DNA of 61,674 bases. Origin: an uncultured delta proteobacterium (GTDB lineage: Bacteria; Desulfobacterota; RBG-13-43-22). This document shows, piece by piece, positions 1 through 61,674 of this stretch. The notes below the pieces were generated by a model. The model made no database searches and was not told the DNA's origin. It worked only from the letters and a program-made list of their open reading frames with translations. Each line of letters starts with the position of its first letter. The stretch's first letter is position 1. A program made the position numbers and the translations under genes. The stretch spans positions 1 through 61,674 of the forward strand of contig CAWJJC010000004.1 of assembly GCA_963843145.1 (NCBI GenBank). The letters are read 5' to 3'.

Positions 1-175
1 ACGGACGACGGATGACGGATGACGGATGACGGATGACGGAAGACAGATAAAGACCGGACGACGAAAGACCGGATGACGGATGACATAAGACCTGATGACG
101 GACGACTTAAGACCGGATGGCAGACGACGAAAGACCGGATGACGGATGACGGATGACAGATGACGGATAAAAACC
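1..175. repeat. Heptamer repeat tract (GACGGAT/GACAGAT with AAAGACC punctuation), purine-rich on +
   Basis: Directly visible; runs off the window edge. Confidence 0.95.
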
Positions 176-192
176 AACTGTACTTGGCCTTC

Positions 193-429
193 TTATATAT
201 TCGCTCCCGCGAACCAATGATAGTCTTTCTGCAACTCCTTCAAACTGACTAACTTATTCCCGGCTTCTTTATCCCCTTTGGCCCCCTCGCCCCTCCGGTT
301 TACATAGCGGACAAACCATTCATCTTCTTTGTGCTTTAAATACTAAACAAAATCGATGACTTCTTTAATCTTCCCCTCCGGCAGACCGCGGATATCGTCC
401 ATAAGCCTTTGTTTTAAAGAGAACGCCAT
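193..429 (-). pseudogene. DUF2281-like antitoxin with in-frame TAG at 343-345
   Basis: AGGAGG RBS, then MAFSLKQRLMDDIRGLPEGKIKEVIDFV*YLKHKEDE...; resembles the 58998-59237 protein. Confidence 0.6.
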
Positions 430-454
430 GGCTTAATCCTCCTTAAAGAAGTTA

Positions 455-628
455 TTAGGACAGTCTCTTAATTATCCGTTTGGCAAGTTCATCCTCTATC
501 TCAGTATGTCTCGCTATGGGCTGACTTACGCCGGACTGAGGATTTCTATACCAATCGTGATTTCCGCCATGCCGCACAAGCACACAGCCGTTTTCTCTTA
601 TAATTCTGAGCAATTCTTTTCTTTTCAA
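455..628 (-). CDS. hicA: HicA-family toxin (57 aa, not in ORF track)
   Basis: TTG start overlapping the hicB stop; MKRKELLRIIRENGCVLVRHGGNHDWYRNP...RHTEI. Confidence 0.85.
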   Translation of the reverse strand: MKRKELLRIIRENGCVLVRHGGNHDWYRNPQSGVSQPIARHTEIEDELAKRIIKRLS

Positions 629-816
629 ACCGCAACTTCCATTAACTGGAAAGGTTCAGCGTCCGGGACCAAGCCTTTATTAATGTCATTATAGATCTCT
701 ATTAGATTTTCTCTCAATTCGTCCAAGGATTTACCCTGGCTTTCATAATCCGGATATTCTTGGATATGGCCGATGTACCAGCCGCTTTTCTTTTTATAAA
801 AGATGTTGAATTCCAT
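625..816 (-). CDS. hicB: HicB-family antitoxin
   Basis: GWYIGHIQEYPDYESQGKSLDELRENL HicB pattern; GGAGG RBS. Confidence 0.85.
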   Translation of the reverse strand: MEFNIFYKKKSGWYIGHIQEYPDYESQGKSLDELRENLIEIYNDINKGLVPDAEPFQLMEVAV

Positions 817-958
817 GGTTCCCTCCTAAATTATGTCCTTGATCGGTAAATTCTGGGTCGGACCCAATGTCGTTAACTTAACAGGAACAGTCTGTTATTG
901 CTATCTTTAATTGTTTCGTATGGTAATCTTATTAGGGGCCGCTGGTACTTTTGTTACC

Positions 959-1077
959 TTATGTGGCTATATCTTTCAAGTCCACATACTGGTCAAGGAC
1001 TTCTTTTCCGCGATCCGCACAACGCCCAACATTTACCCGACTAATGCCTAACGACCGTCCCACCTCGGATGCATTAT
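959..1077 (-). pseudogene. Orphan 3' end, probably the C-terminal HTH of a REP-associated/IS200-like tyrosine transposase
   Basis: ASEVGRSLGISRVNVGRCADRGKEVL...*; upstream part replaced by repeat tract. Confidence 0.45.
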
Positions 1078-1225
1078 TGACAGACGACAGATGACGAATA
1101 AAGACCAGATGACAGACGACAGATGACAGATTAAAACCAGATGACGGATGACAGAGGACATAAGACCTGATGACGGACGACGAAAGACCAGAGGACAGAT
1201 GACGGAAGACAGATGACAGAAAGAA
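1078..1225. repeat. Heptamer repeat tract
   Basis: GACAGAT/GACGGAT units with AAAGACC. Confidence 0.95.
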
Positions 1226-1229
1226 CAAA

Positions 1230-1271
1230 TCATCTTGAAAAGTGCCGGCGAAAGGAGGAGTGTTTGTTGAT
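1230..1271 (-). pseudogene. Orphan 3' end of a four-helix-bundle gene
   Basis: Translates INKHSSFRRHFSR*, versus INKPSSFCRQFSK* in the intact copies. Confidence 0.8.
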
Positions 1272-1301
1272 CTGCGCATAGCTCATGGCAAATAACGCCA
1301 G

Positions 1302-1418
1302 TTAGGCTGCCCCCGACCCTCTTAGGGCCGCAGGTATTGTCAATATGAGAATCTTGAGATCCAGCCAGAATGACCATTGATCAATATATTGCATGTCCAT
1401 TTTCATCCATTCGGAGAA
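1302..1418 (-). pseudogene. Diverged duplicate of the last 38 codons of the sugar transferase
   Basis: FSEWMKMDMQYIDQWSFWLDLKILILTIPAALRGSGAA*, versus FSEWMKLDMQYIDEWSFWLDVKILILTIPAALKGSGAV*. Confidence 0.9.
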
Positions 1419-1455
1419 AGACCAGATGACGGATGACAGACGACGGAGGACGGAA
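1417..1455. repeat. Short heptamer tract starting with AAAGACC
   Basis: aaagaccagatgacggatgacagacgacggaggacgga. Confidence 0.9.
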
Positions 1456-1499
1456 AAAGAACGGGGGACTCTGTGTAAAAAAAATAAGAAATCATGAGG

Positions 1500-2937
1500 T
1501 TAGACGGCTCCCGACCCTTTTAGGGCCGCGGGGATTGTTAATATTAGAATTTTCACGTCTAACCAGAACGACCATTCGTCGATATACTGCATATCAAGCT
1601 TCATCCATTCGGAGAAGGAGACGTTGCTGCGGCCATTGACTTGCCAGAGGCAGGTCATGCCGGGTTTAACGCTGAAGCGGCGGCGGTGCCAGTCGCGGTC
1701 GAAGCCGTTGTAGTCCCGGATGGGGAGGGGGCGCGGGCCGACGAGGCTCATCTCCCCCTTTAAGCACGTTGATCAACTGGGGAAGCTCATCGATGCTGGT
1801 CTTCCGCAGGAATTTGCCGATGCCGGTGATCCGGGGATCGTTTTTGATCTTGAAGGCCGGGCCGTCCACCTCGTTCAGCCCCTCCAGGGCCGCTATTTTC
1901 GCCTCCGCGTCAGCCACCATGGTCCGGAACTTATACAGCCGGAAGACCCGCTTGTGGAGCCCGACCCGGTCCTGGATGAAAAAGACGGGTCCCGGGGAGG
2001 TGATTTTAATCAGGAGGGCCACGACCAAAAAAGGTAGGGATAAGAGAACCAGCAGGATCAGCGAAGCGATGAAATCCATCCCGTACTTGACCAGCAGGGG
2101 GAGCCCTTCCATCCGCCCGGTGGAAACGGTGATAAAGCCCCCTTCGTCGAACTCCTCCGGTTTGATCCGGCCCAGCTTCAAGTTAAAGATGTCCGACAGA
2201 AAGCGGACCATGATGCCCTGCTTCTCGCAGTCAGAGACGATCTGGGAAATCTGCTGGTAATAGGACTTGATGGGCAGGCAGATCGCCACTTCGTCGATGA
2301 CCGCGGTCCGGAGCAGGGCCGGCAGGCTGTTGAAGTCGGCCACCAGGCGGTGGCCCGATTTTTCGAAACCTTTCATACCCTGGTCTTCATCCACAAAGCC
2401 CATGACCAGGTAACCGAACTCCGGTTTCCTCAAGATCCGGTCCACCATCCGCAGGGCCCGGCTGTTGGTGCCGACGATGAGGATGTTCCGCAGGTTCCGT
2501 CCCCGGGTCCGAATCTTTTCCAGGACCTTTTTCAGTACCAGGCGGGAGGCCGTCGTCCCGGCGGTAACGGTGCCCCAGAAAACAACCAGGAATAGCCCGT
2601 TGATCAGCCGGATATTGAAAACCAGAGCCACCACCCAGAGCAGGGAAGTCCCCATGGTGACGGCCTTGAGGATCTGCAGCATATCTTCCGGGAGGGAGGT
2701 CAGCCGCCGGGAATGGTAGAGCTTGAAAAATACAAAAAGGCCATGCCAGGCCAACAGGAAGACCAGGAAGATCATTAGGTTGGAGACCTTGATCCGCATG
2801 GACAGCACCTGTCCGAAAGTGACCCCCTTCATTTCGTGGGAGGTGACCCAGGTGGCGAAAAGGAAATAGCCGACCAGGGCGGCCAGGTCGAATAGCTTGA
2901 GGGCATCGAGGAGGATTTTACGGCGGAAAGGGACCAT
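1500..2937 (-). CDS. Polyprenyl glycosylphosphotransferase (WcaJ/GumD/WbaP family), apparent +1 frameshift in C5 run at 1754-1758
   Basis: N-terminal TM helices, FRLYKFRTM, DPRIT, SIDELPQL; MSLVGPRP and KPGMT continue in the next frame. True start MVPFRR; the upstream ORF extension is translated repeat. Confidence 0.9.
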
Positions 2938-2945
2938 GGTTATAG

Positions 2946-3350
2946 CAGATGACGGAGGACAGAGAAAGACCGGATGACGGACGACCGGAGGACAGAGGAC
3001 GGAGAAAGACTGGATGACAGATGACGGAGGACAGGAGGACGGAGAAAGACAGCTGGATGACAGATGACGGAGGACGGAGGACGGAGAAAGACTGGATGAC
3101 AGATGACGGAGGACGGAGGACGGAGAAAGACTGGATGACAGATGACGGAGGACGGAGGACGGAGAAAGACTGGATGACAGATGACGGAGGACGGAGGACG
3201 GAGAAAGACTGGATGACAGATGACGGAGGACGGAGGACGGAGAAAGACTGGATGACAGATGACGGAGGACGGAGAACGGCAAAGACCAAAGAACAGAAGG
3301 CAGAGAAAGACCGGAGGACGGAGGACAGATGACGGATGACAGATAACAGA
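2946..3350. repeat. Heptamer tract containing about 7 tandem copies of a 39-bp unit GGAGAAAGACTGGATGACAGATGACGGAGGACGGAGGAC (3001-3277)
   Basis: Directly visible; no unique spacers; the same unit occurs once near 6402. Confidence 0.95.
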
Positions 3351-3353
3351 ATA

Positions 3354-3416
3354 TCATTTTGAAAAGTTCCGGCAGAAGGAGGAGGGTTTGTCGATCATAG
3401 TGCCGAGCATGCGGCC
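3354..3416 (-). pseudogene. Orphan 3' end of a four-helix-bundle gene
   Basis: GRMLGTMIDKPSSFCRNFSK*; downstream flank AGATAACAGAATA(TCA) matches that of the 6466 copy. Confidence 0.9.
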
Positions 3417-3460
3417 AAAGACCGGATGACAGATGACGGACGACAGATGGCAGAAAAGAC
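3417..3460. repeat. Heptamer tract, inverted complement of about 3886-3930
   Basis: Its reverse complement gtcttttctgccatctgtcgtccgtcatctgtcatccggtcttt closely matches gtctttttctgccatctgtcatctgttatccgtcatccggccttt. Confidence 0.9.
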
Positions 3461-3463
3461 GGG

Positions 3464-3853
3464 TCATTTTGAGAATTGGCGACAGAAGGAGGAGGGTTTG
3501 TTAATCATGGTGCCGAGCATGCGGCCGATTTCTCGGCATTTTTCGAGGAGGCCGGCGTGAATCTCCGGTTTGATGTATTTGCAGTTCAAGGCGGTATCCA
3601 GCCAGTGCTGGGTTTCAGCCTGTTCGGCGTCCGAATCGCTCAGCTTGCTGACAAAATGAGCTTCATACCGTCTTTTCTGCCAGGCCTCTGCCAAATTTGC
3701 CCCGATGGCCCGGGTTGACCGCCTGATCTGATCCGTTAGAGAGAACATTTCTTCTTTTGGAAAGGCCTTGGAAATTTCAAAAATTTCCTGTTGCAGCTCA
3801 AAGGCTGCCTGATAGACCCGTAAATCCCTATAGCTCTTAATCTGCTCCGTCAT
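3464..3853 (-). CDS. Four-helix-bundle protein (23S rRNA-IVP / bAvd-like family)
   Basis: SYRDLRVYQ, FPKEEMFSLTDQIRRS, NLAEAW, ETQHWL family motifs. Confidence 0.92.
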   Translation of the reverse strand: MTEQIKSYRDLRVYQAAFELQQEIFEISKAFPKEEMFSLTDQIRRSTRAIGANLAEAWQKRRYEAHFVSKLSDSDAEQAETQHWLDTALNCKYIKPEIHAGLLEKCREIGRMLGTMINKPSSFCRQFSK

Positions 3854-3961
3854 CTGTTATCTGTCATCTGGTCTTTCGTCTTCTGGTCTTTTTCTGCCAT
3901 CTGTCATCTGTTATCCGTCATCCGGCCTTTATCCGTCCTCCGGTCTTTCGTCATCCGTCAT
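3850..3961. repeat. Heptamer tract, pyrimidine-rich on + (inverted relative to the tracts 3' of the gene)
   Basis: catctgtcatctggtctttcgtc...; supplies the ATG ACG GAG start of the gene. Confidence 0.95.
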
Positions 3962-4819
3962 CTAAAGTCTTTTATAAATAATCTTTGGAATATAAAACTT
4001 CCTCTTATTGAAGACCACCCCCAGGATATTCCCCCCGTTCTTCTGGATCTGCTCTTTGGCCCTTTCGGCTACCGGACCCCGGGTGCGCTCGGCTTCCAGG
4101 ACCAGGACGACGCCTTCCGCCCGGCGGCAGAAGGCCAGGCCGGCCGCGGAGGTCGATAGGGGCGGGGAATCGATCACCACCAGGTCGAATTGCTCTTTCA
4201 GGCGCTCCCAGACCGAAGCCCGGTCTTCGGATTCCAGGAAGTGGATCAGGGATCCCTCCTCCCGGGCCACCAGGCCGACGGCCAAGCCGGTTTCCTTAGA
4301 CTGGGCAAAGGCCTTATCGACCTCCTCCCCCCGGAGGACCGTTTCTTCCAGGCTGACCATCCGGCCTCCGCCGGAAAAAGGCTGAAAGGAGTCGGCCGGG
4401 TCTCCCTCCAGGAAAAGCACCTTTTTCCCCAGCCGGGAGGCCGAGAACCGGGCGAAGTCCCGGGCTATGGTGGAAGTGCCCTCCCCCGGGTGAGAACCGA
4501 TAAACTGGATGATCTTTTTCCGGGACTGGCCCACGAGAGCCTCGATATTCTGGTACAGCGTGGCCATCTCTTTCTCCGCCTCGAGTTCCAGGGTCAGGGG
4601 AAGGAACGTTTCCTCCGGGAAGGCTGCCGGGACCGGTGCCGCTTCCGGGGGGGCCGGGGCCGGGACCGGCTTGAACATTGATAGGATTTGGGGGTCTTCG
4701 CGCTTCGGGATCGACGCCGCTCCCGGGGGGGCAGGGACCGCCTCCCGTACTCCGACCACGACCTCGAGGTTATTCCGGGTTTTTTTGGCTTCCTGAAGGG
4801 CCTGATAAATTTTACCCAT
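3962..4819 (-). CDS. CpsD/CapB-type BY-kinase-like protein (Wzc C-terminal domain), degenerate Walker A
   Basis: GSHPGEGTST, VVIDSPP, ILGVVFN; EPS operon context. Confidence 0.85.
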   Translation of the reverse strand: MGKIYQALQEAKKTRNNLEVVVGVREAVPAPPGAASIPKREDPQILSMFKPVPAPAPPEAAPVPAAFPEETFLPLTLELEAEKEMATLYQNIEALVGQSRKKIIQFIGSHPGEGTSTIARDFARFSASRLGKKVLFLEGDPADSFQPFSGGGRMVSLEETVLRGEEVDKAFAQSKETGLAVGLVAREEGSLIHFLESEDRASVWERLKEQFDLVVIDSPPLSTSAAGLAFCRRAEGVVLVLEAERTRGPVAERAKEQIQKNGGNILGVVFNKRKFYIPKIIYKRL

Positions 4820-4913
4820 AAAATCTCCTAAATTAGCTCATTGCTCTTAGTAAATACTAATATCACCGCTCGCTTCGCTCAAGGCGCAAAGATCGCAAAG
4901 ATTTATTTATGTT

Positions 4914-6368
4914 TCATCCTTCTCCCTTTTTCGCCATCTTCTTCCATTCCGGGAAGACTATCTTCTGCCCGACTATGATCTTCAGGTCTTCCTTGATCCG
5001 CGGGTTGCGCTTCCGGACCAGGCCCCACAATTCCGGGTTGCTGGCGCCGTAGACTTCCAGGATCATGCGGTAGAGGTTCTCTCCTTTCCGGACCTTCCGG
5101 GTGAAGGGGAACCCGGGTGCAGGCTGCTCTTCGGCGGCGGCCGGCTGTTGTTCCGGGGACGGGGCGACCTCCACCTTTCGTTTAGAGGGAATGACCGGGT
5201 TTTCTTTTTCGGGCGTCGGTTTTTTTTCGGTGGCCACCGGTTCTTTTCCCTGGTTGCCCGGGGTCGGGGTTTCCAGTCCGCGGGAGGCCTCGGTTTTCCC
5301 AAGGGCCAGCCCTTTCGGGACCGCGAGGTTCATGACTTCCCCCTCTCTGACCGACTGAATCCCGATGGCCGGCAGGGGATCCTCCTGGAGCGGAACCTTC
5401 ACGGCGGCGGCCTGATCCGCCCGGTCCTTCTCCCGCAGGATAATGGAGACCTTGGGGCCCGAGTCTGACTGCTGATAATAGATGGACACCCCCAATACCA
5501 CCAGGCCGACCAGCAGGGCGGCCTGGGAAGCCGGGACCCAGCGGCGGAAAAACGATTTCTTGCGACCCTCCAGGTCGGCCGAAACCTCATTGACCACCTT
5601 GACGGAAATGGGTTTCCGGAGATAGCCGAACCCGGTCACCAGGGCATTGTCGGCCAGGATGTTGAGGGCTCGGGGAATCCCCCTGGCCCGGCGGACGATC
5701 ATTTCCAGTGCCCGGGGGGTAAAAATGTCTTCCGCTCGCCCACCGGCCTTTTCCAGCCGGAACCGGAGGTATTCCCGGCTTTCCTTCCGGGTCAACGGGG
5801 ACAGGACGGCCTGGACGGCGATCCGCTGCTTGAGCTGGCGCAGCTCATAGCGGTCGAGCTTGGCGGTCAGTTCGGGCTGGCCCACCAGCACGATCTGGAG
5901 CAGCTTATCGGTGGGGGTCTCCAGGTTGGAGATCTGCCTGAGCCCCTCCAGGGTCTCCACCGGCAGGCCCTGGGCCTCGTCGATCAGGAGGACGACCGTG
6001 TTCCCCTGGGCGTATTCCCGGATCAGGGCCTGGTAAATACGATCCAGGAGCGCTTCGGGTTCCTCGTAGGCCGCCTCCAAGTCCAGCTCCCGGGCCAAGG
6101 CCCGGAGCAGTCCGGCGTAGGAAAAGCGGCTATTGAAGAGATAGATGACCTTTTCTTTGACCCCAAGCCGCTCCTGCAAGAAGGCCTGCAGCAGAGTCGT
6201 CTTCCCCAGGCCCACCTCGCCCACCAGGGCCATGAACCCCTTGCCCTGCTCCACCGCGTAGATGATGGTTGCCAGAGCCTCCCGGTGGCTGGGGCTCAGG
6301 TACAGGAATTCCGGGTCGGGTGTGATCCGGAAGGGCTCGGTCTTGAGATTATAAAACTCAAGGTACAT
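4914..6368 (-). CDS. ExeA/GspA-family AAA ATPase with TM helix and C-terminal LysM-like domain
   Basis: PFRITPDPEFLY, GEVGLGKT, LLIDEAQ, GIPRALN. Confidence 0.88.
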   Translation of the reverse strand: MYLEFYNLKTEPFRITPDPEFLYLSPSHREALATIIYAVEQGKGFMALVGEVGLGKTTLLQAFLQERLGVKEKVIYLFNSRFSYAGLLRALARELDLEAAYEEPEALLDRIYQALIREYAQGNTVVLLIDEAQGLPVETLEGLRQISNLETPTDKLLQIVLVGQPELTAKLDRYELRQLKQRIAVQAVLSPLTRKESREYLRFRLEKAGGRAEDIFTPRALEMIVRRARGIPRALNILADNALVTGFGYLRKPISVKVVNEVSADLEGRKKSFFRRWVPASQAALLVGLVVLGVSIYYQQSDSGPKVSIILREKDRADQAAAVKVPLQEDPLPAIGIQSVREGEVMNLAVPKGLALGKTEASRGLETPTPGNQGKEPVATEKKPTPEKENPVIPSKRKVEVAPSPEQQPAAAEEQPAPGFPFTRKVRKGENLYRMILEVYGASNPELWGLVRKRNPRIKEDLKIIVGQKIVFPEWKKMAKKGEG

Positions 6369-6380
6369 GGGTTAGCTCAT

Positions 6381-6462
6381 AGAGACCAGAGGACGGAGGA
6401 CGGAGAAAGACTGGATGACAGATGACGGAGGACAGAGACGGAGACAGATAACAGATAACAGA
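6381..6462. repeat. Heptamer tract 3' of four-helix-bundle copy 2
   Basis: Purine-rich on +. Confidence 0.95.
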
Positions 6463-6465
6463 ATA

Positions 6466-6855
6466 TCATTTTGAGAATTGGCGACAAAAAGATGAGGGTT
6501 TGTTGATCATGGTGCCGAGCATTCGGCCGATCTCTTGGCATCTTTCAAGAAGGCCGGCATGAACTTCCGGCTTGATATACTTACAATTCAGGGCCGTGTC
6601 CAGCCAGTGTTGGGTTTCGGCCTGTTCAGCGTCCGAATCGCTCAGTTTGCTGACAAAATGCGCTTCATAACGTCTTTTTTGCCAGGCCTCTGCCAAATTT
6701 GCCCCGAGGGCCCTCGATGAACGCCGGATCTGATCCGTCAAAGAGAACATTTCTTCTTTTGGAAAGGACTTGGAAACTTCGAAAATTTCCTGCTGCAAGT
6801 CAAAGGCTGCCTGATAAACCCTCAAATCCCTATAGCTTTTGATCTGTTCCGTCAT
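6466..6855 (-). CDS. Four-helix-bundle protein, paralog of 3464-3853
   Basis: 8 differences in 129 aa; many synonymous DNA changes. Confidence 0.92.
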   Translation of the reverse strand: MTEQIKSYRDLRVYQAAFDLQQEIFEVSKSFPKEEMFSLTDQIRRSSRALGANLAEAWQKRRYEAHFVSKLSDSDAEQAETQHWLDTALNCKYIKPEVHAGLLERCQEIGRMLGTMINKPSSFCRQFSK

Positions 6856-7058
6856 CTGTCATCTGTCTTCTGTCATCTGGTCTTTCGTCATCTGGTCTTT
6901 TGTCATCTGGTCTTTCGTCATCTGGTCTTCTGTCATCTGGTCTGTTCGTCATCTGGTCTTCTGTCATCTGGTCTTTCGTCATCTGGTCTTTCGTCATCCG
7001 GTCTTTCGTTCCGTCATCTGCCATCTGTCATCTGTCGTCTGGTCTTTACCGTCATCCG
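6850..7058. repeat. Heptamer tract with about 8-9 copies of a 15-bp unit TCTTTCGTCATCTGG
   Basis: Pyrimidine-rich on +; overlaps the gene start. Confidence 0.95.
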
Positions 7059-7071
7059 AGTTTTAACCTCG

Positions 7072-8538
7072 TCACTCTTTAAGCGGTATGGTTACCAGAA
7101 CCGGCAGCCCCAAGCGCTGCTCCACGCTGTCCGGGGTGGTGAAGCGCTGACTGGTGTATTCGGACAAGAAGGCGAAACCCAGGCCGGAGACGGCGCCCAG
7201 GATGATGCTCAGCAGGATGTTCAAGGCCTTTTTAGGCTTGATGGGCTTGGAGGGGACCACGGCGGCCTGGATGACGCTGATGTTGGCCAGCTTCTGACGG
7301 TTCATCTCGTCGGAGATCCGGGCCTCCTCCTTCTTTTCCAGGTAGGTCCGGTAATTCTTGTCGTTGGTGCTGACCTCCCGCTTCAGTCCCTGGAGGTCCT
7401 TTTCCTGGAGGTCCAGGGTCTTGATCTCACCGTCCAACTGGGCGATCTGCGTCTGCAGGGTGGCGGCCTTGGCCCGCATGGAGGCCTCCTCGGCCTCGGC
7501 CGTTACGGCCTCCTTTTCCGCCCCCTGGTAGACCGGGTTGGCAGTTTTCACCTTGCCGCCGATGGCCTCCTCCTGCTCCTTGAGGAAATCCTTGACGATC
7601 TGGATCTCCTTACGGACATTGACCAGGAGCCGGTTGTTGTCCGGATACTTGGAGGAGAGGTCCTGCTCGCTCAACTGCAGGGTGAGGAGCTTGGCCCGGG
7701 CCTCGACGATGATCTTGTCCCGCTCGGTCAGGGTGTAGAGGTGCGGGTCGGACAGGATGCCTTTCATCTGGCCCCTCAGGGAGCCGAGCTTCTTGCTTAG
7801 TTCATCGATCCGGTTCCGAGTGCTTTTGAGCGAGGTGTCCAGATCGGTCCGCTGTTTCAGGAGCAGGCTCCGCTGCTCGTCCAGGGAATAGACCCGGTTC
7901 TTCTGCCGGAAGGCCTCCAGGCGGTTTTCCGAGTTCTTCAGCTCCTTATCGTACAGGTCGGTCTGATTCTCCATAAAATTCGATTCCGTCCCGCTGTGGA
8001 CCGCCAGGTGCTTCTCCTTGAAGAAGTCCACCAGCAGGTTGACCGCCCGGGCGGCCACCTGGGGATCTTTGTGCTGAAAAGAGACCTCGATGACGCTGGA
8101 CTTCTTGACCCCCTCGACCGTCAGCTTCTTCTGAAAGATGCTCACCGCGGCTTCCAGGGGCGTCATCCGGGAAGGGGGATTGGCCACCAGGTCAGGGTAG
8201 ATGTTTTCCAGTTTCATGGTCTTGATCACCCGCTCGACGAGGTCCCGGCTGGTGAGGATGTTGATCTCCGAGTTGATGGCCTCTTCCTGGTTGAAGGCGA
8301 TCATGGGGGTCTTGTCCCCCACCTCGGGCCGGTACATGAACTCCCGCCCGAATTTGATCAGCAGGCTGGACTCGGCTTCGTAGGTGGGCGCCATCAGGAA
8401 GGAGCCCACGGTCACCGTGACGACCGTGGCCAGGAAGATGGTCAGGATGGCGACCTTCCGCTTGAAGAGGATAGCCAGGAAATCGCGCAGGCTACCGCCC
8501 GACGACTCCGGATTACTTTGGTAAGTCGTTGTTTCCAT
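7072..8538 (-). CDS. Polysaccharide co-polymerase (GumC/Wzc N-terminal)
   Basis: Two TM segments, coiled coil, PTYEAESSLL, PSKPIKP, LGLPVL. Confidence 0.9.
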   Translation of the reverse strand: METTTYQSNPESSGGSLRDFLAILFKRKVAILTIFLATVVTVTVGSFLMAPTYEAESSLLIKFGREFMYRPEVGDKTPMIAFNQEEAINSEINILTSRDLVERVIKTMKLENIYPDLVANPPSRMTPLEAAVSIFQKKLTVEGVKKSSVIEVSFQHKDPQVAARAVNLLVDFFKEKHLAVHSGTESNFMENQTDLYDKELKNSENRLEAFRQKNRVYSLDEQRSLLLKQRTDLDTSLKSTRNRIDELSKKLGSLRGQMKGILSDPHLYTLTERDKIIVEARAKLLTLQLSEQDLSSKYPDNNRLLVNVRKEIQIVKDFLKEQEEAIGGKVKTANPVYQGAEKEAVTAEAEEASMRAKAATLQTQIAQLDGEIKTLDLQEKDLQGLKREVSTNDKNYRTYLEKKEEARISDEMNRQKLANISVIQAAVVPSKPIKPKKALNILLSIILGAVSGLGFAFLSEYTSQRFTTPDSVEQRLGLPVLVTIPLKE

Positions 8539-8784
8539 TGGTGCTCCTTAAACTGCAAATACAGGGTTCAAGGGTCTTCGGCGGGCTCAGCCGAGTCGTT
8601 CGAGGGGTCGAGGATTCAAGTGAAAGACCTCAATAGGTATGACTGTCAAGGGGTGGCTAACTTTCTCCTTATAAACCCTCGACCCCTTCTTTTTCGCCAT
8701 GAGCTAAATCCCCGCGGCCCTGAAAGGCCCAGGTGCTGTCTAACTTCATGATTTGTTCCATTTTTTACAATGAGTCACCGGATC

Positions 8785-8892
8785 TTTTTCCGTCATCCGT
8801 CATCCGGTCTTTATCCGTCATCTGCCATCTGTCATCCGTCATCTGTCATCTGCCATCCGTCATCCGGTCTTTATCCGTCATCCGGTCTTTCC
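8785..8892. repeat. Heptamer tract between wza and the co-polymerase, ending in a four-helix-bundle-like start
   Basis: Minus strand ends ATGACGGAAAAAGATC, compare ATGACGGAACAGATC of copy 2; no ORF follows. Confidence 0.85.
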
Positions 8893-8911
8893 CCTCGAAC
8901 CCTTCTTTTCC

Positions 8912-9601
8912 CTACTGCGCCAAATTATAATAAAACCCGGAGCCAATCGGGATATTCTTCCGGATATACTGGTCCACCCACAAATTGACGTTGGCGATGG
9001 GGGACTTGGGGACATAGACGATGTCCGCCGGCAACAGCGGGATGTCCTGGGACGGGTCGCTGCCGTCGATCGCCTTTTCCACGTTGACCAGCATCGAGGC
9101 CGGGCGGTTATCCGGACCCCGGCGGACGATGATGATCTCGTTGACCCGGGCCGAGTCTTTCATCCCCCCGGCCGAGGCCAGGGACTGGAGAAGCGTCATC
9201 GGCCCGTTCAAGGGGACCAGGCCGGGTTTGGCCACTTCGCCGTCCACATACACCTTCTGGGCGGTGAAGGACCGGACGATGACGGCGATCTCCGGCTGGC
9301 TGATCTGGGGCGCGTATTTATCCCGGAGTTGCTGGCGCAGTTCTTCCGGGGTCAGGCCCGAGGCCTGGACCTCGTGGACCAATTGCAGGGAAATCCGCCC
9401 GTCCGGCCGGACAATCACCGACTCGTTCAACTCGGGGTGGTAGAAGAGCTTGATGTCCAAGGCATCACCCACCTGGATCTGGTAATCCCGCGGCGGGTCA
9501 GGCCGGGCGTTTAGCGCTCCCGACGTTTTGACCGCCGCCGCGCAGGAGGTGAACTGCAGAAAAATACCGAGTATCCAGAGCAGAACAAAGATCTTTTTCA
9601 T
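8912..9601 (-). CDS. wza: Polysaccharide export protein (short Wza/OPX lipoprotein)
   Basis: YQIQVGD, VRPDGRISL, VYVDGEV, DIVYVP. Confidence 0.9.
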   Translation of the reverse strand: MKKIFVLLWILGIFLQFTSCAAAVKTSGALNARPDPPRDYQIQVGDALDIKLFYHPELNESVIVRPDGRISLQLVHEVQASGLTPEELRQQLRDKYAPQISQPEIAVIVRSFTAQKVYVDGEVAKPGLVPLNGPMTLLQSLASAGGMKDSARVNEIIIVRRGPDNRPASMLVNVEKAIDGSDPSQDIPLLPADIVYVPKSPIANVNLWVDQYIRKNIPIGSGFYYNLAQ

Positions 9602-9799
9602 GCGTTGTCCTTTACTTTAGAAATGAGGAATTCTTAGATAATACCCTGATGCCCTCTATTTTCGCCATGGTCTGTGGGATGACCTGCCATGGGCCATAAC
9701 TTGTCAGGCTTATAGACTAATCGAACAAATAAATATTATACTTTAATATTTCTTGTTAATTCAATAAAAATCTTAGGCTTATCCCTACCTGGCCAATAA

Positions 9800-10158
9800 C
9801 GACAGAGAACGGATAAAGAACTGAGGACAGAGGACGGAGGACAGAGGACGGAGGACGGAGGACGGAGGACGGAGGACGGAGGACGGAGGACGGAGGACGG
9901 AGGACGGAGGACAGGAGGACGGAGGACGGAGGACGGAGGACGGAGGACGGAGGACGGAGGACGGAGGACAGAGGACGGAGGACAGAGGACGGAGGACAGA
10001 GGACGGAGGACAGAGGACAGAGGACAGAGGACGGAGGACGGAGGGCAGAGGACAGAGGACGGAGGACGGAGGACGGAGGACGGAGGACAGAGGACGGAGG
10101 ACGGAGGACGGAGGACGGAGGACGGAGGACGGAGGACAGAGGACGGAGGACAGACAGA
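9800..10158. repeat. Long, almost pure GACGGAG/GACAGAG heptamer tract
   Basis: More than 40 units; + strand lacks T over most of the tract. Confidence 0.97.
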
Positions 10159-10342
10159 AATCGGGGCCTCAGAATTCATCGGTCCCTGTTTGTAAATTAT
10201 TCTATTAAAGTGCCTTTATATTCGTCCGATAATAAAAAAGCGAAGCCCTTAGAGGAAGAAAATAAAAAGGGTAGCCGGTAAAGGGTTGCCTTTTGGCACT
10301 CTTTAGGCTACCTTCTTATAAATTTTTGATCTGGGAGGTTAT

Positions 10343-11059
10343 ATGAAAAGATTCATTATCGGGTTGATCACTTTATCGGCTGTTCTTTCCTTTGGCTTGG
10401 CCGAGGCTCAGGATAAGCCCCGCCTCGGGGTGCTGCGGTTCACCAACCAGACCCATGCCGGCTGGTGGCGGGGGAACATGGGCTACGACCTCCAGGACAT
10501 GCTGGTGAATGAACTGGCCTCCACCAAGGCCTTTCAGGTGCTGGAACGGAAAGAGATCAATGCCGTCATCGGAGAGCAGGATCTGGGGGCTTCCGGGCGG
10601 ATCGATCCCCGGACCAGGGCCAAGATCGGTAAGATTAAGGGAGCCAAATATCTGGTGGCAGCCACCGTGTCCGCTTACGAGGAGGACACCAAGGGCACCG
10701 GCGGTGGGATCGGCATCATGGGTTTTCGGGTAGGAGGAAAACAGGAAAAGGCCTATATGGCCGTGGACCTGAAAATAATCGACACCGATACCGGGGAAAT
10801 CGCCGACAGCCGGACCGTGGAGGCCACCTCGGAGTCCAGCGGATTCACCCTGGGGGCACACCTCGGTATCTTATCCGGCGACCTGGGGAAATACGAGAAA
10901 ACCCCTGCGGGCAAAGCGATCCGAGCCTGCATCATCGAAATTTCGGATTATCTGGTCTGCTCGCTGACCAAGGGAAAAAATGATCCCTGCCTGGACGCCT
11001 ACAACCAGAAGGAGTCCAACCGACGGGAAAAGACCAAGGATTCGATCAAATTGGAGTAA
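10343..11059 (+). CDS. CsgG/HfaB-family exported protein
   Basis: Signal peptide; FQVLERKEINAVIGEQ, AKIGKIKGAKYL, VDLKIIDTDTGEI. Confidence 0.85.
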   Translation: MKRFIIGLITLSAVLSFGLAEAQDKPRLGVLRFTNQTHAGWWRGNMGYDLQDMLVNELASTKAFQVLERKEINAVIGEQDLGASGRIDPRTRAKIGKIKGAKYLVAATVSAYEEDTKGTGGGIGIMGFRVGGKQEKAYMAVDLKIIDTDTGEIADSRTVEATSESSGFTLGAHLGILSGDLGKYEKTPAGKAIRACIIEISDYLVCSLTKGKNDPCLDAYNQKESNRREKTKDSIKLE

Positions 11060-11173
11060 CAGAAGCAAGGGCTATACCGGGCACTGGATAGAGGACCAAT
11101 AAATCCGAAATCAGAAACAAGCACGAAGGTCCAAAATTCAAATGATCAAAACAATTTCTTTCGATGTAAAAAT

Positions 11174-11407
11174 TTGATGAGTTCGCAAAAAGTCGTCACC
11201 CCGGTGAAAACCGGGGTCCAGTGAATTGATAACTACCTGAATCTACTGGATTCCGACTTTCGTCGGAATGACGTAAACGGTCTTTCGGTGACTATTTGCG
11301 AAACCATCAATTTGATGGTTTCGCAAATAGTCAAAAAACAGTCATTGCGAGGAGCGAAGCGAAGCAATCCCCCCCATGGTAACCGGCTGATTCTTGGGGA
11401 TTGCTTA
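11174..11407. mobile_element. Nested MITE-like elements (ends TTGATGAGTTCGCAAAAAGTC / GACTATTTGCGAAACCATCAA) containing REP-like palindromes
   Basis: Inverted ends at 11174 and 11310; a second left end at 11312; internal GTCACCCCGG..CCGGGGTCCA and GGATTCCGAC..GTCGGAATGAC. Confidence 0.7.
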
Positions 11408-11692
11408 GACCCTTCGAAATCCTCCACGCGGCCTGATGACCTTCACCGAACATAGCAGGCTTGATCATTCCGAGTCTGATTTCGGGCGATGGCCCTTAGA
11501 AAATCAGAAACAGGGGCCGTCAGGCTAATAGCCGAGATCGCCGGCCTCGACCACCTCTTTTGGAAATTGCTGGTCTTTCTGATGGACCCGGCTCCACAGT
11601 AATCTGCTTAATCTTTTTTGTTTGTTTAAACACTTCGTAATCGCAAGGCCACCCAAATCATTCCGGCAACCGGGGTGTCGTTTAGTCGGGCT

Positions 11693-12811
11693 TCAAGGGA
11701 CAGGTCCCCGAGGCGAATCCGAATCCGCTTCTCCATCGTCTCTTCCTTCCAAGATGTCCGGGTTATGTCCGGCTAAACCCAGGGCCAAACGGGTGTCTCC
11801 GATTTCTGCCAGTTCTTTCTTCCAACCCTGCTGGCGAATAAAATTCCGGTGGGGTTTAAAGGGCCGACCTAATCCCTGAGGGGAGTCCCCCGCGAAAGAA
11901 ATCTTTTCCTTGGGTAGGGCACTCCGGGCTTCGGTCAGAAAGGTCAAGTAGCCGATATCCTCCGGATTAAACCCCATCAGTCGGGCGGTTACCCGGTCGA
12001 CCATCAAAGGGTTCACCCCGGCTAAAGCCCAATCCAGGGAAATGGAATCGCCGTGAACCGGCCCGTCTCCCTCCATCCCTTCAAAACCATCGATAACGGC
12101 CAAGTGGGGCGGGATCAAGGCGGATAACTGGAACAGGAACAAGTTAAGATTTAAATATCCTTGGTGCAGTTTGACCTTGTCACTTCCCAAAAATCGGGTC
12201 CCGAAGAGCCGGTTCAGGTTCTCAAAGGAAAAGAGGTCCCGGAATCTCCCCGGCATCCATTGAGTCAGCCAGTGGAAGGGTCTCCAGAAAACGGCTAAGG
12301 AGGAAAGGCGGGGGCTGCGAATCAAGCTCCCGACCAGCATATTTTTTATGGCCAGGGTGACCCCCACCGTATCATGGGTTTTGGGAGGGGTGACCGAGAT
12401 CCGCAGATCACTCCGTAAGATGGTCTGGGCGATACGGAAAGGGTGACTGTTACCGTTCTTATCTTTCAGCGAGACGGTCTCAAAGATGTCCCGGTTCAGA
12501 TCTACGAATTCTAAATTAGAGTATTCCTTTTTCAGGTCCAGATAGCCGAAGTTCCGGAATCCCTCGAAGGTATCCCCCAGGGCCGCGCCTTCGGCGATCT
12601 TAATGGTGGCTTTCGACCGTTCCTGCAGGAAATCAATGACCGCCCGAACCGCGTCGACATGGGTGGCGGCCGGTTGATTAGTGGTAGACACAAAATTAGG
12701 TTTGATGACTATTCGATTTCCCGAGGGAAATTCGTCCTCCAGGGCTTCCAGGGCGGCCCGGATATTTTCATACCGGCCCCGGCCTTGGATTAATCCGATC
12801 TTAACAGGCAC
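11693..12811 (-). CDS. DUF362-domain protein
   Basis: IVIKPN, KTH, TLAIKN, VIDGFEGMEGDGP. Confidence 0.85.
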   Translation of the reverse strand: MPVKIGLIQGRGRYENIRAALEALEDEFPSGNRIVIKPNFVSTTNQPAATHVDAVRAVIDFLQERSKATIKIAEGAALGDTFEGFRNFGYLDLKKEYSNLEFVDLNRDIFETVSLKDKNGNSHPFRIAQTILRSDLRISVTPPKTHDTVGVTLAIKNMLVGSLIRSPRLSSLAVFWRPFHWLTQWMPGRFRDLFSFENLNRLFGTRFLGSDKVKLHQGYLNLNLFLFQLSALIPPHLAVIDGFEGMEGDGPVHGDSISLDWALAGVNPLMVDRVTARLMGFNPEDIGYLTFLTEARSALPKEKISFAGDSPQGLGRPFKPHRNFIRQQGWKKELAEIGDTRLALGLAGHNPDILEGRDDGEADSDSPRGPVP

Positions 12812-13073
12812 TGTTTTCCCCCCCCTCCCCCCGCAAGTGGCCCGGGGGAGGTAACATCCCGCTCAAAGTCCAGGTATCCTGTCCCGGACGATAGCCTAAA
12901 AGATAAATTCTTTGATCATCGGCCAATACTTTGAAATAATGCGTATCTTCCCCATACCAGCGATCTATCATTTTTTCTACCCGGTAGTTCTTTCCTCTGA
13001 TTTGAAAACCCAGGGGTCGTTCCGGGTACCGGTAACCGGCATAACATTCAACGACAATTTGAATTTCGGACAT
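12801..13073 (-). CDS. Conserved small hypothetical protein
   Basis: VECYAGYR.PERP, DRWYGED..YFKV. Confidence 0.75.
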   Translation of the reverse strand: MSEIQIVVECYAGYRYPERPLGFQIRGKNYRVEKMIDRWYGEDTHYFKVLADDQRIYLLGYRPGQDTWTLSGMLPPPGHLRGEGGENSAC

Positions 13074-13220
13074 AGGTCTTGGGAAAGGGAAAACCCTTGA
13101 CTTACCTTTTTAAGTTATGTTAAGGATACAAGGCAACATAAAATTGCTAATCTATATTTAACTTATTGAATTAAATACATAATAAGAAAAGAATCATTCC
13201 CGTCAAGAAAGGAGTATTTT

Positions 13221-14372
13221 ATGTCAATAACCCCCTTTATGGAAGTCAACCAGGCTATCGCGGCCATGGGTGGAGATACCTTAAACCAATGCATGCAGTG
13301 CGGCCTGTGCGCCGGATTATGCCCCTGGGGACGCGTGGTGGAAGGCTCCCCTTTCGTGGTCCGCAAGCTGATCCGCATGGGTCAACTGGGCATGGAGGGC
13401 TTCGAGTCGGATGAAATTTTGTATGCCTGCACGACCTGCAACCTCTGTGTGCGCAATTGTCCCCGTCAGGTGAAGATCATCGATGTGATCCGTTCCATGC
13501 GGGCCATGATCGCCGAAACCGGGGCCATCCCTCAGAACCTGCGCCCCATTCTGGGCAGCGTGCACGCCAACGGCAATCCCTGGGCGGAGGACAAAGAGAA
13601 ACGAATGAACTGGACTCAGGGCCTGGAGGTGCCCACATTCGGGCCGGATACGGAATATTTCCTCTTTGTCTGCTGCACCTCGGCCTATGACCAACGAAGC
13701 CAGAAAATCGCTCGGGCAATCGTGGAGCTTTTAAAGGCTGCCGGGGTCAGTTTTGGAATCATCGGCAATGAGGAATCCTGCTGCGGGGAATCGGTCCGCA
13801 AGATCGGGGACGAGACCCTGTTTTCCAAACTGGCCGAGAAGAACATTGCCTTGTTTCAAGGAAAAGGGGTAAAAAAAATCATCACTACTTCCCCACACTG
13901 CTTCACTACTTTCACCAAAGATTACAAGGAGCTGGGAGCAGAATTTGAAGTGCAGCATTATTCCCTCTTCTTGAACCAATTGGTCAAGGAAGGAAAACTG
14001 ACCCCCAAAAACGCCCTCAATAAAAAAGTAGTTTATCACGACCCCTGCTACCTGGGCCGGCACAACGAAGTGTTCGAACAACCCCGGGAGCTCATCCAAG
14101 CCATCCCCGGCGCGGAATTAGTCGAATTTGGACAAAATAGAGGGACCAGCCTCTGCTGCGGCGGGGGCGGAGGCCGCCTGTGGATGGAGACCAAGCCCGA
14201 ACAGCGCTTCTCGGATATAAAAGTGAGGGAGGCCGCTGAAAAAGGGGCGGATATCTTAGCCACCGCCTGTCCCTACTGCATCTCGCTTTTCGAAGACAGC
14301 CGCAAGGGCACCGGCCATGAGGAACAACTGGAAATAAAGGATATTACCGAACTGCTCCAGGCGGCATTGTAA
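13221..14372 (+). CDS. Heterodisulfide-reductase-related Fe-S protein (HdrC/HdrD-GlpC type)
   Basis: Two CxxCxxCxxxCP motifs; CCG domains (SCCGE, YHDPC, CCGGGGG, TACPYC). Confidence 0.9.
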   Translation: MSITPFMEVNQAIAAMGGDTLNQCMQCGLCAGLCPWGRVVEGSPFVVRKLIRMGQLGMEGFESDEILYACTTCNLCVRNCPRQVKIIDVIRSMRAMIAETGAIPQNLRPILGSVHANGNPWAEDKEKRMNWTQGLEVPTFGPDTEYFLFVCCTSAYDQRSQKIARAIVELLKAAGVSFGIIGNEESCCGESVRKIGDETLFSKLAEKNIALFQGKGVKKIITTSPHCFTTFTKDYKELGAEFEVQHYSLFLNQLVKEGKLTPKNALNKKVVYHDPCYLGRHNEVFEQPRELIQAIPGAELVEFGQNRGTSLCCGGGGGRLWMETKPEQRFSDIKVREAAEKGADILATACPYCISLFEDSRKGTGHEEQLEIKDITELLQAAL

Positions 14373-14426
14373 GTTATTAGCAGTCTCATAATCGGAGCAA
14401 CATTTTTCCTCATCCCTGATTAATGT

Positions 14427-14540
14427 CTGGACCCCGGCTTTCGCCGGGGTGACGACCTCTGGGAGGCTCTTTTTGACCGTCATTCCGGCGAACGCCGGAA
14501 TCCAGACCTCAAGATGTAGTTTCTAGAATGAGACTCTTAA
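14427..14540. repeat. REP-like palindrome pair; the right part is shared with 57092-57153
   Basis: GGACCCCGGCTTTCGCCGGGGTGAC; GTCATTCCGGCGAACGCCGGAATCCAGACCTC. Confidence 0.8.
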
Positions 14541-14560
14541 TTATAATAAGTCCCCCTTAC

Positions 14561-14601
14561 AAAAAGGCCAAATCGGGTGATCCCGATTTGGCCTTTTTTT
14601 T
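14561..14601. terminator. Bidirectional rho-independent terminator
   Basis: AAAAGGCCAAATCGGG-tgat-CCCGATTTGGCCTTTT between convergent genes. Confidence 0.8.
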
Positions 14602-14620
14602 CGGTTGGTATTCGGACGAT

Positions 14621-15100
14621 TTATTCACAAATTTTTTTGATCTCCTCCCGCGCCAGGGTCCCATCCTGATAAACGCGTTCCTGCACCAGGGAACAACGAT
14701 CTTTTTCTTCCTCTTTCAAAACCTGAACCTCCAGACGCTGAAAGCCGTCGGTGGTCAAATAAACCATGGGCGTCTTATTGCGGATGGCCTCTTCGGCAGC
14801 GCGCCGACCGATATCGCCGACGTTTCCTTTTATCGGCGCTCCGAAGGCGCCGCCCAGGGCCATACCCCGCCAGCTTTTTTCCTGATCCAGCAGGTTCCCG
14901 GTATCCAGGGTTACCCCCGGGCCTTTAGGGGAATGGTCCCCCTCCATTCCGGCGCAACCACTAAAAAAAAGGGATATCCCCATTAGCAGCGGGAGCCAGA
15001 AATGACGGATTCGCCGGACGTCCGCCAGGCTGTCAGGACGAGGAATGAAGCGAATCTGCGAACACCTCAAGAGGTGCCGACTGTCTGTCTTTTTGTTCAT
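14621..15100 (-). CDS. Probable glycine-zipper lipoprotein (start probably further downstream)
   Basis: FSGC lipobox; WRGMALGGAFGA. Confidence 0.6.
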   Translation of the reverse strand: MNKKTDSRHLLRCSQIRFIPRPDSLADVRRIRHFWLPLLMGISLFFSGCAGMEGDHSPKGPGVTLDTGNLLDQEKSWRGMALGGAFGAPIKGNVGDIGRRAAEEAIRNKTPMVYLTTDGFQRLEVQVLKEEEKDRCSLVQERVYQDGTLAREEIKKICE

Positions 15101-15114
15101 TGAACCTGCCGGAC

Positions 15115-15783
15115 CTATTGCTTAGGTATCCTGCCTTTCTGAAACTGCTTCATCATGTTCCGCACGTCGCCGCCCATACCGATCAATTCCGGCATACTGT
15201 TGACTTTCTTGTAGTCCTTGGGCACTTCAAACATGGCCGCCGTGGCCCCGCCTACCTTAATCTCCTTCATTTCACTGACCATCTTACCGCTCCCCCCCGC
15301 CTTTTGCATGGCCTCGACCAAGATCTCGGTCCGGATCGGCAACCCCCCTAAATCCTGGGCTTCCCAGATAGTCCCCTTGAATTTCTGGGTGGGGGTTTCT
15401 TTATGATAAAAAGTCATCTCCGACTTAATACAGGGATGCCCGTCCACCGTTTCAGATCCCAGTTTCTTTTTCTCCATGACCACATTGGGATCATAAACGG
15501 ACGGAGCTTCGTTCCGCTTTGTTTGGACTTGCTCGTAATAGCTTTTGGACTGGGGATTAATCATGAAGGTCTTGTGGGTCCCTGCATCGGTGACCGTGTA
15601 AACATCCTGCAGCATCCCTGTCTGAATCCGGCTTTTAAGACCCATTTTGGCCATCGGCATGGCCAGGCCGTTGACCACCATCTTGGTGGTGAAGTTGTCC
15701 GGCGGCGCCGCCAAAACGGAACCGCTGAAAAGAACGACGGTTAAAAAACAAAATGCCGTTACCGTGAAAACGTATTTCTTCAT
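15115..15783 (-). CDS. Exported DUF4412-like protein
   Basis: Signal peptide MKKYVF; GSETVDGHPC; FEVPKDY; AAGGAGG RBS. Confidence 0.75.
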   Translation of the reverse strand: MKKYVFTVTAFCFLTVVLFSGSVLAAPPDNFTTKMVVNGLAMPMAKMGLKSRIQTGMLQDVYTVTDAGTHKTFMINPQSKSYYEQVQTKRNEAPSVYDPNVVMEKKKLGSETVDGHPCIKSEMTFYHKETPTQKFKGTIWEAQDLGGLPIRTEILVEAMQKAGGSGKMVSEMKEIKVGGATAAMFEVPKDYKKVNSMPELIGMGGDVRNMMKQFQKGRIPKQ

Positions 15784-15869
15784 AACTGTGTTTTCCTCCT
15801 TAATTTTAGTAACCATTGTCAGAGACAAATTCTCAGAACATATGGATGTAAGAATCTGAGTTGATGCCT

Positions 15870-16484
15870 TTAGGGCTGGTTTTGCGGATCCCGGTGCTGT
15901 CCGCTTTCGATCCGTTCGCTCAGGGCCTGCCATAATTCCCGCTGGCCCTGTTGGCTGCGGGTGGAAAAATAAAGCGCCGCCTGTTCCCCCCAATCCATTT
16001 GTCGATTTATTGCTTTAGCGGCCTCCCCCCATTTCCCCCGAGTGATCTTATCCGCTTTGGTGAGCACCACCAGGGGACCAATCCCTAATTTTTTGGCCAA
16101 ATGAAAAAAAAACTGATCCTCTTCACTGGGCGAACGGCGGATATCCAACAACAACACCAAAAGAATTATGTTCCGTCGGAATTGCAGATAATCCATCATG
16201 GCCTGCTGATAGGCCCGGATGACGGTCTTGGAGGCCTGGGAATACCCATAGCCCGGTAAATCCACGAAGACCAGGTCCTCATTAATCAAGAAAAAATTCA
16301 AGGTCTGGGTCTGACCGGGGGTCCGGCTGGTTCGGACTAAATGCTTTCGACCCAGCAAGGTATTGATCAGGGACGATTTGCCCACATTGGAACGTCCGGC
16401 AAAGGCAATTTCCGGATGGGGAAGAAGGGGGAAATCTTCCGCTTTTAGTCCGCTTTTGAGAAAAACCGCCGAACGGATGATCAT
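15870..16484 (-). CDS. engB: Ribosome-biogenesis GTPase EngB/YihA
   Basis: GRSNVGKS, DLPGYG, TKAD. Confidence 0.95.
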   Translation of the reverse strand: MIIRSAVFLKSGLKAEDFPLLPHPEIAFAGRSNVGKSSLINTLLGRKHLVRTSRTPGQTQTLNFFLINEDLVFVDLPGYGYSQASKTVIRAYQQAMMDYLQFRRNIILLVLLLDIRRSPSEEDQFFFHLAKKLGIGPLVVLTKADKITRGKWGEAAKAINRQMDWGEQAALYFSTRSQQGQRELWQALSERIESGQHRDPQNQP

Positions 16485-17665
16485 GACATCTCCAGGTAGC
16501 GCTTCTCGCCCACATAATCGGCCAGACGCCGCAGGCCTTCTTCGATCTGCTCCAGGGAATTGGCGTAGGTAAAACGCAGGTAGCCTTCACCGCCCGATCC
16601 GAAATCAATCCCCGGGGACACCCCGACTTTGGCTTTATGCAGGATATCAAAGGCCAGGCGATAGGAATCCGTTTGGAACTTCTTGGCGTTGGCCAGGACA
16701 TAAAAAGCTCCGGTAGGTTCCACTGCCAACCCGAAGCCGATTTCCTTCAGCCGGCGGATCATGAACTTTCGGCGGACGTCATAGGTTTCCCGCATTCGAG
16801 CCACATCCGCCTGGGCCTGGGTCAAGGCGGCGATCCCGGCCCATTGGGCCATGGCGTTGGCCGAGATAAAAAAGTTTTGATGGATCTTCTGGAGCGGCCG
16901 CACGAAGGCCTTGGGGGCAATCAGGTACCCCAGCCGCCAACCGGTCATGGCGTAAAGCTTGGAAAAACCGTTAAGGACGAAGGCCCGGTCGGTAAACTCC
17001 AGGATGGAATGCTCCTGCCCTTCGTAGACCAGGCCGTGATAGATTTCATCGGAAACGATGACGGGAGTGAACCGGGCCAATTCCTCCATTCGGGAGGCTG
17101 AAAGCAAGGTGCCCGTAGGGTTGGCCGGAGAATTAATAAAGATCCCCTTGGTTTTGGGTCCGATCCGTTTCTTCACCTCTTCCGGATAAAACTGAAATCC
17201 CTCTTCCTCCCGGACCGGGACCAGGATCGGCTGCCCTTGGGCAAAACGGATGAAATTGGGATAACAGGCATAGTGGGGGTTGGAGACAATCACCTCTTCC
17301 CCCGGTTCCAGCAGCGCTGAAAAAACCATGAACATGGCCGGTGAAGTGCCGGAAGTCACGATCACCTGTTCCGGCGACACTTCCACTCGGTACCGTTGCC
17401 GGTAATGGGCGCAGATGGCCTCCCGCAATTCCAGCAACCCCAGGCTGTGGGTGTAATGGGTCTTGCCTTCCCTGATCGCCCGGATACCGGCTTCCTTGAT
17501 ACACTCCGGGGTATCAAAATCCGGTTCTCCCACTTCCAGATGGATGATCTGTTCGCCCGACCTTTCCAGGGCCTGGGCGGCTTCCAGAACATCCATGACG
17601 ATAAAGGGCGTGATTTCCCGGGCCCGCAGTGAAACCGAATCGGGGGCGGAGTGTTTCGAACTCAT
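16481..17665 (-). CDS. PLP-dependent aminotransferase class I/II
   Basis: GEPDF, NPTG, DEIY, SKLYAMTGWRLG. Confidence 0.93.
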   Translation of the reverse strand: MSSKHSAPDSVSLRAREITPFIVMDVLEAAQALERSGEQIIHLEVGEPDFDTPECIKEAGIRAIREGKTHYTHSLGLLELREAICAHYRQRYRVEVSPEQVIVTSGTSPAMFMVFSALLEPGEEVIVSNPHYACYPNFIRFAQGQPILVPVREEEGFQFYPEEVKKRIGPKTKGIFINSPANPTGTLLSASRMEELARFTPVIVSDEIYHGLVYEGQEHSILEFTDRAFVLNGFSKLYAMTGWRLGYLIAPKAFVRPLQKIHQNFFISANAMAQWAGIAALTQAQADVARMRETYDVRRKFMIRRLKEIGFGLAVEPTGAFYVLANAKKFQTDSYRLAFDILHKAKVGVSPGIDFGSGGEGYLRFTYANSLEQIEEGLRRLADYVGEKRYLEMS

Positions 17666-18465
17666 TCTAACTCCTTCAAACGCTCGTTGGCTTTCCTGGC
17701 CAGTTCCGAACCGGGGACCAGTTGGACCACCTCCTGGAAGGCCAGTCGGGCCAGCGATTTTTCGTTCAAACGGACCAGAACTTCCCCGAATTCAAAGTGC
17801 CCCGGGGCATAGCGGGGGGCATATTCGATGGCCTTTTTTAAGGCCTCGGCCGCCTGCTTCCAGTTCTCCACCGCTTTCCAGGTCAGACCCATACCATAAT
17901 AGGCCAAGCTATATCGAGGAGATAGTTTCAGGGCCTCGGTGTAATTGGCCCGGGCCTTCTCATAATCCTTAAGCGCCAGGTAGGCCTGCCCCAAATTATA
18001 ATAGGCAAACTGCGGGGTGGTATAAACCGGACTTTCGAGCGCCCGGTTGAACTCCCGGATAGCCTCCTGGATTTTACCGGTTCTCAAATAGGCGATCCCC
18101 AGATTATTTCGGACCTCGACGTATTTAGGATCCAGGGACAAGGCCTTCTGAAACTGTTCGGCGGCCTGAACCGCCATGCCCTTCTCCAAATAAACCACCC
18201 CCAGAAGATTATGGATCCGCGGCTCATCCGGATCCAATTCCGCGGCTTTCAACAGTTCCCCCAGGGCCTGGGTGGGCTTGCCTTCCTGAATCAGGGAATC
18301 CCCCAGACGCATATGGCTCACGGCTTCTTCTTTTCGCTGGGGAGAGCTCTGGCATCCTAAACAGAGCACTCCGACCAGCAACCAAAGCATCCCGCTGGAC
18401 CAGCCGCTGCGGATCTTCTTTATCGCCTTCGACATCGTTTTATTCTTTTTAAAAAGCAGGATCAA
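17662..18465 (-). CDS. TPR lipoprotein (PilF/PilW-like); start uncertain
   Basis: LGC lipobox and TPR repeats ([15 protein letters not shown]). Confidence 0.8.
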
Positions 18466-19337
18466 ATCACTTTGTTCAGGGGGTACTCGATGATCCCCTG
18501 GGCCCCTCTTTTGATCAATACCGGAATCAATTCCCGCACCCGCGCTTCCTCGATCACCGTTTCCACGGAAAACCAGTCGGACTGATACAAATTGGCGACG
18601 GTCGGAGCATTCAAACTCGGCAATTGTTGAACCACCTCTTTAAGTTTTTCTTTGGGGACATTCATCTTGATGCCCACCATCTTCTCGGCCCGCATGGCCC
18701 CCTGAAGCAGGAGGACAACCTGTTTGATTTTTTCCTTCTTCCAGGGATCCTTCCAGGAGTCCCGGTTGGCAATCACCTGGGTATTGGATTGCATCAATTC
18801 CTCGATGATTTTCAAACCATGGGCGTGAATGGTGCTCCCGGTTTCCGTGACTTCCACCACGGCATCAGCCAATCCCGAGGCGATCTTGGCCTCCGTGGCC
18901 CCCCAGGAAAATTCCACCCGCACCGGTATTTCCCGCTCGGCAAAGTAGCGCCGGGTGAAGTTGACCAATTCCGTGGCGATTTTTTTCCCCCGCAGGTCCT
19001 CCGGTTTTTTATATTTGGAATCATTGGCCACCGCCAGCACCCAGCGGGCCGGACGCTGGCTGACCTTGGAATACACCAAGTCGGCCACCATTTTGACTTT
19101 GGAATTGTTTTCCAGGGTCCAATCCCTCCCGGTCAAGCCCACATCCAAGGTTCCGCTCTCCACGTACCGGGACATTTCCTGGGCCCGGCAAATGGAACAT
19201 TGAATTTCCTCGTCGTCTATTTCCGGAAAATAATTCCGGCTGTTCACATCGATCTTCCAGCCGGACTTTCGGAACAGTTTGATGGTCGCCTCCTGGAGAC
19301 TCCCTTTCGGAATACCTAATTTTAACAAGGGCTTCAC
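18462..19337 (-). CDS. hisG: ATP phosphoribosyltransferase (long form)
   Basis: GIPKGSL, GATEAK, ETGST, APTV. Confidence 0.95.
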
Positions 19338-19720
19338 TTTTTATAAACCTCCCCGGGATCAAAGGCCTGCTCCCCTCGCACTTCCAGGCTGCCGTCAGAC
19401 TGCACCTGCTGAAAAAAACAGCTCCGGTATCCGGTATGACAGGCCCCACCCCCCAGTTGTTCCACTTTAAGCAAGATGGTGTCGTGGTCGCAATCGATCC
19501 AGATTTCCTTAACTTCCTGGACATGACCGGAAGTGCCCCCCTTCAACCAGAGTTCATTCCGGCTCCGGCTCCAGTAATGGGCCTTCCGGGTCTCCAGGGT
19601 CTTTTCCCAGGCTGTTGGATTCATAAAAGCCAGCATCAGGACCTGCCCGGTCTGCCAATCCTGGGCGATGGCCGGCAGCAGCCCCCGTCCTTTTTCAAAA
19701 TCCGGTTTCTTTTCTTCCAA
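19334..19720 (-). CDS. hisI: Phosphoribosyl-AMP cyclohydrolase
   Basis: [33 protein letters not shown]. Confidence 0.95.
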
Positions 19721-19841
19721 AATTTCCTCTTCAGCCTACCGAGACAATGGAGATCTCTACAACCCGAATCTTTTATTATAACTTATATTTATCAATAAAG
19801 TCAACCCAGGTCAAAAAAAACGAAAAAATAGTGGGATGGAT

Positions 19842-20123
19842 TTAGCGGTTTAAAGGGGGAACTGTAAAAAATTCCAGGGTTTTAACAGGGTAATGTTTCC
19901 GGTTATAGGTTACCAACGTCAGATTGTTTAGCAAACAGGTGCCGGCGATAATGGCATCCCCCAGTCCCAGGGTCAGCCCTTTCGATTTCTGGTCCCGGGC
20001 GATTTTAGCGGCTTGCGAAGCCACTTCTCGGTCAACTTCGAAAACCTTAAGGGCCTTCAGAAACCGGCTCGTTTTTTCCTCCTCGCTTTTCTTCATACCC
20101 ATTTCCACTTGAAGTGAATTCAA
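19842..20123 (-). pseudogene. vapC: VapC/PIN toxin lacking its N-terminus
   Basis: DAIIAGT..LVTYNRKHY present; N-terminal DT motif absent, MITE sequence in its place. Confidence 0.75.
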
Positions 20124-20196
20124 ATGGTCCCACCCCCACCCCAGCCCGGCACTTATTCGCGCTCGGGCTGCTGACGGACTTTTTGCGAGTCCGTCA
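20123..20196. mobile_element. Partial MITE, colinear with 54817-54890
   Basis: Gapless alignment; ends GGACTTTTTGCGAGTCCGTCA. Confidence 0.7.
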
Positions 20197-20472
20197 GCCT
20201 TTACCCTGCCCGTCCAGGCGCTCCCACCGCTTTTGCAAGGAAGCCCTTTGCTTACCCAAATAGGCTTCCATGTCCCGGGAACTCCGGAGATCCAGGTGCC
20301 GTTTCTCGTCCCAGGCCCCCCGCGTTTCCTCCAATATTTTCAGGAAACGTTCCCGCTCTAATTTTTCGAGGGCCGCCTCGGCGATGAATAGGCTCCGGCC
20401 CCTTTTACCGGCAACTTGATCGACCTCTTCCAGGATTTCTTTCGGGAGAACCAGATGCGCCTTTACTTTCAT
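20194..20472 (-). CDS. RHH-type antitoxin
   Basis: LPKEILEEVD..RSLFIAEA; directly upstream of the PIN gene. Confidence 0.75.
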   Translation of the reverse strand: MKVKAHLVLPKEILEEVDQVAGKRGRSLFIAEAALEKLERERFLKILEETRGAWDEKRHLDLRSSRDMEAYLGKQRASLQKRWERLDGQGKG

Positions 20473-20702
20473 GGATCACTTCCTATGGCCCTGATTAGTA
20501 CCATAGATTATAGAACTTTTTATGGAACTGGTAAATAGCACTCTTTTTGACCGAAATACATTTCCCAATCCGGCAGGTTGCGTCACGCGCCCAATAATCG
20601 CCGCTGCAGCAGTAATTGCAGGTCACTGGCCATCGGCGATCAGCGAAACGAACCGGTTGGGCAGCTTTCTGTTTTTAAGGGGAGCTGACCCTATGGCCCA
20701 TC

Positions 20703-21005
20703 TTACTGTTTGACCAGTTCTACCCGACGGTTTTTCGCCCTACCGGCCTCGGTGTCGTTGGGCGCCACTGGAGCCAGAGAGGCGACTCCAAAAGGCTTCA
20801 GACGGGCGGCGGCTATCCCGTATTTGCCAACCAGGGCATTCATTACCGCCTTTTGCGTGCAACCGTGAATCCAGGAACCCGGCATCCGGGTGAAGAGCGG
20901 GTGGTCCTGGCAGCCGGCTTGGTCGTTGTTGCCGGCCACGGCACTCCCGGAGAGCAACAGCAAGAGACCTACAATACTGAGCGACATCCTAGTCATTCTT
21001 TTCAT
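20703..21005 (-). pseudogene. OmpA-family protein with a large in-frame internal deletion
   Basis: Signal peptide plus DHPLFTRMPG joined directly to the OmpA tail GRAKNRRVELV. Confidence 0.7.
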
Positions 21006-21060
21006 AAAAGTTTCCTCCTATTTATTAAGGGTCTCACAATAGCTTTTAGATACACCGACC

Positions 21061-21091
21061 GTCATCCCCGAGTGTTTTAATCGGGGATCCA
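21061..21091. repeat. REP-like palindrome
   Basis: GTCATCCCCGA..TCGGGGATCCA. Confidence 0.7.
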
Positions 21092-21120
21092 GCATCGCAC
21101 TTCTATTTCTTCGTTGAAGC

Positions 21121-21546
21121 TCATGATGCCTGCGGCAAACTGTGCCACCAGATGCGGCACTGCCTGCACAAGCCGCCCTCGAACTCGGCTTTCAACACGC
21201 CGTCGAGGACCATCCGAGGCAGCGGATCGCCCGGCTTTCGGGCCACGAGGTTCGTACCGGTGGATTTGGCCCAGATTTGGAAGAGCTCTTCGGACGCCAC
21301 CTGGTAGGTGACATGCCAGTGAGCGATGCCACCGGCAGGTGTGGACGCCAGGACCTCGTAAGTGACGTGCACGTCCTCTTGTAGTTTCACGCGCCGCCAG
21401 TACTCGGCAAGCTGCGTATGGCCACGCTGAACGGCAAAGGGAGTGTTGTAGTATTCGCCATCTTCAGCGAAGAGGGCGACGAACATGGACTCATCGCCTT
21501 GCTCCCAGGCGGCCTTGTAATCTTGCATGAACTGCTCGATATTCAT
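21121..21546 (-). CDS. SnoaL/NTF2-like protein (probable gene cassette)
   Basis: YKAAWE, LFAEDGEY, RIWW; begins just after an attC GTTAGGC with an AAAGGAG RBS. Confidence 0.8.
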   Translation of the reverse strand: MNIEQFMQDYKAAWEQGDESMFVALFAEDGEYYNTPFAVQRGHTQLAEYWRRVKLQEDVHVTYEVLASTPAGGIAHWHVTYQVASEELFQIWAKSTGTNLVARKPGDPLPRMVLDGVLKAEFEGGLCRQCRIWWHSLPQAS

Positions 21547-21570
21547 AGCGCTCCTTTCGTGTTCTGCGGC

Positions 21571-21661
21571 GCCTAACGCGGCGTTGACCTTTGGGGCGCA
21601 GCTTGCGTGGCCGAAGGCCCAGGCAAGCCTGTGACATCGGTGTCAAATAGCCTGGTTAGTG
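21571..21661 (-). mobile_element. Integron attC site
   Basis: Minus strand CACTAAC...TTGACACC...central hairpin...GGTCAA...GTTAGGC. Confidence 0.7.
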
Positions 21662-21687
21662 CCGTCTGGGGGCGACGCCGCAGGCGG

Positions 21688-21813
21688 TGGCAACACCCAG
21701 GTTCAACGGTTCGCAGGCTCGCATTGGAGTTGGGGAATAGGAAACCGCTTTCATCAACGACCATGTTGGGGAACTCCGCGGGCCGCCAATCCGTTTGCAG
21801 CCGGTTGTTCTGC
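21688..21813 (-). mobile_element. Degenerate attC-like site after hicB
   Basis: GCAGAACAACCGGCTGCA...CCGTTGAACCTGGGTGTTGCC. Confidence 0.45.
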
Positions 21814-21824
21814 GCTGCCCCGCA

Positions 21825-22037
21825 TCAGGCGTACTGGAGCCGGCGGCCCTTCGGCTCCGGGATTGGTCGGGCAAATTCCCTTGCAGTGTCGATCCATAGC
21901 TCCATAGCCTCTTTGCAGTTCTCCAGTGCCTCGTCTGGACTCTTTCCATGTGCGGCACACCCCGGAAGTTCCGGGACCTCGGAGATGAAGGCTTGGTCGT
22001 CGTTGCTCCAGTAAATAATGATCTCGTACCTATGCAT
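21825..22037 (-). CDS. hicB: HicB antitoxin
   Basis: YEIIIYWS, VPELPGCAAHG, IPEPKGR. Confidence 0.92.
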   Translation of the reverse strand: MHRYEIIIYWSNDDQAFISEVPELPGCAAHGKSPDEALENCKEAMELWIDTAREFARPIPEPKGRRLQYA

Positions 22038-22297
22038 TAATCGTCCTCCTCGGCGGCGAGGCCATGGGTCGTAATCACTGCCCTGACCTGGCGCACCTGA
22101 TATGGTTTCGCGAGTCGTCCTTCGCGTTGAAGGTTGACCATGTCTTCGACCCCTGACCTTACGAATAGGTGATGGCTGCCCCGAATGCGCTCGACAAACC
22201 CCAAGTGCCCAAGAAGCCGCCGCAGGTCATCGAAGTCGATGTTCGAGTCGGACCGGCCGTTCAGAACCCTGGCAAACAATTTGCTGTATTTCGTCAT
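22037..22297 (-). CDS. hicA: HicA toxin
   Basis: LGFVERIRGSHH, AKPYQVRQV. Confidence 0.9.
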   Translation of the reverse strand: MTKYSKLFARVLNGRSDSNIDFDDLRRLLGHLGFVERIRGSHHLFVRSGVEDMVNLQREGRLAKPYQVRQVRAVITTHGLAAEEDD

Positions 22298-22488
22298 ATC
22301 TTTATGCCCTTCTCAAGGCTCCACGCGCAGAAGTTTACCCCATGACTGTGCCCGGGGTCTATACCGAACATTTCGACAACAGATCCTCAAATAGTTTTTA
22401 AGGCCGCGTCATCCCCCATTCGGGAAGTCAACCTTATCCTTTCCTGACTTTCCTTATCAGCCCCAGATGTCCCTGTTCATATCGTCTC

Positions 22489-23604
22489 TCAGGTTGTCCC
22501 GCCGCTGGCCGAAGAGCGCTCGGCGCCGGTCCATTGGGCGTGGAGCTGGCCGCAGGCGGCGGAGATGTCGGCCCCTTTGCTCCGGCGGACCATGACGGTA
22601 AAATGCCTTTGAATCAAGATTTCCTGGAAGGCCGCGATGTGCTTTTCCGAGGGAGGCCGGAAATCGATCCCCGGGTGGGGATTGAAGGGGATCAGATTGA
22701 TCTTGGCCTTGACCCCCTGAAGCTGCTCGGTCAACAGCCGGGCCGCAGCCGGAGAATCATTGACTCCTTTAATCAATATATATTCAAAGGTGATCCGTCG
22801 GCCCCGGGGCAAGGGATAACGGCGACAGGCCTCGATCAGGGGCGAAATCGGGTAGCGGCGGTTCACCGGCATGAGGTGATCCCGGGTGGCGTCATCCGCG
22901 GCATTGAGGGAAACCGCCAGGTTTACCGGGGAAGACCGGCCCAATAGATTCATTTGGGGGACCAGCCCCGCGGTGGAAAGGGTCAGATGGCGAGGGGAAA
23001 GCTGGAGTCCTTGAGGCGAAAGGAGGTTGTTCAACGCTTTGAGGGTGTTCTCAAAATTAGCCAAAGGTTCGCCCATACCCATGAAGACCACATTGGTCAG
23101 CGGCATGTCTCCTTCGGGCAGGGCGGCCCTGACGGCCAAGACCTGATTGACAATCTCCGCGGCCTTCAAGTCGCGGCGAAACCCCATCCGGCCGGTATAA
23201 CAAAAGCGGCATTGCTGCGCGCAACCCACCTGGGAGGAGATGCAGAGGGTATAGTGCCCCTTTTCCGGGATCAGGACGCTTTCGATCCGTTCCCCGTCTT
23301 CCAGCCCGAATAAAAACTTGAGGGTCCCATCTTGGGAGGTTTCCCTGGCCAGGATTTCCAACCGGCTGAGGTAGGCGACTTCGTTCAATCGGTCGCGCCA
23401 CCGTTGAGCGATATTGGTCATCTGGTCAATCGACTCCACGCCGGGCTTGAAGATCCAGCGAAAGAGCTGTTCCCCGCGGTAGGGTTCCAGGCCCCATTCA
23501 GCCGCCCAACCCTTTACTTCCTCCAGGGTCAGATTTCGCAGATCCACCTTGCCCGGCCCCTGAGCTGCGCCGCGCCGCGCCGAAGAGGTCGGGACGGATT
23601 TCAT
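22489..23604 (-). CDS. rlmN: 23S rRNA m2A2503 methyltransferase RlmN
   Basis: CISSQVGCAQQCRFC, MGMGEP, AACGQL. Confidence 0.95.
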   Translation of the reverse strand: MKSVPTSSARRGAAQGPGKVDLRNLTLEEVKGWAAEWGLEPYRGEQLFRWIFKPGVESIDQMTNIAQRWRDRLNEVAYLSRLEILARETSQDGTLKFLFGLEDGERIESVLIPEKGHYTLCISSQVGCAQQCRFCYTGRMGFRRDLKAAEIVNQVLAVRAALPEGDMPLTNVVFMGMGEPLANFENTLKALNNLLSPQGLQLSPRHLTLSTAGLVPQMNLLGRSSPVNLAVSLNAADDATRDHLMPVNRRYPISPLIEACRRYPLPRGRRITFEYILIKGVNDSPAAARLLTEQLQGVKAKINLIPFNPHPGIDFRPPSEKHIAAFQEILIQRHFTVMVRRSKGADISAACGQLHAQWTGAERSSASGGTT

Positions 23605-24848
23605 GCCCTGATCGCCTGAGCGGCCTGGGTACCGGCTACCCAGCCGGTGGAAAAAGCCGCTTGCAGATTAAACCCGCCGGTCCGGCCTTGAATATCCAGG
23701 ACCTCCCCGCAGAGAAATAAATTCTTTATCTTTTTGGATTCCAGTGTGCGGGGATCCACTTCTTTCAGGGCAATTCCCCCGGCGGTAATAATAGCCTCGT
23801 CCAGGGGACGATGCCCCTGGATGGTGAGACGGAAATCAGACAATAAATTCTTGATCCGGTTCCGTTCAGCGGCGGTGATTTGATTACCTTTCTTCTCCGC
23901 CGGAACATCCGCCCGGGATAAAAAAACCGGGATCATCCGCGAGGGAAGCAGGTTTTTCATGACCGATCCGGCCCCCTTTAAGGAATTTTCCTGAAATTCT
24001 TTTCTTAATCTCAGGTCGATCTGTTCCGCAGTTAAGGCCGCTTTCAAATTCAAGGAAACTTCCACTTTCCCTTTGGGCAGGCCATCAACGGCCCGGCCGC
24101 TCAGGGTCAGGATAATCGGGCCCGACAGGCCGAAATGGGTAAAAATCATCTCCCCGAATTCCGATTGATCTTTCACCCCCTTAAAATAAAGAGTGGCTTG
24201 GACATTCTTTAAGGACAGGCCCTGTAGTCCGGGGACCCAATCTTCTCCCGTGACCAGGGGAATGAGATAAGGTCTGACGGGAATAATGGCGTGGCCCAGC
24301 GACTTCGCCAGGCGATAGCCGTCTCCGCTGGAACCGGTCTGGGGATAGGAGGCCCCTCCGGTGGCCAGGACCACCGCCTGGGCTTCAATAAACCGCCCCC
24401 GGGACCAGACCCCCTTAACCGCTCCGTCCTCAATCTCGATTTTCTCCACCGGGTGTTCTTTGCTGATCCTGACCCCGCCCTGTTGCCCGTAACGCAGGAG
24501 GGCGGAAACCAGGTCCAGGGCCCGGTCCGAGACCGGAAAGACCCGCTGACCCCGCTCCACGGTCAAGGGGACACCCAGGCCTTCAAAAAAGTCCATCAGG
24601 TCCTGATTGAAAAACCGGGCGAAACAATTGCGCAGGAATTTTCCATCCGGGAAATAACTCTCGATGAAGGTTTGGATATCTCCCTGGTTGGTCAGGTTCC
24701 CCCGCCCTTTCCCGGCAATACCCAACTTCAGTCCCAGGCGAGGCATTTTTTCCAGCAGGAGCACACGGGCGCCCATTTCCGCCGCCCGCCCGGCGGCCAT
24801 CAGCCCCGAAGCGCCCCCGCCGATAACAATCACCCGGGGAGGTAACAT
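23601..24848 (-). CDS. HI0933/BaiN-family flavoprotein
   Basis: GGGASG, ATGGASYP.TGS.GDGY, GGFNLQAA; probable start MLPP. Confidence 0.9.
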   Translation of the reverse strand: MLPPRVIVIGGGASGLMAAGRAAEMGARVLLLEKMPRLGLKLGIAGKGRGNLTNQGDIQTFIESYFPDGKFLRNCFARFFNQDLMDFFEGLGVPLTVERGQRVFPVSDRALDLVSALLRYGQQGGVRISKEHPVEKIEIEDGAVKGVWSRGRFIEAQAVVLATGGASYPQTGSSGDGYRLAKSLGHAIIPVRPYLIPLVTGEDWVPGLQGLSLKNVQATLYFKGVKDQSEFGEMIFTHFGLSGPIILTLSGRAVDGLPKGKVEVSLNLKAALTAEQIDLRLRKEFQENSLKGAGSVMKNLLPSRMIPVFLSRADVPAEKKGNQITAAERNRIKNLLSDFRLTIQGHRPLDEAIITAGGIALKEVDPRTLESKKIKNLFLCGEVLDIQGRTGGFNLQAAFSTGWVAGTQAAQAIRA

Positions 24849-24999
24849 GGCGCAACTCGCCCGGCGAATTGAAAGATTTGAATTTTGAACATTGTTGTTT
24901 GTTTCGAATTTCGTGCTTCGGATTTCGAATTTATAAATGCCGTTACCTGACTGTGCGAGATAACTTCTCAGAGACCCGTTTAACAGAATTATTCCCAAT

Positions 25000-25653
25000 T
25001 TATTTCTTGAGGGTGCGGAGTTTGGCTAATTCCCAGACATAATCGTAGAGATGCAACCCTTTGCTGGCGGCGACGATCTGGCCGTCCTCCACCCCGATCT
25101 CCTGGGCCATATATTCCTTCAGCATTTGTATGGCGGCCAGATTGGCCGGGAAACCGTTCCAGAGATCCCAGGAGCGGAAATAAACAAAAAAATGGAGCCG
25201 CCCGTCACGGATGCGGGTGTCGATCCCCCGGAGGCAGGGAGGGTCTTTTAAATAGATGGCCTGGGGATTTCCCACGGTCATGTAGGCCTGGTTGGTTCCG
25301 TAGCCGTCCTCTTTATACATGCGGATGACTTCCTGAATCTGGGACTCCAGATACTGGCCATACGTGTAATCCTCATTGTCCTGTTTGACGGCCGTCATCA
25401 AATAGGGCAGATATTGTTCCACATAGCCCTCGGCCACCGGGTTGGGGATCCCCAGATTCGGCGGGATGTCGGGAATCAACGGCCGGGTTCCCGGGTGCTT
25501 GATCTGAACGGTCAGGTAATCGAATTCCAACCTTTTTTGTCCTTCGCAGCTTCCCCGGTCGATCACGTATTCCCGGCCGTGTTCCAGAATCTCATATACG
25601 GATTGAAACCAGGCATCCGGTAGGTCGCGGGCCTTAATAAAATTCAGCTTCAT
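25000..25653 (-). CDS. thyA: Short thymidylate synthase-family protein
   Basis: YTYG, DPPCL, FRSWD, PAN, HLY. Confidence 0.8.
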   Translation of the reverse strand: MKLNFIKARDLPDAWFQSVYEILEHGREYVIDRGSCEGQKRLEFDYLTVQIKHPGTRPLIPDIPPNLGIPNPVAEGYVEQYLPYLMTAVKQDNEDYTYGQYLESQIQEVIRMYKEDGYGTNQAYMTVGNPQAIYLKDPPCLRGIDTRIRDGRLHFFVYFRSWDLWNGFPANLAAIQMLKEYMAQEIGVEDGQIVAASKGLHLYDYVWELAKLRTLKK

Positions 25654-25695
25654 AATAAAACCTCTTCTATTCTTAGTTGGTGCCGGCCGATCCGG

Positions 25696-28152
25696 TCAGG
25701 AACGGAGAGGCTGCAACCGTTTTTGCGCATACATGCGATCATCGGCTATTTTCAGAATCTCCTCATAATCGCTGTTTTGGGAGGCCACCCCGATCGAAAG
25801 GCCGAGCAGGGGGTTATGGGGCGGTATCATAACCTCTCTGGCCTTTTGCTGTATGCGCTCGGCAATCTTCAGGGCTTCGGGTTCCGTGGTTTCGATCAAA
25901 ATGACTAGAAATTCATCCCCCCCGTACCGTCCGACGATATCAATATTCCGACAACTTCTTTGAATTAACCCGGCCAATTCTTTTAAGACCCGATCCCCGA
26001 CGCCATGACCGAAGGTATCGTTGATTTGCTTGAAATGATCCACGTCGATCATCATCAATCCCAGATAGCCCCCATGTCTACGACAACGGTTGATCTCTTC
26101 ACTCAACCGTTCTTCCAGATAGCGCCGGTTGAAGGCCCCGGTCAAGCCATCCATCCGGCTTAATTCGACCAGGGCCTGGTTTAAATGTTGGGTCTCCTGG
26201 TAAATCCGGGCATTATTGATAGCCCCGGCCAGGATCGGCGCCAGTTGCTGAAAAAAATCGATTTCATCCGGAGAAAAGGCCTGGGGCTCCGGGTCGGCGA
26301 TATTGAGGATACCGATGACCCGTTCCTGTATTTTTAAGGGAAAAACCGCCATGGACCCGATCTCTCTTTTTTCTGGGGAGGACAGGAGGGCCTGGGGATA
26401 GCTACGGTAGTCCGGGATAAGCAGGGATTCCCCGGTCCGGGCCGCCTCACCGGAGGCGCCCTGACCCAGGGGGATTCTATTATGATCCCGGATATGGTCA
26501 GGCGGGTAGCCAACTTGCACCAGGTACTCCAGTTCCCGGGTTCCTTCATTCAAAATCAAGATGCCGATCATGGGGACCTGGGATTTTCGCGTGATCATCT
26601 CGACCGCCCGGTTGAGCAAGTTGTTCAAATCCAGAGACCGGTTGACCTCCTCGGAGAGGGCATAATGAAATTCCAACCGCTCCTTCTTCTCCTGGAGATC
26701 CGTTTCGATTCGGCGTCTCTCGCTGATATCCAGCAAAGCCCCGTGCATCGCCGGTTCATTCCGGTAGTTGATCCCGGTCCCGATGACTTCCACTTGGATC
26801 GAGCGTCCGTCTTTTCTGATCCCCTCCCAGATGAAGTGGGCCATTTCACCGGGTTCCGATTCCAGGTTCCCAATGAGGTCACGAACCCTTTCCCGCTCCT
26901 TCGGCGCCACCAATTCATAGACATCTTTCAGGGAAGTCAATTCCTCGGGGCTGTAACCGAAGATCTCCCCCAGACGGGGATTGACGAAGGCAAACCGGTC
27001 CTTCTGAATCAAAAATACCCCCACCAATGATCCTTCGACCAGGGCCCGGTACTTCCCTTCCGACTCGCCCAAAGAATGGAGGGTTTCATTCAGCTTGCCG
27101 CTCATTTCCCTGAAATTCCGGCCCAATTCTCCAATTTCATCCGACCGGGTCAGGATGCCGGGGGGTTCCTCCCAAGTTTCCCCTTTGAATTGTCGGATAC
27201 TTTGGCTGAGGGCCTGAATAGGCCTTACCAATATGCCCATCCCCCAGATCCCTAACCCGATAGCGGCAATCAGGGCCAGCAGCAGGGCCAGGGCAACCTC
27301 CTGTCGCAAGGACTTCAAAGGGGCTAAAATTTCCCGGGATTCCGTCTGAAGGGCCACGATCCAGTCGACGCCCTCCATTCGGTAAAAGGAAATCCAGACC
27401 TCATTCCCATCCCGATTGGGGCGGCAAATCGTTCCTACTCCCTTTTGGGGAAACAGTTCGGGAGAGATTTGATATCCAGACAACCGGGCCTGATTCATGA
27501 TAATTCCCGGGTCGGGGTGAAAAATCAGTTGGCCCCTTGAATCGTAAATCAATATTTTTCCGGTTTGGCCGATACGGTTCCCCTTGAAAATGCCGAACAT
27601 GTTATCCCGCAGCAAATTCACGGACCCGGCCATCAGGCCAAAAAAATTCCCGTCATAACTCCTGAGGGGAGCAGTAAAGGTAATCACCGGCGCCCCGGTG
27701 CGTTTGGAAATATACGTCTTGGAAATGACCGGACATTTTTCATCCCGGGTCTTTTGAAAATATTCCCGGAAGGAAAAATCATGCCCCAAAAAATCCATTC
27801 CGGCCGGATAGTCCGCCAATCCCTGGCCTTGGGCGTTAAGGATAAAAAAACCATTGTCAAAATTAGAATTATGATTAAAAGCGGATTCCAGATAGGACTC
27901 GAGCCGGTCGTGTTTCTTTTCCTTGATCCAGGAAAAATCCAGATGAGCGGCAATATTCAATAGATCGGTTTGGGCGGTGCGAATACCGGCATCGAGACGT
28001 TCACCGAGCAGACTGACAATTTCTTCCTGCCGCTGTTGGGTCTGAATCAACAGGGCCTTCTCCAGAAAATAATAGAAATAGATGACCTGTCCTAAAAAAA
28101 CAGCGACCAGGAGGATCGATAAAAAAAGGGAGGCTTTGGTTCTTAGTTTCAT
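25696..28152 (-). CDS. Membrane diguanylate cyclase (dCache-HAMP-PAS-GAF-GGDEF)
   Basis: DFSFREYF, RSDEIGEL, DGLTG, RNID I-site, RYGGDEF. Confidence 0.92.
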   Translation of the reverse strand: MKLRTKASLFLSILLVAVFLGQVIYFYYFLEKALLIQTQQRQEEIVSLLGERLDAGIRTAQTDLLNIAAHLDFSWIKEKKHDRLESYLESAFNHNSNFDNGFFILNAQGQGLADYPAGMDFLGHDFSFREYFQKTRDEKCPVISKTYISKRTGAPVITFTAPLRSYDGNFFGLMAGSVNLLRDNMFGIFKGNRIGQTGKILIYDSRGQLIFHPDPGIIMNQARLSGYQISPELFPQKGVGTICRPNRDGNEVWISFYRMEGVDWIVALQTESREILAPLKSLRQEVALALLLALIAAIGLGIWGMGILVRPIQALSQSIRQFKGETWEEPPGILTRSDEIGELGRNFREMSGKLNETLHSLGESEGKYRALVEGSLVGVFLIQKDRFAFVNPRLGEIFGYSPEELTSLKDVYELVAPKERERVRDLIGNLESEPGEMAHFIWEGIRKDGRSIQVEVIGTGINYRNEPAMHGALLDISERRRIETDLQEKKERLEFHYALSEEVNRSLDLNNLLNRAVEMITRKSQVPMIGILILNEGTRELEYLVQVGYPPDHIRDHNRIPLGQGASGEAARTGESLLIPDYRSYPQALLSSPEKREIGSMAVFPLKIQERVIGILNIADPEPQAFSPDEIDFFQQLAPILAGAINNARIYQETQHLNQALVELSRMDGLTGAFNRRYLEERLSEEINRCRRHGGYLGLMMIDVDHFKQINDTFGHGVGDRVLKELAGLIQRSCRNIDIVGRYGGDEFLVILIETTEPEALKIAERIQQKAREVMIPPHNPLLGLSIGVASQNSDYEEILKIADDRMYAQKRLQPLRS

Positions 28153-28308
28153 TGCATCCTTGACGTAAGAATCTTTTGACTGAACGCCGGCCGGAAGTGG
28201 GACCAATCGATAAATTTCTATTATGATTCCTGTAACTTGTCAATCTATTTGTTCCCGGGAACCGAAAGGCATTGACAACTCGGAAAGGCTCTTCCATAAT
28301 TTATCATT

Positions 28309-29532
28309 ATGGCCAAGGATTTTAGCCACCCCGGCCTTTACCTGCCGGCCTTCGAGATTGAACGTCGCCTGCAAGGATTTCAGGAAACGATGGTTCAGGA
28401 TGGGTTCGAGGGGGCCCTTCTGTTCCAGAACCTGGATCGCTTTTACTTTTCCGGGACCATGCAGCCGGGGGTGCTTTTTCTCCAACCCCAGGGAGAACCG
28501 ATCCTTTTTGTCCGAAAGAATATCGATCGGGCCCGAGAGGAATCCTCCCTGGAAAGAATTGTGCCCCTGACTTCCCTGCGGGACCTTCCGGCCACCCTGC
28601 TGGAAATGGACATTCCCCTTCCCCAGTCCCTGGGATTAGAACTGGATATCTTACCGGCCCAGACCTACCTGCAACTTGAAACCCTTTTCCCTGCGGTCCC
28701 CCTGCTGGACCTCAGCATCCAGCTCCGTCGTTGCCGGATGATTAAATCCTCCTGGGAGATTGAAAACCTGAGGAAAGCAGGGGAAATGATCGCCGACCTG
28801 GTCCAGGCCATGCCCTCCTTATTAAAACCCCGCCTGACTGAACTGGAATTAGCCGGACGCCTGGAATCTTTCCTGCGGCATCGAGGGCATCAGGGCTTCA
28901 TTCGAACCCGGGGGTTCAACCAGGAAGTGTTTTATGGGCATATACTTTCCGGCACGGAAGGCACCCGGGCTTCCTACATCGATTCCCCTTCCGGAGGCTT
29001 GGGAACCGGTCCGGCTTTCAGCCAGGGGGCGGGATTCAAGGTCCTCCGTCCCCAGGAACCGATCAGTATCGATTACTGCGGCTGTTTTAACGGATACATC
29101 GTCGACCAAACCCGCATGTTTTCCCTGGGGGAACCTTCGGCAGCGGTCCGGGAAGCCTATCAGGCCATGCTGGAAGTCCAGGAATTAATTAAAAAAAGAA
29201 CTTATCCGGGAATAACCGGGGAACAAGTCTACCATTGGGCGCTGGAAGCTGCCTCCCAATTGGGATACCGGGACTTTTTTATGGGTTCCGGCGCCGACCG
29301 AGCCGCCTACGTGGGGCACGGAGTCGGTCTGGAACTGGATGAATTACCTTTACTGGCCCCCAAATTTAATTGGCCTCTGCTGGAAAACATGGTTTTCGCT
29401 TTTGAACCTAAAGTCATTTTGCCGGAGGTGGGACTGGTCGGGATTGAGAATACCTTCCTCCTGACCCAACAAGGTCTTGAGCCCCTGACCACGGCACCCG
29501 AGAACTTCCAAGTCCTAACCAATACTAATTGA
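28309..29532 (+). CDS. M24 Xaa-Pro peptidase family
   Basis: DQTR, GHGVGLELDE, FEPK, GIEN. Confidence 0.9.
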   Translation: MAKDFSHPGLYLPAFEIERRLQGFQETMVQDGFEGALLFQNLDRFYFSGTMQPGVLFLQPQGEPILFVRKNIDRAREESSLERIVPLTSLRDLPATLLEMDIPLPQSLGLELDILPAQTYLQLETLFPAVPLLDLSIQLRRCRMIKSSWEIENLRKAGEMIADLVQAMPSLLKPRLTELELAGRLESFLRHRGHQGFIRTRGFNQEVFYGHILSGTEGTRASYIDSPSGGLGTGPAFSQGAGFKVLRPQEPISIDYCGCFNGYIVDQTRMFSLGEPSAAVREAYQAMLEVQELIKKRTYPGITGEQVYHWALEAASQLGYRDFFMGSGADRAAYVGHGVGLELDELPLLAPKFNWPLLENMVFAFEPKVILPEVGLVGIENTFLLTQQGLEPLTTAPENFQVLTNTN

Positions 29533-29553
29533 TTTTTTGCTTAGAAATCCGAA

Positions 29554-31305
29554 ATGAATGCTCGTCGAGTTCGAGAACTGATATTAACGGCCCAGGGTCG
29601 AAAAAAGGCCGATGTGGTCATCGAGAACATCCAATTAGTCAATGTGTATTCACGGGAAATCCACCCCTCGTTCTCAGTCGGACTCTCTCAAGACCGCATC
29701 GCCTATGTGGGCCCCGAGCCCGACCATCTTAAGGGACCCAAAACACGGGTAGTGCCCGGGGGGGGGCAATACCTTCTTCCGGGGTTTATCGACGCCCATA
29801 CCCATTTGGACAGCATCTTTACCTTGGAAGCCTACGCCCCTTATGCCTTGGCCACGGGAAATACCACAGCAGTAACGGAAATGGCCATGATCGCCAATGT
29901 TCAGGGGAAAACCGGAGTGGATTGGTTCATGGAAGAGGCCGGCCGCCACCCCCTGCGGATCTTCTTTTTAGCCCCGGCCTTGACCCCTCCCTATCCCGAA
30001 TTGGAAACCAGCCAGGGGTTATCCCGGGAAGCCTATAGCCGGATTATGAAAATGCCTCAGGTCCTGGGAGTCGGAGAGGCCTACTGGCCCCGGGTAACCG
30101 GTCTGGACCCCCGGGTCATGGCCGCTTATGCGCTGGCCCAGCGTCTTAATAAAACCCGGGAGGGCCATGCCGCCGGGGCTCGCGAGGGAAACCTCATGGC
30201 CTATACGGCCGCCGGCACGACCTCCTGCCATGAGGCGACGACCCTGGAAGAGGCCTTGGAGCGGCTCCGCCTGGGTCTGGCGGTCATGATTCGGGAAGGA
30301 TTTGTCCGCCGGGAATTTGAGGCGATTGCCCCGATTGCCCGGCAAGGAGTGGATCTGCACCGCGTGATGATCGTCTCGGATCTGTTTGACCCGGCCGACC
30401 TGGTGCAAGGTCGGGGAATGAATGCCCTGCTGGCCCGGGCCGTGAAATTGGGGGTAGATCCCCTGGTGGCGCTGCAAATGGTCACTCGAAACGTGGCCGA
30501 TTATTACGGTCTGCGGGATCTGGGCGGGGTGGCCCCGGGAAAGAAAGCCGATCTGGTGCTGGTGGAAGATCTGCGCGACTTTGAATGCCGCCAAGTGTGG
30601 GTGGGGGGCCGGCTGGCCGTGGACCAGGGGCGGCCGCTGCTTTCTTCGGCCCCCTATGTCTACCCGCCCGAGGCCCGCCGTTCTTTTTCCCTCTCCCGAA
30701 TCGAACCGGGAATATTGGCCTTGCCGGCACCGCACCCGGAAACTATCGTCCGGGTAGTCAAAGCCGTGGGCGCCACCATCACCCGGGAAACCCGCGTTCG
30801 GCTGGCGAGTCAAGAAGGTTTTCTGGAAGCGGATCCGCGGCAGGACGTTTTGAAGATGGCGGTCTTTCAGCGATTTGAGGCGCGGCCCCGTCCGGCGTTG
30901 GGTTTTGCCCAGGGGATCGGTCTGAAAAAGGGGGCGGTGGCTACCAGTCTGGGTTGGGACGCCAATAACCTCCTGGTGATCGGGGTCAGTGACCGGGAAA
31001 TGGCCTTGGCGGTGAACCGTCTGTTGGATTTAAACGGCGGCTGGGTGGTGGCCGCCGGGGAACAGGTGCTGGCGGAGATGCCGCTGCCGATCATGGGCCT
31101 GATTTCCGAGGAGCCCTTGCCCGCCTTGCAACGGCAGATCCAAGACCTGGAGCAGGCCTTTCGAACCTTAGGCTCCGACCTGGAACGCCCTTTCCTGACG
31201 CTGCAAACCTTCTGTTTTACCGGCCTGCCCTTTATCCGTCCGACCGACAAAGGCCTGGCGGATATACGGGGGAAAAAATTGATGAACCTGTTCGTAGAGG
31301 AATAA
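29554..31305 (+). CDS. ade: Adenine deaminase
   Basis: PGFIDAHTH, EGH, HE, IREG, LPFIR. Confidence 0.88.
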   Translation: MNARRVRELILTAQGRKKADVVIENIQLVNVYSREIHPSFSVGLSQDRIAYVGPEPDHLKGPKTRVVPGGGQYLLPGFIDAHTHLDSIFTLEAYAPYALATGNTTAVTEMAMIANVQGKTGVDWFMEEAGRHPLRIFFLAPALTPPYPELETSQGLSREAYSRIMKMPQVLGVGEAYWPRVTGLDPRVMAAYALAQRLNKTREGHAAGAREGNLMAYTAAGTTSCHEATTLEEALERLRLGLAVMIREGFVRREFEAIAPIARQGVDLHRVMIVSDLFDPADLVQGRGMNALLARAVKLGVDPLVALQMVTRNVADYYGLRDLGGVAPGKKADLVLVEDLRDFECRQVWVGGRLAVDQGRPLLSSAPYVYPPEARRSFSLSRIEPGILALPAPHPETIVRVVKAVGATITRETRVRLASQEGFLEADPRQDVLKMAVFQRFEARPRPALGFAQGIGLKKGAVATSLGWDANNLLVIGVSDREMALAVNRLLDLNGGWVVAAGEQVLAEMPLPIMGLISEEPLPALQRQIQDLEQAFRTLGSDLERPFLTLQTFCFTGLPFIRPTDKGLADIRGKKLMNLFVEE

Positions 31306-31376
31306 TTTCCTAGCGGTCTACAAATTATCTATTCTTCTCCCTTGTTTTTTCTTCTATCTTCCCTCTTCTTTTCGTT

Positions 31377-31883
31377 TCACTCCACTCCTTGCAATATTTT
31401 CAATTCTTCCTCGCCGACCACTTCCAGCAACACCTCTCCCACCGCCTGGGCGCACTCCCCCACGAAACGGGTACACTCGTCCCGTCGGCCGTCCACCCGG
31501 CGGGCTTTCACATCTTCCGGGTCATACCAGTTACAATTCGATATGGTTCGGCAACTGGTATCGCCGTATTTTTTTTCCGCCGTCGTCTTCAACCGGTCAT
31601 ACACTTTCCTGACCGTGGACGCCAGCCGGGCATCCTCCATTTCATCCAGGCTGGCCCTTCCAAAAAGACAGCCGACGACTTGGGCCGCTCCGGCAATGGC
31701 CCCGCAAAAGTCTCCCCGATAGCAGCCGCCGGTCAATCCGGCCATGGCCCGGATAGCCGCATCCTTTTCCTCTTCGCCGATCATTTCCAGACCCACGGTC
31801 AGGATGGCCTGGGCTCAATAAATGTCCCGGGCAAACAGATCCATGGCTTTTTCTCGCATAGCTTCCGGCGTTACCATACCCAT
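31377..31883 (-). CDS. C-GCAxxG-C-C family redox protein, probable selenoprotein (UGA at 31815-31817)
   Basis: GGAGG RBS, then MGMVTPEAMREKAMDLFARDIY-UGA-AQAIL in frame with CGAIAG; hairpin after the UGA. Confidence 0.8.
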
Positions 31884-31957
31884 TGATCTTCCTCCGAAAA
31901 AAGGCGCCGGAAGCATACTCCCGGCGCCCTGCTTTATAATGAATCAGTTTCTTTCGC

Positions 31958-32635
31958 TTATTGGAGGACTTTCAGTATCCATTCTTCCATTTCTTCCATT
32001 TCCCGCCCGAATAGTTGCCGCAAATTTTGGAAAATGCGCTCGTAGCCGGCGACCTGTCTCTCCAATTCTTCCACCTGTTGAGTCAACTGTTGAACATACA
32101 AAAAGGAACTCCGGCCCATAGCCAACAAGTCGTCCTTTTGGCCTGGTTGGACCGTACGTTGGGCCGCCGCCTTTTTAACGGTCTTTTTCAGGCTCTTTTT
32201 TTCAACCGGCCCCGGTTTTCGTCCCCGTGCCTTTCTGGCCGACTTTTTTTCAGCCGTGATTTTCTTTTTGGATCTCGGTATCTTAATTTTTCCCGCCGGG
32301 GCCGGGGCTTCTAATTGGGCCGCCAGGTCGCTTTCCGTGATCTGCACCTTGCCGAAATCCCGAGTTAAACATTTATCCAAAACGGGCAGCGTAATCTCTT
32401 TAACGATGGGCAGGACCGCACCGACAAAGGTCTTCCCTTTTTTGCCTTCAATGTAGCCATTTCCCAAAAGATTGGCCAGCAGGGTGGAATTATACCGTTT
32501 CAAGGTGGGCGGCAAATAAGCCCCTTTCAATTTTCTTTCCAAAAATAGCGCCAGCGCTTTAGTATCAATTTCGGTTTTCCCCTTCAGGTAATCCAACCAG
32601 AACTTCAAGTACTGTCGGCGATAATTTTTTTTCAT
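31958..32635 (-). CDS. Hypothetical Lys-rich protein, paralog of 57207-58010
   Basis: Shared N-terminal domain and C-terminal coiled coil. Confidence 0.8.
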   Translation of the reverse strand: MKKNYRRQYLKFWLDYLKGKTEIDTKALALFLERKLKGAYLPPTLKRYNSTLLANLLGNGYIEGKKGKTFVGAVLPIVKEITLPVLDKCLTRDFGKVQITESDLAAQLEAPAPAGKIKIPRSKKKITAEKKSARKARGRKPGPVEKKSLKKTVKKAAAQRTVQPGQKDDLLAMGRSSFLYVQQLTQQVEELERQVAGYERIFQNLRQLFGREMEEMEEWILKVLQ

Positions 32636-32766
32636 CCCTCCATCCTCCCCATTAAAGGTGTGTTCCAATTCGCCCAGGTCTCTTCCGACTGAAGCCGAGA
32701 AAACCAGGAGGTTTCAACTTTTCAACAGGTTATGTGAGCAGAAAAAAAAAGTCAAAGGTTTTTTCT

Positions 32767-33924
32767 TCAAACGCTTTGGTCCACCAGTTCATTCAGAAAG
32801 GAGTCTACCCCCTGCGGATGGGTGGTCCGCACCTCCTCCACGGCTCGTTCAATTTTGTTACGCAGCACCAGGTCCTTCATGTCTTTCACCGAGCGGTAGG
32901 CGCCTCCCCGCCGTCCGAAGCGGTAAATCAATTTATCTTCCGGCGAAAGAAAACGGTAGGCGTCTATAGCCGCCAGCATCTTTCCCTTGTCCTGAGGGAG
33001 CGTGCCGGAAACATCCTCCAACAGATTCATGATATGGTCGGAAGTGACGGTACTCGAAATTCCTTCCAAGTGGTCGATCAGCAGACGAAGTTCTTCAGCC
33101 GCTTCGTCGTCGGTCAAGGGGACGAAGGAGCCTTCGGCCACACGGGCGTAAAGGGGTACTCGGGGCGGAACCCGCAGCGACCGGATTCGGATAAAATCCG
33201 GGTCAATGGCATTCAACACCCGGGCCGTCTCCAAAGCGTGGTCCCGCCACAGTTCTTTTCCCCCCAACCCCGGCATGATATATTCGGATAAGGAGATCCC
33301 GGCCGCCTTGACCTTTTGTCCCGCCTCGATATGCTCGGCGGCGGTGACCCCTTTCTTCATCAGGGCCAAAACGGCGTCGGAACCGCTTTCCAATCCGATG
33401 TGGACCCGATCCAGGCCGGCCAGACGCAGGGTCTTCAGTTCCTCCAACGATTTCCGGTTTACCGTCTTGGACCGGGCATAGGTGGTAATACGGTTGACCG
33501 GTGAAAGCTCCTGGCGTAGGAATTCCAGGATCTCTTTCAGTTCTTTCGTGCCCAGAACCAGATTGTTGGCATCTTGGAGAAAAACATTATACTCCTGATA
33601 ATACAGCCAGGCGGCCACGTTGCGATAGGCGTGGCTGTATTCGGGTTGATGAAAGACGTGCCCGATCACCTGATCATCCACTTCCCCGCCGGCCCCCAGC
33701 CGCCAGGAAAGCGAAGCCAAATCCTCTTTGATTTTTTTGATGGTCCTGATATCTTCCTTGACTTCCTCTACCCCGCGTCGGGAAAATTCCTTTCCTTTGT
33801 ATACCGGACAAAACAGGCACTTATTCCAGGAACAGTTTCGAGTAACCCGAATTAAGAGGCTTTTGGCCTCATTGGGCGGACGAATAGGCCCTTGTTCAAA
33901 ATCCAATTGGTTTGATTCTGCCAT
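32767..33924 (-). CDS. Radical SAM protein
   Basis: IRPPNEA, CSWNKCLFC, GLESG, SDH. Confidence 0.9.
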   Translation of the reverse strand: MAESNQLDFEQGPIRPPNEAKSLLIRVTRNCSWNKCLFCPVYKGKEFSRRGVEEVKEDIRTIKKIKEDLASLSWRLGAGGEVDDQVIGHVFHQPEYSHAYRNVAAWLYYQEYNVFLQDANNLVLGTKELKEILEFLRQELSPVNRITTYARSKTVNRKSLEELKTLRLAGLDRVHIGLESGSDAVLALMKKGVTAAEHIEAGQKVKAAGISLSEYIMPGLGGKELWRDHALETARVLNAIDPDFIRIRSLRVPPRVPLYARVAEGSFVPLTDDEAAEELRLLIDHLEGISSTVTSDHIMNLLEDVSGTLPQDKGKMLAAIDAYRFLSPEDKLIYRFGRRGGAYRSVKDMKDLVLRNKIERAVEEVRTTHPQGVDSFLNELVDQSV

Positions 33925-34126
33925 GATGGCTCCTTTTTTTGACGCTTTGCCCTTTGGGTGAGTCTCCCCAATAGCCGGCCTGGCCGCCCCGGGTCTCTGG
34001 AAAAGGGTTTTCCAAAGACCCTCCGACCCCGAATCAGGCCGAAGACATCCGCCCAAGAGTGTGAAAAACTATATAAATATACTAATCACTTATTCCCATT
34101 TTGACAACCGTGTTATACTATCTCGC

Positions 34127-36223
34127 ATGCCACGCCGCTCGCTACTCTTTTTGATTACTCTCTCGGCGCTCTTCCTCACTTTTCTGGCGGTTCAATACCG
34201 CGAGAGCCGGCTTCCCTGGAAAAAAATCCAGGGTCTATCCCAGAAGTCCCCTCAAGTCCGGGAGCTTTATCTACCCCACTGGAAAATTCGGGAACGGTGT
34301 CTGACCTGTCATTTGGGTATTGAAGAGATTTCCTCCTCCCATCCCATCTCCACCTTCGGTTGCACCATCTGCCACGGGGGAAACGGCCTGGCCCTGGAAA
34401 AGGATCTAGCGCATCAGAATCTTCGGGGAGGATCCAATCCCGCGGATTTTCGAGTGGTCCAGTTGACCTGTGGACGCCGGGCCCCGGATGGAACCCGCTG
34501 CCATGCCGGTCATCCGGAAAAGGAAAAAAACCCGGCCTTTAACGCTCCCAGGACCCTGATGGCCACCATGGCCGGGGTTATCGCCGGGCTTCGATACACC
34601 TGGGGGGCTCAGGAACGGCCCGAGGCCCGGTATGGTTCCCTGGGCGTCGAAGGAGAAAATAAGAGCCTGGAAACCATTCCCGTCTTTGACCGTTTTTCTT
34701 TTCGCCTGGATCCGCGTGGAAAACCATGGACACTGGATGATCGGGGACGCCCCATCAAAACCTCAGGCCAACTGGCCGACGATCACTGGCGAAAATTATG
34801 CAGCCACTGCCATCTTTACAGTCAAAGGGATTCGGGTCCCAGCGCCCACGGAGGCGGATGTGTTTCCTGTCACGTGGCCCGCAACACCCACGGTACTTAC
34901 GAGGGTCGGGATCGGACCTTGTCCCGGAATAAACCCGGATACGGACGGGTCCATCGCTTCCAGACCGCCATCCCCTCTTCCCAGTGTCTGCATTGCCACA
35001 ACCGGAGCGGGCGCATCGGAATGACCTATACCGGCCTGATGGAATCCGATCAATACGGGACCCCCTACCAAGCTGGAAATTTGAATGCCGCGCGGCTGAG
35101 CGGAGATCGGTTCGTCCTGCACCTGACCCCGGATATTCACTTTGAAAAGGGAATGCACTGCCTCGATTGCCATCTGGCCCGGGAGATAATGGGGGAGGGG
35201 AAAGTCTATTCCCGGATGAACCAGCAGGTGGAGGTCCGCTGTCAGGACTGTCACGGCACCGAAAAAGCCCCCCCGCGAACCTACACCCTCCGTTCCCCGA
35301 CAGACCCGCTGATCTGGGCTGCGGCCTATACCCGGATTCCTCCTTTGAAACCGGGAGATCGCCTCTTGGTTTCATCCCGGGGCCAACCATTCTCCAATAT
35401 ACGGCAGGAAAAGGGGGAATGGGTGCTCTACGGCAAGGTGGATGGCCGGCGGCATCCCCTCAAAATCATTACCGCCCGACCCGGGGTCCACACCCTCCCC
35501 GGCCACAGTTCCTCCCGCTTCGAGTGCTTTGGTTGTCATTCCCGCTGGGCGCCTCAATGTTACGGCTGCCACGACTATCGCCGGGCCAACGAAAAACAGA
35601 CCGATGTCATGCAGCGAACGGCCACGCCCGGATTATGGCAGGAGACTCGCGATTATTATCGTTTTGAAGATCCGCCCTTGGGGATCAACCAGCGGTCCAA
35701 GGTTTCCCCTTTCATGCCCGGCTGCCAGGTCCTGTTAACCCAATTGGGGCCGGATAACCGGCCTTTACCCGGCTGGGAACGGCGGATCTACCGCCAGGAG
35801 GGTTTTTCCGGGATTGTTTCCGGCCCCATCAATCCTCACTCCACCCGAAAGGAGGTCCGGTCCTGCCCGGAATGCCACCAGAACCCCAAGGCCTTAGGGT
35901 TGGGGAACGGCCTCTTCAGCCCGGGGCCCCGATTCCGGGATAACCGGCATCAGCCTCTTTTGGGGGGCGAAAAGGGCTTTCCCCATTCCTGGGAGTCTCT
36001 AATTACCCCGAACGGCCGCCCGCTGCAATCCACCTCCCGGCCGGGTGCCCGGCCTTTTCTTCCGGAAGAGCTAGACAAGATTCTGCGGGTGAGCCCCTGC
36101 TTGCCCTGCCATGATTCCTATGGGGACCCCATTTACCAAGACCTGGAAAAAAGTTATCGGCTCGACCGGGAGGAAAAACATCGGGCGGTGATCCGCCAAT
36201 ACCAACAGGACCTGCCGAAATGA
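34127..36223 (+). CDS. Membrane-anchored multiheme cytochrome c (11 CxxCH plus one CX9CH)
   Basis: Motifs counted in the translation; N-terminal hydrophobic helix. Confidence 0.9.
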   Translation: MPRRSLLFLITLSALFLTFLAVQYRESRLPWKKIQGLSQKSPQVRELYLPHWKIRERCLTCHLGIEEISSSHPISTFGCTICHGGNGLALEKDLAHQNLRGGSNPADFRVVQLTCGRRAPDGTRCHAGHPEKEKNPAFNAPRTLMATMAGVIAGLRYTWGAQERPEARYGSLGVEGENKSLETIPVFDRFSFRLDPRGKPWTLDDRGRPIKTSGQLADDHWRKLCSHCHLYSQRDSGPSAHGGGCVSCHVARNTHGTYEGRDRTLSRNKPGYGRVHRFQTAIPSSQCLHCHNRSGRIGMTYTGLMESDQYGTPYQAGNLNAARLSGDRFVLHLTPDIHFEKGMHCLDCHLAREIMGEGKVYSRMNQQVEVRCQDCHGTEKAPPRTYTLRSPTDPLIWAAAYTRIPPLKPGDRLLVSSRGQPFSNIRQEKGEWVLYGKVDGRRHPLKIITARPGVHTLPGHSSSRFECFGCHSRWAPQCYGCHDYRRANEKQTDVMQRTATPGLWQETRDYYRFEDPPLGINQRSKVSPFMPGCQVLLTQLGPDNRPLPGWERRIYRQEGFSGIVSGPINPHSTRKEVRSCPECHQNPKALGLGNGLFSPGPRFRDNRHQPLLGGEKGFPHSWESLITPNGRPLQSTSRPGARPFLPEELDKILRVSPCLPCHDSYGDPIYQDLEKSYRLDREEKHRAVIRQYQQDLPK

Positions 36224-38130
36224 AACGCTGGATTCCCATAGCCCTGGCCTTGCTGTCCTTCCTTTTTATAAGTACCGGGCGGCCCTTGACGACCGGATCC
36301 GGCTGTCTCTCCTGCCACCAGGGGATCGAATCTCCGGGGAAAGAGCACCAATTTCCCTGCGGGCGGTGCCACGGGGGAGACGCCAAGGCCGACAGCAAAA
36401 AAGGCGCCCATCAGGGCTTGATACCCAACCCTTCCTCCCTGGATCAGGCCCCGCAACGCTGCGGCCCCTGCCATCGGGACCAGGTCCGGCGGGTTCGAGG
36501 CTCCCTGATGGCCACCTCGGCCGGGGAAATCAATCCGACCCGGTATCTTTGGGGAGCCCAGCCCAAGGGGCGGAAACCCTATTTGAATCACCCCCTGGAG
36601 GGCTACGCGGGGATCCCTGATCCCGAACAAAGCCGCCAAGGGGTTGATGACCTCCTCCGTCGCCGCTGCCTGCGCTGTCACTTGAATACCCGGGGGTTGG
36701 GCCGCTACGGAGACTGGCGGGCCGAAGGGTGCGCCGCCTGCCACCTGCCCTATGGGCCGGATGGCCTCAGCCAGAGCCGGGACCGGGCCGTCCAGTCCCT
36801 GATGAATGAAATCCGTCAGGGAAAACGGCCTCAGCCTAGGGGGTATCCCCTGAAGCACCAGTTTTCCCGGACCATCCCGACCACCCAATGCCTGACCTGT
36901 CACAACGGCCATCGCGTAGGCATGGATTATGTCGGCCTGGCGGAGCGGGATTACGAAGCCAGCTACCGCTTCAATGCCCTGGACGGCGAATCCCCTTCCC
37001 TGATCTACGGTTTCGACCCCCGCCGGATGCCTCCCGATATTCACCATGAGCGGGGCTTAGGCTGCATCGATTGCCACAACGGTCGAGAGGTCATGGGGCA
37101 CGGAGGGGTGGCTCGGCAGTCAGGAGATCAGACAACTATCCGCTGTCAGGATTGTCACGGCACACCCGACAGCGGACCGAAAACGAAAAAGACCCTATCT
37201 GCGGCAGGGGGAAAGGGAGGAAGCGGCGGGGAGATAGTGGTGGATTCCGGGGGGCAGCCTTTGTCCCACATACGCCGGGAAGCGAATGAAACGATCCTGA
37301 TCTCCAAGTTGACCGGGCAGCGACATCGGATTCCCACCCTGAACGACCCGACCATCCCGGTGGAGCACCGCATCCCCGAGCATATCCAAAAAATGGAATG
37401 CCATAGTTGCCACGCCTTTTGGAGCTACCAGGATTTTGGCTTTCATTTAATCCGGGAGGAGCGGACCGATTATCAGAAATGGGCCGCTCTCTGGATGCAA
37501 AACGATCCCCAGGTCCAAGCCTTGTTGCAGCGCAACCTGCCGCTGAAACCGGAACAGCGGACCGCCCCCCAAGCCAGAGACTTCATCGACCATTCCCTTC
37601 GGCCGGGCATCTGGTTTGCCGGATACTCTTACCGACGCCTGGAATCTCCCATCTACGGCCTCAACCCCAGAGGCCTGACCAGCGTTTTTCGCCCTTTCCA
37701 ACAGTATGTGGTCAGTCAGGTGGATGCCGCCGGGAAGGTCCTGATGGACAGCCGAATTATGCGAACCCGGGATGGGAAGCCCGGCTTGGGTTTTAACCCC
37801 TACGCCCCCCATACCATTCGCCGGGCCACCCGTCCCTGCGAAGCCTGCCACTTGAATCCCCGAGCCATCGGACTGGGGAACCGAATCGCACCGGCTAAGA
37901 ACGGTAAAGAAAATAAATGGTCCCTCCCGCTGACCTTCCCCCGAAAGGACGGCGTGCCCATCGATTTTGAGTGGGAGGCGCTGGTCGACCCGGACGGAAA
38001 ACCCTTACAGACCCAGACCCGAGCCGGCGCCCGGCCCTATAATCAACGGGAGATCAAAGGACTGCTGACGAAATCCAAGGCCTATAAAGGCTGGTACACC
38101 CGGTATTACCAGGAGAAGGGTCTGTATTGA
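36220..38130 (+). CDS. Multiheme cytochrome c (10 CxxCH), paralog of the upstream gene
   Basis: Signal peptide; colinear motifs (PDIH, RCQDCHGT, GLGN). Confidence 0.9.
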   Translation: MKRWIPIALALLSFLFISTGRPLTTGSGCLSCHQGIESPGKEHQFPCGRCHGGDAKADSKKGAHQGLIPNPSSLDQAPQRCGPCHRDQVRRVRGSLMATSAGEINPTRYLWGAQPKGRKPYLNHPLEGYAGIPDPEQSRQGVDDLLRRRCLRCHLNTRGLGRYGDWRAEGCAACHLPYGPDGLSQSRDRAVQSLMNEIRQGKRPQPRGYPLKHQFSRTIPTTQCLTCHNGHRVGMDYVGLAERDYEASYRFNALDGESPSLIYGFDPRRMPPDIHHERGLGCIDCHNGREVMGHGGVARQSGDQTTIRCQDCHGTPDSGPKTKKTLSAAGGKGGSGGEIVVDSGGQPLSHIRREANETILISKLTGQRHRIPTLNDPTIPVEHRIPEHIQKMECHSCHAFWSYQDFGFHLIREERTDYQKWAALWMQNDPQVQALLQRNLPLKPEQRTAPQARDFIDHSLRPGIWFAGYSYRRLESPIYGLNPRGLTSVFRPFQQYVVSQVDAAGKVLMDSRIMRTRDGKPGLGFNPYAPHTIRRATRPCEACHLNPRAIGLGNRIAPAKNGKENKWSLPLTFPRKDGVPIDFEWEALVDPDGKPLQTQTRAGARPYNQREIKGLLTKSKAYKGWYTRYYQEKGLY

Positions 38131-38321
38131 GACACCGGTCTGAGGGCGGGAACCAGCGAGGCATGAAAATAAAAGGGGCGAGAAAATTCCCGAAACGGAT
38201 GGTATTAATAATCAATAATCAATTGAAAATTGGCAATTGATTATTGGCCATTTTGAAGGTCAAGGAGGCTATTTTCGTACTAAACCCCCATGCCCCGCAG
38301 GCCTTCCCCCATTGGAGATTA

Positions 38322-38696
38322 TCATCTCAGAAATCCGTATAATGTGAGGGCCACGGCCGATGTCAATAGCAGGATAAACAGGATGGTGGCAACCCGGCTA
38401 GAAGAACCCGACAGCCGTTCCTCCAGGGGCAGCAGGGCCAAAAAGGCCACGGCCGCCAGCGGCAGGACTACCCCGCCCCAAAGGGGAGAGATATATTGCA
38501 GCAGCACCTGGAGACCCACAAAGATCCAGGGGGCTTTGACGGCCACCCCGGCCGGGGTCAACTCGCCGCCGGGAGCGGACAGGGGCGCGGTCAGGATCAA
38601 GCTCGCCCAGGAAAGGACCGCCAGGGCGATCAGGCCGGCAATAAATTCCTTGAATAAAAGCCGGTCCCGGGGTACCCTTTCAACATTCTTTTCCAT
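38322..38696 (-). CDS. Cytochrome b6 subunit IV-like membrane protein
   Basis: KAPWIFVGLQ.LL (PEWY-equivalent), 3 TM helices. Confidence 0.75.
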   Translation of the reverse strand: MEKNVERVPRDRLLFKEFIAGLIALAVLSWASLILTAPLSAPGGELTPAGVAVKAPWIFVGLQVLLQYISPLWGGVVLPLAAVAFLALLPLEERLSGSSSRVATILFILLLTSAVALTLYGFLR

Positions 38697-38726
38697 GGTA
38701 GATCATTATACCTTACTGACCGCCCG

Positions 38727-39209
38727 GTGAACAGCCCATTGTCGGCCCCCGATTCTCAACCGTCGCCTTCCCGGCGCCTTTTTCTAGGCCTCAGCGTCTT
38801 ATTGGGAGGCGGCTCTCTTTATCTGCTGGCCAATGGCCTGATCGCTTTCCTCGGCGCTCCGGGCTCGTCCGATCCCCCGGCCCGCTTTGTCGCCGCTACC
38901 CGGCAGGAATTGGCCCGCCTTAAAACCCCCTGGAAATATCAACGGGGCGTCTGGTTGGTGAAGGATGAAAGAGGCTGGTATGCGTTAAACAATCGCTGTA
39001 CCCATCTGGGCTGCCAGCCGGCCCTGGACCCAAAATCCGGGGAACTGCGCTGCCCCTGTCATGGCAGCCGTTTCAACCTGCAGGGTCAGGTGCTGCACGG
39101 GCCGGCAGTCAAACCCTTGTCCCGCTGGCTGCTGGTGCTGGGCCCCCGGGAAGAAATCTGGGTCGATACCCGGACCGAAGTGGACTCCGCTTTTCGCCTG
39201 CGCCTATGA
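38727..39209 (+). CDS. Rieske 2Fe-2S protein
   Basis: SRRLFL Tat-like motif, CTHLGC, CPCHGS. Confidence 0.93.
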   Translation: MNSPLSAPDSQPSPSRRLFLGLSVLLGGGSLYLLANGLIAFLGAPGSSDPPARFVAATRQELARLKTPWKYQRGVWLVKDERGWYALNNRCTHLGCQPALDPKSGELRCPCHGSRFNLQGQVLHGPAVKPLSRWLLVLGPREEIWVDTRTEVDSAFRLRL

Positions 39210-39844
39210 GTAAGAAGCCCTGGTCGGACAGTTTCTGGAAACACCTCCATCCCTCCTATTTGACGGCGGAGATGATCCGCTTTACCCATACCTTTTGTCT
39301 GGGCGGACTGACTTTTTTCCTGTTTTTGATTTTAAATGTCACCGGGTTGCTGTTGCTCTTTTATTACTTGCCTCTGGCCGATAAGGCCTACCTGTCCGTT
39401 TCCAACGTGACCTTCGTGATTCCCTTCGGCGGATTCATTCGCAGCCTTCATTACTGGGCCGGACAAACGATGGTCGTCACCCTCTTACTGCATATGATCC
39501 GGGTGTTCTATTCTCGGGCCTATCGTCCCCCCCGATCTTTGAACTGGCTGGTCGGGGTGGGTCTTTTACTCCTGACCCTGATCCTGGATTTTACCGGTTA
39601 TGCTTTGCGCTGGGACGTGGACACCTATTCCGCCACGGTAGTGGGGACTCAGATCGTCAAACAGATCCCCTGGGCCGGTTCGGCCCTTTTTCACCTGCTG
39701 GTCGGCGGGGAGCAGTTTGGAGAAACCACGGTGCTCCGCTTCTATGTGCTCCATTGTTTCTTCCTGCCGGGGGGGGTGTTCGCTCTGATTTTTTATCATT
39801 TCTGGCGGGTCAGGAAAGACGGTATGGCGCAGCAGCCGCTTTAA
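39206..39844 (+). CDS. Cytochrome b (b6-type N-terminal domain)
   Basis: CLGG, IRSLHYW, LLHMIR, FYVLH, YHFWR. Confidence 0.92.
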   Translation: MSKKPWSDSFWKHLHPSYLTAEMIRFTHTFCLGGLTFFLFLILNVTGLLLLFYYLPLADKAYLSVSNVTFVIPFGGFIRSLHYWAGQTMVVTLLLHMIRVFYSRAYRPPRSLNWLVGVGLLLLTLILDFTGYALRWDVDTYSATVVGTQIVKQIPWAGSALFHLLVGGEQFGETTVLRFYVLHCFFLPGGVFALIFYHFWRVRKDGMAQQPL

Positions 39845-39881
39845 CACCCCCCGGATGTACGAAAGGGCGTATAAACTTGAA

Positions 39882-40277
39882 TTACTTATTCGCCAGGACG
39901 GGGATTTTTTTCGATTGGATGAGGGCTTCGTCCGCCGTCACCAGAGTCAGATGATACACCAAGGCCGTAGCCCCCAGGAATCGATCCACCGGGTCCTGGT
40001 GGGGCAAATCCAACTGCCGACTTTGAATGGCCACCTGGTGATTGAAGGGGGCTTCCAAGAAAGGCAGTTTCTTAAAAACCTGATCCAGCCATTCGTCAGG
40101 ATCGGGCCGCAATTGAATCCGCCCCTTTTCATTCAAAATCAGCGCTTCCCAGGTACTGAAGGGTGAAAGCCAAAGTTCGTTCGTCTGGTCTTCCAGGGCC
40201 TGGGCCACTTTTTTTGTCAGCCGATTAGGCTCCAAAAGACTCCATAGCCAGATATGGGTATCCAGTAGCAGCTTCAT
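39882..40277 (-). CDS. vapC: VapC PIN toxin
   Basis: LLDTH, HQDPVDR, LVTAD. Confidence 0.92.
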   Translation of the reverse strand: MKLLLDTHIWLWSLLEPNRLTKKVAQALEDQTNELWLSPFSTWEALILNEKGRIQLRPDPDEWLDQVFKKLPFLEAPFNHQVAIQSRQLDLPHQDPVDRFLGATALVYHLTLVTADEALIQSKKIPVLANK

Positions 40278-40549
40278 TGCTTCAAGGCTTCCCAGTCCGC
40301 TTCAGACACTATGGGGGAAACGATATCCCCAGTGATTTTCCCGGTAGATTTGAAAGACCCCAACCAGGTGGCCGGCTTTTTTGGTTTGGGAGGAGGGACC
40401 ACCTGGGCAATCGGCTTCCCCTTTTTCGTCACCAGGATCGGCTGACCGGTCTTGTTCACTTTCTCCAGTAGGGAAAGGCAGGTGGCCTTGAATTTGGATA
40501 TGGATACAATTTCTTCCACAGGCAGACTCCCTTCCGAATTCTTTACCAT
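40274..40549 (-). CDS. Phd/YefM antitoxin
   Basis: SKFKATCLSLL, VTKKGKPIA. Confidence 0.9.
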   Translation of the reverse strand: MVKNSEGSLPVEEIVSISKFKATCLSLLEKVNKTGQPILVTKKGKPIAQVVPPPKPKKPATWLGSFKSTGKITGDIVSPIVSEADWEALKQ

Positions 40550-40608
40550 AATTTACCATGGTCATTGTCCATGGTCAATACGAAAATATTTAGAACATTC
40601 TTTTAGAT

Positions 40609-40642
40609 AAAAAAAGGGGAGAGTTCAGCCGAACTCTCCCCT
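40609..40642 (-). terminator. Terminator after secDF
   Basis: AGGGGAGAGTTC..GAACTCTCCCCT followed by a T run on minus. Confidence 0.8.
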
Positions 40643-40672
40643 GGGACAATCACCTAAAGACGGTTGCCCGGG

Positions 40673-43375
40673 CTATTTCCGCCCTTTCTTCTTTCCGCCC
40701 CTGGCCTTCTCCGGCGGTTTGGGCTTTTCGATTTTTACAGCCAACGGTTTCTCGGGCTCCGCTTTTTCCTTGATGACGGCCGGTTTTTCTCCGACCGGTT
40801 TCCGGGCTCTCCCTTTCTTCCCCGGCCAAAGGTAGACGATGGGCGAGGCCACGAAGACCGAAGAATACGTACCCACCACCACCCCGATCAGCAGGGCCAG
40901 GGCGAAATCGTGGATCACCACCCCGCCCAGGAAGAAGAGCGCGAGCAGGACCAGGAAAACCGTCATGGAGGTGATAATGGTCCGCGACAGTACTTCATTG
41001 ATGCTGAGGTTAATGATCGCCCCGAAATTTCGCCGCCCCAGACGATTCATGGTCTCCCGGATCCGGTCAAAGACCACTACCGTGTCAGTCAGGGAGTAGC
41101 CGGCCAAGGTCAAAAGGGCCGTGACGATCAGCAGGGTAATCTCCTTGTCCAGGAGATAAAATATGCCCAGGACCGCCAGGACATCGTGGAAGGTAGCGAT
41201 GGCCGCCGCTACGCCGAAACGGAATTCAAAACGCCAGGCCAGATAAAGGATAATCCCGACCAGGGAAATGAGGATGGCGATTAAAGCGGCTTTTTTCAGG
41301 GCGGCGCTTACCGAGGACCCGATTTCCGCCTTGCTCTCCAGAACGAATTTGAGTTCGGGAAAATCCTCCTGCAGGGCCTTCCCGATGGCGTCCGCTTCCT
41401 TGGTCACCATTTTTTCCGTTTTTTTGACCCGCACCATGAGGATATTTTCGTTGGCCACCTGCTGCAGTTCGAAATCTTTGAACCCCCGCTGGATCAGGGC
41501 ACTTCGGACCTTGTCCAGGCGGAAAGACTGCTGGGCCTTGAATTGGGCCATGGTGCCGCCTCCGAATTCCACACCCAGGTTGGCTTCCCCGCGGTTGATC
41601 TGCACAAAGGCAATCAGCCCCAGGAGGACCAATATTCCGGAAACGATAAAGGCGTACTTCCTCCAAGCGATAAAATCAAACTTGGATTTTTTTATGAATT
41701 CCACAAAATGCAGCGGCTTGAGGCGCCGTTTGAGGCTCAAATAATCGTAAATGACCCGGGTACAAAAAAGTGCCGTAAAAAGGTTAAAAATAACACCGAT
41801 GCTTAAGGTGACGGCAAACCCTTTGATGGGACCGGACCCGAAAAGGAACAAGGCGAAAGCGGTGATCAGGGTGGTCACGTGCGAGTCGATAATGGTCCAG
41901 AAGGCCTTATCGTAGCCCCCGTCCACGCCCGATTTGACCGGTTTGCCGGCCTTAAACTCCTCCCGCATCCGCTCGAAGATCAGGACGTTGGAGTCCACGG
42001 CCATACCGATGGAGAGGATGACCCCGGCGATCCCGGGCAAGGTCAGGGTGGCCCGGAAAAGGCTCATGGCCGCCATCATAAACACGACGTTGAAAATCAT
42101 CGCCAGGTTGGCCACAATCCCTGAAAATCGGTAATAATACATCATGAACAGTACCACCAGGGCCGTGCCCACCAGGCCGGAAAGGAGCCCCTTCTGGATC
42201 GAGTCCAGTCCCAGGGAAGGCCCGACGGTCACGTTCTGGACGATTTGCACCGGCGCCGGCAAGGCCCCGGCCCGCAGGACAATGGCCAGATCCGCGGCTT
42301 CATCGGGGGTGAAGGAACCGGTGATCTGAGCCTGACCGCCGGATATCCGCTCCTGAATGACCGGCGCCGATTGAACAATCTGGTCCAGGATGATGGCCAA
42401 CTGGCGGTGCACGTTGTCCTTGGTCACCTGGTCAAAAACCCGGGTTCCGTGGGCATTCAGCTCCACGCTCACGTGAGGCTCATTAAAATTACCGCCGAAC
42501 TGGACCGAAGCGGTTTTAATGGCCGCCCCGGTCATCAGGGACTTGCTGAACAGCAGCACCGGTTGCTTGCTGACCCGGCCCGTTTCCTTGTCGAGTTCTT
42601 TCCGGATATATATTTCCCGTTCCGGAGGAATTCGATCAGCTAAAACCTGATTCAATTCGGCATGGGAATAATCCTTCTTCAATCGTCCGTTGTTGACGGC
42701 CTCGTCAATCAAGGCCCGGAGATCCAGTTTGGTCTCCGAGTCCACCAGCTTAAATTCCAACTGCGCGGTCTTGCCGATCAGGTCCAAGGCCCGCTGCGGG
42801 TCCTTGACCCCCGGCAACTGAACCACCATCTCATCCGCTCCCTGGCGGACAATGACCGGTTCGGTAACCCCAAACTGATCGATTCGGTTGCGGATAATTT
42901 CCAGACTCTGGGAGAGGGCGTTCTCCCGAATGGAACTGATTTCCTTGTCCTTCAAGGAGAATTCAACCTGGAGACCCGCCGGCTGCTGGCCGGTGGACTG
43001 GATGGTGATTCCGGGGAATTCCTCCTTAATGGCGCTCTGGAGGTTCGGCAGTTGCTCCGGGTTGGGCAGGATAAAGACCATGCGGTTGAATCCCCGGGTC
43101 TCTCCTTTACTGATCGGAATCTGTTTCTTCCGTAACGTTTCCCGAAGGTCCTGCTGCATCAAATCCAGTTGGTTGCTGACCGCCTTGTCCAGGTCCACCT
43201 TGAGAATCAGGTGCATGCCGCCCTGGAGGTCCAGGCCTAAACGAAGTCCCTCGGCGGGCAGGACCTTCCCCCACCAGGAGGGAAGGTTCTTGGTAACCAA
43301 AGGCAGCAAGATAAGAACGGACAGCCCGAGGAGAACGGCGATGAGGGTGAATTTCCAGCGAATCTTTCTTAGCAT
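40673..43375 (-). CDS. secDF: Fused SecDF translocase subunit
   Basis: LGLDLQGG, LRAGALP, AVDSN, HDV, GYSLTDTVVVFDRIRE. Confidence 0.95.
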   Translation of the reverse strand: MLRKIRWKFTLIAVLLGLSVLILLPLVTKNLPSWWGKVLPAEGLRLGLDLQGGMHLILKVDLDKAVSNQLDLMQQDLRETLRKKQIPISKGETRGFNRMVFILPNPEQLPNLQSAIKEEFPGITIQSTGQQPAGLQVEFSLKDKEISSIRENALSQSLEIIRNRIDQFGVTEPVIVRQGADEMVVQLPGVKDPQRALDLIGKTAQLEFKLVDSETKLDLRALIDEAVNNGRLKKDYSHAELNQVLADRIPPEREIYIRKELDKETGRVSKQPVLLFSKSLMTGAAIKTASVQFGGNFNEPHVSVELNAHGTRVFDQVTKDNVHRQLAIILDQIVQSAPVIQERISGGQAQITGSFTPDEAADLAIVLRAGALPAPVQIVQNVTVGPSLGLDSIQKGLLSGLVGTALVVLFMMYYYRFSGIVANLAMIFNVVFMMAAMSLFRATLTLPGIAGVILSIGMAVDSNVLIFERMREEFKAGKPVKSGVDGGYDKAFWTIIDSHVTTLITAFALFLFGSGPIKGFAVTLSIGVIFNLFTALFCTRVIYDYLSLKRRLKPLHFVEFIKKSKFDFIAWRKYAFIVSGILVLLGLIAFVQINRGEANLGVEFGGGTMAQFKAQQSFRLDKVRSALIQRGFKDFELQQVANENILMVRVKKTEKMVTKEADAIGKALQEDFPELKFVLESKAEIGSSVSAALKKAALIAILISLVGIILYLAWRFEFRFGVAAAIATFHDVLAVLGIFYLLDKEITLLIVTALLTLAGYSLTDTVVVFDRIRETMNRLGRRNFGAIINLSINEVLSRTIITSMTVFLVLLALFFLGGVVIHDFALALLIGVVVGTYSSVFVASPIVYLWPGKKGRARKPVGEKPAVIKEKAEPEKPLAVKIEKPKPPEKARGGKKKGRK

Positions 43376-43707
43376 AGCATCAACCTTTTACTCTTGGATT
43401 TTATTAGAACCTCGTTCAGAAGAACTTCTATTTTGTTTGATTTAAAACTTTTTTTTTTGACACTAATCAGTTGAAAAGTCAAGCGTTTATTTTCTTTTGC
43501 CGGCTAACCTTGAAAACGGCTTGGGTTTAAGCGGATTTAAGGTTCAAAAATACAAAATTCGCCTGTTTTACCGCGGTCGGGCCACGGCGGTGAAACTTTG
43601 TTGGACAAATGGCCGTTTTTTTGTTAATTTATAATGTTTAAGCTTGGATTCTCAATCCTCGCGGGTGCCCGGCGAAGCTTGAGAATATTTTGGTTAGCCA
43701 ACGGTTC

Positions 43708-43785
43708 GTCATTCCGGCGAACGCCGGAATCCAGGGCAATGAAAGTCCTTTTGTTACCTGGATCCCGGATCGAGTCCGGGATGAC
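43708..43785. repeat. REP-like palindrome doublet
   Basis: GTCATTCCGGCGAACGCCGGAATCCA ... TGGATCCCGGATCGAGTCCGGGATGAC. Confidence 0.8.
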
Positions 43786-43863
43786 GGCAAAAACAAAACG
43801 CCTAAAAAGCGGTGATCCATTCCATTCTCGTATTAAGACTAAGAATCTGCCAGGTAATTGCCC

Positions 43864-45166
43864 ATGGCCCTTCAAGCGTTAAAAGGATTTAAGGATGTGC
43901 TTCCCGGGGAAAGCGAGAAATGGGCTTTTCTGGAACAGACCGCCCGAAAAATCTTTCAAAATTACGGATACGCGGAAATAAAGACTCCCATTCTGGAAAA
44001 AACGGAGCTCTTCGCCCGGACCATTGGGGCGGCCACCGACATCGTCGAAAAGGAGATGTACACCTTCGCCGACCGCAGCGGGGAATCGGTCACTCTGCGG
44101 CCGGAGGCCACCGCCTCAGTCCTGCGGGCCTTTATCGAGCACCATCTCCATACCCGGCAGAGCCTGCAGAAGCTCTTCAGCGTCGGCCCCATGTTCCGTC
44201 ACGAGCGCCCCCAGAAAGGGCGCCTGCGGCAGTTTCATCAAATTAACGCCGAATGCCTGGGCTCGGCCGGACCCTATACCGATGCCGAGATTATCTTGCT
44301 GCTGATCCAAATCCTCAAAGCCTTCGGGTTGGCCGATCTTCGCCTGCGCTTGAATTCCCTGGGCTGCCCGGCCTGCCGGCCCTCCTTCAGTTCCGCGCTC
44401 CAGAATTTCTTCGAGGACCGAAAAGGGTCCTTTTGCGAGGACTGCCGACGCCGGATCGCGACCAATCCTCTGCGGGTCTTCGACTGCAAGGTGGAGCGCT
44501 GCCAGAATTTTTTGCAGGAGGCGCCGATCCTCCCGGACTTCTGCTGCCCGGACTGCCGAGACCACTTTGCGCGCGTACAAGAATTGATATCCCCCTGGGA
44601 CGTCCCGGTCCAACTCGACCCCAGGCTGGTCCGGGGCTTGGATTATTACTGCCGAACCACTTTTGAAGTCAGCGCCGTTCACCTCGGCGCCCAGGATGCC
44701 GTGGCCGGCGGCGGACGCTATGACGGACTCTTGAAGACCCTGGGCGGGCCGGATCTTCCGGCCATTGGTTTCGCCATCGGGGTGGAGCGGGCGGCGCTCC
44801 TCCTCGGAGGGGATCAACAATGGGAGACCGATCCCTTTGTTTTTTTCGCCGCCCTGGGGGAAGACGCCCGCCGCCAGGCCTTCCAATGGGTGCAGTCCCT
44901 GCGTGATACAAGGGATCTCCGCCGAGATGGAACCGGAGGAGAAAAGCCTTAAAAGCCAGTTTCGCCGAGCGGACAAATTGCGGGCCCGCTTTGTAGTCAT
45001 CCTGGGAACGGAAGAACTGGAAAAAAGCCTGGCCATTGTGCGGATCATGGAAAATAAATCCCAGGAGGAAGTGCCCTTAAGCGAATTGGTGGATTATTTT
45101 ACCCTTAAGCACAAAAAGGAGAGAAATTTTGCCCCATCAGGATCACCCCTGGCGGCGGACCCATGA
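43864..45166 (+). CDS. hisS: Histidyl-tRNA synthetase; apparent +1 frameshift near 44905
   Basis: LRPEAT, FRHERPQKGR, LVRGLDYY, GGRYD; anticodon domain (KSQFRRADK) in the next frame. Confidence 0.93.
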
Positions 45167-46910
45167 TTGCGGGTCCCTGAGCCTTAAAGACATTGGACAA
45201 AACGTAACCCTGGCCGGCTGGGTGGATACCCGCCGCGACCACGGGGGCTTAATATTTATCGATCTCCGCGACCGGGCCGGGATTACCCAGGTAGTTTTTA
45301 ATCCCGAGACCAATCCCCAGGCCCACCAGGAGGCCCATCAACTGCGGAACGAATTTGTCCTGACCATCCGGGGCCTGGTCCGCGGAAGGCCGGAGGGGAT
45401 GACCAACTCCAATTTAAAAACCGGTGAAATCGAGGTGCTGGTTCAGGAATACCGCCTGCTCAATACCTCCAAAACCCCGCCTTTTTCTTTAGAGGACTCG
45501 GCCGAGGTTTCCGAGGCCGTCCGCCTGCGCTACCGGTATCTGGACCTGCGGCGGCCGTCCCTGCAAAAAAATTTCCTTTTCCGCCACCGGGTTATTCAAT
45601 TCGTGCGCCAATTTCTGAACCAGCGGGGTTTGGTGGATATCGAGACTCCCTTCCTGACCAAAAGCACCCCTGAAGGCGCCCGGGATTATCTGGTACCCAG
45701 CCGGGTGCAAGCGGGAAAATTTTACGCCCTGCCCCAGTCCCCCCAACTGTTCAAACAGCTCCTGATGGTGGCCGGTTTTGACCGCTATTACCAGGTGGTG
45801 CGCTGTTTTCGGGATGAAGACCTGCGGGCCGACCGGCAGCCGGAATTCACCCAGTTGGATATGGAGTTTTCCTTTATCGAGGAAGAAGAAATTATTGAGT
45901 TAATTGAGGAGCTGATCGTTCAGCTCTTCACCGAAACCCTGGGAATCACGGTTAACCGCCCCTTCGGGCGTCTTTCTTACCACCAGGCCATGAACCTTTA
46001 CGGAACGGATCGCCCGGACCTGCGCTTCGGGCTGCCCCTGAAGGACCTGACCCCCCTGGTTAAGGATTCAGGGGCCAAGGTTTTTGCCGAGGCCGCCCAG
46101 AAGGGCGGGTGCGTGAAAGCCATCCGGGTACCGGGTGGCGGGGCCTTCTCCCGGAAGGAACTGGACGACCTGGTGGCCCTGGCCATGAGCTGGGGGGCCA
46201 AGGGATTGGCCTGGTCCAAGATCAACCCCGAGGGCTGGCAATCCCCTCTGGCAAAATTCTTAACCGAGGAGGAACGCCGGGCCATCAATCAGGCCCTGGA
46301 AGCCGAGCCGGGAGACTTGCTCCTCTTCCAGGCCGATATTCCGGCCGTGGTGCACGAGGTGCTGGGAAAAGTCCGCTTGCACCTGGGCCCCAAAATCACC
46401 CCGCCGCGTCCGGATCAGTATGAATTCACCTGGGTCGATCAATTCCCCCTGGTGGAATACCGGACGGAGGAAGGCCGCTATGGAGCCGTCCATCATCCGT
46501 TCACCGCCCCGCTGGAAGAAGATCTTCTCCGGCTGGAAACCAGCCCGGAGACCGTCCGCTCCCGAGCTTATGACCTGGTGCTGAACGGCAGCGAAATCGG
46601 GGGCGGCAGCATCCGAATCCACCAGCGTGCCCTGCAGGAACGTGTTTTCAAGGTATTGAATATTTCTTCTGAGGAAGCGGAGGAAAAGTTCGGTTTTCTC
46701 CTGGAAGCCCTGGAACTGGGGGCACCGCCCCACGGGGGCATTGCCTTCGGCCTGGACCGGCTGGTCATGCTGATGACCGGGGCCGGCTCCCTGAGGGAAG
46801 TCATCGCCTTTCCCAAAACCCAGAAGGCCGTCTGTCTGTTGACCAACGCCCCCTCGACCGTCGACCGGATCCAGTTGAATGAACTGGGACTCCGGTTGGA
46901 CGTGAAGTGA
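45129..46910 (+). CDS. aspS: Aspartyl-tRNA synthetase
   Basis: RRDHGG, TPEGARDY, FRDEDLRADRQPEF, PPHGGIAFGLDR. Confidence 0.96.
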   Translation: MPHQDHPWRRTHDCGSLSLKDIGQNVTLAGWVDTRRDHGGLIFIDLRDRAGITQVVFNPETNPQAHQEAHQLRNEFVLTIRGLVRGRPEGMTNSNLKTGEIEVLVQEYRLLNTSKTPPFSLEDSAEVSEAVRLRYRYLDLRRPSLQKNFLFRHRVIQFVRQFLNQRGLVDIETPFLTKSTPEGARDYLVPSRVQAGKFYALPQSPQLFKQLLMVAGFDRYYQVVRCFRDEDLRADRQPEFTQLDMEFSFIEEEEIIELIEELIVQLFTETLGITVNRPFGRLSYHQAMNLYGTDRPDLRFGLPLKDLTPLVKDSGAKVFAEAAQKGGCVKAIRVPGGGAFSRKELDDLVALAMSWGAKGLAWSKINPEGWQSPLAKFLTEEERRAINQALEAEPGDLLLFQADIPAVVHEVLGKVRLHLGPKITPPRPDQYEFTWVDQFPLVEYRTEEGRYGAVHHPFTAPLEEDLLRLETSPETVRSRAYDLVLNGSEIGGGSIRIHQRALQERVFKVLNISSEEAEEKFGFLLEALELGAPPHGGIAFGLDRLVMLMTGAGSLREVIAFPKTQKAVCLLTNAPSTVDRIQLNELGLRLDVK

Positions 46911-46945
46911 TCTTTACCTCCGAAATTTGAAAAAGGTAATTTCTC

Positions 46946-47027
46946 GTCATCCCCGAGGCCTTAGTCGGGGATCCATTGTTCCTCAAGAAAAGCATGGATT
47001 CCCGCTCAGAAACGCTGCGGGAATGAC
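46946..47027. repeat. REP-like palindrome doublet
   Basis: GTCATCCCCGA..TCGGGGATCCA ... TGGATTCCCGC..GCGGGAATGAC. Confidence 0.8.
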
Positions 47028-47077
47028 GATTTGTGATTTATGACCATTTATGACCAAAAATACATTAGGAGTAAATT

Positions 47078-48907
47078 ATGGCCCGCTGGAATCCCATCAA
47101 AAAGGTCCTGGACCACGAACATACCCGCTTCTGGCAGTATGATCTGAAAAATATTTCCGAGCCCAACCTCCAAAGGGATGTTTTCCCCTACGAGGAAGTC
47201 TGCCGGATTGACTTCGATCACAAGTTCATACCCATCGACCCGCCCGATGAGCTCTGGATCACCGACACCACCTTTCGGGACGGCCAGCAGGCCCGGCCCC
47301 CTTATTCGGTGGAACAGATCCTTCATATTTTTGATTTCCTCAGCCGCCTTTCCGGCCCCCGGGGGGTAATCCGCCAAACCGAATTTTTCCTGTACAGCGA
47401 TCGGGATAAGGCAGCGGTTCGGCGTTGCCAGGAAAGAGACGTCCCCTATCCGGAGATTACCGGCTGGATCCGGGCCCACCCCAAAGACCTGGAACTGGTT
47501 CAGGAGATGGGCCTCAAGGAAACCGGGATCCTGACCTCGGTCTCCGATTATCATATTTTTTACAAGCTCAACCTCGACCGGCCCAAGGCGCTGGACCAAT
47601 ACCTGGAAATCGTCAACCGGGCACTGGACCTGGGGATAGCCCCCCGCTGCCACTTTGAAGACATCACCCGGGCCGATATCTACGGTTTTTGCATTCCCTT
47701 TGCTATCGAGCTCATGAAACTGCGGGAGTCCTCGGGCATCGACATCAAGATCCGCCTCTGTGACACCATGGGCTACGGGGTTACCTATCCCGGGACCGCC
47801 CTGCCCCGGAGCGTGCCCCGACTGGTCCGGGCCATGATCGAAGATGCCGGGGTGCCCGGCAACCTGCTGGAATGGCACGGGCATAACGATTTTCACAAGG
47901 GTTTTATCAACGCCACCACCGCCTGGCTCTACGGCTGTGCCGCCATCAACGGCGCCCTGTTGGGATTCGGGGAACGGACCGGCAATACCCCCATCGAAGG
48001 GCTGCTGATCGAATATATCAGCCTCCTGGGCCGGAATAACGGCATCAACACCCGGGTGATCACCGAGATGGCGGATTATTTTGAAAAAGAAATCCATTTC
48101 CAGATTCCCCCCAATTATCCCTTTGTGGGGACGGATTTCAATGCCACCAGCGCCGGGATCCACGCCGACGGTCTGATCAAGAACGAGGAGATATACAATA
48201 TCTTTAACACCGCGAAGATCTTAGACCGCCCGATCAGTATCATTATTACCGATAAATCCGGAACCGCGGGGATCGTCCACTGGCTCAACAAGCACCTCAA
48301 CCTGACCGGTTCCAAAACGATTTCCAAGAACCATCCGGGGGTTCATAGAATATACAAGTGGGTCATGCGGCAATACGAAGAAGGCCGGGTAACCTCCCTC
48401 TCCTCTCAGGAAATGATGCGGGCCAGCCGGAAATACCTGCCCGAATATTTCCTGTCGGAATTTGATGCCCTGAAACAGAAGGCCTACCAACTGGCCTATC
48501 ACATCGTGGAAGAGATCCTGGAACAGGAGGCGGTCCGGTCTCTGAATCCCGTTCAGCAGGAACCGGTGATGGAAAATTTTATCGAGCTCAATCCCTTCAT
48601 CCAGTTTATTTATGTCATCGACCTGGAAGGGAAAAAGATCACGAAAAACATCACCCGCATCGTGGACCGGGCCAAGTATCAGGTGATCAAAGTGGATGAG
48701 GATTTTTCCGGGCGTTCCTGGTTCACCCAGCCCATCAAGGACGGCAAGATTTTTGTCTCCGATTTCTATACCTCCCGCATCACCGGGGCACTGTGCATCA
48801 CCGTTTCCGGCCCGATTCGTAACCCGGAGGAGGATATCGTCGGGATACTGGGGATCGATCTCAAATTCGAAGACCTGGTCAAAATGGAACAGGAAGGGGA
48901 AATCTAA
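47078..48907 (+). CDS. DRE-TIM metallolyase, Re-citrate-synthase-like, with C-terminal PDC/Cache-like domain
   Basis: DTTFRDGQQ, HGHNDF, GERTGN, GIHADG; C-terminal FSGRSWF..YTSRITG..ITVSGPI. Confidence 0.8.
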   Translation: MARWNPIKKVLDHEHTRFWQYDLKNISEPNLQRDVFPYEEVCRIDFDHKFIPIDPPDELWITDTTFRDGQQARPPYSVEQILHIFDFLSRLSGPRGVIRQTEFFLYSDRDKAAVRRCQERDVPYPEITGWIRAHPKDLELVQEMGLKETGILTSVSDYHIFYKLNLDRPKALDQYLEIVNRALDLGIAPRCHFEDITRADIYGFCIPFAIELMKLRESSGIDIKIRLCDTMGYGVTYPGTALPRSVPRLVRAMIEDAGVPGNLLEWHGHNDFHKGFINATTAWLYGCAAINGALLGFGERTGNTPIEGLLIEYISLLGRNNGINTRVITEMADYFEKEIHFQIPPNYPFVGTDFNATSAGIHADGLIKNEEIYNIFNTAKILDRPISIIITDKSGTAGIVHWLNKHLNLTGSKTISKNHPGVHRIYKWVMRQYEEGRVTSLSSQEMMRASRKYLPEYFLSEFDALKQKAYQLAYHIVEEILEQEAVRSLNPVQQEPVMENFIELNPFIQFIYVIDLEGKKITKNITRIVDRAKYQVIKVDEDFSGRSWFTQPIKDGKIFVSDFYTSRITGALCITVSGPIRNPEEDIVGILGIDLKFEDLVKMEQEGEI

Positions 48908-48919
48908 ATAACTTTCTTC

Positions 48920-48950
48920 TTGACAAGGGTTCGAAAATCCCGCTAAATGT
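48920..48950 (+). promoter_or_regulatory. Possible sigma70 promoter
   Basis: TTGACA followed about 17-18 bp later by CTAAAT. Confidence 0.4.
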
Positions 48951-49130
48951 CCCTGATATCTACCCAAAAAAGGATTGAAGCCCCGTGCGCCAAAAGGCCG
49001 GGCCCCTTCAATCACCAAAGTTTTTTCGAGTCCGCCGAACCGACCATCCGCCAAAAGCGGAGGAGGCGCGGCGCTCGAACCCTGATTTTCAACTGCCTAT
49101 AAATAAACTAAACTAAAGGAGGATGGTATT

Positions 49131-49343
49131 GTGGCGGAAATAACAGCCCCCATGGCGGGGAAAGTGATTGATATTAAAGTGAGTATCGGTGATGCGGTCC
49201 AGGAGGACGACGAAGTGGCCATCATCGAGGCCATGAAAATGGAAATGCCGATTTTAACCTACACCGGCGGCACGGTAAAAGAGATCAAAGTGGAAAAAGG
49301 GTCCTCAGTGGAGGCCGATCAGGTCATCATAATTATCGAGTGA
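49131..49343 (+). CDS. Biotin carboxyl carrier protein
   Basis: APMAGKV, EAMKME. Confidence 0.93.
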   Translation: MAEITAPMAGKVIDIKVSIGDAVQEDDEVAIIEAMKMEMPILTYTGGTVKEIKVEKGSSVEADQVIIIIE

Positions 49344-49355
49344 AATTCCCCTGCG

Positions 49356-49392
49356 AAAGGGTTGAGATGAAGGCTATCTCAACCCTTTTTTG
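49356..49392 (+). terminator. Rho-independent terminator
   Basis: AAAGGGTTGAGAT..ATCTCAACCCTTTTTT. Confidence 0.8.
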
Positions 49393-49545
49393 TTTTATCA
49401 TAAGCCAAAAATTGTTGAAATTTTTGGCTGAAATAAAAGACCCATAATCAGAAGTAACGATGGTTCCGGTTTAATTGTTTCAGATAAACTCTCAGAAAAA
49501 ATGGATATACGCATCTAATTAAAGTTAAAGTCCGGGGTGGTCGCT

Positions 49546-51099
49546 ATGACGGTAGAGGATCGAATTAAAGAATTGATCGCGTTGAATGCTCAGGCGGAAT
49601 TGGCCGGCGGTCAGGACAAGATCGATGCCCAGCATAAGAAGGGTAAATTGACGGCCCGAGAACGGGTTGAACACCTTCTGGATAAAGGGAGCTTTGAGGA
49701 ATTCGATAAATTCGTAGTTCACCGTTGTACGGATTTCGGTATGGAAAACCAGAAGATTTTCGGGGACGGGGTGGTAACCGGATACGGACGGATCAACGGA
49801 CGGCTGGTTTATGTCTTCTCCCAGGACTTCACTGTTTTTGGCGGGAGTCTGAGCGGACCTTTTGGTGAAAAGGTCTGCAAAGTCATGGACCTGGCCGAGC
49901 GTAACGGGGCGCCCATTATCGGCCTCAATGATTCCGGCGGCGCCCGGATCCAGGAAGGGGTAGTCAGTCTGGGCAGCTACGGGGAGATCTTCCGCCGGAA
50001 TGTCCAGTGTTCCGGAATCATTCCCCAGATATCCGTAATCATGGGACCCTGCGCCGGCGGGGCGGTCTATTCCCCGGCCATCACCGATTTTATTATCATG
50101 GTGGAAAAAACCAGCCACATGTTCATCACCGGGCCCCAGGTCATCAAGGCCGTCACCCACGAAGAAGTGGAACCGGAAGCGCTGGGCGGCGCCATCCGGC
50201 ACAACTCCACCAGCGGGGTGGCCCACCTGTTGGCCAAGGATGATCGGGCCGCCCTGGACAAGGTCCGGGAACTGCTTTCCTTCCTGCCCCAGAACTGCAA
50301 CGAGAAACCTCCGAAACTGCCTACCCGGGACGATCCCAACCGGATCGATCGGGAACTCCGGAATATCATCCCGGAAAATCCTCGAACGCCTTACGATATA
50401 AAAAAGATCATCCTCACTGTCGTGGATGACCGAAAATTCTTTGAAACCCAAAAAATGTACGCTCCCAACATGGTGGTCGGTTTCGCCCGGCTGAACGGGA
50501 CGCCGGTGGGGATCGTGGCCAATCAACCCCGGGCACTGGCCGGGTGTCTGGATATCAACGCCTCGGATAAATGCGCCCGGTTTGTGCGCTTCTGCGACTG
50601 TTTCAACCTGCCCATCATCACCTTTGTGGATGTACCGGGGTTTCTGCCCGGTGTGGCTCAGGAACACGGGGGCATCATCCGCCATGGGGCCAAGATCATC
50701 TATGCCTACTGTGACGCCATGGTGCCCAAGATCACCCTGATCACCCGCAAGGCTTACGGGGGCGCGTACGACGTCATGGGCAGCAAACACCACGGCGGGG
50801 ACATCAATTTCGCCTATCCCATGGCCGAAATCGCCGTCATGGGACCGGACGGCGCGGTGCCCATCGTCTTTCGCAACCAGATCAAGGAATCGTCGGACCC
50901 GGAAAAGACCCGCCAGGAACTGGTCGAGGAATACCGGCGCACTTTCGCCAGCCCCTACAAGGCGGCTGAATTGGGGTATATCGATGAAATCATCCTGCCG
51001 GAATACACCCGGCCCAAGCTGATTCGCGCGCTGGAATCCTTAGAAACCAAATTCGATGTCCGCCGACTTCCCCGGCGGCACGGGAATATTCCCTTATGA
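49546..51099 (+). CDS. Acyl-CoA carboxyltransferase subunit (PccB/MmdA family)
   Basis: [39 protein letters not shown]. Confidence 0.93.
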
Positions 51100-51212
51100 C
51101 TCGCTAAACTCGAAATTCGAAGCACGCACGAAGGATCAAAATCCAAATATTCAAAACAACCAACTCTTCGAATTTCGGATTAAGAAATCACACCGCTAAG
51201 AGGAGCCCCTCC

Positions 51213-52889
<1,677 letters not shown>

Positions 52890-52900
52890 GAGGTGCGATC

Positions 52901-53302
52901 ATGACGGCAGCGAAAAAGATAAGGGTACTGGCGGCCAAGCCCGGCCTGGACGGGCACGACCGGGGCATTAAGGTGATTTGCTACGCGCTGCGGGATGCGG
53001 GGATGGAAGTGGTCTATACCGGTCTGCGGCAGACCCCGGAGCAGATTGTGACCACGGCCATGCAGGAAGACGTGGATGTCATTGCCCTGAGTGTCCTCTC
53101 CGGGGCACACGAATACCTTTTTCCGCGGGTCATGGAACTGGTCCGGGAAAAAGGGATCCCCGATGTCCTGGTCGTGGGAGGCGGGATCATCCCCGATGAA
53201 GATATCCCGGCCATGAAAGCCGCGGGCATCGCCGCAATCTTCGGACCGGGTACCTACACCGCGGATATCATAAAGTACATCCGGGATAATGTCAGGAATT
53301 AA
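52901..53302 (+). CDS. Methylmalonyl-CoA mutase B12-binding subunit
   Basis: [13 protein letters not shown]. Confidence 0.95.
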
Positions 53303-53329
53303 GCCCTAACCCGATAAATTCGAATTTTT

Positions 53330-53545
53330 CTCTCGCTCGTTCCCTTCGGTCACTTGAGCACGCAGAGATCTCAGAGAGAATCCATTTTTTGGCTGCCGTT
53401 GAGAGGGACGGCAGCCAAAAACTACTTCAGGCCTTCGGCCTTAACGTCTTTTCCGCAAAGCGGCAGACTGCTTTTTCATTGCCGGCCCCTCACCGGCAAT
53501 GAAAATAACATGTATTCTCTTCGAGCCTCTGTGAGAGCGGTGTAT
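53330..53545. repeat. Structured intergenic repeat element with two hairpins
   Basis: TTTTTGGCTGCCGT..ACGGCAGCCAAAAA; TTTTCATTGCCGG..CCGGCAATGAAAA; CGCAGAGATCTCAGAG and CTCTTCGAGCCTCTGTG ends. Confidence 0.6.
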
Positions 53546-53626
53546 AGTGCTTTTGTCCCGGATGCCGGATTTCGAGTTTCAGATTTATGACCCGGTATCG
53601 GTTTTTTACTACTGATCGTGAAAGCG

Positions 53627-54390
53627 CTACCGCTCCTGCCAGACCGGCTTTCGTTTCTCCAAGAAAGCCTTGAGCCCCTCCTCCGCGTCGTGGGTCTTCA
53701 TCATCTCCTGCAGGTAGATCTTTTCAATGGCCAGAAGCCCCTGATCGGCCGGATCCATCAATCCGGCGTTGAAGGCCTTCTTGGTCAGGGCCAGTACCAG
53801 CCCGCTTAAGCCGGAAAACTTCCCCAAAAATTTTTGCAGTTCCTCTTCCAGAGCCTCGGCCGGCACCACTTTGTTGATCAGCCCCAGGGAGAGCGCCTCC
53901 TGGGCCGGGATGATATCTCCCGAAAGGATCAGTTCCAGAGCCTTCTTGCGGGCCGTCAAGCGGGGCATAATCAGGGCGGCAATGGGCGGGAAAACGCCCA
54001 CCTGGATCTCCGGCTGCCCGAACTTGGCCTTTTCCGAGGCGATGACCAGGTCGCAGTAGAGGGCCAGCTCACAGCCCCCCCCAGGGCCGCCCCCTGGACC
54101 GAAGCGATGGAAACGGCCGGCAGGCTGTCCATCCGCCGGAAGATGCCGTGAAAGACCTCGATCATCTCGTTGACCTGGTCTCCCAGGTGTTCGCCCACGT
54201 CCACCCCGGCTGAAAAGGCCTTGCCGGCCGCCTTGAACAGGAGGAGTTTAAACGATTGCCCTTTCAGTGTATCGAGGGCCGCATTGATCTCTTTCATCAT
54301 GGCAATATTCAGTACATTCAGGGGCTCCCGTTTTAAGGTGATCGTGGCCAGCCCCTCTTTCACTTCCAATTGAATAAACTGATAACTCAT
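53627..54390 (-). CDS. Enoyl-CoA hydratase/isomerase (Dch-like); one G missing in the run at 54075-54082
   Basis: AFSAGVDV, ALGG(GCEL), FGQPEIQVGVFPP, EGLKAFLEKRKP. Confidence 0.88.
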
Positions 54391-54462
54391 ACTGTTTCCT
54401 TTCTTCAATAATAATAATCCTCAGTCGACGCGAATTGGACGGCTCGGAGAGGATTTTTCGGA

Positions 54463-54777
54463 TTAGGGAATAGACAGGGCAAATTTCAGCGCTCTGTCTA
54501 CTTGTTCAATCTTTTCGACCTTAAGTTGACAAATTCTCTCTTTTAACAGATTCTTTCGAATGGTCGCCACCGTATCCAAATTGACCACGCAGTTTTTCGG
54601 GAGTCCATCCTCCGGCCCGAGGGAGACTTCAACGGGTATCTCCCTTATCCGGGTGGTAATTTCCGCAATAGTTATGGCATTTCTAACTCTGTAGGCTTCA
54701 TCCCGGCTGAGGAGGAGCACCGGCCTGCGGCCCAGGGGTAACGGCAATTCGGCCCACCATACTTCACCCCTTTTCAT
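54463..54777 (-). CDS. mazF: MazF/PemK toxin
   Basis: MKRGEVWWA, RRPVLLLS, ITT. Confidence 0.92.
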   Translation of the reverse strand: MKRGEVWWAELPLPLGRRPVLLLSRDEAYRVRNAITIAEITTRIREIPVEVSLGPEDGLPKNCVVNLDTVATIRKNLLKERICQLKVEKIEQVDRALKFALSIP

Positions 54778-54779
54778 CC

Positions 54780-54890
54780 TTAACAACCTCGCAAAAAGTC
54801 AAAAAAGCAAATCTCCAAAGGTCCTGCGACCACCCCAACCCGATGCTAAATCGCGCTCAGGTCGGACTCGGACTTACGGCAAGTCCATCA
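54780..54890. mobile_element. MITE between the antitoxin and mazF
   Basis: Ends TTAACAACCTCGCAAAAAGTC / GGACTTACGGCAAGTCCATCA, same type as the 11174 element. Confidence 0.7.
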
Positions 54891-55142
54891 CCAATCGCCC
54901 TCTGAAAAAACCTCAAGAGAAACCTTTTCCCAGTCGCTGCACTCAGAAACTTTCTCGGGGTGTCGACGATACCCCTCCTCATATACGCGTACCAACTTTT
55001 CCTTCTCTTTGGAAGATTTCCAAAAGGTAATAGCTTCCAATACCAGACGACTCCGCGTCAATCCTTCTTTCTTTCTGATTTTTTCCAGTTCACGAAACTC
55101 GCGCTCCGGGATACTAATGGCAAATTTAACGGAAGGGTTCAT
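54888..55142 (-). CDS. RHH antitoxin (MazE/NdoAI-like)
   Basis: KFAISIP, TRSRLV, YEEGY. Confidence 0.85.
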   Translation of the reverse strand: MNPSVKFAISIPEREFRELEKIRKKEGLTRSRLVLEAITFWKSSKEKEKLVRVYEEGYRRHPEKVSECSDWEKVSLEVFSEGDW

Positions 55143-55311
55143 AGGTTCACCACGGTATGAAAAAAAATCATAATAAAGTATGGCCGAAAGAATACCCATT
55201 GTCAATTTTTAATTTTGTTGCGAATTGGAGGGTAATAATCCTTCCGGCCTATGGCCCGGACCACAACCGCTACCTGGACTTATATTTTAAGAGCGTCGAT
55301 TCAGGAAACCA

Positions 55312-55351
55312 CAAAAAAAGGGGTCAGTCCGCTTTGGCAGACTAACCCCTG
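55312..55351 (-). terminator. Terminator after tRNA-Ala
   Basis: AGGGGTTAGTC..GACTGACCCCTTTTTTT on minus. Confidence 0.75.
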
Positions 55352-55359
55352 ATTATCCT

Positions 55360-55435
55360 TGGTGGAGCTGAACGGGATCGAACCGTCGACCTCATGACTG
55401 CCAGTCATGCGCTCTCCCAGCTGAGCTACAGCCCC
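55360..55435 (-). tRNA. tRNA-Ala(GGC)
   Basis: GGGGCTGTAGCTCAGCTGGGAGAGC..CTGGCAG..GGTTCGATCCC..CTCCACCA. Confidence 0.97.
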
Positions 55436-55565
55436 ATTTTTTGTAAAAAGATTATTATATTTTTATTGGGAACCCTTGTCAATATTTTTTTATCCATTTT
55501 TTCTTGACAATTTCAGGACTCTTTTCATTAGAATCAATTCACTTTCTGTCCAAATCCACCCCAAC

Positions 55566-55653
55566 GCCGGAGTGGTGAAACTGGTAGACGCAGGGGACTC
55601 AAAATCCCCCGACCCCCGCGGTCATGTCGGTTCAATTCCGACCTCCGGCACCA
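55566..55653 (+). tRNA. tRNA-Leu(CAA)
   Basis: GCCGGAGTGGTGAAACTGGTAGAC..CTCAAAA..long variable arm..CCGGCACCA. Confidence 0.96.
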
Positions 55654-55894
55654 GTAAAATAAAGGGGTTGAAGCAAATATCGGCTTCAGCCCCTTTCCTA
55701 ACTTTGGAATTAAATTATATTTTGCCCCACCCTTGTCCCACCTTCTAGCCGTGCGAGGGATTTTTATGCTCCGGGAAAGGGGTTTCTTCTTGCCCGGTTC
55801 CGCCCTGGTCCCACCGCTGTCCCACCCAATAAGAAGGCCGGTCAGGTTCCCCCAATCGGACCCCTTATTTCAGCGTATGGCTTCCTGCCCCTGC

Positions 55895-55978
55895 CCTGTC
55901 CCCGAACCTTCAACCATGCTCCTTCTTGGATCTGGTCTGATTGGTTTGGTGGGGTTCAGGAGGAAGTTTAAAAGGTAA
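55895..55978 (+). pseudogene. Orphan PEP-CTERM sorting tail
   Basis: PVPEPSTMLLLGSGLIGLVGFRRKFKR*, followed by a terminator hairpin; no signal peptide or protein body. Confidence 0.8.
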
Positions 55979-56078
55979 TCAACTGTCATCCGGAGGTAGA
56001 GAAAGGCAGGGTCATTCGGCTCTGCCTTTCTTGTTGAGCCCAACTGAATATCCGTAAAATAATCTCTTCCCCCCTGAT

Positions 56079-56969
56079 CTAATGATGGGAGCGTCGATGC
56101 GATAACAGCCAGACCCACAGGTCAGGGTCATGATATGCCTTATCCCAAGCATCATGGCCCACACCTTCGTACTCGGTGTATTTAACCTCAAATCCCGATG
56201 CCTTAAGGGCTTGATACATCCTTCGCGACTCTTCCGGCCATACCACAGAGTCAGCCCCTCCATGGAAAATCCAGACGGGCACTTTTGAGATCTGGGCCGC
56301 AACCGTCATATAGGGATCCGACGATTTGGCGAAAGGATTTTCTTTCAAAATAGCGGCCTCTTGCTTCGCAGGCAGGTCCGGTCGCGAACTAGTGACATAC
56401 CCGCTGATAGGAACGAGCGCCGCAAACTTGCCAGGGGCATGGGCAGCGATATACCATGACCCGTAGCCACCCATGGAGATCCCAGTGAGATAAATCCTTT
56501 CCGGGTCGCCATTGAATTCCCTGATTGTCTGATCCAGTGCCGTGAGCGCCAGAGTTGCCCTTTCGTCCGGACGCTGATGGTGACGCGCTTGGGGAAAAAC
56601 CACAATGAATGGAAACCGGTCCCGTGCCTGCCGGATCGCCGGACCTAACCCAACTAGAGTTGGGAGCCGCCCATCCTCTCCCTGTTCCCCGGAACCATGC
56701 AGGAACAAAATCACGGGGTAAGGCTTGTCTGGGGTATAGTTGACCGGGATGTATATCTGATAGCGATAGACATCCCCATTCAGCATGACCTCCCGGTCAA
56801 GAAAACCAGTTTCTATCTTTGAAGCTGACACCACGTTAACGAGGGACCCGAACAAGAAGATCACTATAGTAAAAGTAGTAATCGTTCGATTACAAATTAT
56901 CGACCACCATAACATGATTATATTCCTTAAGGGAAAGCAAAATAATAATTTAATTTGAGTATAGCTCAC
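56079..56969 (-). CDS. Exported alpha/beta hydrolase (predicted peptidase/esterase); start uncertain
   Basis: FLHGSGE, GISMGG, FHGGAD, GH. Confidence 0.85.
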   Translation of the reverse strand: MSYTQIKLLFCFPLRNIIMLWWSIICNRTITTFTIVIFLFGSLVNVVSASKIETGFLDREVMLNGDVYRYQIYIPVNYTPDKPYPVILFLHGSGEQGEDGRLPTLVGLGPAIRQARDRFPFIVVFPQARHHQRPDERATLALTALDQTIREFNGDPERIYLTGISMGGYGSWYIAAHAPGKFAALVPISGYVTSSRPDLPAKQEAAILKENPFAKSSDPYMTVAAQISKVPVWIFHGGADSVVWPEESRRMYQALKASGFEVKYTEYEGVGHDAWDKAYHDPDLWVWLLSHRRSHH

Positions 56970-57091
56970 GCTTGGCCCCTCGTCCCCCGTTCCATAGTTC
57001 CCGTCCAGCTTCCAGGATTGGTCTAACGCCTTTAGGCTAACATGGGGATCGACTTCGTTGTGTGACGACCTGCGGCCAATTTCCTCCCATC

Positions 57092-57153
57092 GTCATTCCG
57101 GCGAAAGCCGGAATCTAGACCTCGCAGGTTGTTTCTATAATGAACCCCTTAAT
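57092..57153. repeat. REP-like element homologous to 14479-14540
   Basis: GTCATTCCGGCGAAAGCCGGAATCTAGACCTC..TTTCTATAATGA. Confidence 0.8.
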
Positions 57154-57206
57154 AACTCTCAATTGATCCAGCCTTTATCCTAAAGGCTGGGCTCTCCAGA
57201 ACTGCC

Positions 57207-58010
57207 CTATTCCATCACCACCCCTAACCACTCCTCAATCTCCTCCATCTCTCGGCTGAAAAGCTGCCTGACCGCCTCGAACATTCTTTCATAGTTGGCA
57301 ATCACCCGCTCCATTTCTTCAACCCGCTGGGTCAATTCGAGGGAATAGAGGAAGGCCCCCTCTCCCATCTTGAGCAAGTCGGTTTTCCGGCCAACTAATC
57401 CAGGCTTCCGGCCGGCAGGTTTCTTCCTGATAACTGCCGGGACCATTGCCGCAGCCTTCTTCCCGGGCTTCCTTCCAGGTTTCTTAGCAGGAGCTTCCTT
57501 AGCTTTGCCGGCTACAGCCTTCGCCTTCTTCGGTTTCTCCGCCTTAGCTTCCGCCGGTTTTTTAAGTTCAGATTTGGCCGATTTTTTGGCCTGGGGTTTG
57601 GCTTTTACCGTTTTCCCGGCCAGTCTCTTTTTGGCTCCCGGTCTGCTTGGCTTCTTGTCCATTGGTGTCTCGGTCACCTGTTCGACTGGCTTGGACGGCT
57701 GATCCAAGTTGGCGAACTTGATTTTCTTGTAGTTATGAGTCAAACACTTATCGAGAACGTCGGGGGTAATTTCCTGGACTATTTCCAACGGCTCTCCGGA
57801 GAAAGTCTTCCCGGTCTTCCCGGCCAGAAACCCGTTTTCGTAAAGGTTGGCGATAATGGTCGCGGTGTACCGCTTCCTGGTTATTGAAGAAAAAGCTCCC
57901 TTGAGGGTTTTCCCGAGGAAGTCGGCCAAGGTTTTCGGGTCAATTTGGTTTTTCCCTTTCAAGTAGGTCAACCAGGTTTTCAAATATTGATCGCGGTTGT
58001 TCTTTTTCAT
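57207..58010 (-). CDS. Hypothetical protein with histone-H1-like Lys/Ala/Pro linker
   Basis: PAKKPGRKPGKKAAA repeats; paralog of 31958-32635. Confidence 0.82.
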   Translation of the reverse strand: MKKNNRDQYLKTWLTYLKGKNQIDPKTLADFLGKTLKGAFSSITRKRYTATIIANLYENGFLAGKTGKTFSGEPLEIVQEITPDVLDKCLTHNYKKIKFANLDQPSKPVEQVTETPMDKKPSRPGAKKRLAGKTVKAKPQAKKSAKSELKKPAEAKAEKPKKAKAVAGKAKEAPAKKPGRKPGKKAAAMVPAVIRKKPAGRKPGLVGRKTDLLKMGEGAFLYSLELTQRVEEMERVIANYERMFEAVRQLFSREMEEIEEWLGVVME

Positions 58011-58076
58011 TGGTTCTCCTTCTTAAAGGTGGGATGAATAGTCAGCTAACCTCTCCGGCCTTTTTAAGGGCGTCGG

Positions 58077-58397
58077 TTATGATCCTTTCACTGATCCGGA
58101 ATTTTTTCTTTTGAGTCTTTTCTTGACCTGGTCGACGGCGCGAAGTTCCCGGCCTATCTCGTCATCGTCAAAGTCCACTACTGCAACCTCGTTCTCGCCC
58201 AGATAGTCTATGAAATCCCATTTGGAGAGCCCCGATAGTTCAGTCGCTTTCCCCAAAGAAAGCAGTTTGCCTTTAAAAAATTTTAAAGCCAGCAGCTTTT
58301 TTGACTCCCGAGCCAGTTTATCCTTCGTCAAGCCAACCGAAGAAAGGGAAAGATAAAGGTCTTCTGATAAATCTATAACAGCCTGAACGTTGACCAT
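58077..58397 (-). CDS. UPF0175-family predicted antitoxin (orphan)
   Basis: LSLGKATELSGLSKWDF. Confidence 0.8.
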   Translation of the reverse strand: MVNVQAVIDLSEDLYLSLSSVGLTKDKLARESKKLLALKFFKGKLLSLGKATELSGLSKWDFIDYLGENEVAVVDFDDDEIGRELRAVDQVKKRLKRKNSGSVKGS

Positions 58398-58485
58398 TAG
58401 GCGTTTACCTCCAGTTCATAATTTATTGCGCCCGCTTTTTTTGTTATTATAGGCTTAAATGAATTCAAAGACAAGTTGAGTGCAC

Positions 58486-58808
58486 TTATGACCCCGTCTT
58501 CGGCTGTCTGGGTGCCGATCGACCGAATTCATAATCGGCCATAGTCTCATTGACCATCATGCCGGTCTCATATAAGCGCGTCATGGACCGGGCTTCGGCC
58601 AGGCTCTCCTCCCTCAAAATCGCCGATTCCAGGACTTCAGTCTGGGCGCCCCAGCCCAGGACCCAGTATTTAATCTCCCGGGTGCCGGCCGCTTCGGTCT
58701 CGAACAAGAAATATTTTCTGGGACGCTCCAGCCGTCATGGAGGGTCCCAGAAAATATTTCTGTAAGGATGTACCGCCACTGCCTGCCCAACTGGTCGCCC
58801 CCGGCCAT
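58486..58808 (-). pseudogene. WYL-domain transcriptional regulator remnant
   Basis: N-terminus MAGGDQLGRQWR and C-terminus GTREIKYWVLGWGAQTEVLE, middle deleted. Confidence 0.65.
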
Positions 58809-58915
58809 TTTCGTCCCCTGTATTGAAAACGATTCGAATCCGGGAAGGGAAGGGTTTTGAAAAAATAGACCTTAAAAAGGAGTTGAAATTTCTGCGAAAC
58901 GCGCTCTAGAAAAGA

Positions 58916-59005
58916 TTATTTATAAGCCGCTCCCCGAGGTCCGATCGCCTCGATCATAATTATTCCATTGGCTTCGTCAACCGAATAGATCGAGAGCTTA
59001 TACAT
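58916..59005 (-). pseudogene. RelE/ParE toxin with internal deletion
   Basis: MYKL joined to IYSVDEANGIIMIEAIGPRGAAYK*; overlaps the antitoxin stop. Confidence 0.65.
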
Positions 59006-59237
59006 CCCGCCTTACTTTTTCCCAGGAGATAAATTCCGTCTTCGCTCCGCTTTTTAAGGCCTTTTCAGCGGCCTGGATTTGGGCCATTAGTTCCTGGCTG
59101 GAAAGGATTTCCAGGGTGGCTTCCATCTCTTCCTTGGATTTCAGGTAATCAATAAAATCCATAGCCACCCTGACCTTCTCTTCGGTCAGTTCATCTATAG
59201 CTTTTTTTGCCTGTCTTTTCAGGGCGATCGCTTTCAT
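58998..59237 (-). CDS. Antitoxin (DUF2281/RelB-like)
   Basis: DFIDYL, ATLEIL, FISWEKV. Confidence 0.75.
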   Translation of the reverse strand: MKAIALKRQAKKAIDELTEEKVRVAMDFIDYLKSKEEMEATLEILSSQELMAQIQAAEKALKSGAKTEFISWEKVRRDV

Positions 59238-59492
59238 GGGCCTGGTTCCTCATAAATGTTGCTTTTATTAGATAAGGGTCGCTGATTATCCTTTGAATTA
59301 AAAGAATTATAACAAAAACAAAAAGATAAAACAAGAATTCCCCAGCTTCGAATTCATTCATAAAATTCTTTTTGGTTTCTAAAAAATAATTTTATCGTTT
59401 GACCGTATCTGACAATCCCACCTGGTAAGCTTGGTTCAAACAAAATTTATAAGAATTTTTCAGAAAAAAATTCTTAATTGAAAAAATTTTAT

Positions 59493-59639
59493 CTGGATTC
59501 CCGAAAGGTCACCGGATTTGCTCTGGCCCTGAACGACCAGGTGGTTCACCTGTCGGTTTTTGACCGACCCAAGAATGAGCAGGAAGGCCATAGGTTTTCC
59601 CGGATGGGGAGCTTTTCGAGTCGGAAGAGGAACCGTTAG
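59493..59639 (+). pseudogene. Orphan 3' gene end, possibly ARPP-1/DUF6569 family
   Basis: LDSRKVTGFALALNDQVVHLSVF...RNR*; no start codon. Confidence 0.4.
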
Positions 59640-59937
59640 ACAGGATTTACAGGATTGATTTGATAGTTATCCCCGTTTCGTCCGGAAACGGTGATAACTT
59701 CCATCATCATCTGCGGCGGATCTGAAAAACCGGGGGTATCCAGGCGGGATATTCGGGGTTTGCTTTTTTTCTTAATCTGCCGATAAGTGCCAACTTTATT
59801 CAGAAACTGCGTCCCGGCTTACGTCCCGTATTACGGGTCACGGCTTGATTTTTATTGACTTTTTAAAGAGTAAGGGTTAGGAATTCCTTAATAAATTTGA
59901 CAAAGTCTCCTATCGGCTTCATCAACGCCAAGGCCCC

Positions 59938-60829
59938 ATGGATAAGTTTTCAAAAGCGCTGGAACACTTGAAGAAAAAGGAACTCGCCCCGGCCAGAGTT
60001 ATCCTGGAGCAACTGGTCCGGGAAGAGCCGAACCGGGGCGAGGCGCTTTACAATCTGGGAATGATCTACACCGATATGGGAGAACCCGAGAAAGCGGTGG
60101 GAACCTTGTCAAAATTGTTGGCATTTGAGGAATGCGGGGCAAATGTCTACGTGGCCCTTGGTTTCGCCTATTCCCGGATGAAGGATCATGACCAGGCCAA
60201 GAAAATGTTCCTTATTGCCCTGAAAATTGAACCGGACAACCCTTATGCCCACAAAAATATCGGGGCCCTCTACGGCGATGAAAAAAATTACGAGAAGGCT
60301 ATCCAGCACTTCGAGGAAGCCTTCAAGGCAAATCCAGAGGATTCAAATACCGCCTACGGCCTCGGGGTGACCTATTTCAATACAGGCGATGTCGTCAAGG
60401 CCGACCACTATCTCAGGAAGACCATAGAGCTGGAACCGGCCTCCTCCCTCTCCGAGATGGCCAAAGATCTATTGAGGGAAATAGCGGCGCTCAATCTCAA
60501 GGGAAAAGGCTTCAGGCCCGACGCCATGTTCTACTGCCTCGACGCCATAAGTCTGTTTGAAAAAGTCGGTCCGGCGGAAACGCAAAAAATAGCATTTGAA
60601 ATAGCCCTCAAAGGGAAAGGAGGGGTTGGACATCAACAATTCATCCAAACAATATACTCTCGATTCTCTTCCGGGCGTTTTTTCGGGATTGGAACTTGTC
60701 AGCTACCTGTACGTCGGTTTCAAGCTTACTGCCCCCGAGCAAGATATAGGCTTAGACCTTTCCGAAGAATTCGAAATGGCGCTCAATTTTAGCAAAATCA
60801 AGGGGTCGCATGGATATACAATTCATTGA
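59938..60829 (+). CDS. TPR protein with C-terminal domain; apparent frameshift near 60622
   Basis: About 5 TPRs; IAFEIALKGKG continues as LDINN..YTL in the next frame. Confidence 0.8.
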
Positions 60830-61616
60830 CGAGGTCTACTCGATCCTCGACAAGGTGAAGGAGGAGACCGGGAAGGGTTTTGAATTTATTGGGAAGGACG
60901 ATCTTCCCACGCATGCCGGGCTAAAGATGGCCCGGAAGGATATGCCCTCCCATATCATCGTCTACCGTAAAAAATATGATGAAGTCATTAACCACCTTGT
61001 GGCCCACGAATGCGGTCATATTCTGAGGATGTTTAAAACACCGGAGGAAAAGAGGATCATCCCTTATTCGGATGATGAAATCAAACTATCCGCGCTGAGC
61101 CAGATCGAAACCGAGATAGTCGGGCTCTCTAAGATATTGCCGTTTGAGAGGCTCACCTCCATAGTAAACCTTTGGTATAACGGGATCGTCAGGCAGGTCA
61201 CCAACCATCCCCCCGACATTATGATCGAGAAATGGTTGTTCGATGATTATCCGGGAATCAGGCCTCTGCAGAGAAAATCCCTTGAGAACCAACTAAAGGA
61301 AAGCCTTGCCGGGCTCAATGATTCGGTAATTAAAATAACGCCCAAGACTATCCTGGATGCTTCCAATATTATGAATTACACCTTCTTTCGCTTGCTGGGT
61401 CTCCATTTTGGGACAAATTTTATCCGGCCTTACAACAACACGAACTATGTCAGTCGAGGGAAAGAACTCGCCGCCATTACAGAGAAGGAATACGTCGACA
61501 CCTACGAGGGCGACATACAGATGGCAAACCGGTGGGCTCAGTTCCTGGGTCTCACCGGATGGTTTAAGTGGAGGGATTTTGAGGATACGCCCCCGGGCTA
61601 TGTCAATCAATCCTGA
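60810..61616 (+). CDS. Hypothetical protein with HExxH zinc-metallopeptidase motif
   Basis: HLVAHECGH; overlaps the TPR gene end. Confidence 0.75.
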   Translation: MDIQFIDEVYSILDKVKEETGKGFEFIGKDDLPTHAGLKMARKDMPSHIIVYRKKYDEVINHLVAHECGHILRMFKTPEEKRIIPYSDDEIKLSALSQIETEIVGLSKILPFERLTSIVNLWYNGIVRQVTNHPPDIMIEKWLFDDYPGIRPLQRKSLENQLKESLAGLNDSVIKITPKTILDASNIMNYTFFRLLGLHFGTNFIRPYNNTNYVSRGKELAAITEKEYVDTYEGDIQMANRWAQFLGLTGWFKWRDFEDTPPGYVNQS

Positions 61617-61674
61617 TTATTAAATCGGAGATCATTCCCCGTTCCAATTTTTTCTTTAACTTCCGTAATAATAC

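Follow-up and report, generated by a model that had tools for sequence, protein, structure and literature searches.

What do tandem heptamers do between the genes of a polysaccharide export operon, and how are they related to two genes for a small four-helix-bundle protein that lie among them? These questions are raised by the first ten kilobases of the window, the whole 61,674-nucleotide stretch of DNA analysed here, which comes from an uncultured delta proteobacterium. A sequence-only reading of this stretch had proposed a repeat-flanked cassette that inserts between operon genes. Our analysis makes it probable that the tracts are the arms, the tandemly multiplied arms and the orphaned arms or remnants of one subfamily of cassettes of the intervening-sequence (IVS) type. 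With similar confidence we describe this cassette as a 129-aa four-helix-bundle ORF placed between two inverted arrays of GACRGAK heptamers.

Heptamer tracts of the export operon

About ten tracts of GACRGAK heptamers lie between the genes of the EPS export operon at positions 1-10159, as had been claimed, and their coordinates were mapped across 1-10151. The 5.35-Mb genome contains 16 clusters of the motif, defined as at least three GAC[AG]GAN within 30 nt, and 13 lie at positions 7-10159 of this contig (C4). None was found elsewhere in the window, in agreement with the claim that this repeat grammar is confined to the operon. The tract region also holds 25 of the 54 genome-wide occurrences of GATGACGGA; AAAGACC by itself is non-specific, with 11 of 813 genome occurrences in this region.

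The operon, like all ORFs and gene remnants described for this region, is encoded on the minus strand. On its 5' side lies GAGGACG repeated 46.9 times (9823-10151, 93% matches), which exceeds every other period-7 array of the genome in length. A single promoter-like site was found, TTGAAT-18-TATAAT (9735-9764, minus strand); it lies between this array and the gene of a Poly_export/SLBB outer-membrane polysaccharide export protein (8912-9601), and similar hexamers, read by eye, stand at the matching place in the relatives G003 and G001. The feature at 8707-8890 combines a gene-less purine-sense tract (8774-8890) with the transferase 3' end and spacer, copied in inverted orientation (8707-8804). 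The Wzz/GNVR chain-length determinant (7072-8538) is followed by the 5' arm of cassette 2, expanded as ten copies of a 15-nt unit (6858-7060), four-helix-bundle gene 2 (6466-6855) and the 3' arm (6381-6462), which stops 13 nt before the start codon of an ExeA-like AAA_22 ATPase (4914-6368; best match TIGR03015, under its cut-off). Downstream of a ParA-like or tyrosine-autokinase-like EPS protein (3962-4819), four-helix-bundle gene 1 (3464-3853) lies between the 5' arm (3849-3962) and the 3' arm (3417-3460) of cassette 1, the second of which adjoins 63 nt left over from the 3' end of a four-helix-bundle gene, stop codon included (3354-3416). Then comes a long tract (2941-3350) made of a 39-nt higher-order unit repeated 8.5 times (94% matches) and of heptamers; about 10 nt beyond its end is the start codon of a polyprenyl glycosylphosphotransferase (Bac_transf/TIGR03025-like, 1500-2937). 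This transferase is in two frames, split near 1666-1751; its counterpart in G003 is an intact ORF of 478 aa.

Beyond the transferase are a short tract directly 3' of it (1415-1460), a remnant copy of its 3' end (1301-1421, 80% identical to 1499-1619), another four-helix-bundle gene 3' end with its stop codon (1228-1290) and a heptamer tract with AAAGACC punctuation (1078-1220). A 63-aa ORF without family match (625-816) overlaps a HicA toxin ORF (455-628), toxin-antitoxin cargo located between two tracts, and the contig itself starts within a heptamer tract that is pyrimidine-rich in operon sense (1-168). A 98-nt, 82% inverted repeat (1439-1536, partner 8707-8804) brackets the 7.2-kb block from wzz to the transferase, and its arm at 1439-1536 includes unique sequence, namely the sugar-transferase 3' end and the spacer. 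Arms in the operon measure 44-410 nt, with higher-order units of 15 and 39 nt; the 39-nt unit, about 5.5 heptamers, is found in the window and in congeners.

Two statements on the placement of the tracts hold in part. Nearly every operon junction had been said to be occupied, and the tracts are real, but the exeA/kinase junction (4820-4913) has none. The tracts had also been tied to the four-helix-bundle genes; six of the ten do adjoin such a gene or a remnant, whereas four (1-168, 1415-1460, 8774-8890 and 9823-10151) adjoin neither.

The cassette in the genome and across phyla

Both four-helix-bundle proteins score above the curated cut-offs of PF05635 (108.1 and 106.6 bits, cut-off 33.8) and TIGR02436 (99.8 and 98.8 bits, cut-off 24). 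The family includes ORFs of RNase III-excised 23S rRNA IVSs and is related to the DGR accessory protein Avd; PF22296 was matched with 43-47 bits. The 5' flank of each gene is a purine-sense array and the 3' flank its complement, just as had been read from the letters, and the start ATG ACG GAR is indeed part of a repeat unit; the 5' arm of cassette 1 (3849-3962) contains the start codon. The inverted repeat of this cassette had been called near-perfect, which is too strong, since over 46 nt its arms (3412-3457 with 3890-3935) show 85% complementarity, within a range of 75-89% for arm complementarity. Folding of cassettes 1 and 2 was predicted to place the ORF in the loop, with MFEs of -197.3 and -219.4 kcal/mol (z -5.1 and -4.0), and no shuffled sequence folded as well (0/100 and 0/20). 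The two genes show 48 nucleotide differences over 390 nt and 8 amino-acid differences over 129 aa (dS 0.82, dN 0.027, dN/dS 0.03). Both intact genes are under strong purifying selection, as had been read from the letters. The full-length cassette contains no transposase, the four-helix bundle being its sole ORF.

Period-7 arrays number 629 in this genome and form 109 inverted pairs within 1.5 kb, versus 31 direct pairs. Spacers shorter than 150 nt make 76 of the 109 inverted pairs gene-less hairpins; among the 14 pairs with spacers of 250-560 nt, 11 enclose a PF05635 match, covering six distinct genes. Gene-less deletion derivatives of the cassette exist, as short hairpins of the GAACATC family keep pieces of the ORF 5' end in a deletion series.

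Arms counted as complementary when they exceeded the 99th percentile of a set of 1500 random sites. By this measure, 12 of the 17 PF05635 matches of the genome are enclosed by inverted short-period arrays, which belong to differing families. Complementary arms were found in relatives at 19 of 28 loci, a count that becomes 17 of 26 when the two of this window are set aside, and at 57 of 80 loci from named genomes of several phyla. Flanking by inverted short-period tracts extends well beyond this operon. The predicted orientation bias was found as well: the core GAC[AGT]GA, counted when present in at least two copies, lies upstream in sense at 54 of the 80 loci and downstream as complement at 44, versus 2 and 3 loci in the wrong orientation. 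This core was found at 47 of 49 loci with at least 65% identity and at 1 of 11 with 50-59%, and relatives of the protein in at least three phyla have GACNGA arms oriented as here. These comparisons show that this heptamer accompanies the protein subfamily of the window, and that the architecture seen genome-wide also occurs in other phyla.

Residence and turnover in related genomes

The cassettes of this operon are old residents and not recent insertions: in two congeners, and in a sister genus as well, the wzz/exeA junction is likewise occupied by this heptamer family and a four-helix-bundle gene. Neither a target-site duplication nor a clean empty-site allele of the operon was found among the four genomes compared, whose junctions are not alignable outside the arrays. 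Together with the conservation of the junctions across the genus and a sister genus, this would make mobility here historical at best. The notion of a repeat-flanked cassette inserting between operon genes therefore stands as regards a recurring cassette and fails as regards recent insertion here, the junctions being shared with relatives. In this Thermodesulfobacteriota lineage, the cassettes have long been resident between genes of a PEP-CTERM-like EPS export operon. These genomes differ in array length, in gene integrity and in the neighbouring toxin-antitoxin cargo, and from one close relative to the next the arrays, with what they contain, turn over by slippage of units, duplication of whole arms (39 nt), deletion and recombination.

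Decay is part of this picture, and the cassettes and arms might be selfish or neutral debris that persists and expands in a tolerant, recombination-prone glycan locus while doing nothing for the operon. Decayed gene copies are common (one interrupted by a TGA in G001, one truncated in G007, and in G003 a second copy with an internal deletion), remnants lie in the window, and the hairpin families found at a given junction are unrelated from one relative to another. The dN/dS of 0.03 of both intact genes speaks against debris, as do the conservation of the wzz/exeA four-helix-bundle gene (95% in G003, 80-96% over the remaining parts in G007), which equals or exceeds that of its neighbours, and the presence of five PF05635 matches of the genome in two paralogous EPS loci. 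We judge this reading unlikely.

The window also has a trait of contingency loci, a tandem repeat next to a surface-structure gene with a number that varies between species, and slippage could alter promoter spacing while recombination between direct or inverted tracts would delete, duplicate, invert or exchange parts of the operon and its cargo, giving a variable surface polysaccharide. The array upstream of the export gene and its promoter-like site is 46.9 units long in the window, compared with about 15 units in G001 and some 7 in G003, and the toxin-antitoxin genes between same-orientation tracts differ in three congeners (HicA here, PIN in G001, YafQ in G003). The two four-helix-bundle 3' remnants, the direct and inverted copies of the transferase 3' end and the 98-nt inverted repeat around 7.2 kb could be scars of such events, and heptamer repeat-dependent phase variation of a Haemophilus surface adhesin is documented (PMC12721329). 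However, the comparison that showed these differences is one of species and not of members of a population, the duplicated segments share just 78-82% of their sequence and hence are old, no recombinase was found in the region examined, and many arrays lie inside the operon, where their length has no obvious effect on promoter spacing. This DNA-level explanation seems doubtful to us.

A direct role of the protein is more improbable, namely that it recognises the heptamer arrays of its own cassette in RNA or ssDNA form and uses them as platforms for autoregulation, operon control or cassette propagation. It would suit the strict orientation in which subfamily and core co-occur across phyla, as well as the quantised array lengths (4.4 units in 142 and 5.4 units in 25 of the 629 arrays) and the 39-nt unit of about 5.5 heptamers. 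By sequence, the protein, whose solved homologues form pentameric rings, matches PDB entries 2RLD (E 2.8e-9) and 2GSC (E 3.3e-5), with five chains per entry each; a Xanthomonas homologue is described as a homopentamer (PMC4990558), and the related Avd is reported as essential for DGR retrohoming (PMC10053308). Yet co-inheritance of gene and arms accounts for the co-occurrence without any binding, and gene-less hairpins far outnumber genes (76 vs about 12).

Assembly artefacts of low-complexity sequence would explain a contig that starts in a tract, the frameshifted transferase and the error-prone unit counts of long arrays, but they are hardly credible given that the same heptamer family recurs at matching junctions in the G003, G001 and G007 assemblies and flanks homologous genes of 80 named records.

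Likely action and comparison with known systems

If the tracts do derive from the arms of an IVS-type cassette, whole or as remnants, the reading that we prefer, the arms would pair in the polycistronic transcript and form imperfect duplexes of about 45 bp or more. RNase III, the gene of which is present in this genome, would cut these duplexes as in the homologous 23S rRNA intervening sequence, and the cuts would sever the operon RNA where one gene adjoins the next, freeing the four-helix-bundle ORF. By this analogy, the cassettes likely act as RNase III-cleavable stems in the operon transcript. The four-helix-bundle gene is probably translated, since it is kept by selection. Arrays outside the transcript, such as that of 47 units, would probably be orphaned 3' arms enlarged by slippage; as this array lies upstream of a promoter-like site apparently conserved in three genomes, a role in RNA only does not cover it. 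We count against the preferred reading the 75-89% complementarity of the arms, the position of the longest array 5' of the sole promoter-like site, the four tracts without adjoining gene or remnant, the cassette positions shared across the genus and a sister genus with neither a target duplication nor a clean empty site found, and the genome's own 23S gene (C22:352849-355871), in which no period-7 array was found.

Among known systems, Avd belongs to a homologous four-helix-bundle fold family (PMC10053308). Identity with Avd was rejected, as the equivalog model NF033474 gave 46.2 and 45.7 bits, below its cut-off of 80, and contig C4 has no RVT_1 match, all eight of the genome being elsewhere. 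MITEs and REP palindromes likewise occur in many intergenic copies, end in inverted repeats and include short derivatives of a longer form that bears a gene; here, in contrast, the full-length form lacks a transposase, the heptamer arms differ from family to family, and the comparison of junctions yielded no target-site duplication. The GGGAATC inverted heptamer pairs of Xanthomonas and the heptamer repeats of Nostoc, reported at 70-75 convergent pairs per genome (PMC4692102), are also intergenic, often convergent and of lengths that differ between species, but they have other units and hosts, and that paper, whose main text contains neither '23S' nor 'helix bundle', treats G-quadruplexes.

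In Haemophilus influenzae, the (ATCTTTC)n array of hmw1A pairs into a long 5'-UTR hairpin that is cut by RNase III, and the repeat count tunes expression (PMC12721329). This too is a heptamer array by a surface-structure operon; there, however, one array pairs with a G-rich region of the 5'-UTR and encloses no ORF, whereas in the window several junctions within the operon carry inverted arrays in pairs, and at two of them the pair encloses a gene.

The closest parallel is the 23S rRNA IVS, of which ORF-bearing examples are also cited for Leptospira, Xanthomonas and Brucella (PMC4990558). According to the same source, the start of S23p in the Coxiella burnetii IVS is preceded by GACAGAT in tandem, the number of repeats differing between strains, and RNase III cuts in the terminal-inverted-repeat stem, the 5' site being the start of the first repeat. 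An S23p-family ORF in the loop of such a stem and heptamers of this type directly 5' of the start are features shared with the window. Unlike that IVS, the window cassettes lie between protein genes and not in 23S helix 45, their arms are expanded to 44-410 nt and their ORFs are under strong purifying selection; the Coxiella ORF was judged by its authors to be probably untranslated and decaying (PMC4990558), a difference that we also count against our reading. No description of this cassette outside rRNA was found in the literature searched. The operon elements are probably copies and remnants of the hairpin cassette known to interrupt rRNA genes of other bacteria, placed here between ordinary genes and unusually long.

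Heptamer tracts and helix-bundle genes of the EPS operon

The window is the first 61.7 kb of contig C4, which begins within a repeat tract, in a genome of 5.35 Mb and 32 contigs. In a one-genome-per-species scan the nearest named relatives of this genome are metagenome-assembled genomes catalogued under uncultured delta proteobacterium, Desulfobacteraceae and Thermodesulfobacteriota. The EPS export operon lies on the minus strand and encodes a Poly_export/SLBB protein (8912-9601), a Wzz/GNVR protein (7072-8538), an AAA_22 ExeA-like ATPase (4914-6368), a ParA-like kinase (3962-4819) and a Bac_transf sugar transferase (1500-2937). Among NCBIfam models, these proteins match XrtA/PEP-CTERM-system families best, except that the top matches of kinase and transferase are general EPS families; every one of these matches is below its curated cut-off. 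The transferase gene is broken near 1666-1751 into two overlapping frames. One ORF covers positions 1-100 of the Bac_transf profile, and the other covers positions 102-178. Either the frameshift is genuine or it stems from a homopolymer error; the congener G003 has a single intact ORF of 478 aa.

Two ORFs of 129 aa (3464-3853 and 6466-6855, minus strand) were identified by profile search as clear members of PF05635 and TIGR02436, the four-helix-bundle (HB) family. Each is preceded by a purine-sense array and followed by the complementary array, the ATG ACG GAR start being furnished by a repeat unit. In the RNA folds computed for both cassettes, pairing of the arms places the ORF in the loop, and none of 100 and none of 20 shuffled sequences, respectively, folded as well. 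The two genes differ at 48 of 390 bases and at only 8 of 129 residues (dS 0.82, dN/dS 0.03), so the duplication is old and purifying selection on the copies is strong. An earlier, sequence-only reading had proposed the family assignment, the orientation of the arrays, the origin of the start codon, the fold and purifying selection without recent duplication, and all of these stand. It had also described the arms of the first cassette as a near-perfect inverted repeat, for which the measured complementarity is a more modest 85%.

Tandem Repeats Finder and direct reading delineated ten tracts of GACRGAK units with AAAGACC-type punctuation. The genome contains 16 clusters of GACRGAK-type motifs, 13 of them in C4:7-10159 and none in the rest of the window, in agreement with the proposed restriction of this grammar to the operon; by itself, AAAGACC occurs widely in the genome and does not mark a local grammar. 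Nearly every junction had been said to carry a tract, and the ten tracts are indeed present, but the ATPase-kinase junction has none. What distinguishes this locus is array expansion: the five longest period-7 arrays of the genome all lie in this 10-kb stretch, as do six of the ten arrays of at least 60 nt. A 39-nt unit is repeated 8.5 times with 94% matches, and the same 39-nt period occurs in two congeners. This unit may be a whole arm ending in AAAGACC and duplicated in tandem, which would account for the punctuation. A CsgG-family gene (10343-11059) is transcribed divergently from the operon, so that the longest array, of 47 units, lies in a divergent intergenic region. Downstream of this array is a promoter-like TTGAAT-18-TATAAT, and a similar site was found by eye in the congeners G003 and G001.

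When contig depths of two sediment metagenome runs were summed, tract bins (1-347, 8676-9022 and 9717-10063) exceeded the genes by a factor of tens to hundreds, so this heptamer family seems to abound in many of the organisms sampled. Contigs of four DNA runs matched the window only as short pieces, and their alignment carries no weight in the conclusions. Contigs joining tracts in the sediment runs have short sides and probably represent repeats of other organisms. One contig of the X1 DNA run covers 6244-6433 without any difference from the window and may stem from the source sample.

Cassettes in the genome and across phyla

Genome-wide, 629 period-7 arrays were found in 167 strand-insensitive families, and their length is quantised, 142 of the 629 having 4.4 units. 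Array pairs within 1.5 kb are inverted in 109 cases (76 with a spacer below 150 nt) versus direct in 31 (4 with such a spacer). Inverted pairs with spacers of 250-560 nt number 14, and in 11 of them the spacer holds a PF05635 gene, which corresponds to 6 distinct genes. Searching from the protein side gave 17 PF05635 matches, 12 of which were over the cut-off. Flank complementarity exceeded the 99th percentile of 1500 random sites for 12 of the 17, bearing out the suggestion that HB genes lie within inverted short-period tracts throughout the genome; the remaining five comprise a truncated gene and four weak matches inside ORFs longer than 200 aa. The unit differs from cassette to cassette (GGGTAGG, GATGGAA, CGAAATT, CGAACAT, AATTGAT and others), and the two arms vary jointly with complementarity kept. 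Short hairpins of the GAACATC family retain the first codons of the ORF and thus form a deletion series. The window locus is one instance of this genome-wide cassette architecture.

A paralogous EPS operon of the window's own genome, G000 (L115, G000:C19:68000-87000), contains three further PF05635 matches, two full-length and one truncated, with other heptamer arms. Its gene order is Wzz, AAA_22, ParA-like and Bac_transf, followed by sugar-modifying genes, and a 404-aa ORF (L115 16803-18017, minus strand) has a match to the largest subunit of RNA polymerase that is confined to domains 1-2. A gene-less hairpin of the AAATCCG family lies approximately 300 nt from the RNase III gene of the genome (G000:C32:37123-37259 and 37563-37949). 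A search of the genome's own 23S rRNA for an intervening sequence (IVS) found none.

A one-genome-per-species scan with the first HB gene yielded 128 relatives. Eighty of them, with 50-93% identity, were retained; they belong to Thermodesulfobacteriota, Planctomycetota, Verrucomicrobiota and others. Arm complementarity was significant at 57 of these 80 loci. The core GAC[AGT]GA occurred at least twice in sense upstream of 54 loci, and its complement downstream of 44, with the wrong orientation at 2 and 3 loci, respectively. It follows the protein subfamily, being found at 47 of 49 loci with at least 65% identity to the first HB gene versus 1 of 11 with 50-59%. Neighbouring ORFs are co-oriented with the HB gene in 118 of 141 cases; 75 of the 141, at 44 loci, were scanned for families. 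At least 10 of these 44 loci adjoin glycan-synthesis genes, and six Planctomycetota loci among them share an upstream MutS gene.

A tree was built from 71 rows and 127 columns, after 8 of the 80 loci had been set aside for partial or over-long matches and 3 more had dropped out because of internal stops. Phylum labels are clustered on it, with 17 changes against a least possible number of 10 and a shuffled mean of 38.6. Supported branches are few, as are nestings across phyla, for example of Syntrophaceae with WOR-3 and Fermentibacteria (branch lengths 0.04-0.05). These nestings at most suggest horizontal transfer between phyla, mis-binned contigs being possible.

Turnover at the operon junctions

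An HB homologue was detected at an E value of 1e-10 or better in 23 of 41 genomes, the window's own counted, and 17 of 26 loci outside the window have significant arm complementarity, which extends the proposed inverted arms to relatives. Synteny of the EPS operon extends to G003 and G001, of the same genus, and to G007, of a sister genus, with GACRGAK-type heptamers at matching junctions; neither the ATPase nor Wzz found a match in G002, which is also of this genus and approximately 90% complete. The HB gene between Wzz and the ATPase is present in all three syntenic genomes: its identity is 95% in G003 and 44% in G001, where a TGA interrupts it, and the G007 copy is truncated. As for the second copy, between kinase and transferase, residues 33-77 are missing in G003, and in G001 its place is taken by a 3' remnant of the transferase along with other inserts. 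Within this rearranged spacer of G001, 34 T are followed directly by 55 A (L032 12448-12536), possibly an assembly artefact. Upstream of the export gene, the array counts 46.9 units in the window's genome, approximately 15 in G001 and approximately 7 in G003.

At other junctions the hairpin family varies by genome; one such family is built of the 8-mer GGGTTCRA and another of TGAGCTA, and the two are nested in G003. Arrays of GGGTTCRA/CTCGAACC and of TAGCTCA/TGAGCTA occupy operon junctions of the relatives (L031-L033), and the window retains a copy of the former (8560-8700) and a vestige of the latter (4820-4913). This vestige is all that the ATPase-kinase junction holds in the window; G001 has a gene-less GACAGAT-type hairpin there. 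Since the same junctions are occupied with varying contents, the cassettes are long-term residents of the operon whose arrays turn over rapidly. Comparison of the junctions of the four genomes revealed turnover but no alignable filled/empty pair, and no clean empty site or target duplication was found.

Putative action and comparison with known systems

In the 23S rRNA IVS of Coxiella burnetii, terminal inverted repeats make up a stem of 28 bp around the S23p ORF, and two to three tandem GACAGAT units plus GACAGAA, with repeat number varying among strains, precede the start codon; RNase III cuts inside the stem, the 5' processing site being the start of the first repeat (PMC4990558). Because GACAGAT is also a unit of the window tracts and the genome encodes RNase III, the paired arms would most likely let RNase III cut the operon transcript at gene junctions. 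The 47-unit array is left unexplained by this reading, since it lies upstream of the promoter-like site.

DNA-level contingency or recombination in the EPS operon is a live rival for the role of the tracts. Changes in the DNA itself are evident: the window contains two HB 3' remnants as well as a direct and an inverted copy of the transferase 3' end. An inverted repeat of 98 nt (82%; 1439-1536 and 8707-8804), part of which is unique sequence (transferase 3' end and spacer), brackets the 7.2-kb block from wzz to the transferase and is the scar of an inversion or inverted duplication; it was not seen at the corresponding junction of G003 or G001. In the three congeners, the toxin-antitoxin genes that stand between tracts of one orientation, downstream of or beside the transferase, are different ones (HicA at 455-816 of the window, PIN twice in G001 at L032 12919-13365 and 18375-18821, YafQ in G003 at L031 15920-16204), which suggests cargo exchange at the tracts. 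In Haemophilus, phase variation by heptamer repeats has been reported to operate via an RNase III-cut hairpin (PMC12721329). An assembly artefact is rejected because the layout recurs in three other assemblies, and a role of the HB genes as Avd of a diversity-generating retroelement (DGR) is rejected as well, with an equivalog score below the cut-off and no reverse transcriptase on the contig.

Besides RNase III cleavage, we envisage a bolder scheme, which we consider rather unlikely: the HB pentamer would be a sequence-specific reader of tandem heptamers, with about one heptamer per subunit and each subfamily reading its own arms. Gene and arms would then form a self-recognising module spreading between phyla, and the multiplied 39-nt units would be protein-loading platforms setting the processing or expression of the export genes. 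Such a reader would be a new kind of nucleic-acid recognition module, and would provide a function both for the large 23S rRNA IVS protein family and for the heptamer repeats of many bacteria. If the arms are instead cut in mRNA, the cassettes would be a widespread, overlooked means of segmenting operon transcripts. The hyper-expanded arrays and the differences between congeners constitute a natural series bearing on both ideas.

Cyanobacterial STRR repeats are heptamers. TAACTGA repeats occur in Beggiatoaceae (PMC4679880), and inverted heptamer pairs have been described in Xanthomonas in a paper whose main text contains neither '23S' nor 'helix bundle' (PMC4692102). The homology between PF05635 and Avd has been remarked upon in a DGR paper (PMC10053308). 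We found no description of an HB cassette outside rRNA in the literature, as searched with little coverage of subscription journals. New from the window are the expansion of arrays to whole-arm multimers and the variable cargo between tracts, together with four links by which the locus ties the 23S rRNA IVS protein family, outside rRNA, to the intergenic heptamer repeats of several phyla. The cassettes favour polysaccharide operons, here the EPS operon; their ORFs are strongly selected; the same arms accompany one protein subfamily in Thermodesulfobacteriota, Planctomycetota and Verrucomicrobiota; and the heptamer is identical to that of the Coxiella element, which is cut experimentally by RNase III.
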